Assembly: GCF_006345805.1 (NCBI RefSeq)
Contig: NC_043025.1
Location: 9,052,001-9,116,000 of the forward strand
DNA: 64,000 nucleotides
Direction: 5' to 3'
From: Octopus sinensis
Lineage: Eukaryota
The position numbers and the translations under genes are program-made. The notes under the pieces are model-generated. The model was not told the DNA's origin, ran no database searches, and saw only the letters and a list, made by a program, of their open reading frames with translations. This document shows, one piece after another, positions 1 to 64,000 of this stretch; position 1 is the stretch's first letter; each line of letters begins with the position of its first letter.

Positions 1-412
1 GTTTGTAAGTTGGATCAGTTTTTTTGATATTATTTTATTCACAAAATTGTTCTATAAATTTAATGTCTATCATTCTTTCTCTCGCTCTATCTCTATCTTA
101 TGTTCTGCTACTGTATTCCTGTTTGAATGCGTATGAAGGTGTCTACGATTGTTTCTCCCTATCCCTCTCTTTCTGCTCCACTCTTCGACTTACTTTCGTT
201 TTCTCATTCCTTTTTCTTTCTCTTGGTCTCTCTTTCCATTCAACTAATCACGTGAAAGCATTACAGTCACGTTCCTTCTACCTTAGAGAAAGCGTTACCG
301 ACGGACTAATTAACATAATGACAAGCAGAATTATTATAAGATCAGAAATATTATATTTAGGTTTTCTTCATGACAGACTTCTTCGTTTCCTCCTTATTTT
401 TTACATCATTGC

Positions 413-450
<38 letters not shown>

Positions 451-500
451 TTCATCATCATCATCATCATCATCATCATCTTCTTCTTCTCCTTCTTCTT

Positions 501-559
<59 letters not shown>

Positions 560-847
560 TCATCGTTGTTTCCTTTTTCGGCCTATTCTTCATCAACTTT
601 CTCTTATGTTAGTCATCTTCTTCATAAGATCACGATATGACATCCAATGTCATTTCCACAAACTAAACGTCTCTCTTATCTTGTTTATTTACCCTCATTC
701 TTCTACAATTCATATTGTCTTGCAATTTGTGTGTGCCTGTGTGCAAGAAAGTGGGAATATATGTGTGGGCTGGAAGTGAGAGTGTGCGTTCATACATCAG
801 GGTTTGATAACGTATATATAGGTGTATGTGTTTATGTGCATTTATAC

Positions 848-907
<60 letters not shown>

Positions 908-910
<3 letters not shown>

Positions 911-3221
911 CAAAATAAGCAACAAGAATGACTCCGGTAATTTGGTACGATCGTTTCGCACTACATCATTTTATTAAATGTTGTAAGTATTACAACAGTA
1001 TTAAAATGTTGAGCACTCATCAGCCATTATTAGAGGTTTTCCATTAATACATAATTTTCATATCAAGTCGCAACATTATAGAGAAGGTAGATGTATAGAG
1101 AAAGATGTGGATTTAAATTTTAAGAACATTTGAGGTAGTCAACTGACTGACTAAGATTCAGTTGTTCCAGACTACTGTAAGGTTCTGAGAGGGAGAATGA
1201 ATGAATGAAAGGCGACAATAAAGATTTTCTATTTATAGAAATGGGGTGAGATGGATGTCAGAGCTCCATATAAAGGAATTTATGTAGAAGACAGGAGTGT
1301 CACAACTAAATGCCAATTACTACTATTTGATGAACAGATCCAGCGTTAGGAGAACTAGGTCAATGACAAATGGTCACAATAACATTCACAGAGAATGCAG
1401 AGACCTTATAAAAGCCATGCACATCATCACAACAATCAGCCTATAGGGTCCGAGTACTTTGACACGTTAGAATAAAGGGAAAATATATATATAAAATTTA
1501 TTCAATTCATAGAAAAGACTATCACTTATTATGAGTAGGCATAGTACTTATTAACTGGGGGAAAATCCTTATTAATCAAATGAATATATTAGGGGTCAAA
1601 ATATATACTAGGAAAGATGGAAGAGGTCACAATAACATTCACAGTTGGTCTATAAGTTCCGAGTACTTTGACACTTTAAAATAAAGGAAAAAACATAACT
1701 CTAAAATTTATTCAATTTGGAGAAAAAGTCTATCACTTATTATGAGTAGGCATAGTACTTATTAACTGGGGGGAAAAGTCATATTAATCAAGTGAACATA
1801 TTAGGGGTCAAAATATATCCTAAGAAAGATGGATAAGGAAAAATCAAAGAAGCAAGAAATTCGTAGGTTTAGTAGTAGGTGGTTTAATAATATGAAGAGA
1901 GGTAATTTAGAAGAGTAAATTATTCAGATTTCATAGATAGTGAGTTGATATTAATGAATTAAAATATAGGATCTGTTGGAAATAATATTTACTACCTGCG
2001 GATAAAGGTAATTAGTTAGGTAATAATATCTTAGGTTAATTATATGTTAAGAAATTGAAGTGAGATAATCAAGATGAACCAAATAGTTTCCCTAGGGACA
2101 TAGTATTAATACTTTTTAGTATTGGAGAACACTATAAATATAAGAATTTAATTCTAAGTTTGCAATGAAGTTCTTTAGTCATATATGAGTGTTAAACTAA
2201 AACCAGTATGGTATATTCGTTCATATTAGGTTAAATATATTTCGTAAAGATATCTTAGACTAATTATATATTAAGAAATGGAAGTGAGATAATCAAGGGG
2301 AACCGAATAGTTTTCTTGGGGACATAGGATTCATATTATTTAGTATTCATACTATTTGGAATTCATACTATTTAGGATTCCAACTATTTAGATTCATACA
2401 GTTTAATTTTAGAAAAAAGAAGAATTCAATTTTAAGTTTGCAGTGAAGTTTTCTTAGTCATCTATGAATGTTAATTTGAAAGCCAGTATGGTATATTCGT
2501 TTTTATTTGGTTAAAAATAAGTAAAATTTGAAAAATTTAGGAATATTCAGAATTTTATTCTTTAAAGTATTTAATCGTACGGGTCGGGTCGTACGATGTA
2601 TACAAGATAATCCTTGTTCCAAACGGTAATTCAACAGATTTGTATTACTCTGATGTTTCAAAATTCATAAGTTTCCATAGAACAAAGTTGACAACCATCC
2701 CTACTATTTCAATAAGGTTGTTCTCTTCTTACTATATCCCATTTTAGATTGAATTCTATATTATTTGTTTATAGTTCCCAAATTTTACTAGACAATGTTG
2801 TGCGACCTGCTTTATGTTTGAGCCTAACGGAGGAAAAATTATTGTTTAGACGTTTTTTTAAAATCTAGCGAACAACCGAAATAAAGAAAACTGTTGTTAG
2901 AAGTTATTATCGTGCATTTATAAATCACGTTTTGGACCGAAAAACGGCCAGATACCGGACATTTTGATCTAATCCTATAATTACAACTGGGGGGGGGGTG
3001 GATAGCTTCCAGTACTAGTATTATTTAAGGACAGTTCACTTTCATTACTGTTATCTGAATTATGGTTAGTATTAGTATTATTTTCACTCTTAGTAATTAC
3101 GTTGTTATGTAAATTAGGGTTACTAGTTATTAATCCATCCTCATTATCATCACCTACCATACTTTTATCTATACTATCTATATTATTGGTATTGTTATTA
3201 TCACTATTTACATCAATGTTG

Positions 3222-3276
<55 letters not shown>

Positions 3277-3495
3277 TTTTACAATTATTATTATTATCAT
3301 TGTCGTTACTATTCATTCTATTCCTAGCTAACTTAATGTTTTTAAGCTATTATGGTAGCCATATTTGGGAGTGTAGAATATTCAGGGGTGATTGGATAAC
3401 TTATTTACATATCTGCTAACTTCACTCTCCTTTCTAAATGGGTAATGTAACTTTGAGTTTAAGTCTAAGGTAACGTCTTGGAAATTGTTGTTATT
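908..3495 (-). mobile_element. Penelope-like element copy A (internally deleted)
   Basis: Reverse complement of 8720-12040 with about 610 nt (8827-9440 equivalent) missing; flanked by (TA)n on both sides. Confidence 0.9.
938..1029 (-). ncRNA. Type I hammerhead ribozyme in PLE copy A terminus
   Basis: Minus strand: UGG-CUGAUGA-long stem II-GAAA-CGAUCG-UA-CCA. Confidence 0.75.
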
Positions 3496-3508
3496 TTATA
3501 TAAGTTTA

Positions 3509-3593
<85 letters not shown>

Positions 3594-4098
3594 TGCGTTT
3601 GTCTGATGTGTGACTATAGTACTTGTATTTATATTCTTTTATTCCCACTTCTTTCCCTATTCTGATATAACACGTTATTTTTCTTGTCCTAATATATCTT
3701 GTTTTCCTGCATTTATCGTCTTCATCATAAATTTTCTCTACATTTATCTTATTCATAATTTTCTGGTTCTTCTGCTTTTAATTTTTTCAACTGCTTTCTC
3801 CTCTCTTCATGAATCATTTTCGCTTCTTCTTCTTCTTCGTCTTCTTCTTCTTCTTTCTTCTTTCTTCTCTTCTTCTTTCTTCTTTTTCTTCTCTTCTTTT
3901 CTTCTTCTTCTTTTCTTCTTTCTTCTTCTTCTTCTTCTTCTTCTTCTCTTCTTCTTTTCTTCTTCTTCTTCTTCTTCTTCTTCTTCTTCACTATATTTAT
4001 CCGTTCTATGATTTATTTTCCCTCACCTTCTTCGTTATTCTTATCAATTTCTAATTTTTCATCACATCTTTCATCATCATCATTGTCACGATCGTTAC

Positions 4099-4170
<72 letters not shown>

Positions 4171-4615
4171 TATCATCAGTATCATCTTCAGCGCTATCAT
4201 ATTTATAGTCTCTCTGCTAATCATATTTTCGTATTCACTAATCGTTATAATTTATCCTGTCATCATGACTATTTCCTTCCACCATTTACTCTGCTATTTC
4301 TAGCATGCAGAATCATCATCACCTTCGTTATGAACATCATAATAATCAACGTCGTCATCACCAATTAATCGGTAGCGTTTCTCATCGTTTTCGATAATAA
4401 TCATCATCATTATCCCCCTTTTCCTTCTCACCGTCATTATTACAACATTTACAATCAACATCGCAATACTCCTCATCATCATCATGAACATCATCTCGGC
4501 CATTTTCTCATTCACCGTCCTCTTTTTATTAATATCATTCTAAAGTTACAAGATTTAATATTGTATAAGAAATCTTTTTAATACTCTTTCTTTTGGACTG
4601 TGTTTTATGTTTCAG

Positions 4616-4687
4616 AGATCTCAGTAGGAGTAAGATCAGAATCATCCAAAAAGGATCCTTTCAAAACCTTCCAAGTTTAGAGGAAAT
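4616..4687 (+). CDS. aGPCR LRR exon
   Basis: ttcag|...|gtaagt, 72 nt, phase 2/2; DLSRSKIRIIQKGSFQNLPSLEEI, a typical 24-aa LRR exon. Confidence 0.9.
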
Positions 4688-5108
4688 GTAAGTTAATTAA
4701 GTTTTTTGATATTTTATTTATGAAATTTTTCTCGGAACTTGATGACTTATAATCTTCCCTTTTCTCTCTGTATCTCTAACTAATTTTCTGCTACTATTTT
4801 CATGTTAGAGTGTGTATGAAGGTGTCTATGAGCGTTTGTGTCTGTATGTGTCTGCATTAATGTCTAACATTTTGTGTATCAGTGTACGATTGTACGTGAA
4901 TATGTATGTTTGTATTTGTGTCTGTAGGTGGGCATATTATGAAATATATCTTTATACAGTATATATCTATACTTTCTTCAAGAAAAGAAAGTATAGAAAT
5001 ATATTCATCCTCACTCTTTTGAGATACTGATTCAATAATATGAATTATTTTAAACACTACAATTACATGACGTGCTGAAGCTGGTAGTATCATTTTATAT
5101 TTGTACAG

Positions 5109-5187
5109 TGTGCTACAGCTGGGGCAATTTGATCAAACTGTCTAGTGTGATGGCTGCATATGCCGTTTCAATTTCTTTAGGAAGGAT
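5109..5187 (+). pseudogene. Decayed duplicate of the 12434 LRR-like exon
   Basis: Aligns by eye with 12434-12511 (tttgtacag acceptor shared). It has a 1-nt insertion giving TAG, and the donor GT is replaced by TT. Confidence 0.5.
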
Positions 5188-5434
5188 TTTAATGTAGCTA
5201 GTCGTTCACAACATAAAACAACGTTTGGTGTGTCCCTCGTACGTTTGTGTCTGTGTGTATGCCTGATAATTTTACTTTTTTTGCTACTTATATTACTTTT
5301 TATTCATCACCGACTTCTTCGTTGTTATTGTTGTTGTTGTTGTGTTTGTTCTTCTTCTCTTCTTCTTCTTCTTCTCCTTCTTCTTCTTCTTTCTTCTTCT
5401 TCTTCTTCTTCTTCTTCACCTTCTTCGTACTAAA

Positions 5435-5494
<60 letters not shown>

Positions 5495-5924
5495 ACTAAC
5501 GAAATACATTATAATCGAACCAAGTGAAACCGAGTTTAGTGAGCAGAGAACTTTTTGAAATGTCAACTGATGAGAATCATCTGCAAAGAAAGATGCACCT
5601 CGGCCAATCGACCATTATCTCATCCGTGAGGGGCCGATTGAAGACGGGTTGAAACGGCAGTAATGATTAACGAATCTCGTAAAATCCATTTTCCATTTCT
5701 GTCATATGTGTGTGTGTGTGTATTGTGTGTGTGTACGTATGTGTGAGTGTGTGTGTGTGTGTGCGTGTGTGTGTGTGTGCATACGCTTTGGCGTTGGCAT
5801 GGCTGTGTGATAAGAATTTTGCTTCTGTATTCAGTCCTTCTGCGTGTACTCTGCTCTCCAGCCGAACAAACCCGTGTATCTTAATTAATTGGGTTCACGG
5901 TAACTGAAGGAAACCCGTCGTATA

Positions 5925-6648
5925 TATAAATTTTCTGAACTAGTGATGTTTAATAAAAGTAACTTATGTTACCTGAGCAATAATAAAACTTCCTCAGCTT
6001 TTCTGACACTTTTGTAATCTCAACAATGGTATTAAATTCGCCCTGAGCTGATTTTTCATCTTGAAGAACAGATACAAGTCAGCAGGTGGTAAATCTGGAT
6101 AATAGAGCAGGTGCAGAGTCGATTGCATGTTGTTTTTGGCAAGAAACTCATGAGTGAGGTGATAGGTGCATTGTTGTCGTGAATAATTCAATACTTTGCG
6201 AATCACAGATACGGGCATTTTTCCCGAACGTCCGCCCTGAAAAAGCTCCCAATGCACAATACCGAGGATGTCGGGAAAAAATGATGAACATGCTCTGGAT
6301 TAAGCTGTAATTTTTTCGTGCGCCCGTACACTCGAAACATTACGTACGACCCACTATCTCACCGCCATAAGTTTGCCGAAGCATGCTCAATCTCTCTGTA
6401 GCAGACTCCCCAATTTTAACGCAAAATTACACTTTCTTCATTTCTTCCAATTTCCTGTTCATGACAAAAATCGGAGATTACAGTATCACCGAAATGCAAA
6501 TTCCACATCTTGCGAAGTATATACAGCGATGTCACTCAGCAGGGTGCCGCATGAAGGTCACTGCTAGCTACCACCGCGCATACAATTGTATGCAGCCCTC
6601 TTGTGGCGCGTTATAGAACTCGTTCGTGAAATTTTGAAACGACCACGT
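5925..6648 (-). mobile_element. Degenerate mariner element
   Basis: HLLYYPDLPPADLYLFFKMK resembles mariner YSPDLAP; TA-cg terminus at 6648. Confidence 0.75.
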
Positions 6649-6663
6649 ACATGCATATACATG

Positions 6664-6715
<52 letters not shown>

Positions 6716-6791
6716 TATATTATATATGCATATATATATTATATATACATATATACATATATACATGCATATATATATGCATATACATATA

Positions 6792-6823
<32 letters not shown>

Positions 6824-6830
6824 ATATATA

Positions 6831-6902
<72 letters not shown>

Positions 6903-7525
6903 CGTCTTTCTTCCGAGGTCAAACTACTCGTTCTGCTGGACTAGCCACCTAACAGGATACAGTCATGGATCAGATCTAATTTCGATTCATCAAAAAAATG
7001 ATGACGTGTTTCTTCCGTGGCCGAACTGTCGTTCCGCTTGGCTGGTTTCCTAACAGGATACAGTTAGGAGTCTTTTCACTATATTCATTGAGACTGGGTT
7101 TTGATTGGTTTGGACCTATATGACGTCAGTGAACAGTGCAAGTGACCAGAGCTTAGCTGAGCTGATATAAATCCAACAATCACAAAATTTACCAAAATTA
7201 TGCGAGCAGACACCGACCAAAAAGCATTACTGTTGCTCCCATTGGAACACAAGGTAAAATCTAAAATGAACTCCTCGCCTTTTCAAGAACATGAATTTTT
7301 TATATTTGAGTCTATTGAATATTATATATGAATTTTTTTATATTTGACTCTATGGAATATATGTCACAATTATGAACTATTACATCATACTCTTTAAACA
7401 TATAGCATGGACTCTCTTTATTATATATAAAAAAAATTTTTTTGATAAGGTTCGTCACTTCAAGAACCGAAACATGTTAAATTTAAATTTGTCTAATATA
7501 GCAGCATTTTCAAACTTCATTTTTT

Positions 7526-7575
<50 letters not shown>

Positions 7576-8209
7576 ATAAATATTCATACATGCATACATC
7601 TATCTCATATACATACATCTGCTTGCAGTTGTGTATTTATATATATATGTAAATATATAACTATATCTATATTATCTCTCTCTCTCCCTCTCTCTTTCTA
7701 TTTATCTATCTATCTATCTATCTGTCATCTACGAGACGACAACGCTGCCATTTAACCAGAGGAACACATCAGTTGATTTATTCAGTTCGCTTCTCATACT
7801 CGATATTTAGTGCAATCGGGAGATAACACCTGCTTCCCTAGCTTCAAGACTCTACCCAACAGGTCTCGATCTGTATTTGATCTCCTTGGAGGTGGGTAGT
7901 CGTGGCCAGGCATGTCAAGTGTTTACTTCGATTGCCATATATAGAAAATAGTGTCCTTGGTTGTGTGACTAGGACACAAAAATGTTAGAAAATCTCTGTT
8001 CATGAAAGAAGCTGTAGAAGAAGCAAATAATATTGCCCATGTTCACTTTACACTGGCTAAAAATATGTGATATATATATTCATGCATGTATTAAGACATT
8101 ATACATATCAAATTACACATAAACACATACCTATAGTTATGTACATATATGTGTGTGTGCATGTGCGTGCGTGCGTTCGTAATGCTTTCTTCTGTATGTA
8201 TCAGTGTGT

Positions 8210-8268
<59 letters not shown>

Positions 8269-8560
8269 AGTGAGTCTAAGAAAAATCATATTTATTAACG
8301 GAAATGTATGCTATTAAAATCTATTATATTGCATACAGTTATTACATTACCGTGTCGCCTTAATGAAATACATTATACACAAGCATACACACACACTCAA
8401 ACTAAGCGATAAATTCATAGAGTGGAAAATTTTGCGTTGAGAATATGAAAGACATAGGCCGAGAGAGAGTGAGAGGTAGAGAGAGAGAGAGAAATCTTTT
8501 TTGTTTCTGTCACAGATTTTGAAATTTGGTATATTGATGAATTCCTTCACAATATATATA

Positions 8561-9580
8561 TATTTAAGGTATCCCAGAAGGTGGTTTATATAGAGACGAT
8601 GCTTTGTTTATTGTACCTAGCAACAGTAGATCAAGTATTGAGAGTATAAAAAAGAAAATTAGTCAATTTTTCAAAGATTTCATCCTAGGCATTACGTATG
8701 AACCTAACACCAAGATAGTGAATTTCCTAGACTTTACGTTAGACTTAAATTCAAAGTTACATTACCCATTTAGAAATGAGGGTGAAGTTACCAATTACGT
8801 AAATAAATCATCCAATCAACACCCGAATATACTAAAATCAATAGCTAAAAATATTTCTCAGAGAATTTCAAAATTATCATCAAATAGTGAAATCTTTGAC
8901 TCTCACTCTAATCATTATAATGTTGCATTATCTAAGGCTGTATATGACCAGGAAATCACCTTCCTAGATCTTGATAACATAAATCTCCTAAACAATGAAG
9001 TGACTGTAAGTGGCTCAAGTAATATAGAATTTCATACCCTAAATAAACTTAAGTCAATAGAAGAAAAGAACCTAGTGTATAAACCTAATTATAAGAATAG
9101 AAATAGTAAATAGATCATAAATAAATATGAAAATGCTAACCTAGTTAAAATAAACGTGAATAACTACACAAAAATTTCTGCCACAAAGTAAAAACCCAAT
9201 AGGCATAAAAATAAGCCTAAAACGAATAATGATTCTCGTATGAATACTGATAGCACTAATCTTTCCCACTCTTACTCAAACAAAAAATATAAAAGAAAAA
9301 ATGTCATTTGGTTAAATATCCCCTTCAACTAGGCGATCTCGACGAATATGTACAGTAGATTTATGTCTATACTGGAAAAAAACTTCTCAGCCTCGCATAA
9401 CTATTATATAATAATTTCTAAGAAATCAGTGAGAATATCATATTCTACTCTCCCAAATATGGCTACCATAATAGCTAGACTTGACAGTAAAAACATTAAG
9501 TTAGCTAGGAATAGAATGAATAGTAACAACAATGATAGTAATAATAATTATAAAAATAGCAATAATAATAATAATAATAA

Positions 9581-9611
<31 letters not shown>

Positions 9612-9630
9612 AACATTGATGTAAATAGTG

Positions 9631-9667
<37 letters not shown>

Positions 9668-12040
9668 CAACATTGATGTAAATAGTGATAATAACAATAC
9701 CAATAATATAGATAGTATAGATAAAAGTATGGTAGGTGATGATAATGAGGATGGATTAATAACTAGTAACCCTAATTTACATAACAACGTAATTACTAAG
9801 AGTGAAAATAATACTAATACTAACCATAATTCAGATAACAGTAATGAAAGTGAACTGTCCTTAAATAATACTAGTACTGGAAGCTATCCCCCCCCCCCCA
9901 GTTGTAATTATAGGATTAGATCAAAATGTCCGGTATCTGGCCGTTTTTCGGTCCAAAACGTGATTTATAAATGCACGATAATAACTTCTAACAACAGTTT
10001 TCTTTATTTCGGTTGTTCGCTAGATTTTAAAAAAACGTCTAAACAATAATTTTTCCTCCGTTAGGCTCAAACATAAAGCAGGTCGCACAACATTGTCTAG
10101 TAAAATTTGGGAACTATAAACAAATAATATAGAATTCAATCTAAAATGGGATATAGTAAGAAGAGAACAACCTTATTGAAATAGTAGGGATGGTTGTCAA
10201 CTTTGTTCTATGGAAACTTATGAAATTTTGAAACATCAGAGTAATACAAATCTGTTGAATTACGTTTGGAACAAGGATTATCTTGTATACATCGTACGAC
10301 CCGACCCGTACGATTAAATACTTTAAAGAATAAAATTCTGAATATTCCTAAATTTTTCAAATTTTAATTATTTTTAACCAAATAAAAACGAATATACCAT
10401 ACTGGCTTTCAAATTAACATTCATAGATGACTAAGAAAACTTCACTGCAAACTTAAAATTGAATTCTTCTTTTTTCTAAAATTAAACTGTATGAATCTAA
10501 ATAGTTGGAATCCTAAATAGTATGAATTCCAAATAGTATGAATTCCAAATAGTATGAATACTAAATAATATGAATCCTATGTCCCCAAGAAAACTATTCG
10601 GTTCCCCTTGATTATCTCACTTCCATTTCTTAATATATAATTAGTCTAAGATATCTTTACGAAATATATTTAACCTAATATGAACGAATATACCATACTG
10701 GTTTTAGTTTAACACTCATATATGACTAAAGAACTTCATTGCAAACTTAGAATTAAATTCTTATATTTATAGTGTTCTCCAATACTAAAAAGTATTAATA
10801 CTATGTCCCTAGGGAAACTATTTGGTTCATCTTGATTATCTCACTTCAATTTCTTAACATATAATTAACCTAAGATATTATTACCTAACTAATTGACCTT
10901 TATCCGCAGGTAGTAAATATTATTTCCAACAGATCCTATATTTTAATTCATTAATATCAACTCACTATCTATGAAATCTGAATAATTTACTCTTCTAAAT
11001 TACCTCTCTTCATATTATTAAACCACCTTCTACTAAACCTACGAATTTCTTGCTTCTTTGATTTTCCTTATCCATCTTTCTTAGTATATATTTTGACCCC
11101 TAATATGTTCACTTGATTAATATGGCTTTTCCCCCAGTTAATAAGTACTATGCCTACTCATAATAAGTGATAGACTTTTTCTCCAAATTGAATAAATTTT
11201 AGAGTTATGTTTTTTCCTTTATTTTAAAGTGTCAAAGTACTCGGAACATATAGACCAACTGTTGTGATGATGTGAATAGGGTTCGTAAGGTCTCTGCATT
11301 CACTGGGAATGTTATTGTGACCTCTTCCATCTTTCCTAGTATATATTTTGACCCCTAATATATTCATTTGATTAATAAGGATTTTCCCCAGTTAATAAGT
11401 ACTATACCTACTCATAATAAGTCTTTTCTATGAATTGAATAAATTTTATATATATATTTTTCCCTTTATTCTAACGTGTCAAAGTACTCGGACCCTATAG
11501 GCTGATTGTTGTGATGATGTGCATGGCTTTTATAAGGTCTCTGCATTCTCTGTGAATGTTATTCTGACCACTTGATATGGACCTAGTTCTCCTAATTCTA
11601 AGACTGTTCATCAAATAGTAGTAATTGGCATTGTGGTGTGACAATCCTGTTCTCCACATAAATTCCTTTATATGGAACTCTAACATCCCTCTCACCCCAT
11701 TTCTATAAATAGAAAATTCTTTATTGTCTTCTTTCATTTGTTCTTTCCTCTCAGAACCTTACAGTAGTCCGGAACAACTGAATTTTAGTCAGTCATTTGA
11801 TGGGCTCCACTACCTCAAATGTTCTTAAAATTTAAATCCACATCTTTGTCTATATATCCACCTTCTCTATAATGTTACCACTTGATATGTAAATTATGTA
11901 TTAATGGAAAACCTCTATTAATGGCTGATGAGTGCTCAGCATTTTAAAACTGTTGTAATACTTACAACATTTAATAAAATGATGTAGTGCGAAACGATCG
12001 TACCAAGTTACCGGAGTTATTCTTGTTGCTTATTTTGATT
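8561..12040 (+). mobile_element. Penelope-like retroelement (Neptune-like), 5'-truncated, copy B
   Basis: GLYRDDA RT motif, VNFLDFTLDL thumb, SYSTLPNM, Cys-rich linker then VIYKC..YFG GIY-YIG nuclease; stops and frameshifts; TA-repeat flanks. Confidence 0.92.
11919..12010 (+). ncRNA. Type I hammerhead ribozyme in PLE copy B terminus
   Basis: CTGATGA 11925-11931; stem II includes catttta/taaaatg and tgttgtaa/ttacaaca; GAAA 11991-11994; palindromic stem III acgatcgt; GUA site; stem I tgg/cca. Confidence 0.78.
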
Positions 12041-12433
12041 ATATATATATGTATACAAGTATACGTACGTATGTATGTATATATATATATATATACACGT
12101 AAACGTACGTATTTATATATATTTTAAAGATTTACAAAAAGGAAAATGTCAGTCATTTTACAACAACTGTCAAGAACTCAGATGTCAGTTAAATACATTT
12201 GAAATCTGATGATTACTACGAACGTATGAAAGCGCTAATTTAACTTTATGAATATTACAAAATATTTTCGAATGTTTAACACATTTCAATATTGGAAAAC
12301 ATTTTTTTTTAAATAGCGTGATAGGAAACGTGAAAACCAGACCGTGTTTTAACTTTATTCCTCAGACTTTCTCGGATTTTGATTATATTCTTTGAGGAAC
12401 TGAAAGGGTAGGTGCTAGATTCCATTTGTACAG

Positions 12434-12511
12434 TGAATTACAGCTAGGCCAATTTGTCGAGCTGTCTAATGTGATCGCTGCACATGCCTTTTCAGTTTCT
12501 TCGAGAAAGAT
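12434..12511 (+). CDS. Candidate divergent LRR exon
   Basis: tttgtacag|...|gttagt, 78 nt, phase 2/2, open; ELQLGQFVELSNVIAAHAFSVSSRKI has ELQ and IxxxAF elements but an imperfect LRR consensus and a weak pyrimidine tract. Confidence 0.5.
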
Positions 12512-12844
12512 GTTAGTGTAGCCAGTTGTCCACCATATAAGAGAGCGTTTAGGGCGATCTATGTACGTTTATGTCCATGTGTATGTATTATTTATATTTT
12601 TGTTTTTATTCTCCTTCATTTACTCATCCTCAATTTCCGTGTTATTGTTCTTCTTGTCCCTCCTGTTGTTTATCGTCTTGCTTCTCTAATTGTTTTCCCC
12701 ACCAACATCTTCGTTGTCGTTGTCATTGTTGCTATTGTTGTTCTTCTTCTTGTTTTCTTCTTGTTTTTCTTCTTCTTTTCTTCTACTTGTTTTCTTACTT
12801 ACATATATACTCGCACACACGCACACATATATATATATACATAC

Positions 12845-12896
<52 letters not shown>

Positions 12897-13207
12897 TGCT
12901 TCAGGTTGACAGACGATAGCCGCCCCATTAACACGCACACCACACCATATCACACAGCGTATGTGTGTGTCTGCGTATCTTTGAGTCTGTGCTCGTCTTC
13001 ATTAATTTTTCACAACTGATGATGGTTTGTTTACTTCTACATCAGTTAGCGGTTCGGCATAAACGACCGATTGAATAGGTTCTGGGCTTTCAAACAATAG
13101 CTAATGGGATCGATTCGTTTGAGTAAAATCCTTCAAGTTGATGCCTCCGCATCAACTCAATCGACTGAGTGAAACAAGTAATAGACAAGAAAAGACAGTT
13201 ATATACA

Positions 13208-14304
13208 TACGAGGCGCAATGAGAAGGTTCCCTGACTAGTTAAGTTTAATAAAAATATAACTTATTTACATAAGTTTTAACATCATCATAATAGTCACCT
13301 TGCCCAGCAATACACCTGCCACAGCGTTCCTGCAACTTTTGGAATTTGGCTTGGAAGTTGCTCTTCCGTAATCGAGTCGAGGATCCCGTGAGATTCGCCC
13401 TTGATATCGACAACGGTGTTAAACAGAAACCTTTGACCTTCATTTTCATCTTAGGAAAGAGATTGAAGTTTGCAGGCGTTCGATTCCGTGAAAAGGATGG
13501 TTGTTGAGGCGATACCATGTTGTTTTTGGCGAACTTACGGTTGACGGTACGGCCCTGGGGGTGAAGGATTCTTGATGCACATTGCCGCGGATGTCGAAAA
13601 GTATGATGAACATACTCTTGATTGAGCTACGGCTACTTTAGTGTGCTTTCTTTGGTCTTGGAGATGAATAGCTTTTGATCGTGACGACTGCTGCTTCTCA
13701 GGGCCCTACCCCAAGACCCAACTCTCGTCACCAGCGATGATCCATGAAATGAGGGATGAATTATCAGCGACACGCTGACGGACTTCGACACAATGTGCTT
13801 TCTGCACAATGATTAGGAGGCGGGTGACAATCTTGACAGAGAGACACCGCATCTTCAATTCAGATGTTAGGATTCGTTGCGCGAACCCATACGACAGCCT
13901 AACAACATCAGCAATGTTGTTGATTGATTGTCCTCCGATGACAAGCTGATGAATATTTTCTCCACGTATCTGAGGATGACGCTTGCGGCAGGTCTTCAAG
14001 CTCGCTCATCATCTTCCAGGGACGATCTTGTGCTTTTGAAGAGCACATTCAACTCAAAATATTGCGTAGGATCTATTGCTTCGTTGCCGTATTCTTGCAG
14101 AATCACGTTCAATGTCCCTGTAGCAGACGCTCCAATATTTCGCGTTGGCTCTGGGTTCCTGTCCAAGGCAAAATGGCAGACGTGATCACAGAAACACAAA
14201 TTTCACAAAGGTCACTACCAGCTGTTACTGCACACGCAACCATGTGCCGCCACCTGTTACCACGCTACAGAACTGGTCCGGGAACGTATTGATACCACCT
14301 CGTA
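13208..14304 (-). mobile_element. Degenerate mariner element
   Basis: tacgagg / cctcgta ends; QRILTSELKMR, IIAGDESWV and NLFPKMK transposase remnants. Confidence 0.85.
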
Positions 14305-14838
14305 CACGCATACATACATAATACATACATACATACATACATATACACATACATACATACATACATACACACATACACACATACATACATACATACATGC
14401 ATACATTCATACATACATACATGAATGCATACATGCATACATATATGTATATATACATACATGCATAAATACATACATAATACATGCATACATACATACA
14501 TGCATACATACATGCATACATACATACATACATACATGCATACATACATACATACATACATACATACATACATACATACATACATACATGCATACATACA
14601 TGCATACATACATACATACATACATACATGCATACATACATGCATACATACATGCATACATACATACATACATGCATACATACATACATGCATACATACA
14701 TACCTACATACATGCATACATACATACATGCATACATACATACATACATACATACATACATACATACATACATACATACATACATACATACATACATACA
14801 TACATACATACATACATACATTCATACATACATTCATA
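14305..14838. repeat. (CATA/CATG)n microsatellite
   Basis: Seen directly. Confidence 0.97.
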
Positions 14839-15573
14839 GTATAATGATGATCGAGTTGTAAGTTACATTTTAAACTCAAATAAGTTAGGAATTTATTTCA
14901 AAATATATGGGGTGAAAATGGCAGTGCAAAGGGAAAAGTGACTTTGAATCAATATATCCCAATCCTTTTAAAAGAAAAGTATAGATTAATCAGATTTTTC
15001 AAGACGTGCACGTTGAGAAGAATCTTTTATTGAAAATCACGTTAAAAAGTATTAACCACGAAAAAGTGATGTGGCTTTAAGCGACAAATAATTGGTAACA
15101 ATCGAACCCACGTTGATGTGTTCTGATGATTCTATTTGTTTGCCTATGATTTCCAATAAAGTCTGATGAGGTATCCTCATTTTTCATTTTCTTCTTAATT
15201 GTTCAAATTATTTTCTACTAAAAGCTAAAGATGAACATTTATTGTTTTATGTTCTTCGAATATGATGCTTAAAGTTGTGAACTAGTCTGAAGATAGTCAA
15301 TGTTATTGTAATAATTCATTTTTTTAAAAGTTCTTATATCATTACATTGCCACTGGAGCACATACTTTTACTATTCTTTGTTGCAGTCATTAGATTGCGG
15401 CCGTGCTGGGGCACTAACTTCAAGGGTTTACTCGACCAAATTGTTCTTAGTAATTACTTTTTAAAATCTGGAACGTAATCAATCGGATAGCTTTTGCCGA
15501 ACCACTAAGTTACAGAGAGGTAAACACATTAACATTGGTTATTAAGTGTTGGTGGTGATAAACAGAAAGATAA

Positions 15574-15609
<36 letters not shown>

Positions 15610-15771
15610 GTATTCAACGGGCTTCCACACTGCTTCCGGTAGCAAATTTACTCAGAAAGCTTAGTCGACCCAAGGTTATAGTAGACGCTATTTGCACAAG
15701 GTGCCACATAATGAGACTAAAGAATCCATGTATGTGAGAAGCAATCTTCTTGCCACAGAACCATGTCTATA

Positions 15772-15816
<45 letters not shown>

Positions 15817-16712
15817 GTAAATTAAATTACAGATAAAACCACTATTAGGCAAATCAAACAGTGAAGAACATAAACCAAAACATTAAAATAAATATAATTA
15901 ATATAATATACAAAATATATAAAATATGAAATTTAAAATTTAAATTATTTGTGATTTATTTCTATTTAAGATAATAAAATTTTAAAATATTTTAATAAGT
16001 CTTATTGTATTATTTTGTATACTATATAAAAATACTGATTGTTATTTGATGATTTAGTTGTTGAAGTTATGTATATAATTATTAGATTATAACTCTACGT
16101 TATTTGTAAGATATTACTTAGCCAAAGAGATATATAGATCGTTTATAATCTTACGGTTTTTTTAAAGTTAAGTTACTGGTTTATAATTTTATTTTAATCT
16201 TTAATTCTTTTAATGTATCTCATAATTATATTATATTAATATTTAATATTTATGTAAGTAGTATTAGATTAATTTATTTATTTATTTTTCTTTATATGTC
16301 TATACATTTATTGATAACGTAAATGTTAGATTTTTATCACTATATTTGTTGATAATAATTTGGTTGTTATTTTTAAATATTTTATAATTATTAGATGTGT
16401 ACTTAAATCTAAAATATAAATAATGATTAGTTAGTTAAATAATTTGGTAATTAAATTTTTGGACTATAACTCAGTTAAGGATATTCGTGAGTTTATTATG
16501 TTTTTAAGCCATATTATATATTCATAAATATCTCTAATAGTGACTTTGTTCTACTATAGCTTAAATATAGCCATTTTCCATTGATGAGTTGTATTAGTAT
16601 TTTTCATTGATAAAATATATTCGTAGTTTTCATTGTTAAAAGAATTTTCCATTTGTTGATTATTAGTTTAGTTAATGACACGATTTTTCAAAGCTAATGA
16701 AACTTTTTATTA

Positions 16713-17228
16713 AGATAGTCTCTGTGCAGCATATAAGCTACTGGGAAAGAGTCAAGAGATTAAGACTCTATTCCTTAGAGCGTAGGCGAGAAAGATATGC
16801 CATAATATACATCTGGAAGATCCTAGAAGGACTTTGGTATCGAGAGTTACACAAATGCTAGAACTGGGCGCCGCTGCATGGCGCCAAGGACTCCAGGTTT
16901 GCCATCAAGATGTAGGACAAGATACTGTGATAGTTTGGGCTTCAGAGGCCCACAGCTCTTCAATATCCTCCAGAAGAACCTGAGAGACCTGCATGGGATG
17001 AATGCAGATGTCTTTAAAATAAAACTGGATCTCTTCTTGTCAGGTGTCCCAGATGAACCAACTTCACGGCAGGAGGTGCAGATGAGGGCAGCTGCATCGA
17101 ACTCTCTCATGCACCAAATGGCAATTGCTAAAAAGCATTCCTGAAGTAAAATCATGTAGCAACACCAAATGGCGGTGCCCCAGCATGGCCACAGCTCATG
17201 AGCTGAAACTAGATAAAGATAAAGATAA
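16713..17228 (+). mobile_element. CR1/L2-group LINE 3' fragment
   Basis: SYWERVKRLRLYSLERRRERYAIIYIWKILEG...FKIKLDLFLSGVPDEP; tail ends in (agataa)n. Confidence 0.85.
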
Positions 17229-17907
17229 TAATTTACGTTATATTGTATTATATTGGATACTATATAACTACGGATTGACAATTTGATTGTATAAGTATTT
17301 CGTTGTTGAAGATATGTATTTCATTATTAGATCATAACTATACGGTTTTTGTAAGTTATTAATTAGCCAACGAGATATATTGATCGTTAAATCGTTATAC
17401 GGTTTTTAAAGATAGGATATACGTTTATAATTTGCTTTTTCATCTTTAATTTTTTAATATATTTCGTAAATAATAATGGAATAATTAATTTATTTAGTTT
17501 TCATTATACGTATATATATTTATTGTTAGAGAAAATTTTAGATCTTAATTATTATATTTATTGATAATAATTTAGTTATTATTCTTAAATATTTTATAAT
17601 TATTAGATTTGAGCTAAAATTTAAAAATATGAATAGTGATTATTTTTTTGTTAAATAATTTGGTAATTAGATATTGACTATAACTGAGATTAGGTTATTC
17701 GTGAGTTTATTATGTTTTTTCAAGCCTTATTATATCTTAATAGATAAATACATTTTCTATCTATTCTTACCTTAAAAATGAATATTTGACATTATAATTG
17801 GATTGTATGACATAATCCTAATCGTTAAAGTTCTAATTTGATAATAGTGTTTTTTATGAGAAAAATATTATTTAAATATATTTGCTTATTTATTTAACTA
17901 TTATCAT

Positions 17908-18004
17908 TAACCTGAAGATTGACTATAATTATAATTCGAATTTTTAATTGAATTTAAATTATTTTAATTCGAACTGGGTTATGGCCACGAAACGTACGTA
18001 GTGG
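17908..18004 (+). ncRNA. Minimal type I hammerhead ribozyme
   Basis: CTGAAGA 17912-17918; stem II tgactataat/gttatggcca; GAAA 17989-17992; palindrome acgtacgt; GUA site; short stem I ac/gt. Confidence 0.65.
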
Positions 18005-18405
18005 ATTTACTTATTATATTATATTATATTAAACGTTTTAATACTTTTTGATAGTCATATTAAAAAACTTAGCAAAATTAAAATATTAACTTTTAAAAAT
18101 TAAAAAAATTAAAAGTTTTAAAATTTTAAATTTTAAATTTAAAAAATATTAAAAAATATAAAAATGTATATATATAACTTAAAAATTTTAAATTTAAATA
18201 ATTAAATTTTAAATCTTATATTTTGTATATTATATTAATTATATTTATTTTTTATGTTTTGTTTTATATTTTTCACTTTTTGATTTGCCTCATTGTGGTT
18301 TTATCTCTAATTTAATTTATATTTATACTGTGAAATTTGATTTAACCCTAAATCTAATTTTTCCCTGTAAGTTTTGATTTACTCCCTAATATTACTATAA
18401 TATAT

Positions 18406-18444
<39 letters not shown>

Positions 18445-18752
18445 CATGAATAAAATGTTATGTAAAACCCATATTGTGCACATAAAGTGTCGTTGTTATT
18501 TTATTTTTATATTTTATCATCATTTGTCTTTTGCTGTTTGGTTAGTAGAATGTATTCTCTAAGGATAATTAAGTTAGATTGAAGAAACCTATTCTTGTTC
18601 AAACAACATTTCTATGAGAACTATGAAGAGAAATAAACAATTGTCTGTGAGCATCAGTTTTTATTCTCTTGGTGTTGACAAAAGAGCAATTTAGACAGTA
18701 TTGAACAACAGAAAACAAATTTATTTACTTTTACTTGTCTCTTTATTTTCAG

Positions 18753-18824
18753 AGAGTTGCAATACAACAAAATACAAAAGTATGAAGATGGCGCTTTCCT
18801 ATTCCTGCCCAGTATAAAGACAAT
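18753..18824 (+). CDS. aGPCR LRR exon
   Basis: ttttcag|...|gtaaga, 72 nt, phase 2/2; ELQYNKIQKYEDGAFLFLPSIKTI. Confidence 0.92.
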
Positions 18825-19083
18825 GTAAGAACAAGTCTCTTTGTTGGAAAATTAAAATCATAAAATGAGTTCACCAAATTATCAGTTCTTTGCTAAGTGT
18901 AGGTGGTAAAATATAGCGATGAGTTGGTCTAAATTTCAGCGGATCAACACGGTTTCCGAGCATTGTGCTTTATCATTGTAAAGTTTATTTTCAAATACCA
19001 TGATAATTGGTTTGACCTAGTTTCCTTCATGTTTATAAATACACATAATAAACTGGAATTGACAGAGTGGCCAACATACCGAC

Positions 19084-19179
<96 letters not shown>

Positions 19180-19578
19180 CGCGTGTGGCCGGTGTGTGTA
19201 TATACAGACATAAACATGCACACGCACATATATATCATTATTACCTATATATTACAGTTTTAGTGTGTATATCTGTCAGTGTAACCAGCCATCAGTTCTA
19301 AAGACGGGAATCACGCCCCTACCAAATTCATGGCCATGCCGTCACGTTTAACTTCATAGCCAGCCATCAAACGTCTCCACACTCTTTAGGGCATTTCAAT
19401 CCAATACTATAACCACCCTTACCCTCCATTTACAGTATAGTTTTTCTATTTTTTATTTTCTTATCAACTGACCACCAGTATCGTCACTTCACCAATGTTT
19501 GTGAACTACTAGTAACACACCACAATACCACCAGCGTCTAACTTGGGATGAAATGTAAAACTTTCGAATCATATTACG

Positions 19579-19682
19579 TCACCTGATGAGGCTTCCTATA
19601 CTGCGCGATGCATCTGATGTTATTACATCGTTCCCCACCCACTAGTGAGTAGTGGAAAAGGCAGCTCAAACGATTGTTGTGG
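19579..19682 (+). ncRNA. Degenerate hammerhead ribozyme
   Basis: tcac-CTGATGA-ggct...agct-CAAA (G12 mutated)-cgattg-tt-gtgg; stems retained, core mutated. Confidence 0.45.
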
Positions 19683-19918
19683 TAAATAAAGCAATAAAGC
19701 TGGTAGTTTCACTAGCATATGAATCATTTAAAATATACCCAACGTACATCAAAGAATTCCTCACATAAATCAAGAGACGAAAGCGCATTAACACGGTCCA
19801 CATCTGGTAGCCATAGTGGTGATTGTGCTCTGCTGGCACACTCCCTGAGACTTAACCGAAACAATGTTTGGATATTGGATTTTAATGTTTCCTATCTAAG
19901 TTTTAATTTAAAAGTTAA

Positions 19919-19971
<53 letters not shown>

Positions 19972-19973
<2 letters not shown>

Positions 19974-21619
19974 TAGCCAGAGTTACCCGGCGTTGCCCGT
20001 GTTTCATACAACTGAAGAATTAAACTTTTTCTGTAATGAACTGGAATACCTATGTTTCGAATTTCATCAAAATTGCAGATGAGGGTTATTTCCCTCTTTA
20101 CACACCCAAACAAAATTGTAATCGTGCCACATGTATCCCATACTGCTGATTTTTATGCGCATATTCCAAAATTCCAGTCTTATAGAACCTGTTAAAAGGA
20201 TTTTGCTCCTGAAAAATGGAGGGCATGGAGCTCTAAAATGTGAGAGTTAACGCCCCTATTGTGGGTAGGAATCTTAATGTCAACCAGAGAAGTTGAATTT
20301 TTGAGAATCTTTTAAGCTTGGGTCTTGTTTGAATTTCTTTGAATAGGAAATACGTGTTGACTGGGTTTGTAAAAGAGAGCAAAGCTATAGGAAACCAAAA
20401 GACGAATGATCACAATAAGCAGTCAGCTACAGTACCCTAGTCGTTACCACTCCCAATATAGTATTCCTCACCATGCAGGTGACAGGTACATCCGTAAGAT
20501 GCATTACAAATCTATAGCAATTGGAAGGGCGTGACCCAACTGAAATAAACATTAACAACTGTGTGAGGCTAAGGAGAACTGAAAGTTGGAGTTTGCAAAT
20601 GACCACTATACTGATACATAACTGGACAGAATAACTATACAATCTATAAATGTCTTTGAATAACCAGTCACTCATCTGGGAAGGCCTTGAAATCAATGTT
20701 ACAATGTGGCGACTACGTGTGACCCAGTGACAATAAAAAGACTGAAAGGAGATCTGCAATCAAATAACTTTACTCAACACTTTGCAACTCAATCAGTGGA
20801 GGCAAATATGCTTCTCATTTACTTGACAATTTATGCAGCACATTGCTGAAATCACAATCTAAGTGTATGTCAAAGCAAACTGTTACACTGTTGTACCATT
20901 GAATTACAAATAATGCTCATCTTCTATTCTCGGATGACCCCACAGCTTCCAAGAGTACAACTATTCGTCTTTGCTTAGATAAAATGACAAAATTGTGGGT
21001 GTTAAATCCCCATGAAGGGGTCTTTCTAATTTGTAAGATGAAATTTTATAAATATTACTTCATTTGTGTCTAATATCTATGATAAAAATTTCATCAACAG
21101 CAAAAACATATGACTTGTCATGGGGATTGTGACCCTTATGCATAGAATATAATTTCCAAATTTCGTAAAGATTCATTCAGTACTTTTGACCTAATTTTGG
21201 ATCATAAAAGAAATTACTAAAGTTTGGGAGTTTAAGGCCCCCATTAGGGTATCTTAAATCCTCATGTGAAGTGGAAACTTTGAGAATAATTCTTGATGTG
21301 TGTCAATTACCCATGGTTGAAATTGCATCACCATCGAAAATTTATGAATTTTTATGGAGGGATGTACCCCCTTTAAGCCATCTGAAATTCAAACCAAGCA
21401 TATTGCATTATACCCGCCCTTATGCATTGAATCTAAGTTTCAAATATAAAGATCCATTCAGTAATTTTGGTCCATGAAATTATATGAAACACACAGCATT
21501 GCCCTTCTCCCTAAGCTTTGATTTTGTGTTCCAAATTTCATTATGATCGGTGCAGCAGTTTTAGAATGTATAAATAATACACGAACACACATAAAGACAT
21601 TGACTTTGATATATTAGAT
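19972..21619 (+). mobile_element. Non-autonomous Helitron/Helentron-like element
   Basis: 5' actagc..acccggcgttgccc; repeated 'aaatttcat' modules; 3' tttgatatattagat end. Confidence 0.55.
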
Positions 21620-21635
21620 ATGAATATGCGCATAT

Positions 21636-21683
<48 letters not shown>

Positions 21684-21699
21684 CGTGTGTGTGTGTGTG

Positions 21700-21754
<55 letters not shown>

Positions 21755-22022
21755 ACACAAAGATAATTTGATAGACACAACTGAGTGGGCAAACAAAAAT
21801 ATGAGACACAGCGTAGTGCTTTTTTATGTTGATAAGCCTGGTACTTATTCTATTAGTTTCTTCTTGTGAAACCAGTAAGTTATGGGGATGTAAATAAACG
21901 GACAGCAGTTGTGACGCAGTGATGAGGGTTAAACACAGAAACAAAGTCATACACAAACACTTAAATATATACATATATATACGATTGATTTCTTTAAGTT
22001 TCTGTCGATGAAATCCATATAT

Positions 22023-22126
<104 letters not shown>

Positions 22127-22130
22127 TATC

Positions 22131-22209
<79 letters not shown>

Positions 22210-22426
22210 ACACACACACACAAACACAAAGATAAATTGTGTGGGCAAACAAAAATATGAGTTACTGCCTAGTGTTTATTTATATTTTGATAAGCCTGGT
22301 TATCAAAAGCCTGATATTCTATCAGTTTCTTCTTGTGAAACCAGTACGTTATAGGGATGTAAATAAACGAACACAGTTGTGAGGCAGTGATGAGGGAGAA
22401 ACACAAAGACACGCACACAGACTTAC

Positions 22427-22468
<42 letters not shown>

Positions 22469-23899
22469 GATTGATTTCTTTCAGTTTCTGTCTACAAAAT
22501 CCAGTGGCAACGCTTTAATTGGTCTGAGGCTATAGCAGAAGATACATGCCAAGTCACCACACAGTGGGACTGATCCCAGGACCATGTGTTTTGGAATGAA
22601 GTTTGTTACCACACAGCCACACCTGCACCGATGTATGTGTGTGTGTGTGTGTGTGTATGGGTGTATATATATGGATCCATGTATATATGTGAATATATAT
22701 GTGTACATATTACATGTAGATCTATATATATAAGATTATAAAGTAAATTAAAAAATAAATTAATACTCGGTATTGGTTTGAACAAAGCCTATAGGGTTCA
22801 GAAGATTATTTTCGTAAAATGGGGAGAAAAATATTTCCAATACTTACAATTTCAGATGTATCTGCTAAAATTTCCAGATATATTTAAGGATTTTTATTAG
22901 TAAAACTCTCAAATATACCTGGTATTTTCCCCAGAAATATCTTGCAGGTGAGTAGTACCTTGGAAATGTAACCATAATACTTATGTGACAAGTCCGTTTG
23001 CCAGCTTTAACTAGTATGTCACCTATATCTAGTATCTGGTAATTTATATATTCCAAATTAGTAACATATAGTAGACTTATCCATATTGTATGTCGTCTCT
23101 GTCCAGTATATCATCTGTATCTAGTATATCTTCTATATCTAGTATGTCATCTATATTTTGCATCTCATCTCTTTCTCTTCTGTCAGCTGTAATCTGTTTG
23201 CCCAATACATTTAACCTTTCACCATTTTTTGTCTTATGATTCCACATTATATGTAGAATGTCGTCTAAATGTTCTCTAACTACATTCTACTTAATTTTAC
23301 TTTACCAATTCTGATACATGGAACATAGAAAAATTAGCATCCTCTAAAAATAATAATTTCATTAATATTCCCTAAAAATAATAACTTGAATTCTTATTTT
23401 TGAGCAACTTTTTAATATGTTTTAACATTGTAATATTAGTATATTTTCCTTTGTGCTTATATGTGAAGAATAATTTAAGACCGAAAGAAGAACATGTAAA
23501 CTTACCTCATGTTTTATCTGCAAATATCGTTTTGGTTGCTGTTATTTTAATTATCACTTTCTCATTTCTCCTTTCGAATAAATCTGCTGCAGTATGTAGT
23601 ACAGAGTGGTGGGCATGGCCTATATTCGTACCTGTCTGCTCGAGGTTCAGTCTTCTCTTATTCATCTTTCCTCTAATTTCTACTCAGACAATACTTCGAC
23701 CACATATAACTGAATAGGACAATCGAATTGAGATTTGTTTTTGCTTTAGGGATTACCTGATGCCTCCTTATCAATGGATTATTTGGTATCGGTTAAAACA
23801 CACCAAATGAGACAGACTCAAAGGCATATAGAAATATTAAAATGTATTGAAATGAAAATGAAATAGTATCTTCTACATGACTTACAAACTCAAGAAAGA

Positions 23900-24155
23900 T
23901 TATCATTATTAATATTATTATAGTATTATATTATTATTATTATTATTATTATTATTATCATCATCAAATTATTATCATCATTATCATATCAATTATTATT
24001 CATTATATATCAATATTATTATTATTATTATATTATTATTATTATCATTATATTATTATTATCATCATCATTATATCATTATCATCATCAATATTATTAT
24101 TATTATTATTATATTATCATCATCATATATATTATATCATTATCATCATATCATC

Positions 24156-24193
<38 letters not shown>

Positions 24194-24272
24194 TCAATAT
24201 TATTATCATCATTATCATAATATTATATTATTATTATTATATTATTATTATATTATTATTATATCCTTATCA

Positions 24273-24319
<47 letters not shown>

Positions 24320-24476
24320 TATATTATATATTATTATTATCATATTATTATTTCATCATTATATATATTATTAGATTATTATTATTACTATATAAATATT
24401 ATTATAATTATATTATTATATTATTATTATTATAATTATTATAATTATTATTATTATTATAATTATAATTATATTA

Positions 24477-24520
<44 letters not shown>
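23900..24520. repeat. Degenerate (ATT/ATC)n tract
   Basis: Seen directly. Confidence 0.95.
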
Positions 24521-24522
<2 letters not shown>

Positions 24523-26275
24523 TTTGCACAGTTTCTAACGCTGGAGATGTACTACTTGTCAGCTGTTCACTACCAGTGAACAAAGCAACACCTCTTATTT
24601 TAGGAGCACCTTCTGGAATATTCGAGCGGTTCCATGCAGTGTTGTTTTCTGCAAGTGCTCCACCCTTATTGCAGCCCCTATTTGTTCCATGAACTTCACG
24701 AGATTTTTACTCATTGTTCCCAGGGCTCCGACAATAATTGGTACTATACCACCTTCTTCATCGACCACAACTGCTTTACCTCCCAAGCTAACCTGTCATA
24801 TCTATCGACTTTTCTTTCTTCGTTATCGCATACCTTGTTGTCAGCTGGGCATGTTATATCTATGATCCAGCATAGTTTGTTTTCTTTCTCAATTAAGACT
24901 GTGTCTGGCTTCCTAGTCTCTATCTCATGGTTGAACTGAGTCATAAAATCCCACAAGGTCTTTGCATTATCCTTTTCGATGATGCTTTCGGGCTTGAGGT
25001 CGTACCAATTTTTTCCTCTGTCAAGTCCATACTTGTTGCAAAGTGTCCAATGGACAAGCCTTGCTATATTGTTGTGGCGTCTCATATATTCCTTCTGTGC
25101 TAGTGGCGTACATTGGCTGGTAATATGCCATACGGTTTCACAGATTCTGCACTTATCACTTTCTTCTGTGTTGTCTACTCTGTATTTTATGTAGTTTGTT
25201 CTTAGTGCTTGCACTTGGGCAGTACAGATTAGAACCTCAGTTTCCGGTTTTAAATCACTTTTAGTCATCCACAGCCATCTTTTTTCTCTGTCTGACTTAA
25301 TTTCAACATCCCTATGAAATGGTCCATGCACTATTTTCTTTACCCACCTATTTTCAGTTTCATTCGTTTTCAATTGCTCGTACAGTGCTTTATCTTTGCA
25401 ATCTTTCATCCTACACAAGCCTCACCTTCTTCTAATAATAACGGTTCTGTGGCATTTCGTTATGTTGTTTTCTTCTGCTCTAATGCTGTGTTCGCATCCA
25501 GTCAGTTCTCTTTCCCATCTTTTTCTTGGTACATATAGTTTGTCTGTGACACTTTTTATGTGGAGTATCTCATATCTATTTAGTAACTTCCTTGCCTTTC
25601 TGTCTAAGCTGTATAGTTCCGCGACTGTCCATGCGATTTCCCCTGCTCCATATCTAAAGATTAAAACCGCCCAGGTGTTGATAGCTTCCATCTTATTCCA
25701 TCCATTTAATTTCGACTTAAGGATCAGTCTGCGAAAGTACTCCTCCTTAAATTTTTCTGTCATTTCTTTCTCCATCAATTTATCCATTTCCAAAATCCCC
25801 CAAGTAATTATAGCCCGTCTCTTCTATCTGCTTCATAACCTCCTCCGACGGTATCGATAGTCCGTGCATTCATTTGATTTTGCCTCTCTTCAATACTAAC
25901 ACACCACACTTTCTCAGTCCGAACTCCATTCTGATATCAGCACTGAAGATATACACCGTATCAACGAGGGAACTGACTTGGGTTTCATCTTTACCATAAA
26001 GATTGATATCATCCATGAATAACAAATGGTTGACTTTTTGTTGGCGGCATTTGAATGCATACCCAACTTTTGCTTTCCTCAGTATCAGTGTTAGTGGTAT
26101 GAATCACAGTACAAAGATCAGTGGTGACAGGCAGTCCCCTTGGAAGATACCCCTCCTGATTTCAACTCTCCCTAAACTTCTGTCAGGTCCGTCCTCCAAT
26201 TTGCCATACTTTTTTCGAGCAGTCGCTCAATATTCGAGGCAATACCAAATAGGTTCATACATTCCATTATCCAAT
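24521..26275 (-). mobile_element. R4/Dong-clade non-LTR retrotransposon, 5'-truncated
   Basis: RGIFQGD and LFMDD RT motifs; CRIC..HITSQC knuckle; RHN; RKPD..WIID restriction-like endonuclease. Confidence 0.92.
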
Positions 26276-28790
26276 TTCTTTTAATCACAGGTTTTGTTGG
26301 AACTCTCGGAGTCTTGCATGCATAGCGGGCTTTCTATCTGCAGCCTAGGCTACTATGCTATCCGTTCTTTTCAGCAAATACTTGTCTGATTAATCTGGCT
26401 GTGCCAAGGAGGCAAACCTTTTGTAACAGTTCTGCTAGGCACTCTGTTACAATTTCCTCTATATTCCACTTGATTCCTTCTGATACTGTTCCCAAGGACC
26501 TGGCAACAATTGGCACTATCTTCACCTTCTTCATTTACTATAGCCGGGCTATTTCGTACTTAAGAGGATTGTATTTATCTATTTTATCAGAAGGTACTGC
26601 ACCGTCTATCAGTAAGCAAGTGTTTTCCCCAATCCTTGATTATCATGTCTGGGTGATTAGCTGTTATTTCTTTGCTGGTTTGAACCGGCCTATTCCAGAT
26701 GATTGTGGCCTGATCGTTGTCTTGTAGCTTGTTTGGCATATGCTTATACCACCTATTGTCAGTTTTAATGTAATTTTGGCATATTGTCTAATGGATATAA
26801 CTGCTTACCTTATTGTGTCTGTATATCTATTCAGACTTGGCAAAGACTGGGCAGCACGTAATGATGTGGTCAACTGTTTTATTGTCTTGGTTGCACATTG
26901 TGCATTTGGTGTTGGGGCCTATTTTCCTTATTTTGTTTTTATAATTGTTTGTAGTGAGAGATTGGTCTTGTGCAGCGGGAATCAATCCTTCCGTATCAGC
27001 TTTTAGACCTGAGCTTTTGAGCCATTTTTGACTTTTACTGAGGCTCACTTCTTCTTGGTCAAGGCTTGCAGGATATTGGAAATGGAGTGATTTTTCCCTT
27101 TATTTCTTCTTCAGTATCTTTTGTAATTCTATTTTCATAGGTTTCTTTTTTATCTCTTTGAATATTTCCGCCATACTATCATCTGAAATCAATGTATCAG
27201 TGAACGTTGCTTCTGTTTCATTCTCGTGTTGCTTAACTACATGCAATAGTCTCCCACACTTTGTTTCTAAGAACTTCCTTAGTCCAACAGTTGTTATTTT
27301 ATTGTAATGTTTCTATCTGTATCAGGTCACAATCTCCTTCTAAGTGGGATGAATATATTCTGCTTGCGTCTGCTTTGGTGTGATGACTTCGGTGCACTGT
27401 TAGTAGTCTTCTTAATTTTCTATCTAGGTTTCTCAATTTACTGATCTTCCTGTTTATTATGTTAAAGCTATAATTTGTGACTGGTATGACTAGCGTGTTT
27501 ATCCCTATTATCTTATTTTTTTAGCATTAAGTTCAGTGTTTAATATTAGTTTAACTCTTCTGTAATACTCTCTCCTAAGTTTCTTTCATTTCTCTGTGTT
27601 GTATTTTAGCTGTTTCGTATATTCCCAGATATTTGAATAAGCGATCTTGGTCTAATTCTTTAATTTCTGTGTCTATGTTGAGTGCAGAGTTTTCAGTACT
27701 GATTAATTTGCCTCTCTCGTTGTGAATCTGGCACATTTGTCCAGCCGCATGCTCATTTTTATGTCCTTACTGAAACTATGGACAATTTTGGTAAGGTTTC
27801 TCTGTTCCATAGTACTTTTAGAGAAAAGTTTTGGTCACCCATGTACAGGAGATGTTTTATTTTTTGTCCATAGCATAGTGGGTTTGCTTAACAAGTCTGT
27901 TAGCGGGGGCGGAGAAAGGCAGAACTGCAGGGGTCTGACAGTGAGTCTCCCTGAAAAATCCCTCTTCTCACGGGGTAGGGTACGTTTTCCGATTTGCCAT
28001 TGCATGTTTAAAATATTTTGGTAGTGGTGAGGCTATCTTATTCGTGTGGAGAAATTCCTGTATACATGAGTGTGGAAAGCTGTCGAATGCTTTCTAGTAA
28101 TCAATCCAAGTCATGTTCAAGTTTGTCTTTCTCCTCTTACAGTCCTCTGTAATGGCTCGGTTTACCAGAGGTTGCTCCTTACAGCCATGCATTCCTATCC
28201 CATACCCTTTTTTTTTACTTCTGGTAAAACATTGTAGTTTTCCAGATGCTTTATAAGCCGGTTATGGATTACTGATGCTAGGGTTTTGTTTGATGTTGAT
28301 AGGTATATTATTGGTCTGTAATTTTGTGGAAGTACGGTATCTTTATTTTTCCAGCATTCAGTTTGATGTTGATTCTGGCTCATCAATAAATTGAATGCTG
28401 TTGCTGCGTGGTTATGGGTACTGATGAGGTGTTTCAACTAGAAGTTGGGAATCTTCTTTATTCCTGAACTTTTCCAGTTGCTGGTACTCCTCAGTTGTCC
28501 GTGATCTCTTGACCTGTGATTGTGGGACATATCTGTAGTTCTATTGTGTTCTTCCTACCCGTTTCCCTATTAATCCACTAAGTATTTTTGTTGTATTGTT
28601 TTGGTTTGTTCCATATTGCTTCCCAGTATAACTGAATCACTGATGTTGTTGGCATGATGTCTATTGATATAGTCTTCTTTGTTTAACTCTCTGTAAAAAC
28701 TTTTTGTGTTTATTCTGAATTCTCTATTTTGTTGGAAGAAGCGTTCCCGTTTTTCCTACCATTTTACGCGGCAAGTTTTTGCTGCTATGC
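26276..28790 (-). mobile_element. Older R4/Dong-clade element, different family
   Basis: PQNYRPI; TEGLIPAAQDQSLTTNNY; CTMC...TVDHIITCCP. Confidence 0.85.
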
Positions 28791-29467
28791 CCTGTTTAAT
28801 TTTTCTTTTACCTCTCAGGTAACTTCATTATTTACCCCCTACCCTAAATTGCCGGCCTTGTGCCAAAATTTAAAACCATTATTGCTGTTGTTGTTTGAAA
28901 AACTGAAAAGATTTAAATTGATATTTCGAAAAATGTATATAAATTCCCCCTTGTTAAATAAGCACATTACTATACATGTCTGTGCCGCAGAAACTTAACG
29001 AAGTACAACACTATAATTTTTCAGTTTCTGCACTGGTCAACCTCTGACTTAAAAAAATATTTGCCGCACAGAATAAACACAACCTTCTTAGCACCAAAAC
29101 CTCCCATCTAAATGAGTTTTTCTCAGAGAGAGCGGCACAAAGTCGGTACTACCAAATTTCCGTCCCCAAAATGTCCCTAAAACACAATAAAATGGAATCG
29201 TTTTAAGTGAATAGAAATCTTATTTAAAGATACTTTATTATTCAATATGTAAGCTAAAAATTAATAGAAGCTTAATATATTTTCACTTTCCACTAGAAAC
29301 CATTTCAAATTATTGATGTTATTAACAATTTGGGAGCAAAAAACCATGAATGTCATAACTTTTATACACCTGTTCGAATTTTCTAATCTTTGCTTCTTGT
29401 CAAATCTAACAGGAATTTCTCTGTTCGTCTGAAGCGCATTCAGTTAGAGTTCTCTTTATAATTACAG

Positions 29468-29625
29468 TAACCTCGAAAACAATAAGAATATGATGTGTGG
29501 ATGTCACCTACCAGCCTTCGTAAATCATATTAAAAAAGTCTATAACAGAAGTGTGACTGTCATTGGCTCGTGTCAGGAGGCTACAGGCGCAACAATCCCT
29601 ATACTGAATTATGCACAATGTAACG
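29468..29625 (+). CDS. aGPCR LRR C-terminal cap exon
   Basis: ttacag|...|gttagg, phase 2/1; NLENNKNMMCGCHLPAFVNHIKKVYNRSVTVIGSCQEATGATIPILNYAQCN (CxCxL, 4 Cys). Confidence 0.88.
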
Positions 29626-29854
29626 GTTAGGAAAACTTTCCTTGCTTGTTTTTCTTTTATTATTAAAACGAACAAAAATCCGGGTTATTCTCTGGAGCTT
29701 ACAATATCATGTCTTATGAAAGGGAAACTATAGACAAAGATATGAGAAATAAACGTTTTACCATTCGCACGCTTTTCATTCACATTTTCTCTCTAATGCA
29801 CTTACAGATTCAACGATATCACACAAACCGTCATCGGCACACAAACACACGCAG

Positions 29855-29891
<37 letters not shown>

Positions 29892-30529
29892 ACAGAGACA
29901 CGACAGCGCACACATGCATGAATGTGTGCGCACATACACACACACACGTGCACACAGACACTCTTTCTAACTCCCTTCCTCTCTCATATACATTCTCACT
30001 CACAACTATGTAAGTATAGAACGGAAACATTCAAATAGTCATTGAGGAGGTCATGGATGGCAACAAAAGGTTTCTAACAATCATAACTGTTTGATTGATT
30101 AGCCGAACGTTTCATCGAACATTCGTTTTGTTAATTTTTTAACACATTTTTAACAAAGGGACGGATAATAAAGTGAAATAGAACCAGTGCGTGGATTTAT
30201 TCTTTTCTACTCTACGCACAAGGCCCGAAATTTTGGGGGAGGGGGAGGTCAGTCGATTAGATTGACCCCAGTTCGCAACTGGTACTTAATTTATCGACCC
30301 CGAAAGTATGAAAGGCAAAGTTGACTTGAAGTTGAACTCAGAACGTAAAGACAGACGGAATACATATTTCTTTACTACCCACAAGGGGCTTAACACAGAG
30401 AGGACAAACAAGGACAGACAAACGGATTAAGTCGATTATATCGATCCCAGTGCGTAACTGGTACTTATTTAATCGACCCCGAAAGGATGAAAGGCAAAGT
30501 CGACCTCGGCGGAACGTGCTATCCTTAGT

Positions 30530-30960
30530 TTGGTTTTCGTGTCGATCCTCACCTATTGTCATAAATGTTGGCTAACGACCGAAAGGGTTTGATCGCAAAG
30601 AGAAGCGGCTGAAATGAGATTTCTCCGAAGAATCTCTGGAGTAATTTTACTCGACCCAGTCTCTCCAGATCGAGTCAGGTTATACGGACATGCGATTAGA
30701 ATGTCACACGAGAAAATCGCAAGACCAATTCTTCAACCCATGCAAATTGACAGGAAATCTAGGGGTTGACCAAGAACAGATGGCTAGATAATAGTTTCAG
30801 TTGATCACATTTGGGAGTCCAGCCAGAAAGTGTATTGACAGTAGCTTCTGATAGGACATATGCTGGAGGTACCTGAGGCCTCTACCACTAAAACTGGCAG
30901 GATATGTAGGGGTATACCAAGATCAACATGGCTAGATAACACCCACAGTCTCAGCTGCTC
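30530..30960 (+). mobile_element. RTE-like LINE 3' fragment
   Basis: AAEMRFLRRISG; YGHAIRM; RGxPRxxWLD. Confidence 0.65.
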
Positions 30961-31656
30961 ACGCTGAATGTGTATGAGTCTATGTACCAGTGTGTACGTG
31001 TCAAAGATAGAATATCCAATGAGAAAGACGTGGGGAGGTGTAATAAAGTGTGAAGAGACTAACTGTGCTGGCGAAGTGAGATATGTATGTAGAAACTGTG
31101 AGCTAGCATGTGAAGTGTGTATAAAGTGTAAATATGGGAGCAGGGACAAATAATGTGTGGCTGTGGATTGGTGGGTGTGGTGCAGCAGGAAAAAGAAAAA
31201 GAAAACGAAGCAGAGAAGTAAAGCATATATTTGTACAGGTGGGGAGTTGAAATGTAGATGAAAAATGTGAGGGGGGAATTTAAATCAAAAGGCGGACAAG
31301 TTTTCAGAAAGATATACTCTTCTTCCCTAAAGAAATGAGAGATGGGTAATCGGGTGTTGAAGGTTTAAATCGAAAACCGAGAGGCGTTACGCAGAGTGGT
31401 CGGTGAAGTGGAAATATTGAGTGAGTGTCGACTCGTTGCTAAGTTGGATCACTAAGTTGTTCTATGATGCTCTAAGATGTTGTTGATCCAATTGTCCACT
31501 ATACAGATAGTTTAACCGATGCAGATCGGAAAGTTTGGTGTGCATATATAAGGTTGGTAAAAGTCTTCAATGTAGAAGATGTATATAAATATATATATAT
31601 AGAGAGAGAGAAAGAGAGAGAGACAGGCAGACAGAGACATGAACATATGCACACAC

Positions 31657-31689
<33 letters not shown>

Positions 31690-31713
31690 TGTATGTGTAT
31701 GTATATATGTAGG

Positions 31714-31748
<35 letters not shown>

Positions 31749-31950
31749 ATGTATATATGTAGGTATATATATATATATATATTATATATATGTATGTGTA
31801 TGTATATAGTAGTATATACGCTATATATATATATTTAATATATTATATATATTATATATATATATATTATATATATATACGTATATTATATGTATATATA
31901 TGTGCATATATATATATATGTATATATATATGTATATATATTATTTTATA

Positions 31951-31984
<34 letters not shown>

Positions 31985-32705
31985 AATTAATAATATATAT
32001 ATGTATATACATATATTTATATGTATATATATATGCATAATATATGTGTGTGTATATATATATATGTATATATATATATATTATATATATTATAATAATT
32101 TACATATATATATATATAATGGAACAAAAACGCAATAGAGGACATTAAAACATTCGGACACATAGACGACACAAAGGCTGACAAGAGAAACAACAATTAG
32201 GCGGACATGCAGAAAAAGGGTTTCTTTCCTCAGTCAAGTTCCAGAAGACACGACCATTTTGGGCAGTTGCACTTGAGACTGTTCGATTTGGTTGCCCCCA
32301 AAAAGTCTCAGCTAAGAGCATTAAACCCTATTGTAAGAAAGATAGCGAATGTGTACGGCAACAAAGACAAAAAAAAAAAAGAAAACGGAGAACATGGTAT
32401 AGAATTGCGAATACAAACAACAAGAAATAACAACGGGTGTCTTTCGACTGAGAACTAATCAAATTGAGCTGGCGTGTATGAAGTGAAAGCCTAAAGCAGG
32501 AACATACGAGATGGACACAAGAAGTGTTGGCGGTCGGCAGTCAGGCCTAGAAAGAAAGATCATGGCTGGCCGAACACCAGTCACATGGAAGGAGGGGAGA
32601 TTGGTAGGGGACAAGATAGGGACAAGAAATGTGAGAGAGGGGAGCGAGAAAATGGAAGAAACATGAGAGGGAGAATAAAAGATAGAGTGTGTTTATATAT
32701 ATATA

Positions 32706-33853
32706 TACGATCATCGATAAAGGTTTTCGCGATTTTAGTTGTCATTATTCAAGCTATAAACCAGCGATCCGTATGAAATCAACGTTCCACTGTATAACAA
32801 CTGTAGGTGTTTTGATATTTGCCACTGCGTTATCCTTCAAATCACTATTTCACTAGCGAGCGTCTGGACAGTCTCTCCACGGCAATCATGGCGACTCTAC
32901 AGCAGAAAGTGCAGTATGTGTTGTGGTACGCTGAGTGTAAGTCAGTTGTTTTAGTGCAACGTCGTTTTCAGCGTACTTACGAACAAGATTCCCCTACAGA
33001 CAAAACCACTGTTCGCTGGTTTAACCAGGTTTAAGAAACTGGAAATGTAAATATTAAGAAATCTCCAGGCCGGCCTCGCACGCTGGAAAAGAGTGTGGAG
33101 CGTTTGAGACTGTCATGTTTGCCTTGTCTTAAGAAGTCCATCAATCGACGCAGTTTGGAGTTTCGTATGTCTAAAACAACAATTCAAAACGCCTAAGACT
33201 GAATGCTTACAGAATTCTAAAGAGACGTAAAATTAAGGAGACTGATTGGCCTGAAAGCGCTAAATTTGCTGTAACGACGGTGAGAGAAATTGATGACGAT
33301 AACAGTTATCTTAACAGAATTTTTATTTAGTGATGAAGCAACATTCCACATAAATGATTGTGTTAAGCGATATAACAGTCAGATGTGGGGAGCTCAACAA
33401 CCCCATGAAGTCTTTCACGTCTGTGATTCGCCCAAGTTTCATGTATGGTGTGGACTCCTGCAGGATCGTGCTCTTGGCCCTTTCATATTCGTAGAAAACA
33501 CGATTACAGGCGCTAGTTACTTGGACATGCTAGAAATTTATCTGTTCCCTCAAATAGCTCAAATTGCAGACATTGAAAGAGAAAAGAGAATAAGTGTAAT
33601 TTTCCAGCAGGACGGAGCACCGGCAAACTACAGCCATAATGTGCGACAAGTTCTCAACAACAGATTCCTGGCCGCTGGATTGGAAGGAATGGTCCTATTC
33701 TGTGGCCACTTAGAATCACTGATCTAACTCCTATGGACTTTTTAGGGGGGGGGGGGATTTCTTAAGAACATTGTCTACGAAGAAAAATTCCTTTAATACA
33801 GACTTAGTTATTTCATTTTGAAAAGCACGGAAACCTTTTTCGATGACCCCACA
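32706..33853 (+). mobile_element. Tc1/mariner-superfamily transposon (rosa/DD41D-like), degenerate
   Basis: TIR remnants catcgataaaggttt / aaacctttttcgatg; SVVLVQRRF, SPGRPR, FSDEATFH, FQQDGAP, DLTPMDF. Confidence 0.88.
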
Positions 33854-33886
33854 TATGTGTGTATATATATGTGTATGTGATATATA

Positions 33887-33921
<35 letters not shown>

Positions 33922-33939
33922 CATTTTTTCTGATGGCCG

Positions 33940-34000
33940 GATAACTGAAGAGATGGCGGCGTGAATTTCCACCCCGACAGCCGAAACTCGGAGTTTTATC
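33940..34000 (+). ncRNA. Compact type I hammerhead ribozyme
   Basis: gataa-CTGAAGA-stem II (tggcggcgtg/caccccgaca)-GAAA-ctcggag-TT-ttatc; 5-bp stem I, all core nucleotides intact, GUU site. Confidence 0.82.
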
Positions 34001-34220
34001 ATGGCTACCGAATAATTGTCACATATTACATTTACAGATATATATATATATATATATATTTCCACACATACACACACATACATGCATGCATGCATACATA
34101 CACACATACATACATACATACATACATACATGCATATATATATACACAAATATATACACACACACACCTACATGCATACATACATACATACATACATACA
34201 TACATACATACATACATACA

Positions 34221-34256
<36 letters not shown>

Positions 34257-34751
34257 TATAACCTGCATATATTTGGAATACCACCATATCAGTGATAAAG
34301 TTTCCTATTTATTCAAATATTGTTTTGCTCAGTTCACATATAGCATTTTTCACATACTATATAACATTGTAACATAATGTAAATGACATTCCCGGGTTTT
34401 ATAAGGGAGTTCCCACTGCAACATCAGTTACCACTTTCGAATTTCATCCCTTTATTTGACTTGTTCCACAATTTTCACGTTTTTGTGAGATCAGAATGCT
34501 AAAAGAGAAGGGCAACAGGTAGATTCCATGCTTTTCTCAGTTGAATTTGTGACATAATTTAAACATTTCCATATGAATATAAAAATAGGTTTATAGTCTT
34601 TGTTAATAATTTGGTTTATATAGCGAACATGTATTGATTCCAACTCTAATACATATACATTTCTTTACATCAGAAAGCAAATATTTCTTGTTGTTGCTAT
34701 GCATTGCACTATTTGGTTCGTAAAATATGGATATTTACTTATATTCTGTAG

Positions 34752-34843
34752 ATTACTCGTTATTTCAAAGGAATTTGCAGTGTCAAACATGTTCAAAGAT
34801 GACGTGCAATGAGTCATCTGTAACCAGTTGTCCAGGAGCAGAG
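34752..34843 (+). CDS. aGPCR exon, N-half of Ly6/uPAR domain
   Basis: ctgtag|...|gtaaac, phase 1/0; DYSLFQRNLQCQTCSKMTCNESSVTSCPGAE. Confidence 0.87.
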
Positions 34844-36730
34844 GTAAACTAGGATCTTATTTTCTTCCTTTCCGTTAAAATATATCCGTAACTGTCACTC
34901 GCTAATTGTCGTAGGTGCCTGTGAAGACATGAACACCTTATTGATCTTCTTATCCATGACTCAATGGGACAACAAATATCTGAAGATTGAAGGGAGAAAT
35001 AGATGACAAACACTAAGCTGGGATCCATTTTCACTTGAGTAGACTAAAACAAAGTGCAAGGAAACAACATTGAACCCTGCCCAAGAATCGAACACAAGAA
35101 CTTATGATAAACATAGCTGTACTTAGAGTGGGATGTATGAATGTACGTGGCCAGGAGGCAACTTGAGACCAAGGTTCCTTGCAGAATGATCTTGCAGAAT
35201 GATCAGAAGTCGGACGTGGCCAGTTCGCAAAGATTGCAAAGAGCGGATCAATGAATTAGTTAAGGCAGCAAATGAGAGTTATCATTTGTCTGGTCGCTAT
35301 AGCAAAAGAGGCTGTCTGATAGACGAGGTTGAAAGGTACAACAACAGAGAAATATTATATATCTCTACTAATGAAAAATTGAAAGCGTATTAAATCTTCG
35401 CTCACATCAAGTAGTACACAAACACTTCAGAACATAATTTAGTATTATTTCAAGTGGAAAAGACACAAGCAATACGTTTAAAACGCAGCTAAAACACGAG
35501 TGAAATTGCCAGACGTATGTCTGACCACGTAGTTGTACTCCAGTACATTGGTAATGACACAGAACAATGCTTCATCTTAACTGATATACGGGAATATAGG
35601 AGAATAGAAGTTTGATATAAGTGAATGGCTGCATTCTGTCTCTATTTCATTGTCTGTTCTGCTCTGAGACCTTTCTGTTTTCTTGAAACTGACTTAGCTT
35701 ATTTAAAGCTTCATTCGTTTCCAATCACCGACTCCATTGGCTTTTTTGAAGACGCCAGGCTACCGGTATTATGTGCAGTTTCTATTGGTTCATGACATCG
35801 TAACTCAGTTTCATAGATCTGCATTTTTATTTCTGAAAATTCTCCTAGTTTGAAAGACCCGAGTTTCAGGCTCAAATTAAGGCTACATATATTACTAACT
35901 TCGTGCACTACATTCTCTTTGCTTTTATCGTTGTTAGGTGTATGAAATCATTAATTGTATTTTGCAGTGCATTTTCCCCTTTAAATGTTCTCAATTTCTG
36001 ATATTTTTTGTTTTCAGAATGTATTTTATTAAGTTTAGTGAGGTCCGATGATACATTTGGATCTTAGCTATGATCTCTCCACATTGTATACTAATATATC
36101 CTATTTTCAGTTCGTGACCATAAAATATACTTGCAAAATAAAAGCATATTTCTCTTGTGTCTATTTATGCATTTTCTGTTTTATTTGCAAAGCCTGAGGT
36201 GTTCAATCTGATAAATTTATTTAATTATCAGCTTTGGGTACGGGTGTATGATTTGCTGTTGCTGGTGAGTTTTGTACGCATAATGTTTCGTAAATTTTGT
36301 ATCAAAAAAATCCCCGTGTGCATTCCCGATGCAGAGGAAACTTTGGCGGAATGATACATAATTATTGGGATTATTTGACCTATCTTATGTTTTATGGTGG
36401 GTGGCAGAGTGAAGTGGTTTTGATTTGAACCGTGATTCGATGGCCATATCTACCTGTGATCAGAGAACTTTGAATACTGTAAGTATTCAAAACATTATTT
36501 ATTATAAGTCGTAAATAACCATACACTTTACAGAGAATTACTTATGTTGTCAATTTTCAATTCTTGAAAAGTTGTTTTCGTTTCATTTCTTGCTTTATGC
36601 TATTTTTAAAGCAATGATTAAACCTTGTTGCATGATAGACATTTCCAGAGTTGTTGTTGCTGTAGTTAGCAGTAGTCATAGTAGTAAATATTGTGGTTGT
36701 AGTACATCATTTTTATATCTATTATTACAG

Positions 36731-36914
36731 CCAGTATGCCGATTTGAAATGTCAATGAACGGTGTTACAATGAAGATTGAAAGGTCCTGCAGCACATACA
36801 GAAAATTTGTTGAAGCTATGAGAAACAATACCCTTACATGCAATAAATGGACCAATGGCACTTCTTGTGTTGGTTGTTGCGTCGGAAACTTATGTAACAA
36901 GAATGATTTCCTTG
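36731..36914 (+). CDS. aGPCR exon, C-half of Ly6/uPAR domain
   Basis: ttacag|...|gtaagt, phase 0/1; PVCRFEMSMNGVTMKIERSCSTYRKFVEAMRNNTLTCNKWTNGTSCVGCCVGNLCNKNDFL with terminal CCxxNLCN. Confidence 0.92.
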
Positions 36915-37096
36915 GTAAGTCTTATTTATTGCCTAAGATAACTAAACCTGATTTATTACAGATTAATAGTTAATAAGAACATAGTATGATAGTTATATGG
37001 GAAGATATTTTGTTGTATGTATATGTGTTTGCATGTGTGTATATATGTGTATACACATGCGACCGTGCATACATACATATGTGTGTGTATGTATGT

Positions 37097-37165
<69 letters not shown>

Positions 37166-37279
37166 GAACGACGAGAATGAGTGCTCAACACCCCATTGGG
37201 GGTTAGAATTCTTTATTTGCGTATTAAAACTACCATTAGTTTCATGTTAAGGACAATATCTTATTATTTTAACAAATTT

Positions 37280-39017
37280 TCAAGTTGATCACATGGAGGA
37301 ATAGTGTCAACACAACCTCTCGTGAATTCAAGGAAATCTCGTAAAGAAAATAATAAATCAAGGTGTGCTACTCTTGGGTGGCACATTTGAGTGGTTATCT
37401 CACTTTGGAGGAAAACAGTCATGCTGGAGGTTAAATTTGTTTACATTATATTGTATTCTAGGTAAATGTGATGTTAGTATGTTGTGTGTGCTGAGGTAGT
37501 TCGTCATATGGACATGTTTCTTGTAGCTGCGGGTTTTTGTGTGGTATTTATTCAATTTTCATGTTCAGAAAAGAAACTATCTTGTTGGCTTAGCGGCGGG
37601 GTGGTGGTTCCTCTTTGAAGTGTCTAAGTGTGAGATATTGCTTGTGTATGTAGAGAGAAAAGGTTTTGTCCCCAATATTTAGGATGTAGTCTATTGATTG
37701 TATGATATTTAGTATTTTAGTGTTTTCTATATTTTCTGACTTTAGCAATGATGTTCTATCTTATCTGGGGACTACTTATTCTTCTTTCTTACAATGTCCA
37801 TATCAAATTGGAAAAGAATGCTGCATGTCTTTTATTTTTGTCCCTAAATGAGGCCAAGTGTTGAGTGTATCTTTCCTTCAACCAATTGCCCGTCACTCCA
37901 ATATGCGTCTTTGTTACTTCATTGGGATCCATGATTTTGGTCTTGTATATTTTGTTTTTTTCCTGACAGTTGTTTCTTAAAGGACAGCGATCTGGAGATC
38001 TACCATTACATTGTCTTTCGGGAATATTTCTGGCGTGTTTATTTTTATTGTGGTGGAGTATTATTGACCCTATATTAGAGAAGCAACTATAGCTGACTTT
38101 AACAATTTTTCTTTTGAAGGTCTTGTGGTAGTTGTGTGAATACAAGAATGGATTGTCTATTAATTTGAAGAATTTCATAACACTGTATGAAGAATTTCAT
38201 AACTCTGCTATAAGGGGGATTAGATCCTAAGAGATTCCTCTGTCTGCGCCTTCATGGTCTATGTATATTTGGTTCAATGTAGTTTATGTTATTCTTGAAT
38301 TTGGACCTTTCTAATGCAGCATTATAGTGGTGGGGTGGCTGTTTCAGTATGGGAAACTAAACTTGTGGTCTTTCAAAAGTATCTTTATCGGAGAATAAAT
38401 TGGAGACGCGCCTGCTAATGTTGTTAACTAGTTGTTTAATGACTACTGGAGGGTGGCTGAAGCCGATGTCAAATGAGATTTACCACTCGTAGAGTTTTAC
38501 CCTTCGATCTCCTAAAGCGTTCGTCAAAAGACACTTGAATATAGTAAGGCATATGTTATCATAACAAATACTGATGTAGATATAATTATGAACGTAAGGA
38601 AGTTATTACTTTTTCATAATAATTCCTATTGGGTAAAAAAAAGAATAAGGACGATCTATTTGAAATGGCAATATGGAGCTCTAATGGCTGAGCTTTTAGG
38701 CCTCTATATCCTAAATATCCTTGGAAAAGAGATAAAAGAAGCCAACATAGGTTTATATAGGTTTATGGCCTGGAAGTGGTAGGCAATAAAAACGGACACA
38801 ATATGGATAGGATAAGGAAAACCTTATGCAAAATATTACGCCAATTTTAAGAACCACAGTTAGTACCGACCTTAAAGAAGTCAACTTCCTAGTTATAACA
38901 TGAACCTTAATACAACCAAATTTAAACCTACCACAAACCAAATGAGGAAGCTTCGTATATCGACATAGACTCCAACCATCAACCAGCAGCCATTGAACAA
39001 CTAGTTAACAACATTTA
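37280..39017 (-). mobile_element. Old Penelope-like element with inverted 5' RT segment
   Basis: Minus strand: KVSYSC, CPLRNNC, IYK..HIG..KERY GIY-YIG. Plus strand 38475-39017: EFYPSI, AELLGLYIL, GLYR RT motifs. Confidence 0.85.
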
Positions 39018-39251
39018 TCAGCCGATAAAAATACTTTTGATTAACTCCAATTTCAGTTTCTCTCGTTAATTATACACCCCCCACACACATATATGTATGT
39101 ATATGTATGTATGTGTATATGTATGTATGTATTTTTGAGTGTATATGTGATTATGCAGATTGTATATTTATCTACGTATGTGGGTTTGTGCGAATTTTTG
39201 ATGTGTGCCTCATTTATAAAGGCAATGATTATCTTCTTTATCCTTCCATAG

Positions 39252-39334
39252 ACTGGACCAGTTTCTTCGTATTCCATTTGACTTTTAAAAAGTTCAGCGA
39301 ATATAAAATCTCTGCTGAGAACTTATCAAAAGCT
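39252..39334 (+). CDS. aGPCR exon, SEA-like segment 1
   Basis: ccatag|...|gtgagt, phase 1/0; DWTSFFVFHLTFKKFSEYKISAENLSKA. Confidence 0.8.
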
Positions 39335-39605
39335 GTGAGTAGATATTTGCTCTCTCTCTTTTCCTTTCTTTCTCTTTCTTTCTGCACATATAAGCACGCG
39401 CACACGCACACACACACGCCCACATACACACACACACACACACACACTTACAGAAGAAAGGGAAAGCAGCAAACAAATAATGGGTTCAATATCTTTAGTA
39501 AATATTGATTTCGTTAAAACAACAGCTATTTGAAGTTTCGCCTGATCCACTCAAACATAAATATATAAATACATGTTAAATACATGCATACATACATATA
39601 TATTA

Positions 39606-39650
<45 letters not shown>

Positions 39651-39935
39651 ATATATATATGTATATGTATATATATATGTTATATATATATAAAATATAC
39701 TTTTTACTCTTTACCTTTTACTTGTTTCAGTCATTTGACTGCGGCCATGCTGGGGCACCACCTTTAATCGAGCAACTCGAACCCGGGACTTATTCTTTTG
39801 TAAGCCCAGTATTATTCTATCGGTCTCTTTTGCCGAACCGCTAAGTGACGGGGACATAAACACACCAGCATCGGTTGTCAAGCAATGCTAGGGGGACAAA
39901 CACAAACACACACAAACACACCACACACACACACA

Positions 39936-39966
<31 letters not shown>

Positions 39967-40004
39967 CACAACACAACACACACACACACACACACAACAT
40001 ATAT

Positions 40005-40053
<49 letters not shown>

Positions 40054-40774
40054 CAGATAAGTATTTATGTGCGTATGTATTTATTTTTTGACTCACTGTA
40101 TATTCTGCGGTGAGCTAGAAGAGTCGTTGGCACGCCGGACAAATGGTTAGCGGTATTTCGTACGTCTTTACGTTTTGAGTTTAAATTCCACCGAGGCTGA
40201 CTCTGCATTTCGTCCTTTCGGGATCAATAAAATAAGTAATGGTTGTGTGTGCCCGTGTGTGTTGACTTAATCACTTTAACTACTCCTGGGTAAGAGTATA
40301 AAAAATTGTACCCCTCTGCCAAGCCAGTTAGAACCAGTTTGTCAGAGTAGGCTCATCAACCAAACTCAAATTCACGGCCTCCACATCAGACCTCAGTTGG
40401 TAGAAATTGAACGTGGGCTATCTAATATAATCGATATGTACATAATTTGTACGTATGTAAGTATATAATACGGACTTTTATATTGACCTGTAAATATGCT
40501 GAGACATGAACATGCAGTAGACCGTAGTAAGAGAATAAGAATAACTTGTATTTCATGAAATTCAGACAATCAACTCCATTTAGTGATAGGGGAAACTGTA
40601 ATCTCACTGAATGTGATATTGTGCTGGTCAATAAAAATACTATTCTATCCACCATTATCTTTAGTCGGAATACATCACTTTTATATTCCGTTATATTATC
40701 TCCGATTCTGACTGACAGTAAATAAAACGCCACATCATTATTGACTGGCTTTGTGTTTACACACACACACATAT

Positions 40775-40808
<34 letters not shown>

Positions 40809-40870
40809 TATATATACATATATGTATGGTTTTGTATGTAAATTATATTATATATATACGACTCTTGCAG

Positions 40871-40918
40871 ATGGAACGTGAGTTAACCACGACGGGACCC
40901 TTACAATTGAATATTTGG
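40871..40918 (+). CDS. aGPCR exon, SEA-like segment 2 (probable indel)
   Basis: ttgcag|...|gtaagc; MERELTTTGP.. enters in phase 0, but the 48-nt length is incompatible with the open frame of the next exon. Confidence 0.65.
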
Positions 40919-41405
40919 GTAAGCAAAATCTTTTATCACTTTTATTCAAATTTGTTTTTTTTGTTCCAGACATTCCAGTCCTGTTTTTATCGTACGTTTT
41001 AAATATCACAATAATAAAGAATGTTGTACTTGTGACACACAATATACAAATTCAAACTTTCAATTAAATTTTTAAGTGTTTTATCAGTATATTATTATAA
41101 AGGAGCAAACAAAAACATAAAATGCAGAGAGAACTGTATATATATAGCAACGCTATAACATTAAGCTAATCAAGTCCTGCGTTGCAAAACACCATCTTTC
41201 TCAAAGGTAAATATCTTTAAAACTATATATATATATATATATATATATACCAATTAAGGACTGAACACGAAAAGTGGACAGTCAACATGCTAGATATAGA
41301 CGTCAAATCGCAATTCTCCACAAAGATTATGTTCTCGAATAAAACTCAGCACAAAACCAAAGCAATAAATAAGACAAATGAAAATATACGAAATGAAATA
41401 ATTAC

Positions 41406-41468
41406 CCATGTACCGATCAGTTTCGGTTATTAATATCCGCAAGGATATCTGTAACTTCGTCAGCATGG
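41406..41468 (-). ncRNA. Compact type I hammerhead ribozyme
   Basis: Minus strand: ccatg-CTGACGA-agttac agatatcc ttgc ggatat taataacc-GAAA-ctgatcgg-TA-catgg; 5-bp stem I. Confidence 0.82.
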
Positions 41469-42169
41469 TCTGTTATGAACATAATTTGCTGGACTAGATG
41501 CAAAAAACGATACCGGAGTGTCGCATGCATAAAGTACAACCGATTAAGTTCGAATGTATCTTTCAAATGCCTTTACTTTGGCGCGCTGAGACCCGAAAAA
41601 CCAGCCTGCAGCTAATAATTAGCAGCAGTCAATTTATCGGTTAAAGAACATATATTTTATATAAAATTAATTAAGGTAGAAATTGATATTAGTCAATTAA
41701 AACCAGTGGTCTAGCATATTAAAAAGAATCCGAAGATTAAAATATTTATATATGCCATTAATTGGTATATATACCAATTAATTGGTATATATAAATATAT
41801 ATAAATGCGAGTGAAGATGTGTACGTTTTTATAGTGACGTATAAATACGCACGTGGGTCCACGAGCGCACATGTGAGCGTATGACTAGCCATGTTACGTG
41901 TTTACTATGAAATTTTAATCTTATTTTATATAAGTAGCAGAATTAAACAGCCTTACTAAAGTAAAGAAACTGTGGTCGACACGCATCAGTGTTGATACAT
42001 TGTTATCCATTATCAGTAAATGAAAGTTTTTCAGTCAATGGTCAGATTTATATAATGGTGCAATTTAGGTTCCTGTTATTAGGACAAAATTATTTTAAAA
42101 ACTAGTTAGATTGCTATAACCTAGGAAAATTCTGCTGACTGTTTAAACTAATTATATTTATTTATTCTA

Positions 42170-42205
<36 letters not shown>

Positions 42206-42255
42206 TCTATCTATTCCTTTATCTATCTATATACGTGTATTTATTCTTATTTCAG

Positions 42256-42412
42256 TTTAGACAGAAACCGGACGATATTTGCTATTTACTCCAAACCATA
42301 TAGCAAGACATCTAAAAAAAACTGTTGCACAATATCTCCCAAGTTTTAAGCACATCCCAAACTTTGCTTAACGTCGGAGTTCAGCAAAGTCACATAGAGT
42401 TGTTTGATGAAA
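42256..42412 (+). CDS. aGPCR exon, SEA-like segment 3 (frameshift in A8 run)
   Basis: tttcag| (alternative AG at 42260) ...|gtaagt; LDRNRTIFAIYSKPYSKTSKK / LLHNISQVLSTSQTLLNVGVQQSHIELFDE; phase-1 exit fits the next exon. Confidence 0.72.
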
Positions 42413-43189
42413 GTAAGTATTGTGTCTCTTATTTTTATCACCACTACCATCATAATTAGCTTTATCATCACCATTACCATCATCTTCGCCGTTGTCGTCA
42501 TCGTCATCATCAGTAGATGATGCCACAGGACACACACACACAATCATACAGACCTTTTTATTTACATTTTCTTTTTAATTATACCAATTACCTCGAGGGC
42601 AAAAATGTGTTCTACTTATGTATAGAAGTAGAAGGTGCAAGCTCCACTGGATTGAAAAATTCACACAAATCGTGCGCTTTCATTTACTCGAACAGGAAAA
42701 TTATTTAGTGCTGCAAAAATTTTCCTGAGCTCAAATTTATTTTGTGTTATGTGGTCACGTTCATTTTCGAACTAGGAACGATATATATACAATCACAACT
42801 GACACGTCCAACAAACATAGAAGAGAAATAAATCACATCCCATTGCCGAGCAGTGATATATTTTTTCTCACTCGGCTCCGTTTCCTTTCTTTTTACCACC
42901 ACCGAATCAATCTAAAGTTTATGTATGTCCAGCATAAAAGATATTATCATATACGATGGTCTTCTTTCATGTTCCCTCTACCAAATCCACTCACATAGAC
43001 CCGAGACCATGTGATAGGGAACCAAACTTCTTACCACACAGCTACGCCTGCGCCTATGTATGTGTGTGCATGTGAGTGTATTATATATACTTTATGTTTA
43101 TATATGTGTGTGTATATGTACGTATGTGCCTGTATTTGAACGTACGTACATATGAACGTGTGTATAGGTATACGCTATTTCCAATTTTG

Positions 43190-43474
43190 CTTCAGCGGAC
43201 AAGTAGTGACTTCCAGTTGACAGTTTTAACTGCTGCGATAATGGATAATCCAAGCCACTGGAAGATGATCGAGACTTTGGTCATGTCTACTACGAGGATC
43301 CTTGATGCTTGAGACACGATTGCTTTGCAATATCAACAGGAATTGAAACAGAATGATCATAGGTTTCAAAACAAGCGTTCATAAAGAAAAAAATCCGTCT
43401 GAAAATGAAATGTATTATAAGAACTGACTTCACAATCATTCAATGTGTGTATACATTCTTTGGAGACACTCTGT
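43190..43474 (-). mobile_element. Tc1/mariner 5' fragment
   Basis: tacagagtgtctcc terminus followed by degraded transposase-like sequence. Confidence 0.45.
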
Positions 43475-44356
43475 ATATGTGTGTGGGGGTATGTATGTGT
43501 GTGTATGTGTCTGTGCGTGCATAACCATACATACTTGTATACATATATCATCAAGATATTGTAAAGAAGAATCGACAATCATACATCTTCAAAATTTATT
43601 ACATTATTACTCTCTTTAAACGGCTGTTTTTCTATTTCCGTATTTCGAGCATTTCACAAGATACGCCTTCGATAAAACAGTTGCTCCCGCAAAGCAAAGT
43701 TAAATCAAATTTAGGATTTGGCGGAGGGTCAAAATTGGTAACAAAAACAGGACAGTGAAAACAAACAGGAAGTACTAAGCCTCAATGAGGTTGTGGTGGC
43801 GAACGCGTGAAAAAAAGCTTGGACAGGAGACAGACAAGAATACGTCTTCTTCTTCTTGGTCCAGTTACAACAGAGAGAAAGAAACACAACTTAAGAGAAG
43901 TAAGATGGCCGATGGTCACGTTGGGAGAGTGAGGGAGAGAGAGTGACAGGCAGCGAACTGTGAAGTGGAGAAGAAAAGAATTGGAGATAGGATAAATGAT
44001 TAAAATAGGAGAGGGGAGCAGGAGGTAGAAGAATAAGAGAAAGGAAGAGGGAAAAATGAAAGAGTAATAAGATAGAATAGTGGCAGAAGAGGAGGTAAAA
44101 GAATAAGAGAAAGGAATAGAGAAAAACGAAAAAGTAAAAGGATAGAATAGAGTGTGCATCAGAATTATTATGATAAAACTCACTTGGAAGAGATGCGTGG
44201 CGTTCAATTATAAAATAATATAAATATGTATATTATATATATATATACATACATACATACATACATGCATATATATACATGTACTTGTACTTCGTATTTT
44301 TTGTTGTTTACATTTTGTGACGTCCTGTGCCCATATATGCATATGTATATGTGTGT

Positions 44357-44391
<35 letters not shown>

Positions 44392-44399
<8 letters not shown>

Positions 44400-45103
44400 A
44401 TATTTCGGAATGGTCATATTGCCAGTTTAGCCAATAAAAACACACGCACTATATATTTGGTGTTATTTTGCTTCAGTGATATTTATTTTTTACATTAATC
44501 TTAATCTTATTTCGGCCAAAGTTCTTTCGTCACACTCCTGTGACCGCATCAGTGGTCCTTTGTTTTCTTCTCACTTACTTGTGTCTCTCCTTACTAACCG
44601 TCAGCCATTTTGTATTTCTATTGTATGTCTCATTTGCGCATGCTTATATCTCTATGTGCGTCTATGTTATTTAGTGTGTGTGTGAGGGGATGCCTGTAAT
44701 ATTTGTATCTTCTGGTTATATACATTCTTGTAATTTGTATTTTGTTACAAATTACAAATTACAAGAATGTATATAACCAGAAGATACAAATATTACAGGC
44801 ATCCCCCTCACACACACACTAAATAAACATAGACGCACATAGAGATATAAGCATGCGCAAATGAAGACATACAATAGAAATACAAAATGGCTGACGGTTA
44901 GTAAGGAGAGACACAAGTAAGTGAGAAGAAAACAAAGGACCACTGATGCGGTCACAGGAGTGTGACGAAAGAACTTTGGCCGAAATAAGATTAAGATTAA
45001 TGTAAAAAATAAATATCACTGAAGCAAAATAACACCAAATATATAGTGCGTGTGTTTTTATTGGCTAAACTGGCAATATGACCATTCCGAAATATAACAA
45101 TAT
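44392..45103. repeat. About 350-bp-arm foldback palindrome
   Basis: Arms are reverse complements apart from 1-nt homopolymer indels; centre near 44745. Confidence 0.95.
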
Positions 45104-45156
45104 CTGTTTCAACACACGACTTCACATAAAAAATCTTGCACAACAAATATTTAAAC

Positions 45157-45240
<84 letters not shown>

Positions 45241-45290
45241 GTATAATGTAAGTATGTACATATAAGTATGTATATATGCATATATATATA

Positions 45291-45385
45291 TACTAGGCTT
45301 ACAAAGAATAAATCCTGGAGTCTATTTGCTCGAATAAAATTGGTGCTGCAGCATGACCGCAGTCAGATGACTGAAACAAGTAAAA

Positions 45386-45433
<48 letters not shown>

Positions 45434-45547
45434 TTATATATATATATATACTTTTACTTGTTTCAGTCATCTGACTGCGGTCATGCTGCAGCACCAAATT
45501 TTATTCGAGCAAATAGACTCCAGGATTTATTCTTTGTAAGCCTAGTA
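45291..45547. repeat. Inverted duplication of a SINE 3' end around (TA)n
   Basis: 45291-45386 is the reverse complement of 45451-45547. Confidence 0.95.
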
Positions 45548-45838
45548 CTTATTCTATCGATTTCTTTTACCGAGCCTCTAAGTTAAGGTGATGTAAACAC
45601 ACCAGCATCGATCGTAAAGCAATGGTAGTGGACAAACACAGGCACACAAACATATATGTTTGTGAGTGTGTGTGTATACGACGGGTTTCTTTCAGTTTCC
45701 GCCTACTAATTACACTCACAAGGCTTTGGGGGGCCCGAGGATATATTAGAAGACACTTGCCCGAGCGAGGTGCCACGCTGTCCGACTGAACCTGGAACCA
45801 TGTTGTTGGGAAGCAAGCTTCTTACCACACAGATAAGC

Positions 45839-45840
<2 letters not shown>
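45451..45840 (-). mobile_element. tRNA-derived SINE family 1 (CORE-like); other copies near 12950-13190, 15365-15770, 22270-22630, 39710-39900
   Basis: gtgtggtaagaagcttgc head, ggttcagt B-box, shared tail cagcatg(a/g)ccgcagtca..tgactgaaacaagtaaaag. Confidence 0.8.
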
Positions 45841-45911
<71 letters not shown>

Positions 45912-46078
45912 CTTCCCCGAGGAGACTAACAATTCCAACATGTTCTAACATATTTTGAAGATTTTTTCGTAGCGTATGAGTATATCGCTCTCCGTATATG
46001 TTTGCAACACTTCATGGCACATTGTCCTCAAATCAGCCAGCACATCCAAACTATTTACAACAGCAACTACTACTGCTG

Positions 46079-46141
<63 letters not shown>

Positions 46142-46164
46142 TTACTACTACTGCTACTACTACT

Positions 46165-46424
46165 ACTACTACTAATAATAATAATAATACTACTACTAAT
46201 AATAATAATAATCACCATCACCCGCACCACCACTATCACCAGCACTAACAACATCACCAGCACCACAATCACCACCATCACTACTACTACTACTACTAAT
46301 AATAATAATAATAATAATAATACTACTAATAATAATAATAATCACCATCACCCGCACCACCACTATCACCAGCACTAACAACATCACCAGCACCACAATC
46401 ACCACCATCACTACTACTACTAAC

Positions 46425-46472
<48 letters not shown>

Positions 46473-46565
46473 CACCATCACCCGCACCACCACTATCACC
46501 AGCACTAACAACATCACCAGCACCACAATCACCACCATCACTACTACTACTACTACTACTACTAC
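46165..46565. repeat. Minisatellite, about 130 bp x3
   Basis: Unit tcaccatcacccgcaccaccactatcaccagc.. recurs at about 46212, 46342 and 46473. Confidence 0.93.
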
Positions 46566-46597
46566 TTGTCCCATATCCATGTTTTGTTTCTTTTCAG

Positions 46598-46712
46598 TGG
46601 TTTGTGATGAAAGCACAACGTCAAATAACAATCAAACCTTCTCTTGGCCAATGACAAAAATAGGAACTACTGCAGTGATCCCATGTCATGCATATGTAGC
46701 AACAAGATACTG
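46598..46712 (+). CDS. aGPCR HRM exon 1
   Basis: ttttcag|...|gttcgt, phase 1/2; MVCDESTTSNNNQTFSWPMTKIGTTAVIPCHAYVATRYC (C..WPxT..G....PC...ATRxC). Confidence 0.92.
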
Positions 46713-47307
46713 GTTCGTTTGTATTAATTTATTTCAACCCAAATTTTGAAGTTTTCAGCGCCATCCTATTGCGAGAGAATGTTACTTGATAGAGTAAATA
46801 ACAGCTTTATAGATTAACACGATTGAATTAAACGTCCATCGGTTGCAATCTCTTGTCACAACCTTTTTTTACATTTTATACAGTATGTGATATAATTTAG
46901 CCTTGTCACTATCTAGTTTTCTTTGTTGCCTATATTATACAATCTTTCATTCATTCCTATTTTATGTTCTGAGTTCAAATTCTGCTAAGGTCGACTTTGC
47001 CTTTAATTTTTTCGGGTCGATGAAATAAATACCAATTGAGCACTGGGGTTGGTGTAAACGACTTATCTCTTGCCCTGAATTTGCTGGCCTTGTGCCAAAA
47101 TTTGAAGCCAATATTAGATAAAGCTTTATGGTGGCGAGCTGGCAGAATCGTTAACGCGCCGGACAAAATACTTAGCGACATTTCTTCCGACTTTACGTTC
47201 TCAGTTCAAATGCTACCGGAGTCGATTTTGCCTTTCATTCTTTTGGGATCGATAAAATAAGATGAAACTGAAATTCTTCTGACAAAATTTCACATTTATT
47301 TTTTCAG

Positions 47308-47465
47308 TTCTCCCAGAGACTCTGAAATGGCATCAAGTCAATATATGACGACAGCAAAGTGTTCACCGTTTACTGGTATCTGGAAAGAACTAAACATGTC
47401 TCAATGTAACAATACAGATTGGATCACTCGACGACTGAAGGACATCGCAATAAGTATCGATACAG
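47308..47465 (+). CDS. aGPCR HRM exon 2
   Basis: phase 2/1; SPRDSEMASSQYMTTAKCSPFTGIWKELNMSQCNNTDWITRRLKDIAISIDT; donor gtgagc. Confidence 0.9.
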
Positions 47466-48032
47466 GTGAGCGAGCAATAGTTTCGAAGGACATTTACAAT
47501 AGCAGAAGTAGTAGAAGAGGTATCTGTGTGTATGCCTTTGTATATCTGTTCCATTATGATCACCATGTGTGTGTGTGTGTTCATTCGTAATTAAAATTAT
47601 CTACCAAAATGTAATGCGCCGTATTCTCCCTTTCGAGTTCTCCAGCAATGTATTCATCTCGTCCAACAGCAAACCATTTCACTCACTTACGGAATGTTAT
47701 GAAAGAATTTATTACTTAGGCGGGTTGAGTTTATTATCATATCATTAAAACTACTTTTTCGATAATCTTCTTGAGAGAGGCTGAGTAGATAGAGAAGCAG
47801 AAAACAACAGGGATATTACTGGTACATACCCTTTCGAATGCATTACGTTATACAATATTTAAATCTTCAATGACGCACCCTACATACCTATTTGTCATAG
47901 AATATAAGCAATTTACTTCTCTCAAATGTTATTATGGCACTGTAAAATTGAATAGATTTTCATGTGCATTTAGTGATGTAATGTTTTCAATTTCTCATTA
48001 GACCTTCGTGAAAATTTATCAATTTTTAAATA

Positions 48033-48310
48033 AGGCGGCGAGCTGTAGAAACGTTAGCACGCCGGGCGAAATGCTTTGTGGTATTTCGTCCGCCGCTACG
48101 TTCTGAGTTCAAATTCCGCCGAGGTCGACTTTGCCTTTCATCCTTTCGGGGTTGATTAATAAGAACCATTTACGCACTGGAGTCGATATAATCGACTTAG
48201 TACCTTGTCTGTCCTTGTTTGTTCCTTCTGTGTTTAGCCCCTTGTGGGTAGTAAGAAAGAGTATTTCGTCTGCTGCTACGCTCTGAGATCAAATTCCGCC
48301 GAAGTCGAAT
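48033..48310 (+). mobile_element. tRNA-derived SINE family 2 (Deu/Nin-like domain); other copies near 30205-30513(-), 40106-40270, 46966-47260, 54870-55290, 62371-62570
   Basis: ggcggcgagctg head, gagttcaaattcc B-box, gactttgcctttcatcctttcggggt core. Confidence 0.8.
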
Positions 48311-48322
48311 TTCATTGGTTGC

Positions 48323-49157
48323 CATTAGGGTGGAGCAAAAAAAACTTTTTACACAGATTTTCGGAATATGTTTTGCAGATTATATTCTTTTATTGCGAAA
48401 TCCTTTAAAAACCATTGTGTTAAAATCTAAAGTTCTAAAGTTTACATCTTCAAGCTCCGCCGCTCACTAGAAATGTTTAATAATGAGCAAAAAATCAGTT
48501 TATAACACATTTGCCATTCTTCATTTTATTTTTCCCCTTTGATGTTACGAATTGATTTTCTTTTGTGAAATTGTTTGAAAAACAAGTCTGTTAAAATTTC
48601 AAGCTATGATTTTTATATCTTTTGGCTCCGCAACACGCTTAATAAAATTTCAATATCATGATGCGTCATTGATTTATGAGGCATCACTAAATATAAACAA
48701 CACTAAATTAATAACAGATTATTGATTTTAATGCAATGGCCTAAAGTCAAGGCACAAAGCAGACAACTTCACACACGTACGACCTACGTCCACACGCAAC
48801 GACCTTTGCAGTGGTACTGGAGTGAAGTTCACACACCCCGTCTCTTTATATTCAATTCGGAACCTCAAGATATCAGTCAATTTTATTGAAACTTGGTATG
48901 CAAATTATTAAGGATACTATATTTACTGTTTTGCATTGCACATGTAGAAGTATGTGTTCGTTACAACTTATAATCCATGAAATCCAAAATTCGACCAAAA
49001 ATACAATTTTCAAAACTTTCAATGACGTTGCGGAGCCTAAAAAACATATTTAAACCGCACAGATCGTGATACGCCTTTCTGTTAACCCTAATTCGCAACG
49101 AAATATCGGTTCTTGGTTACCAATTTCGAAAGTTGCATTATTCGCTTCACCCTAATG
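48323..49157. mobile_element. Non-autonomous DNA transposon (unclassified)
   Basis: TIRs cattagggtggagc / gcttcaccctaatg; no ORF. Confidence 0.7.
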
Positions 49158-49449
49158 TACGTACAGCCCTCACTACCACCACCATCAAGTATCTGTGTTA
49201 CTCAACAATTGTTCCATAACTCCCCCCACTATTCCAGTTAATGTTACAAAGAAGGAGAGACTAACGATGTATAACATTGAGTATACAACTGATAAACTGA
49301 ACGCATTCAGCAATCTTTGTGCTATTTAGAGTCGGAGTTGTTAGTTAAATTCTGGTGATTCATTAATTGTTAAATAACACTTAATTTTCATCTAATATTT
49401 CAACTCAAGGCGACTGTAATTTATTTAAATTTCATGTTAAATTTTCCAG

Positions 49450-49669
49450 CAAACTTCGACAATATTTCGAAAGAGATGTTAAATATATCAAACAAATCAA
49501 TATATTTCAAAGAAGTTGATGCTGAATTGGTTGTAGGCATTCATGAGAAAATGGTGTCATTGATACCGAAAGTGTCTGCGAATAATACACTTCGGTCTAT
49601 AAACAATTTGATAAACATACCAGAGGAGGTTTTGGCTGGAGCTGAACAAGAGAAGAGAAGTGCCAACAG
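49450..49669 (+). CDS. aGPCR GAIN subdomain A exon
   Basis: phase 1/2; ANFDNISKEMLNIS...SINNLINIPEEVLAGAEQEKRSANR. Confidence 0.92.
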
Positions 49670-49694
49670 GTAATATTCAAATCACTTTTGATGA

Positions 49695-49739
<45 letters not shown>

Positions 49740-50095
49740 CAGGCAGCAGCAGAAGTAGAAGAGGAAGAAGAAGAATAGGAAGAATAAGAAAATGAAGAAG
49801 ATGATGAAAAAGAAGAAGAAAAGAAGAAGAAGAAGAAGAAGAAGAAGAAGAAGAAGAAGAAGAAGAAGAAGAAGAAGAAGAAGAAGAAATAGTAATAGCT
49901 GCAGCGACCTTATTTGCAGGGCATAAATAATAAAAGTTGTTGCATCAACGCTAACAACAAACAACAGAAGAAATAGAAGCAAGAGTAGCATGCAAAAATT
50001 TGTTAAGCGAAATAATTAGTGTAATTACACCTAAAGCTAATTACGTATTCGAAACACATTGTTAATGGAAAGTCGTTTTCTTGATTTCCTCACAG

Positions 50096-50267
50096 ATTGC
50101 TGGATCTTATACAAGAAATCCCAGAAAAGATTCCACTGGAGGAGCAGCAAGTCACAGCTATCTATTCTAATCTTGGTATTGGTGTTGCCAAAGTGAAAAA
50201 TGATACATTCGATGGTCTTTTCTATGGCGTTTCCTATGGAACCAATGGAACAGATGCAAACGCATGG
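50096..50267 (+). CDS. aGPCR GAIN exon
   Basis: phase 2/0; LLDLIQEIPEKIPLEEQQVTAIYSNLGIGVAKVKNDTFDGLFYGVSYGTNGTDANAW. Confidence 0.9.
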
Positions 50268-50452
50268 GTACTAAACATTCTCATGATTACTCTCTTGTTA
50301 ACCGTTTGTTCTAAACACCCAAGTTGATAAAATACATTAGAATGGAATATAATTAATTTTATTGTCATATAAAGTAGATTTTGTACTTATTTTATTTGAT
50401 GCGACTTACAATTCTATCTAACTATATATCTATCTATATACCTATCTTTGTA

Positions 50453-50659
50453 TACGAGGAGATGGCTTTAAGGGAATCGTGAAAGGCTGGTTGGAAGGCC
50501 AACCTTCCTCGTTCTTTTACAAGACTTAAAACAACTAGAACCTCTGCAATGAGTCTGAGAGGGAAATATGTTGATTAAAATCATAATTAACTGATCCTCC
50601 TATATTTTCGTTTGCCCAAGGCAAGAAATTTTTCAACTTTTCAGCCCCCGCCCTCGGTA
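50453..50659 (+). mobile_element. Mariner-derived MITE remnant
   Basis: tacgagg..ccctcggta ends; GKYVD* transposase C-terminal relic. Confidence 0.5.
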
Positions 50660-50664
50660 TGTAA

Positions 50665-50695
<31 letters not shown>

Positions 50696-51307
50696 TGTAT
50701 GTATGTATGTATGTATGTATGTATGTATCAATCAGATTAAATAGATCATCCATAACCCTAGCATAATAATTAGAACTTACATTCGTGCAAGTGGCCGCAT
50801 TATTTTTCTGATCAATTGCTTCATCAGAAAAATATAACAAGTTTGTGCATGTTTCAGCTGTATACATCATCATGTGTAATTGTGTAGCTAAGGGAGTATA
50901 CGTGTGTATTTGGTTGTATCTATGTGTGCTTGGTACAAAACGTTTCAGGAATAATTAGTGGAAAATTAAGTTATTGGTTGAAAACAATGAGATAATGAGA
51001 GTTTTGTACAATATGCTTCTGTCTTCATATCACTGCGATCCCAAGACAAGAAAGCGATCGAGGCAGAATGTAGAAAATTATTGAATAGACCAATAATTAG
51101 TTGACCGACGTAGAAACCCCAATGGTTGCTTGTGTATGAGATAATGGCAGTGTATGATACTGGTAGTTTTAGATATTATGTTACTTGCAATGTTGTAGTC
51201 GTGTAGTGGTTGTGGAAGAAGAGGTTACAATAATAGTAGCAGTAGCAACTGTAGTAGTGTTATTTATTCTTTATTGATTTCAATTTACCTGTCTTTTTCT
51301 CCACCAG

Positions 51308-51466
51308 ATAAATCCCTCACCAAATTCCGACCAACAAGAAGCAGATGCGAAGATCATGGCATCTATATCATTACCAAGGAGTTTATTAAAACGTCTGAAA
51401 GACGAAGAAAGGTCATCCGTTTCACGGATAACTTTTTTCTCCATGCGGGACGATAAGCTATATAGG
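51308..51466 (+). CDS. aGPCR GAIN exon
   Basis: phase 0/0; INPSPNSDQQEADAKIMASISLPRSLLKRLKDEERSSVSRITFFSMRDDKLYR (ASIxLP and RIxF motifs). Confidence 0.92.
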
Positions 51467-52055
51467 GTATGGAACAAAAATGGAAAAATTTCTTGTTGAC
51501 CAGAATATGTTTGAATTCATTGATACATTTTGAAACAATACTAATACAATACAACTCCCAATGTTTGCGTGTATGTACACATCTATATATAGGAGTATGT
51601 ATGTGAACAATTTATACGCATATAGAAACTCAGGAGGGTATTTGTTTTGAGTTTTATTTCGGACAGACTACTCTTAAGGAAGTTGGTATATTAAAAACAC
51701 AGAAATAACATCCACGAATCATCAGAAACCGATGTTTCAGCTTGATTGGAGCGCTACAGAATGACCAATACACCGGACATTCTGAGTTAATTTAGAGTCT
51801 CTGTTCAAATATAAAAATCAAAATGTTAAACATTTGTTGATTTCTGTTGCTCAGATATAATGAAATCACTGTTTGCTCTTGAAATAACATTAGATTAAAG
51901 TAACGACGCGAAGAGCATTTATAATTGAAATACAAATATAAAGCATAAAGTATACTAGCTATCTCTATATGGCTAACCACTAAGGGTGGGTGTTACTGTA
52001 GCTTTTAGCCCCAGGAGATCATCGTCTCCAGCTGGCTTTAGGCACACTTTCTGTG

Positions 52056-52384
52056 CCCTTATGGTATTTGCAAAGGGAGGTCATCCCTCTCTCGTCAACC
52101 TAAGTGATATGCACGGACTGCAGTTTCTAGGTATTTGCCTGTCTTCGGCATACGGCAATCACCGGTTTTCGATGAAGGGAGACCGTTTGTAAATATTTAT
52201 TTATTGTTTTTCCAGTAACTTCCGTCACTGATTTCGAAAATAAGTATTTGCAAACGGACTCCCTTCATCGAAAATCGGTGATTGCCGTACGCCGAAGACA
52301 GGCAAATACCTAGAAACTGCAGTCCGTGCGTATCACTTAGGTTGACGAGAAAGGGATGACCTCCCTTTGCAAATACCATAAGGG
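52056..52384. repeat. 140-bp-arm inverted repeat
   Basis: 52056-52195 versus 52245-52384, few substitutions, about 50-nt spacer. Confidence 0.93.
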
Positions 52385-52987
52385 ACGTTAACAGCTTTTG
52401 CTCATCCCTTACACAATCGACCTCTTGGCCCCAACTTTACCATTTGTCACTATCTCTTTACACACTCTTTACCCACGTGTTCCACTGTCTGGATACCCTC
52501 ATGTACCTACCTTCTTGTACCTCGTACATATACCCAGGCACCTCGTTACCTCCGTCTATATCTTGATTTTACCTACTGCCACCCACACACATAAAATGGG
52601 ATAGTCTGCATCTCCTCTGTTTGTCTTCCACCATAATCTAACCTTCAGCATTGTATAATACCACTCACCCCTATTTTCTCAAATATACTCCTTCACTACC
52701 GAGGGGATTTTTTTCCCTTTCCTTGTTTTGGTGGGCTTACTTTTACTGGTAACACTGGAATATCACTTAGAACACATTGTAAAGTGGATGGTATCAGGAA
52801 GGCCATTCAGCTGTAGAAACCGTTGCCAAAGTCAACATTATAGATTGATATAATCCTGGGGTTCGTGGGTTCCTTTCCAAGCATCAAATTCATGCCAGTA
52901 TGGAAAACATGCTAAATAATGATCATGAAGATGATAATTACTCTTACATATATACACAATCATACACATATGTATTTTATGCGTACA

Positions 52988-54210
52988 TACAGAGGTTGGA
53001 CACCTTAAAATCTCAAACAAATGTATTTTAATATGAGGTAGGATCGTCTTTGACTTGAATTCTACGAGGTATGGACTCGTACAAAGTTTGAATTGTTTCC
53101 AAAGGAATTTTTGTCCATTCTTCAGCTAAAACAGTCTCCAGTTCTTGTAGTGATGATGGTGGAGGATATCGACTCCTTACTTGTTTATCTAAAATGCACC
53201 ATACATGTTCAATAATATTGAGATCTGGGGCTGTGGTGGCCAGATAAGATGTTCAGCTTCACTAGAATGTTCCTCGTGCTATTCAGGAAAACTTTAGCTG
53301 TGTGAATTGGTGCATTATCATCCTGAAGGATTGCGTTTCTCCCCGGAAACAGTTCCGCAACCATAGGATGAATTTGATCAGATAAAATGCTTAAATAGCC
53401 TTGACTATTAATACTGCCATGAAGGGAAACTATTGAGCCGGCGGATTTCCAAGACATAGCCCCTCAGATCATCACACAATCCTCCTCCATGTTTAACAGT
53501 TGGAAGAAGGCAGTCTGGTTCAAATGCTTCTCTTGTCTGTTTCTACAGGTATACTCGGCCGTGGTCGAAACTAAGGTAGAGGATGACTCGACCGAGAAAA
53601 TAAATTTTTTTCACTGCTCTAGGGATCAATTCTGTAGGTTTTTATTCCACTCTAACATTTGTCTTTGAAAGTAATGGTTTTCTGATTGCAGCCCTCTCGT
53701 GAAATCCGGCTTTGTGGAGCTCTCGGCGAACAGTTTCTGTCGGAACTGGGTTCTCGAGGTGGTCATTAAGCTCTGCAGTAGTTTGGGGATCTGTACTCTT
53801 GTGATCTTTTCTAACAAACAATTCACGTAAGAGTCCGATCGTCCCTATCTGAAAGTTTTGGTTTTCTTCCGGAGTTTTGTTTCGACGAAGAGGTTTTCTC
53901 ATTACTTTCTAGACAGTACTTCTTAATACACGAAACATTTCGGCTGTTTTCGTTATGCTGGTGCCTACCATACGAGCACCAACAATTTTACCTCTTTGAA
54001 AGTCTGACAGATCTGTCATTTTGATAAATTTTAATTACATTTTTCTGATGATATCTGAAAAGAAACAGCAATTTTAGCAAAACATATTAAGCAACACTAA
54101 TAATAAATCAAAAAACATAAAAATACACAAGCTTTTGACGGTTTTATAGATACTTCAAAATTATGATGCTATGATGTTAGGTGTTTCCATTATTTTGTCC
54201 AACCCCTGTA
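52988..54210 (-). mobile_element. Tc1 (DD34E) transposon, degenerate
   Basis: tacagaggttggaca / tgtccaacccctgta TIRs; TVRRELHKAG, RKPLLS, QDDNAPIH, SPDLNIIE. Confidence 0.92.
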
Positions 54211-54999
54211 TATACATACTTTTATTCTTAATAATTTTTACAACGCCGTTCTAACCTATTTTCACTCATCTTTTTATATATGTATATTAGATTTTTATAT
54301 ATTTCTATATTCATGAATTTTTAATGTTTTAATATTTTAACGACTGATACATTGGTATATTTTAAAGACCGATATGCATTGATCCATGACAGAATATATG
54401 CATGATTGAATTGTTGAACCTGTCTGAAATTCTCCTTAACTTTTATACTTTTTTATATCTTTGCGTCTCGTGTCTTTTATCTGAGCATTTCTGAATATTG
54501 CCTACTTAATACAAGATAAAAAGAAACTTTACTCTGTGTGTGTGTGTGTGTGCGTGTGTGTGTGTGTGTGTGTGCGTATGTGTGTGTGTGTGTGAATTCA
54601 TACATACATACACTCACATGTATACTTACAAATGGATTACAGAACAAATTATCAACCGGAGTCTGTGTTAGACATCCATTTACTCAAGATGTTAAGCAGC
54701 TAAATTGAACGTGGGATTCGTTGATTACCAACAGAATTACTCGAATACCGACCACCATTATGTCAACAATTTCAGTATTAAACAAATTATCCGTCCCTCA
54801 GGACAAGTGCAACTGTCACGTGCGAACCCCTATGGGATATTTTTTGTAATATATATTTTATTATTGCCAGGCTTTCGACTTGCAGAATAGTTAGCATGCT
54901 GGGTAAAATGCATAGAGCCATTTCATCTGTCTTGAGTTCAAATTTCGCAGATGTCGACTCTGCTTTTCATTCTTTCACAGTCAATAAAATAAGTACCAG

Positions 55000-55225
55000 T
55001 AATATTTTGGCAAGTTGTTAATTACCCGTAATTTGACAGTTATGTCTATACATTACTGATTTTAAAGAGTTGTGTAATAACATATCCACTGCATTTTGTG
55101 GTGCAGAGTATCTTGGTAAATATATAAGGTTGATATATTGTAAAAAGTCTCTGCTGTTCTAGTTGTCATCGCTGCTCTTTATAGTTTATACACCGAATGG
55201 TTCCTTTTAAATGTATGAAACTACT
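55000..55225 (+). repeat. Direct-repeat copy of 56103-56328
   Basis: About 225 nt with only a handful of substitutions; interrupts a SINE. Confidence 0.95.
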
Positions 55226-55421
55226 GGGTTTGATGTAATAGCCTTACTCCACCCCCAAAACTCTGGCCTTGTGCCAAAGTTTGAAACCAGTATATATTTT
55301 ACTAAGTTGTGCTGTTGACTAAAGTAACGATGTCTAAGGACAAGATAACATTTGATCGTTTCACGCTTTAGCAATGTATTCCACTGAATAAATTGATTTA
55401 CATAATGAATTTTCTTTACAG

Positions 55422-55550
55422 GTAACACAAAACGCTAGTACCAAGCAAAATGTTAGAATCAACAGCCATGTTCTTGCTGCGAACATTCCTAACATTTCAG
55501 TAAGCGACCTTGAAGAACCGGTTAATATATCGTTCAATATATTAGATCAG
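55422..55550 (+). CDS. aGPCR GAIN exon
   Basis: phase 0/0; VTQNASTKQNVRINSHVLAANIPNISVSDLEEPVNISFNILDQ (INSxV and LxEPVxIxF motifs). Confidence 0.93.
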
Positions 55551-55948
55551 GTAATAGCTATGTATTTATTATTGCTGCTGTTGCTATTAAGGTTCATGCC
55601 ATCCCTGACCCAGTAGACCTATGATGAAACACATCCCAGCCGTGTACATCATATCATTTTATATTTCATTAGGTATTTCTAGAACTACTCTATCCAATGT
55701 CCTTTTCTTCCATTCTAATAACGATTCTGTGTAAATTACAAGAAAAGACATAGACTTATAAACAAGATGAAATGATCAGTTGAACTATGTCACAGCATGT
55801 ATTATGGAGTTCACAATGTCAATACCAACCAAACATCGACGATCATGGTTTTTTCGGTATTTTCTAAGTCAAATGAGTCGCATTATAATTACATATATTC
55901 TAATTACAAAGTAATTAAATCAAATTATCAATGTTTAATTTTTTTCAG

Positions 55949-56098
55949 AATGCCAGCAACCTACAATGTGTTTACTGGGATGAAAGCTCAGGACTGAATC
56001 CCGGGTGGTCATCAAGAGGTTGTCGAATATCCAAACATGAATCAGGAAAGGAAATAGTTTGCTCCTGTGACCATCTTACAAGTTTTGCCTTATTAATG
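55949..56098 (+). CDS. aGPCR GPS exon with autoproteolysis site and Stachel
   Basis: NASNLQCVYWDESSGLNPGWSSRGCRISKHESGKEIVCSCDHL|TSFALLM, canonical GPS; phase 0/0. Confidence 0.97.
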
Positions 56099-56871
56099 GT
56101 TGGTAATAATTTGGCAAGTTGTTAATTACCCGTAATTTGAAAGTTATGTCTATGCATTACTGATTTTAAAGAGTTGTGTAATAACATATCCACTGCATTT
56201 TGTGGTGCAGAGTATCTTGGTAAATATATAAGGTTGATATATTGTAAAAAGTCTCTGCTGTTCTAGTTGTCATCGCTGTTCTTTATAGTTTATACAGCGA
56301 ATGGTTCCTTTTAAATGTACGATACTACCATTCCCAATGTGATGCATAGTAATTCCTTCAGCATTGATGTGAAGTGGGTAGAGATCGTCAGAATCATCTC
56401 TCTTGATTTAAAAATCTTCATTTATGTTGAGACATGCTTGCTATTCAGACGTTAATATTTGGTCTCTTCATGATTCTGTCACAAGATCTCTCCTCTCGTG
56501 TATGTCATTTCTCCACCTGAGACTTTCATTTCAATAATATACATGCTCCAAACAATACCTCTGCTACCTACAATAAAACATCCCCCTGTCTATGGTAACT
56601 ATTTCAGCCTGAAGGAAAGCGGAGCTAAAGGCATATGTTTGTTCACTCCATACCAGTTCTGCCATTACCTAACATCACGAAGACTGAGAATAAATAGCCA
56701 GATCCTTGATATTGTTTCTATTAGTGTCAACCTTACCTGGAACATTATTAATGCAGCAGAGTCCTCACATTCTACATCAGCATTATACACTCTCGTTTCA
56801 AAAGTATTAACTGACATATAAGAAAGGAGTAGTAGGAGGAGCTAATCTGTTTTTGTTTGTTTCTTTTGTAG

Positions 56872-56987
56872 AATGTCTACCAGGCTGAAAAAGAGACAGA
56901 CAATGCCTTATCTATTATATCAAAAACAGGCTGTGCAATATCCTTTGTCTTACTCATTCTTACAATAATAATTCATGTTTGTTTCAG
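56872..56987 (+). CDS. aGPCR TM1 exon
   Basis: phase 0/2; NVYQAEKETDNALSIISKTGCAISFVLLILTIIIHVCFR. Confidence 0.95.
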
Positions 56988-57639
56988 GTAAGCATTTCAG
57001 TTTCTACTTCCTTTTATAAACTATTCAAATGCAGAGAGACAGTATACCTCAGTTTGTGGGGTACTCACAGGCTGGTCAGATCGATGTGTTTGATGTCTAT
57101 AGGGAAAATATGGGTGAGGAAAGAATTCCAGAATATTATCACTTTGATGAATAGCTTTATAATTCACAAAAAAATATAGAACAATAGAGTAGCGACAGTA
57201 GTGACTTCGTCTCTACTACTACTACTACTACTACTACTACTTTCTGGTATATTACAACTAATTTTCCTTTGTATCTTTTATTTGTGTAATCGTACTTGCC
57301 CACCCAGAAAACAAATTCAGAATAATACCACTCACCAAGACAGTATTGGATTTCATGAAGACATCGGGTATTACTTTGACTAAACTTCGCCACATTAATC
57401 TCTCTCTTTTAAACAAACACAAGAGTAGCCCATCCTTTATGTGGTCATTTAGTATGCTAGAAATAGAATGAATCCAGTGATCACGTTGGGATGTTCTAAA
57501 GCCTGTAACATAACAAATAACTGTTTCAATAAATTCACATTTTGAATTAAGCCAGTATCTCTGAAAAATTTCCTTTTATGGAAAACATACGCATTTAATA
57601 AATTCTAGATAGGAAAAGATGGAATATACTTCAGAAGTA

Positions 57640-59420
57640 TTTTTCTAACATAATTGTATTCTACATCATCAAAACGTATGGTTATGATGAAAAACAAATT
57701 TCAGTATAATCGCAATCTACGTCATCTGAAATTAATTTGAAGAAACTTTTTTATCGAAAATTTCCAGTGAAACAAGTTCCCTGTTTAATTCTCACTGACA
57801 GTGCTTTACTTTAGTAAAAAACATGAGGAATATTTCGTCACCTATGCTGGAGTTGTGAACAGAGAGTATGAAAAATTCAAATTAAATGAATTTACTCCGA
57901 ACATATTCAAATGTCTAATTTTTATTCGAGGGCTAACTGCAAGCAAAGATGCAGATTAACGAAATTTGAACAAGACCCAAACTTAACTCTACAGGCAGTG
58001 GCTAAAGAATTCCAGAGTATTATTAATTTAAGACATGATGCAGATAAAACTGAAGAAAAAGATTGTTCACAGATATATGCGTGTCGACCTGAAACGGCTA
58101 AGAAAAAAAACAACGAGTGTCAAATCTCAGTCCATACTCTGAGTACGGAGGTTTACATTTTAATGGTAACTGTCCTTTTAAAGATATAAAATGTTTTAAG
58201 TGTGGAAAAATCGGACGTAAAAACTCACATTGTAGAGCGAAACGAATAAAAAAGGTCGAACGAAAATATTCTGGAAAGAATGTCAACAAAAATTCTAAGA
58301 GAGGCTCAAAAAAGAAAATTTGTGTCTATAAAACTGAATAATGGGAATGTGAAGTTACAGCTGGATACGTGCAGTGATATCGCGATATTTAACACAGATG
58401 CATGGAGAAATATAGGGAAACCTAGATTAAAGGAAACTTCGAAAATTGCGCGAGGGGTTTCAGGAAAGAAATTACATTTTATGGGCGAAATGTTAAGTGA
58501 TGTTACAATTCGTTGAAAAATTTTGAGAGCCAAAGTTTTTATGTTGAATAATAAGACAAATTTATTTGGAACACACTGGATGGAATTATTTAACTTACGA
58601 GACCTCCCCGTAAATATTTTTCGTAAAGATGTGAATGGTTCTTCCGCCTGTACAAATAAGGCGTCAGAGGATTTTAAAAAAAAAATTTTTTTAATGTTTC
58701 CTTGAGTTTGTTTTTCTGATGAATTAGGTCTTTGAATCAAAAATGCGAATTTTCAAGTGAAAGAAAACGCTATAGTGGTATTTAAACCAAAACGAACTGT
58801 AACTTTCGCCGCGTTGAAACAAGTCAACGGCGAATTGGATAGACGTGAAAAGCTTGACATTATTGAAAAATTGATCACACAAAATGGGCGTCCGCAACAG
58901 TTTATGTCAAGAAAAAATAATAAAATCCGAGTATGCGCTGATTTTTTAAGAAGTTCAAATGAATTCTTGAAATCTGGAGTAAGTTGAATGGAGAAAATTT
59001 CTTTCCAAAGCTGGAAGTATCTGAAGCATACTTGCAGGTACAAAGTTGATGAGGAATGTTTAAAATTATGGACAATAGATACCCACAAAGGATTGTATAA
59101 ATTTAATCGACTTCCCTTTGGTATAGAGAGGTAGAACCTGGAATTTTCCAGTACGTTATGGACACAATGTTCGCAGGTTCGGATTTCGCTATAGCTTTCC
59201 TTGACGACATACCCATAAAAAGTGAATCTCGTGGTCAGCATACTGAGCATGTTAAAAAGGTCTTCGAAGAACAAAAAGATTGTGATTTTAAAGTCAACGA
59301 GGAAAAGTGTAAATTTTTGATGCCAAGAATAAAATTTCTAGGGCAGATTATCGATTAAAATGGACACAGACAAGACACTTCATGGGTGGTGAGTGCAATA
59401 AAAAATATGCTTCCACGACA
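57640..59420 (+). mobile_element. Gypsy LTR retrotransposon internal relic
   Basis: CPFKDIKCFKCGKIG knuckle, LQLDTCSD protease, IRVCADF and AFLDDI RT motifs; many stops. Confidence 0.88.
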
Positions 59421-59611
59421 AACTTTTTGCCACAGAGCCACAGATAAAATATTTATTGATTTTAAGATATTTATTGATTTTAAGATATCCTTTATTTTCT
59501 AACTGAGCCAGCCACCAATACACACAGTCGTAGTTATTATTTATGCATTGAGTGAGTGTTTTAGAGTTTGCTTCAATAAATAAAATTATGTTTTTTTGTT
59601 CATTATTTCAG

Positions 59612-59732
59612 AAAACTGTGGGATTTAATGAGTTCAAAGGTTTTAGTAAGCCTGTGCTATTCTTTGGCTGTCGCTTATTTTATCTTCCTTGTCGGGATGC
59701 AATCATACGTACAAACAATGGCTGGTTGTAAG
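59612..59732 (+). CDS. aGPCR ICL1-TM2-ECL1 exon
   Basis: phase 2/0; KLWDLMSSKVLVSLCYSLAVAYFIFLVGMQSYVQTMAGCK. Confidence 0.94.
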
Positions 59733-60109
59733 GTAAGCGAAAAGACTTCTAAGCCATTGAATATTTTGTTTTATATTAAGCGTTGAACAACCGTCTACTA
59801 CCTCAAATACATTCCATCCTATAATAACCTACGTTGCAACTGTTTCCAACATTTTTCCAGTTTCAACTTATTTGCGGCCTTCAATTTGCCCAATATTCAT
59901 TTATCAAAAGATTCCAAAACTTTTATCTTCAAATTGTATTTTGCATAACGTCTTGCACACCTCCCCCTCACCTTTATATGAAACGTCTACCCCAGCCAAC
60001 ACGTCTATGTTAGCCTCTCGTTCAACGTTCCTTCAATTTCATGGCATCACTCTGAGTTCTTCAACCTAATAGGCAGCTATTATTATCGTTATTATTACTA
60101 TCATCATCG

Positions 60110-60179
<70 letters not shown>

Positions 60180-60206
60180 TACTACAACTTATTTATTTAT
60201 TTATTT

Positions 60207-61714
60207 TCTTTGCACAACTCACGCTAGAGGTGTACTACGGTGCCAGCTGTTCCCTACCAGTGAACTAAGGTAACACCTCTTTTTCGAGCACCATCGAGCG
60301 GTTCTAAGCAGTGCCGTTTTCTGCAAGTGTTCCACCCTTATTGCAGCCCCTATTTGTGCTATGTACTTCTCAAGATTTTAACTCAATATACCCAGGGCTC
60401 CAACAATTATTGATACTACTACCACCTTTTTCATCGACCACAACTGCTTAACCTCCCAAGCTAACCTGTTTTATCTCTCGACGACTTTTCTTTCTTCCTT
60501 ATCGCATAACTTGTTTTCAGCTGGACATGCTATATCTATGATCCAGCATCGTTTGCTTTCTTTCTCAATTAACTGGTTTCTTTTTATCTATTTCATGGTC
60601 GCACTGAATCATAAAATCCCACAGGATCTTTGGATTATTATTTTCGATGATACCTTTGGGTTTATGTTCGTACCACTTTTTTGCTTTGTCAAGTCCATAC
60701 TTGTTGCAAAGTGTCCAATGGACAATCCTTGCTATATTGTCATGACGTCCTCTATATTCCTTCTGGGCTAGTGGCGTACATTGACTGGTAATATCCCATA
60801 CGGTTTCACCATTTTGTTCACAAATTCTGCGCTTATCACTTTCTGATGTATTGTCTATTTTGTATTTGATGTAATTCGTTCTCAGTACTTTCTCTTGGGC
60901 AGCACGGATTAGAGCATCCGTTTCCGGTTTTAAATTACTTTTAGTTATCCATAGCATCTTCAACATCCCTATGAAATTGTCCATGCCTTATTTTGTTTGT
61001 CCTCTTATTTTCAGCTTCATTCATTCTCAAGTGCTTGTATAGTGCTTTATCTTTGCTATCTTCAATTCTATACAAACCTGACCTTCCTACATCCTATAAT
61101 AGTGGTTCGGTAGCGTTTTTTACACACCATGCTGTTTTTTCTGTTCTAATGCTGTGTTCGCATCCAGTCAGTCCTCTTCCCCCTCTTTTTCTTGGTACAT
61201 ATAGTCTGTCTGTGACACTTTTTTATGTGGAGTATCCCATATCTGGTAAGCAACTTCTTTGTCTTTCTGTCTAAGCTGTATAGTTCGGCGACTGTGCATG
61301 CGATTTCCCCTGCTCCATATCTAAAGATTAAAACCGCCCAGATGTTGATAGCTTCCATCTTATTCCGTCCATTTAATTTCGACTTAAGGATCAGTCTCAG
61401 TCTGCGCAAGTACTCCTCCTTAAATTTTTCTGTCGTTTCTTTCTCCGTCAATTTATCCATTTCCAATATCCCCCAAGTACTTATAGCCCGTCTCTTCTAT
61501 CTACTTCATAACTTCCCCCGACAGTATCGTAAGCCCGTCCATACATTTGATTTTGCCTCTCTTGAACACTAACACACCACACTTTTTCAGTCCGAACTCC
61601 ATTCTGATATCAGCACAGAAATTATACATCGTATCAACGAGGGAACTGACTTGGGATTCATCTTTACCATAAAATTTGAGGTCATCCATGAATAACGAGT
61701 GGTTGACTTTTTTT
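60207..61714 (-). mobile_element. R4/Dong-clade element, same family as 24521-26275
   Basis: MDDLK RT, LKPETDALIRAAQE, RHDNIAR, WDF; microsatellite on both flanks. Confidence 0.92.
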
Positions 61715-61719
61715 GGTGG

Positions 61720-61803
<84 letters not shown>

Positions 61804-61850
61804 TTTAATATTATTATTATTATTTATTATTATTTTTAATATTATTATTA

Positions 61851-61884
<34 letters not shown>

Positions 61885-62083
61885 TATTATTATTATTATT
61901 ATATTATTATTATTATTATTTTGTATTATTTTTAATATTATTATTATTATTATTATTATTATATTATTTTTAATATTATTATTATTATTATATTATTATT
62001 ATTATTTTTAATATATTATTATTATTATTATTTATTATTATTATTATTATTATATTTTTAATATTATTATATATTATTTTTAA

Positions 62084-62118
<35 letters not shown>

Positions 62119-62127
62119 TATTTTTAA

Positions 62128-62161
<34 letters not shown>

Positions 62162-62253
62162 TTTAATATTATTATTATTATTATATTATTATTATTATTA
62201 TTATTATTTTTAATATTATTATTATTTTATTATTATTATTTTTAATATTATTA

Positions 62254-62290
<37 letters not shown>

Positions 62291-62295
62291 TTTAA

Positions 62296-62326
<31 letters not shown>

Positions 62327-62330
62327 TTAA

Positions 62331-62365
<35 letters not shown>

Positions 62366-62370
62366 TATTA
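61720..62370. repeat. (TCA)n(TTA)n tract
   Basis: Seen directly. Confidence 0.95.
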
Positions 62371-62878
62371 AGGCATCGAACTGGCAGAATCGGTTGCACG
62401 CTTAACGAAATGCATAGCAGTATTTTACCTGTCGCTACGTTCTGAGATCAAATTCCGCTGAGGTTGACTTTGTATTTCAACTTTTTCGGGTCGATAAATT
62501 AAGTACCAGTGATACACTGGGGTAGATGTAATCGATTCATCCCCTCTTCCCAAATGTCAGGCCTTGTGCTTTTATTATCATAATGAATATTTTACTTCTC
62601 AGAGTTGTCGGTCTTACTTGTTCATCTAATTCTGTGAGAGCGGACAGTGTTGGGTCGGGAAAAGCACCAAGCGAAATACCTTAAGTTTGTGTTAAATCTT
62701 CAGCAGGCGTCTAATTTGGGTTTCACCCTTCTGGGTTTGTAAACCTAAAATACCAACGAAGTATTGACATTGATATAGTTAACCATATACCACCACCCTG
62801 CAAAACAATATGTATTTAAGACAATGTATCAATCTCAGAAATCAGTAACCTGTTGCCGTTGTTGTATTATTATTGTAG

Positions 62879-63023
62879 GCAGTGGCTGCCCTCTTACATT
62901 ACTTCCTTCTGACATCTCTCGCGTGGATGAGTGTTGAAGCTTTCCATGTCTATCTAAGTGTGGTCGTTGTATTCAAAACATGGGAGACGTCTTTTATGAA
63001 GAAGAGTGCAATTTTGGCCTGGG
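62879..63023 (+). CDS. aGPCR TM3-ICL2-TM4 start exon
   Basis: phase 0/1; AVAALLHYFLLTSLAWMSVEAFHVYLSVVVVFKTWETSFMKKSAILAWG (HYFxL..F/AWMxxE family motif). Confidence 0.96.
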
Positions 63024-64000
63024 GTATGTATAATCGCTTTCTGGCTTTGTCTCAAACTTTATATCTTACGCAAATATTATTTCTTTTCTCTCTCCTTCCC
63101 TCACACACACACACACACGCACACACACACGCACACACACACACATTCTCCTTATTTCGTTTTTTGTGTTTGAAATTACTTGATGGTAAAAGGTTCACTT
63201 GAATGATTCAAAACCAGTATATCTGGATCTTATTCATTTCATTGCGCCAAATATGTTGAAGGGAAAAGTAAGCCTAGACAGTTATTGAACTCTGAATACA
63301 AAACACTGTTAACCATATTTCTTTAAGTGGATGTTATCCAGTAGGGGTTCCGTTTATATTTCCGTATTATTTTGTTCTAACTTTACAGAGATCATTCACA
63401 ATCACATCTAGGAGAGTGCTGTATGTCCTGAATCCTCTACATCATTATCAATCTTACAATATTTAGAAACACTTTTGAAGCTAGTAATTAAAATCTCGTT
63501 GCTTTAAATAGCCTCGGTTTAGTTTACAGATTTGTATCACAGTAAAATCCAGCCACATTGAACTCTGAGTGAAAACATCCCTACCTTACTGTTGTAGTTT
63601 GGTGCTACTTCAGAACTGATTAAGCAGACCTATGGTTAAAAACGTTCTGTCGATGATTATCTTGTCAATAATCAAACACTAAACTATTCAATTTATTCTT
63701 CCATTTAGAAAGACTGAAGAATGGTACTTAAAGAAATTTAGCTAGTCTTTCTAACACGCTGAACAAAGTACAGAAATTTAAACCTTTTTTGACAGTTTAA
63801 ATTTTGTAGTATTATTGTGTAGCGTAGGTAAATACCCAGGTTATGGTGGATTACTATATATCGTACATTGAAAATGGGTGAGATTTTAAGCTAAACTCCA
63901 GAGGAACCAATGGAAACATGGACTGAGAGGTCTGGTGGACTCACATCTGATGTGAAACATTCTTAGCTTATATTTTCATTTCGGTGAAGAAAAGAGATGA

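Follow-up and report, generated by a model that had tools for sequence, protein, structure and literature searches.

Adhesion GPCRs with an LU domain in their ectodomain have been described before. The starfish sequences LyAr2 and LyAp2 are parts of such receptors and lie nearer LYPD6 (PMC9410279), two LU-bearing adhesion GPCRs are listed in PMC11595613, and LU-bearing GPCRs of molluscs and arthropods, with GPS and LRR in a figure key, appear in PMC13719153, whose available text leaves independent origins versus loss open. The octopus receptors resemble these systems, as far as the accessible portions of the three papers describe them, in carrying a LYPD1/LYPD6-like LU within an adhesion-GPCR ectodomain. 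Specifically, LyAr2 (1113 aa, ADGRG2-like) has its LU at 224-305, the same place as in the echinoderm relatives surveyed here, which in turn differ from molluscs by a Ser/Thr stalk or other modules in the position of the molluscan SEA-like domain. No octopus case stands in the available text of these papers, and the main text of PMC13719153, in the portion accessible, names none from annelids, brachiopods, nemerteans or hemichordates either; its Fig. 2 or supplements may show the LRR-LU architecture. The available portions of PMC11682238 and PMC6900090 hold nothing on LRR-LU adhesion-GPCR architecture, and a search of the openly accessible literature returned no paper on octopus LU receptors. 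An earlier note on this DNA had raised the question whether the architecture might already be widely described. This is true in part: LU-bearing adhesion GPCRs are known from starfish, molluscs and arthropods, but no account of their probable single, ancient origin, or of how large and varied the octopus expansion is, was found in print in the accessible literature.

The octopus expansion itself has a probable counterpart. Group 3 of the octopus adhesion GPCRs in Ritschard et al. 2019 has LRRs and one Death domain, and expression of the expansion is described for axial nerve cord, suckers, skin and gills; the available text counts 21-22 sequences over three species and differs from the present description in making no mention of an LU, three-finger or SEA domain (PMC6408891). 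The octopus LU receptors are likely the same group, because one member, P0041, combines LRR, LU, GPS and 7TM with an intracellular Death domain at its end.

Among vertebrate receptors, GPR126/ADGRG6, together with ADGRG2 and ADGRG4, is closest in its SEA(-like)-HormR-GAIN-7TM order, in being the best fold match and in having the nearest vertebrate 7TM. The accessible part of a study of GPR126 models its ectodomain as closed, with a tip that regulates signalling (PMC6954182). The N-terminal CUB and pentraxin (PTX) domains of GPR126 are, however, absent from the octopus receptor, which carries LRR and LU instead. The LU itself shares with LYPD1 (Lynx2), LYPD6 and LYPD6B twelve cysteines, including an extra pair, and a finger-III helix; these are single-domain, membrane-anchored proteins, whereas the octopus LU forms an inner part of a receptor some 1000 aa long, at roughly 22% identity. 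Three-finger toxins and Lynx1-type modulators are likewise small secreted or GPI-anchored single-domain proteins, in contrast to an internal phase 1-1 receptor module.

The LU exon pair and the gene around it

The window, the whole stretch of DNA analysed here, covers 64,000 nucleotides of Octopus sinensis (G000:C29:9052001-9116000), and the gene lies on its plus strand. LU exon 1 (34752-34843, 92 nt, phase 1 to 0) encodes a linker, finger I and cysteines 1-4, and LU exon 2 (36731-36914, 184 nt, phase 0 to 1) encodes fingers II and III with the CCxxxxCN motif, the finger assignment following a paralog model. Both have AG/GT ends and are open in that phase only, and together they form an in-frame phase 1-1 module of 276 nt, just as the earlier note had read them. 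The pattern Cx8CxxCCx4CN was matched by none of 100 shuffles of the window. The pair follows the LRRCT exon (LRR C-terminal cap; 29468-29625, phase 2 to 1), a label that we take from its CxC..C..C motif, and precedes a three-exon SEA-like module beginning at 39252 in phase 1. The LU thus sits in frame behind LRRCT, as proposed, but not directly before HormR.

Read by phase, the chain from the LRR exon to the last large 7TM exon comprises 20 exons, 18 within the window and 2 beyond, and AG/GT ends are present in all 20 exons examined. A degenerate LRR repeat (4616-4687) and the last LRR exon (18753-18824), each of 72 nt and phase 2-2, lead to LRRCT and the two LU exons. Behind these lie the SEA-like exons (39252-39334, phase 1 to 0; 40871-40918; 42256-42412, ending in phase 1), two HormR exons (46598-46712, with a Pfam HRM match under cut-off at E=0.0037; 47308-47465) and four GAIN exons (49450-49669, subdomain A; 50096-50267; 51308-51466; 55422-55550). 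The GPS exon (55949-56098; Pfam GPS E=1.8e-16) contains the cleavage motif CDHL/TSFALLM, with the HL/T site and a tethered-agonist-like TSFALLM peptide. The 7TM exons carry the first helix (56872-56987), the second (59612-59732) and the third and fourth (62879-63023; Pfam 7tm_2 E=1.4e-7), with three more exons past the window. With GPS and 7tm_2 above the Pfam cut-offs and matches to the HormR-GAIN fold, the gene encodes an adhesion GPCR.

Two further degenerate LRR exons lie upstream, at G000:C29:9038757-9038831 and 9051934-9052005 (window -13243 and -66 to 5). The introns hold broken transposon-like frames at 57890-59355 and 33284-33724 on the plus strand and at 60382-61669, 24539-27300 and 52841-53908 on the minus strand, presumably, from their motifs, retroelement protease/reverse transcriptase, non-LTR and Tc1-like. 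An inverted repeat pair of about 2.4 kb (853-3265 and 9632-12101) flanks the LRR exon at 4616.

The window copy deviates from its family at one conserved position. Its LU keeps the framework ending in CCxxxxCN but has 11 cysteines, not 12: the seventh position is Phe (36806-36808), which leaves the finger-III pair incomplete, unlike in a LYPD1/LYPD6-type LU. Of the 60 LU exon 2 copies that are intact in the genome, 56 retain Cys7. The same Phe occurs in a near-identical tandem twin 175 kb downstream (G000:C29:9214001-9296000; about 97-99.6% identity by substitutions over some 85 kb) and is therefore a shared change. This twin, which RefSeq splits into the two models P0085 and P0086, is a recent duplicate or a second haplotype.

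Compared with the twin, the window lacks single bases at about 40903 and 40916, in the second SEA-like exon, and at about 42320, in the third, where in-frame stops result as assembled; two more single-base losses shift the frame of a 7TM exon beyond the window. Together with the loss of Cys7 in both twins and a search of the 50 kb upstream that found no signal-peptide exon, such damage would speak for a decaying pseudogene rather than a mis-assembled working gene. The distribution of the damage argues otherwise. Over the stretch from 40 to 43 kb, the window is short of 15 single bases and the twin of 3, with 6 substitutions, and both introns and exons are affected. The twin carries a gap-rich patch of its own, over LRRCT and LU exon 1, and all AG/GT ends examined are intact. 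Such a pattern points to unpolished long reads, and the frameshifts of the window copy look like assembly errors. Pseudogene decay is thus rather unlikely.

Predicted fold and receptor context of the LU domain

Each of the 12 cysteine positions of the LU domain is kept in 33-35 of 35 relatives. The best Pfam match of LU exon 2 is the LYPD6 family PF16975, at 12.4 bits and thus below the cut-off of 31.5. PDB matches are weak and nearly all three-finger (5 of 6 rows), among them LYPD1 (E=0.32, or 0.23 with a profile), activin receptor 1 and LYPD6. At its cut-off, Pfam detects no LU in eight octopus proteins, and one echinoderm relative passes PF00087 (24.2 bits vs 21.2). A genome search with PF16975 gave no match anywhere, its controls being likewise unmatched, and a protein atlas yielded one uninformative lead at 0.75.

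The structural comparison used an AlphaFold2 model of the paralog P0019, not of the window copy (35-row alignment, pLDDT 64), which shows the strands of a three-finger fold and a finger-III helix (103-117). Foldseek places LYPD1 (6ZSS) at the top of its list (probability 1.00, TM 0.71 on target, E=0.013), followed by LYPD6B and CD59, with no row at E=0.001. VIA-align ranks three-finger proteins in all of rows 1-31 of 50, with Z falling from 7.9 to 4.5 and none reaching 8; Prod1 and LYPD1 superpose at rmsd 2.5-2.6 over 71-79 residues. The helix of P0019, the presence of Cys7 in most copies and the alignment to 6ZSS indicate that the family has the extra cysteine pair and helix of finger III. 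It is the consistency of the list, rather than any one score, on which the three-finger assignment depends. As such, the fold suggested in the earlier note is supported through a paralog, and the LU is a predicted LYPD1/LYPD6-type three-finger domain with modest scores (E >0.001, Z <8).

Several lines of evidence place LRR, LU and 7TM in one protein. Eight Logan proteins of 1126-1388 aa (P0043, P0055, P0056, P0061, P0097, P0107, P0113, P0117) combine LRR, LU, GPS and 7TM, and because their contigs, at 3.7-6.1 kb, barely exceed the coding sequence, they are intron-free and likely transcripts. In the genome, the exon chain of the P0018 locus runs from a signal peptide to 7TM exons, with which the stretch analysed ends. 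Furthermore, 27 of 47 GPS exons have a same-strand LU exon 2 upstream within 60 kb and none has one downstream, and a 7TM exon follows in 23 of the 27 loci (75 of 80 candidate rows were used, overlapping fragments and one weak row being dropped). The window exon chain, the paralog locus and the Logan proteins thereby bear out the LRR-LU-SEA-like-HormR-GAIN-7TM order in one reading frame. A search of sequencing runs listed no RNA run with a match.

The receptor part resembles GPR126. For a full-length model of the paralog P0018 (pLDDT 71, falling to 36-61 over its LU), the best match is the Gpr126 ectodomain (E=6.6e-24, 478 columns), and its 7TM is 35-41% identical to those of ADGRG2/4/6. The nearest vertebrate matches are ADGRG6, which is also the one vertebrate subfamily represented in the tree described below. 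The region behind the LU in P0018 is predicted to run strand-helix-strand-strand-helix-strand, a ferredoxin-like order, and in an Argonauta relative Pfam SEA is found at E=0.013, below cut-off. Against vertebrate SEA domains, including those of GPR126 and ADGRG2/4, a profile of the region gave no match (best 3.2 bits; shuffles 4.2), and inspection by eye found no GSVVV motif in it. The SEA label is accordingly a tentative one.

Spread across animal phyla and expansion in octopus

Among 1.84 billion representatives, a profile search matched 27, reaching as far as Argonauta, whelk and scallop, and a search with the LRRCT-LU-SEA region of a snail gave 2 of 600 candidates. A broader picture comes from the best 120 of 945 relatives of a whelk GPS-7TM, a set chosen by likeness to this one snail receptor, scored with an iterated LU profile at a threshold of 15 bits (shuffles reached at most 7 bits). 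Among these 120, an LU is present in 56 of 69 non-chordate rows, 42 of them with exactly 12 cysteines in the match, and in none of 51 chordate rows (0/9 amphioxus, 0/42 vertebrate, the latter including 41 ADGRG6 rows); no arthropod member occurs in the set. The positive rows come from gastropods, bivalves, a chiton, Owenia, Ridgeia, Lingula, Lineus, Tubulanus, starfish, sea urchins, a brittle star and three hemichordates, and thus from at least six phyla (molluscs, annelids, a brachiopod, nemerteans, echinoderms and hemichordates). The LU nearly always stands right behind the LRR cap, directly so in echinoderms and Ptychodera as in octopus, though not in the chiton. Scored with a profile built from lophotrochozoan LUs only, 10 of 10 LUs from ambulacrarians exceeded every shuffle that kept the cysteines. 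LU and 7TM identities correlate weakly (Spearman 0.25).

Some relatives in this set carry other domains. A brittle star receptor has SRCR, C-type lectin, chitin-binding and SUEL domains after its LU, in a scallop model plexin-type domains are combined with an LU that is degenerate, and amphioxus relatives have C-type lectin or Sushi domains in the LU slot (P0148, P0128, P0134, P0144).

A tree of 62 rows was built from part of GAIN and the 7TM, after removal of 20 near-duplicates or partial models from 82 rows; 33 vertebrate rows and 15 others of the 120 had been left out earlier, and P0151 and P0086 were labelled as LU-bearing by hand. Lophotrochozoans (98/94), ambulacrarians (88/81) and chordates (86/80) come out apart in it, and the cephalopods form one group (100/100). 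The receptor tree follows animal phylogeny, which favours a single gain before the protostome-deuterostome split. That annelids, a brachiopod, nemerteans and hemichordates also have the module favours one origin with chordate loss. A single bilaterian origin of the LRR-LU receptor, with loss of the LU in chordates and in some paralogs, is thus likely, in a tree whose outermost members are vertebrate ADGRG6.

Two other histories fail. The earlier note had inferred an exon-shuffled receptor; with LU receptors in at least six phyla and a tree that follows phylogeny, recent octopus-specific shuffling is rejected. Also rejected is a single clade of all LU-bearing receptors without later losses (p-AU 1.6e-41), several paralogs having no LU.

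In octopus the LU receptors are expanded. A search with exon 2 found 31 proteins, and all 30 for which a species is named are from Octopus. Of 75 copies of LU exon 2 read in the genome, 60 are open and agree in length (184 nt) and splice sites, 45 are distinct, and at least 23 octopus LU loci run on to a 7TM; the exon counts are lower bounds, as 80 candidates were scored, and may include haplotype duplicates. Three loci of the same genome have 4, 3 and 3 tandem copies of the two-exon module immediately behind LRRCT (C29:1825945-1844669, C29:2084940-2101790 and C6381:27214-41600), and at two of these the repeats were traced up to the SEA-like exon. This is direct evidence that the phase 1-1 module proposed at the outset duplicates as a unit. 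Two further loci (G000:C5:115900863-115960665 and C29:2066540-2115779) run LRR-LU-SEA-HormR-SEA into a terminal exon with no GAIN or 7TM, and their predicted products would be secreted. Additionally, the LRR motif count ranges from 1 to 16 among full-length octopus models, and the RefSeq isoforms of two genes (the P0029 and P0010 clusters, with 13 and 7 models) differ by whole 24-residue LRR units. LRR cassette splicing is therefore possible, although these isoforms are predictions, and similar exons can mislead read mapping.

Possible roles of the LU domain

The anatomy of the LU receptor gene is real and well supported in its exon module, domain order, spread and octopus expansion. With a probability of about 60%, we regard the LU as an ancient and probably inherited component of an adhesion GPCR of invertebrates, a relative of GPR64/112/126, in which, with the LRRs, it likely forms a ligand-binding head controlling the tethered agonist. 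In adhesion GPCRs the HL/T motif underlies self-cleavage and tethered agonism. Because HL/TSFALLM is canonical, both are likely in the octopus receptor. By analogy with GPR126 and other adhesion GPCRs, the receptor would cut itself at HL/T, and binding to or pulling on the LRR-LU head would loosen the outer fragment, allowing TSFALLM to activate the 7TM. An intact HL/T motif would also mean, as in other adhesion GPCRs, that the LU leaves with the shed N-terminal fragment. Both ends of an LU domain exit from its head, and from this fold the LU may kink the chain so that its fingers point sideways and offer a second binding surface. LRR-LU would then occupy the slot that CUB-PTX takes in GPR126, specificity among the octopus copies would likely come mainly from the variable LRR array, and the membrane-less copies would serve as soluble decoys or ligands.

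The pattern of conservation counts against a ligand-binding head. Across 52 relatives the cysteines, one finger-III asparagine (46/52) and a few core residues are kept, and little else; this low cross-phylum conservation fits a passive scaffold as well. The LU could simply be a glycosylated, rigid spacer or cap, holding the LRR array in position and having no partner outside the receptor, a role in keeping with the other modules that amphioxus and vertebrate relatives have in its slot, with a copy number from 1 to 4 and with relatives that have no LU. The domain has, however, kept its place immediately after the LRR cap in both branches of the bilaterians, and in six octopus receptors it is better kept (47% identity without cysteines) than SEA (33%) or LRRCT (38%); a pure spacer is thus unlikely. 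Among octopus copies of LU exon 2, mean pairwise dN/dS is 0.56, or 0.72 without cysteines, pairs that are not independent and that indicate moderate constraint.

The fold also invites more specific partners. The earlier note had speculated that an LU finger binds Cys-loop receptors, and Lynx-style modulation of nicotinic receptors or of the chemotactile receptors of octopus, either in cis or once shed, would suit the closest solved relatives, which include LYPD1, LYPD6B and Lynx1. A free starfish LYPD1-like protein has been tested on alpha4beta2 nicotinic receptors (available text of PMC9410279), and the sites of expression of the octopus expansion in axial nerve cord, suckers and skin (accessible part of PMC6408891) would be apt. 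The fold nonetheless names no target, because the scores of Prod1, GPIHBP1 and ALK2 differ from that of LYPD1 by no more than about 1 Z, with CD59 close behind. Furthermore, no residue is conserved at the finger-II tips over the 52 rows, whose sequence and charge vary freely (mean +0.6), N-glycan sequons occur in 36 of the 52 LUs, the window copy having three such sequons, and the module is far older than octopus. Varying tips and few kept residues argue against one conserved toxin-like target and for a lineage-specific partner or a role in ectodomain shape; the proposed Cys-loop binding is left unsupported and appears very unlikely. Least probable of all is the capture of a growth factor or co-receptor (TGF-beta/BMP as by activin receptors, or LRP6 as by LYPD6) with coupling to G-protein signalling. 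The weak matches in sequence and fold do include LYPD6 and the ectodomains of activin receptors, and the sub-threshold Pfam match is to the LYPD6 family. Yet the NxI/V motif, which we take to be the LRP6-binding one, occurs in finger II in 12 of 52 rows only, and no conserved surface patch suiting one conserved ligand was found.

A ligand-binding LRR-LU head remains the preferred reading. A more far-reaching scenario, speculative and decidedly improbable as a whole, would have an LRR-LU adhesion GPCR of the bilaterian ancestor lose its LU in chordates while octopus built from it a variable system, with dozens of genes, cassette-spliced LRRs, one to four three-finger modules and secreted decoys, for recognition of cells or surfaces in suckers, skin and the nerve cord of the arms; in that scenario the LU would tune Cys-loop or other surface receptors nearby.

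The results bear on the question of independent origins versus loss, as posed in the available text of PMC13719153, and favour one origin with chordate loss. They also supply constructs for testing, namely an intact paralog, natural variants with one to four LUs and membrane-less forms. Taken together, they name a hidden domain, blank in automatic annotation, in an octopus gene expansion tied to the arms and suckers.
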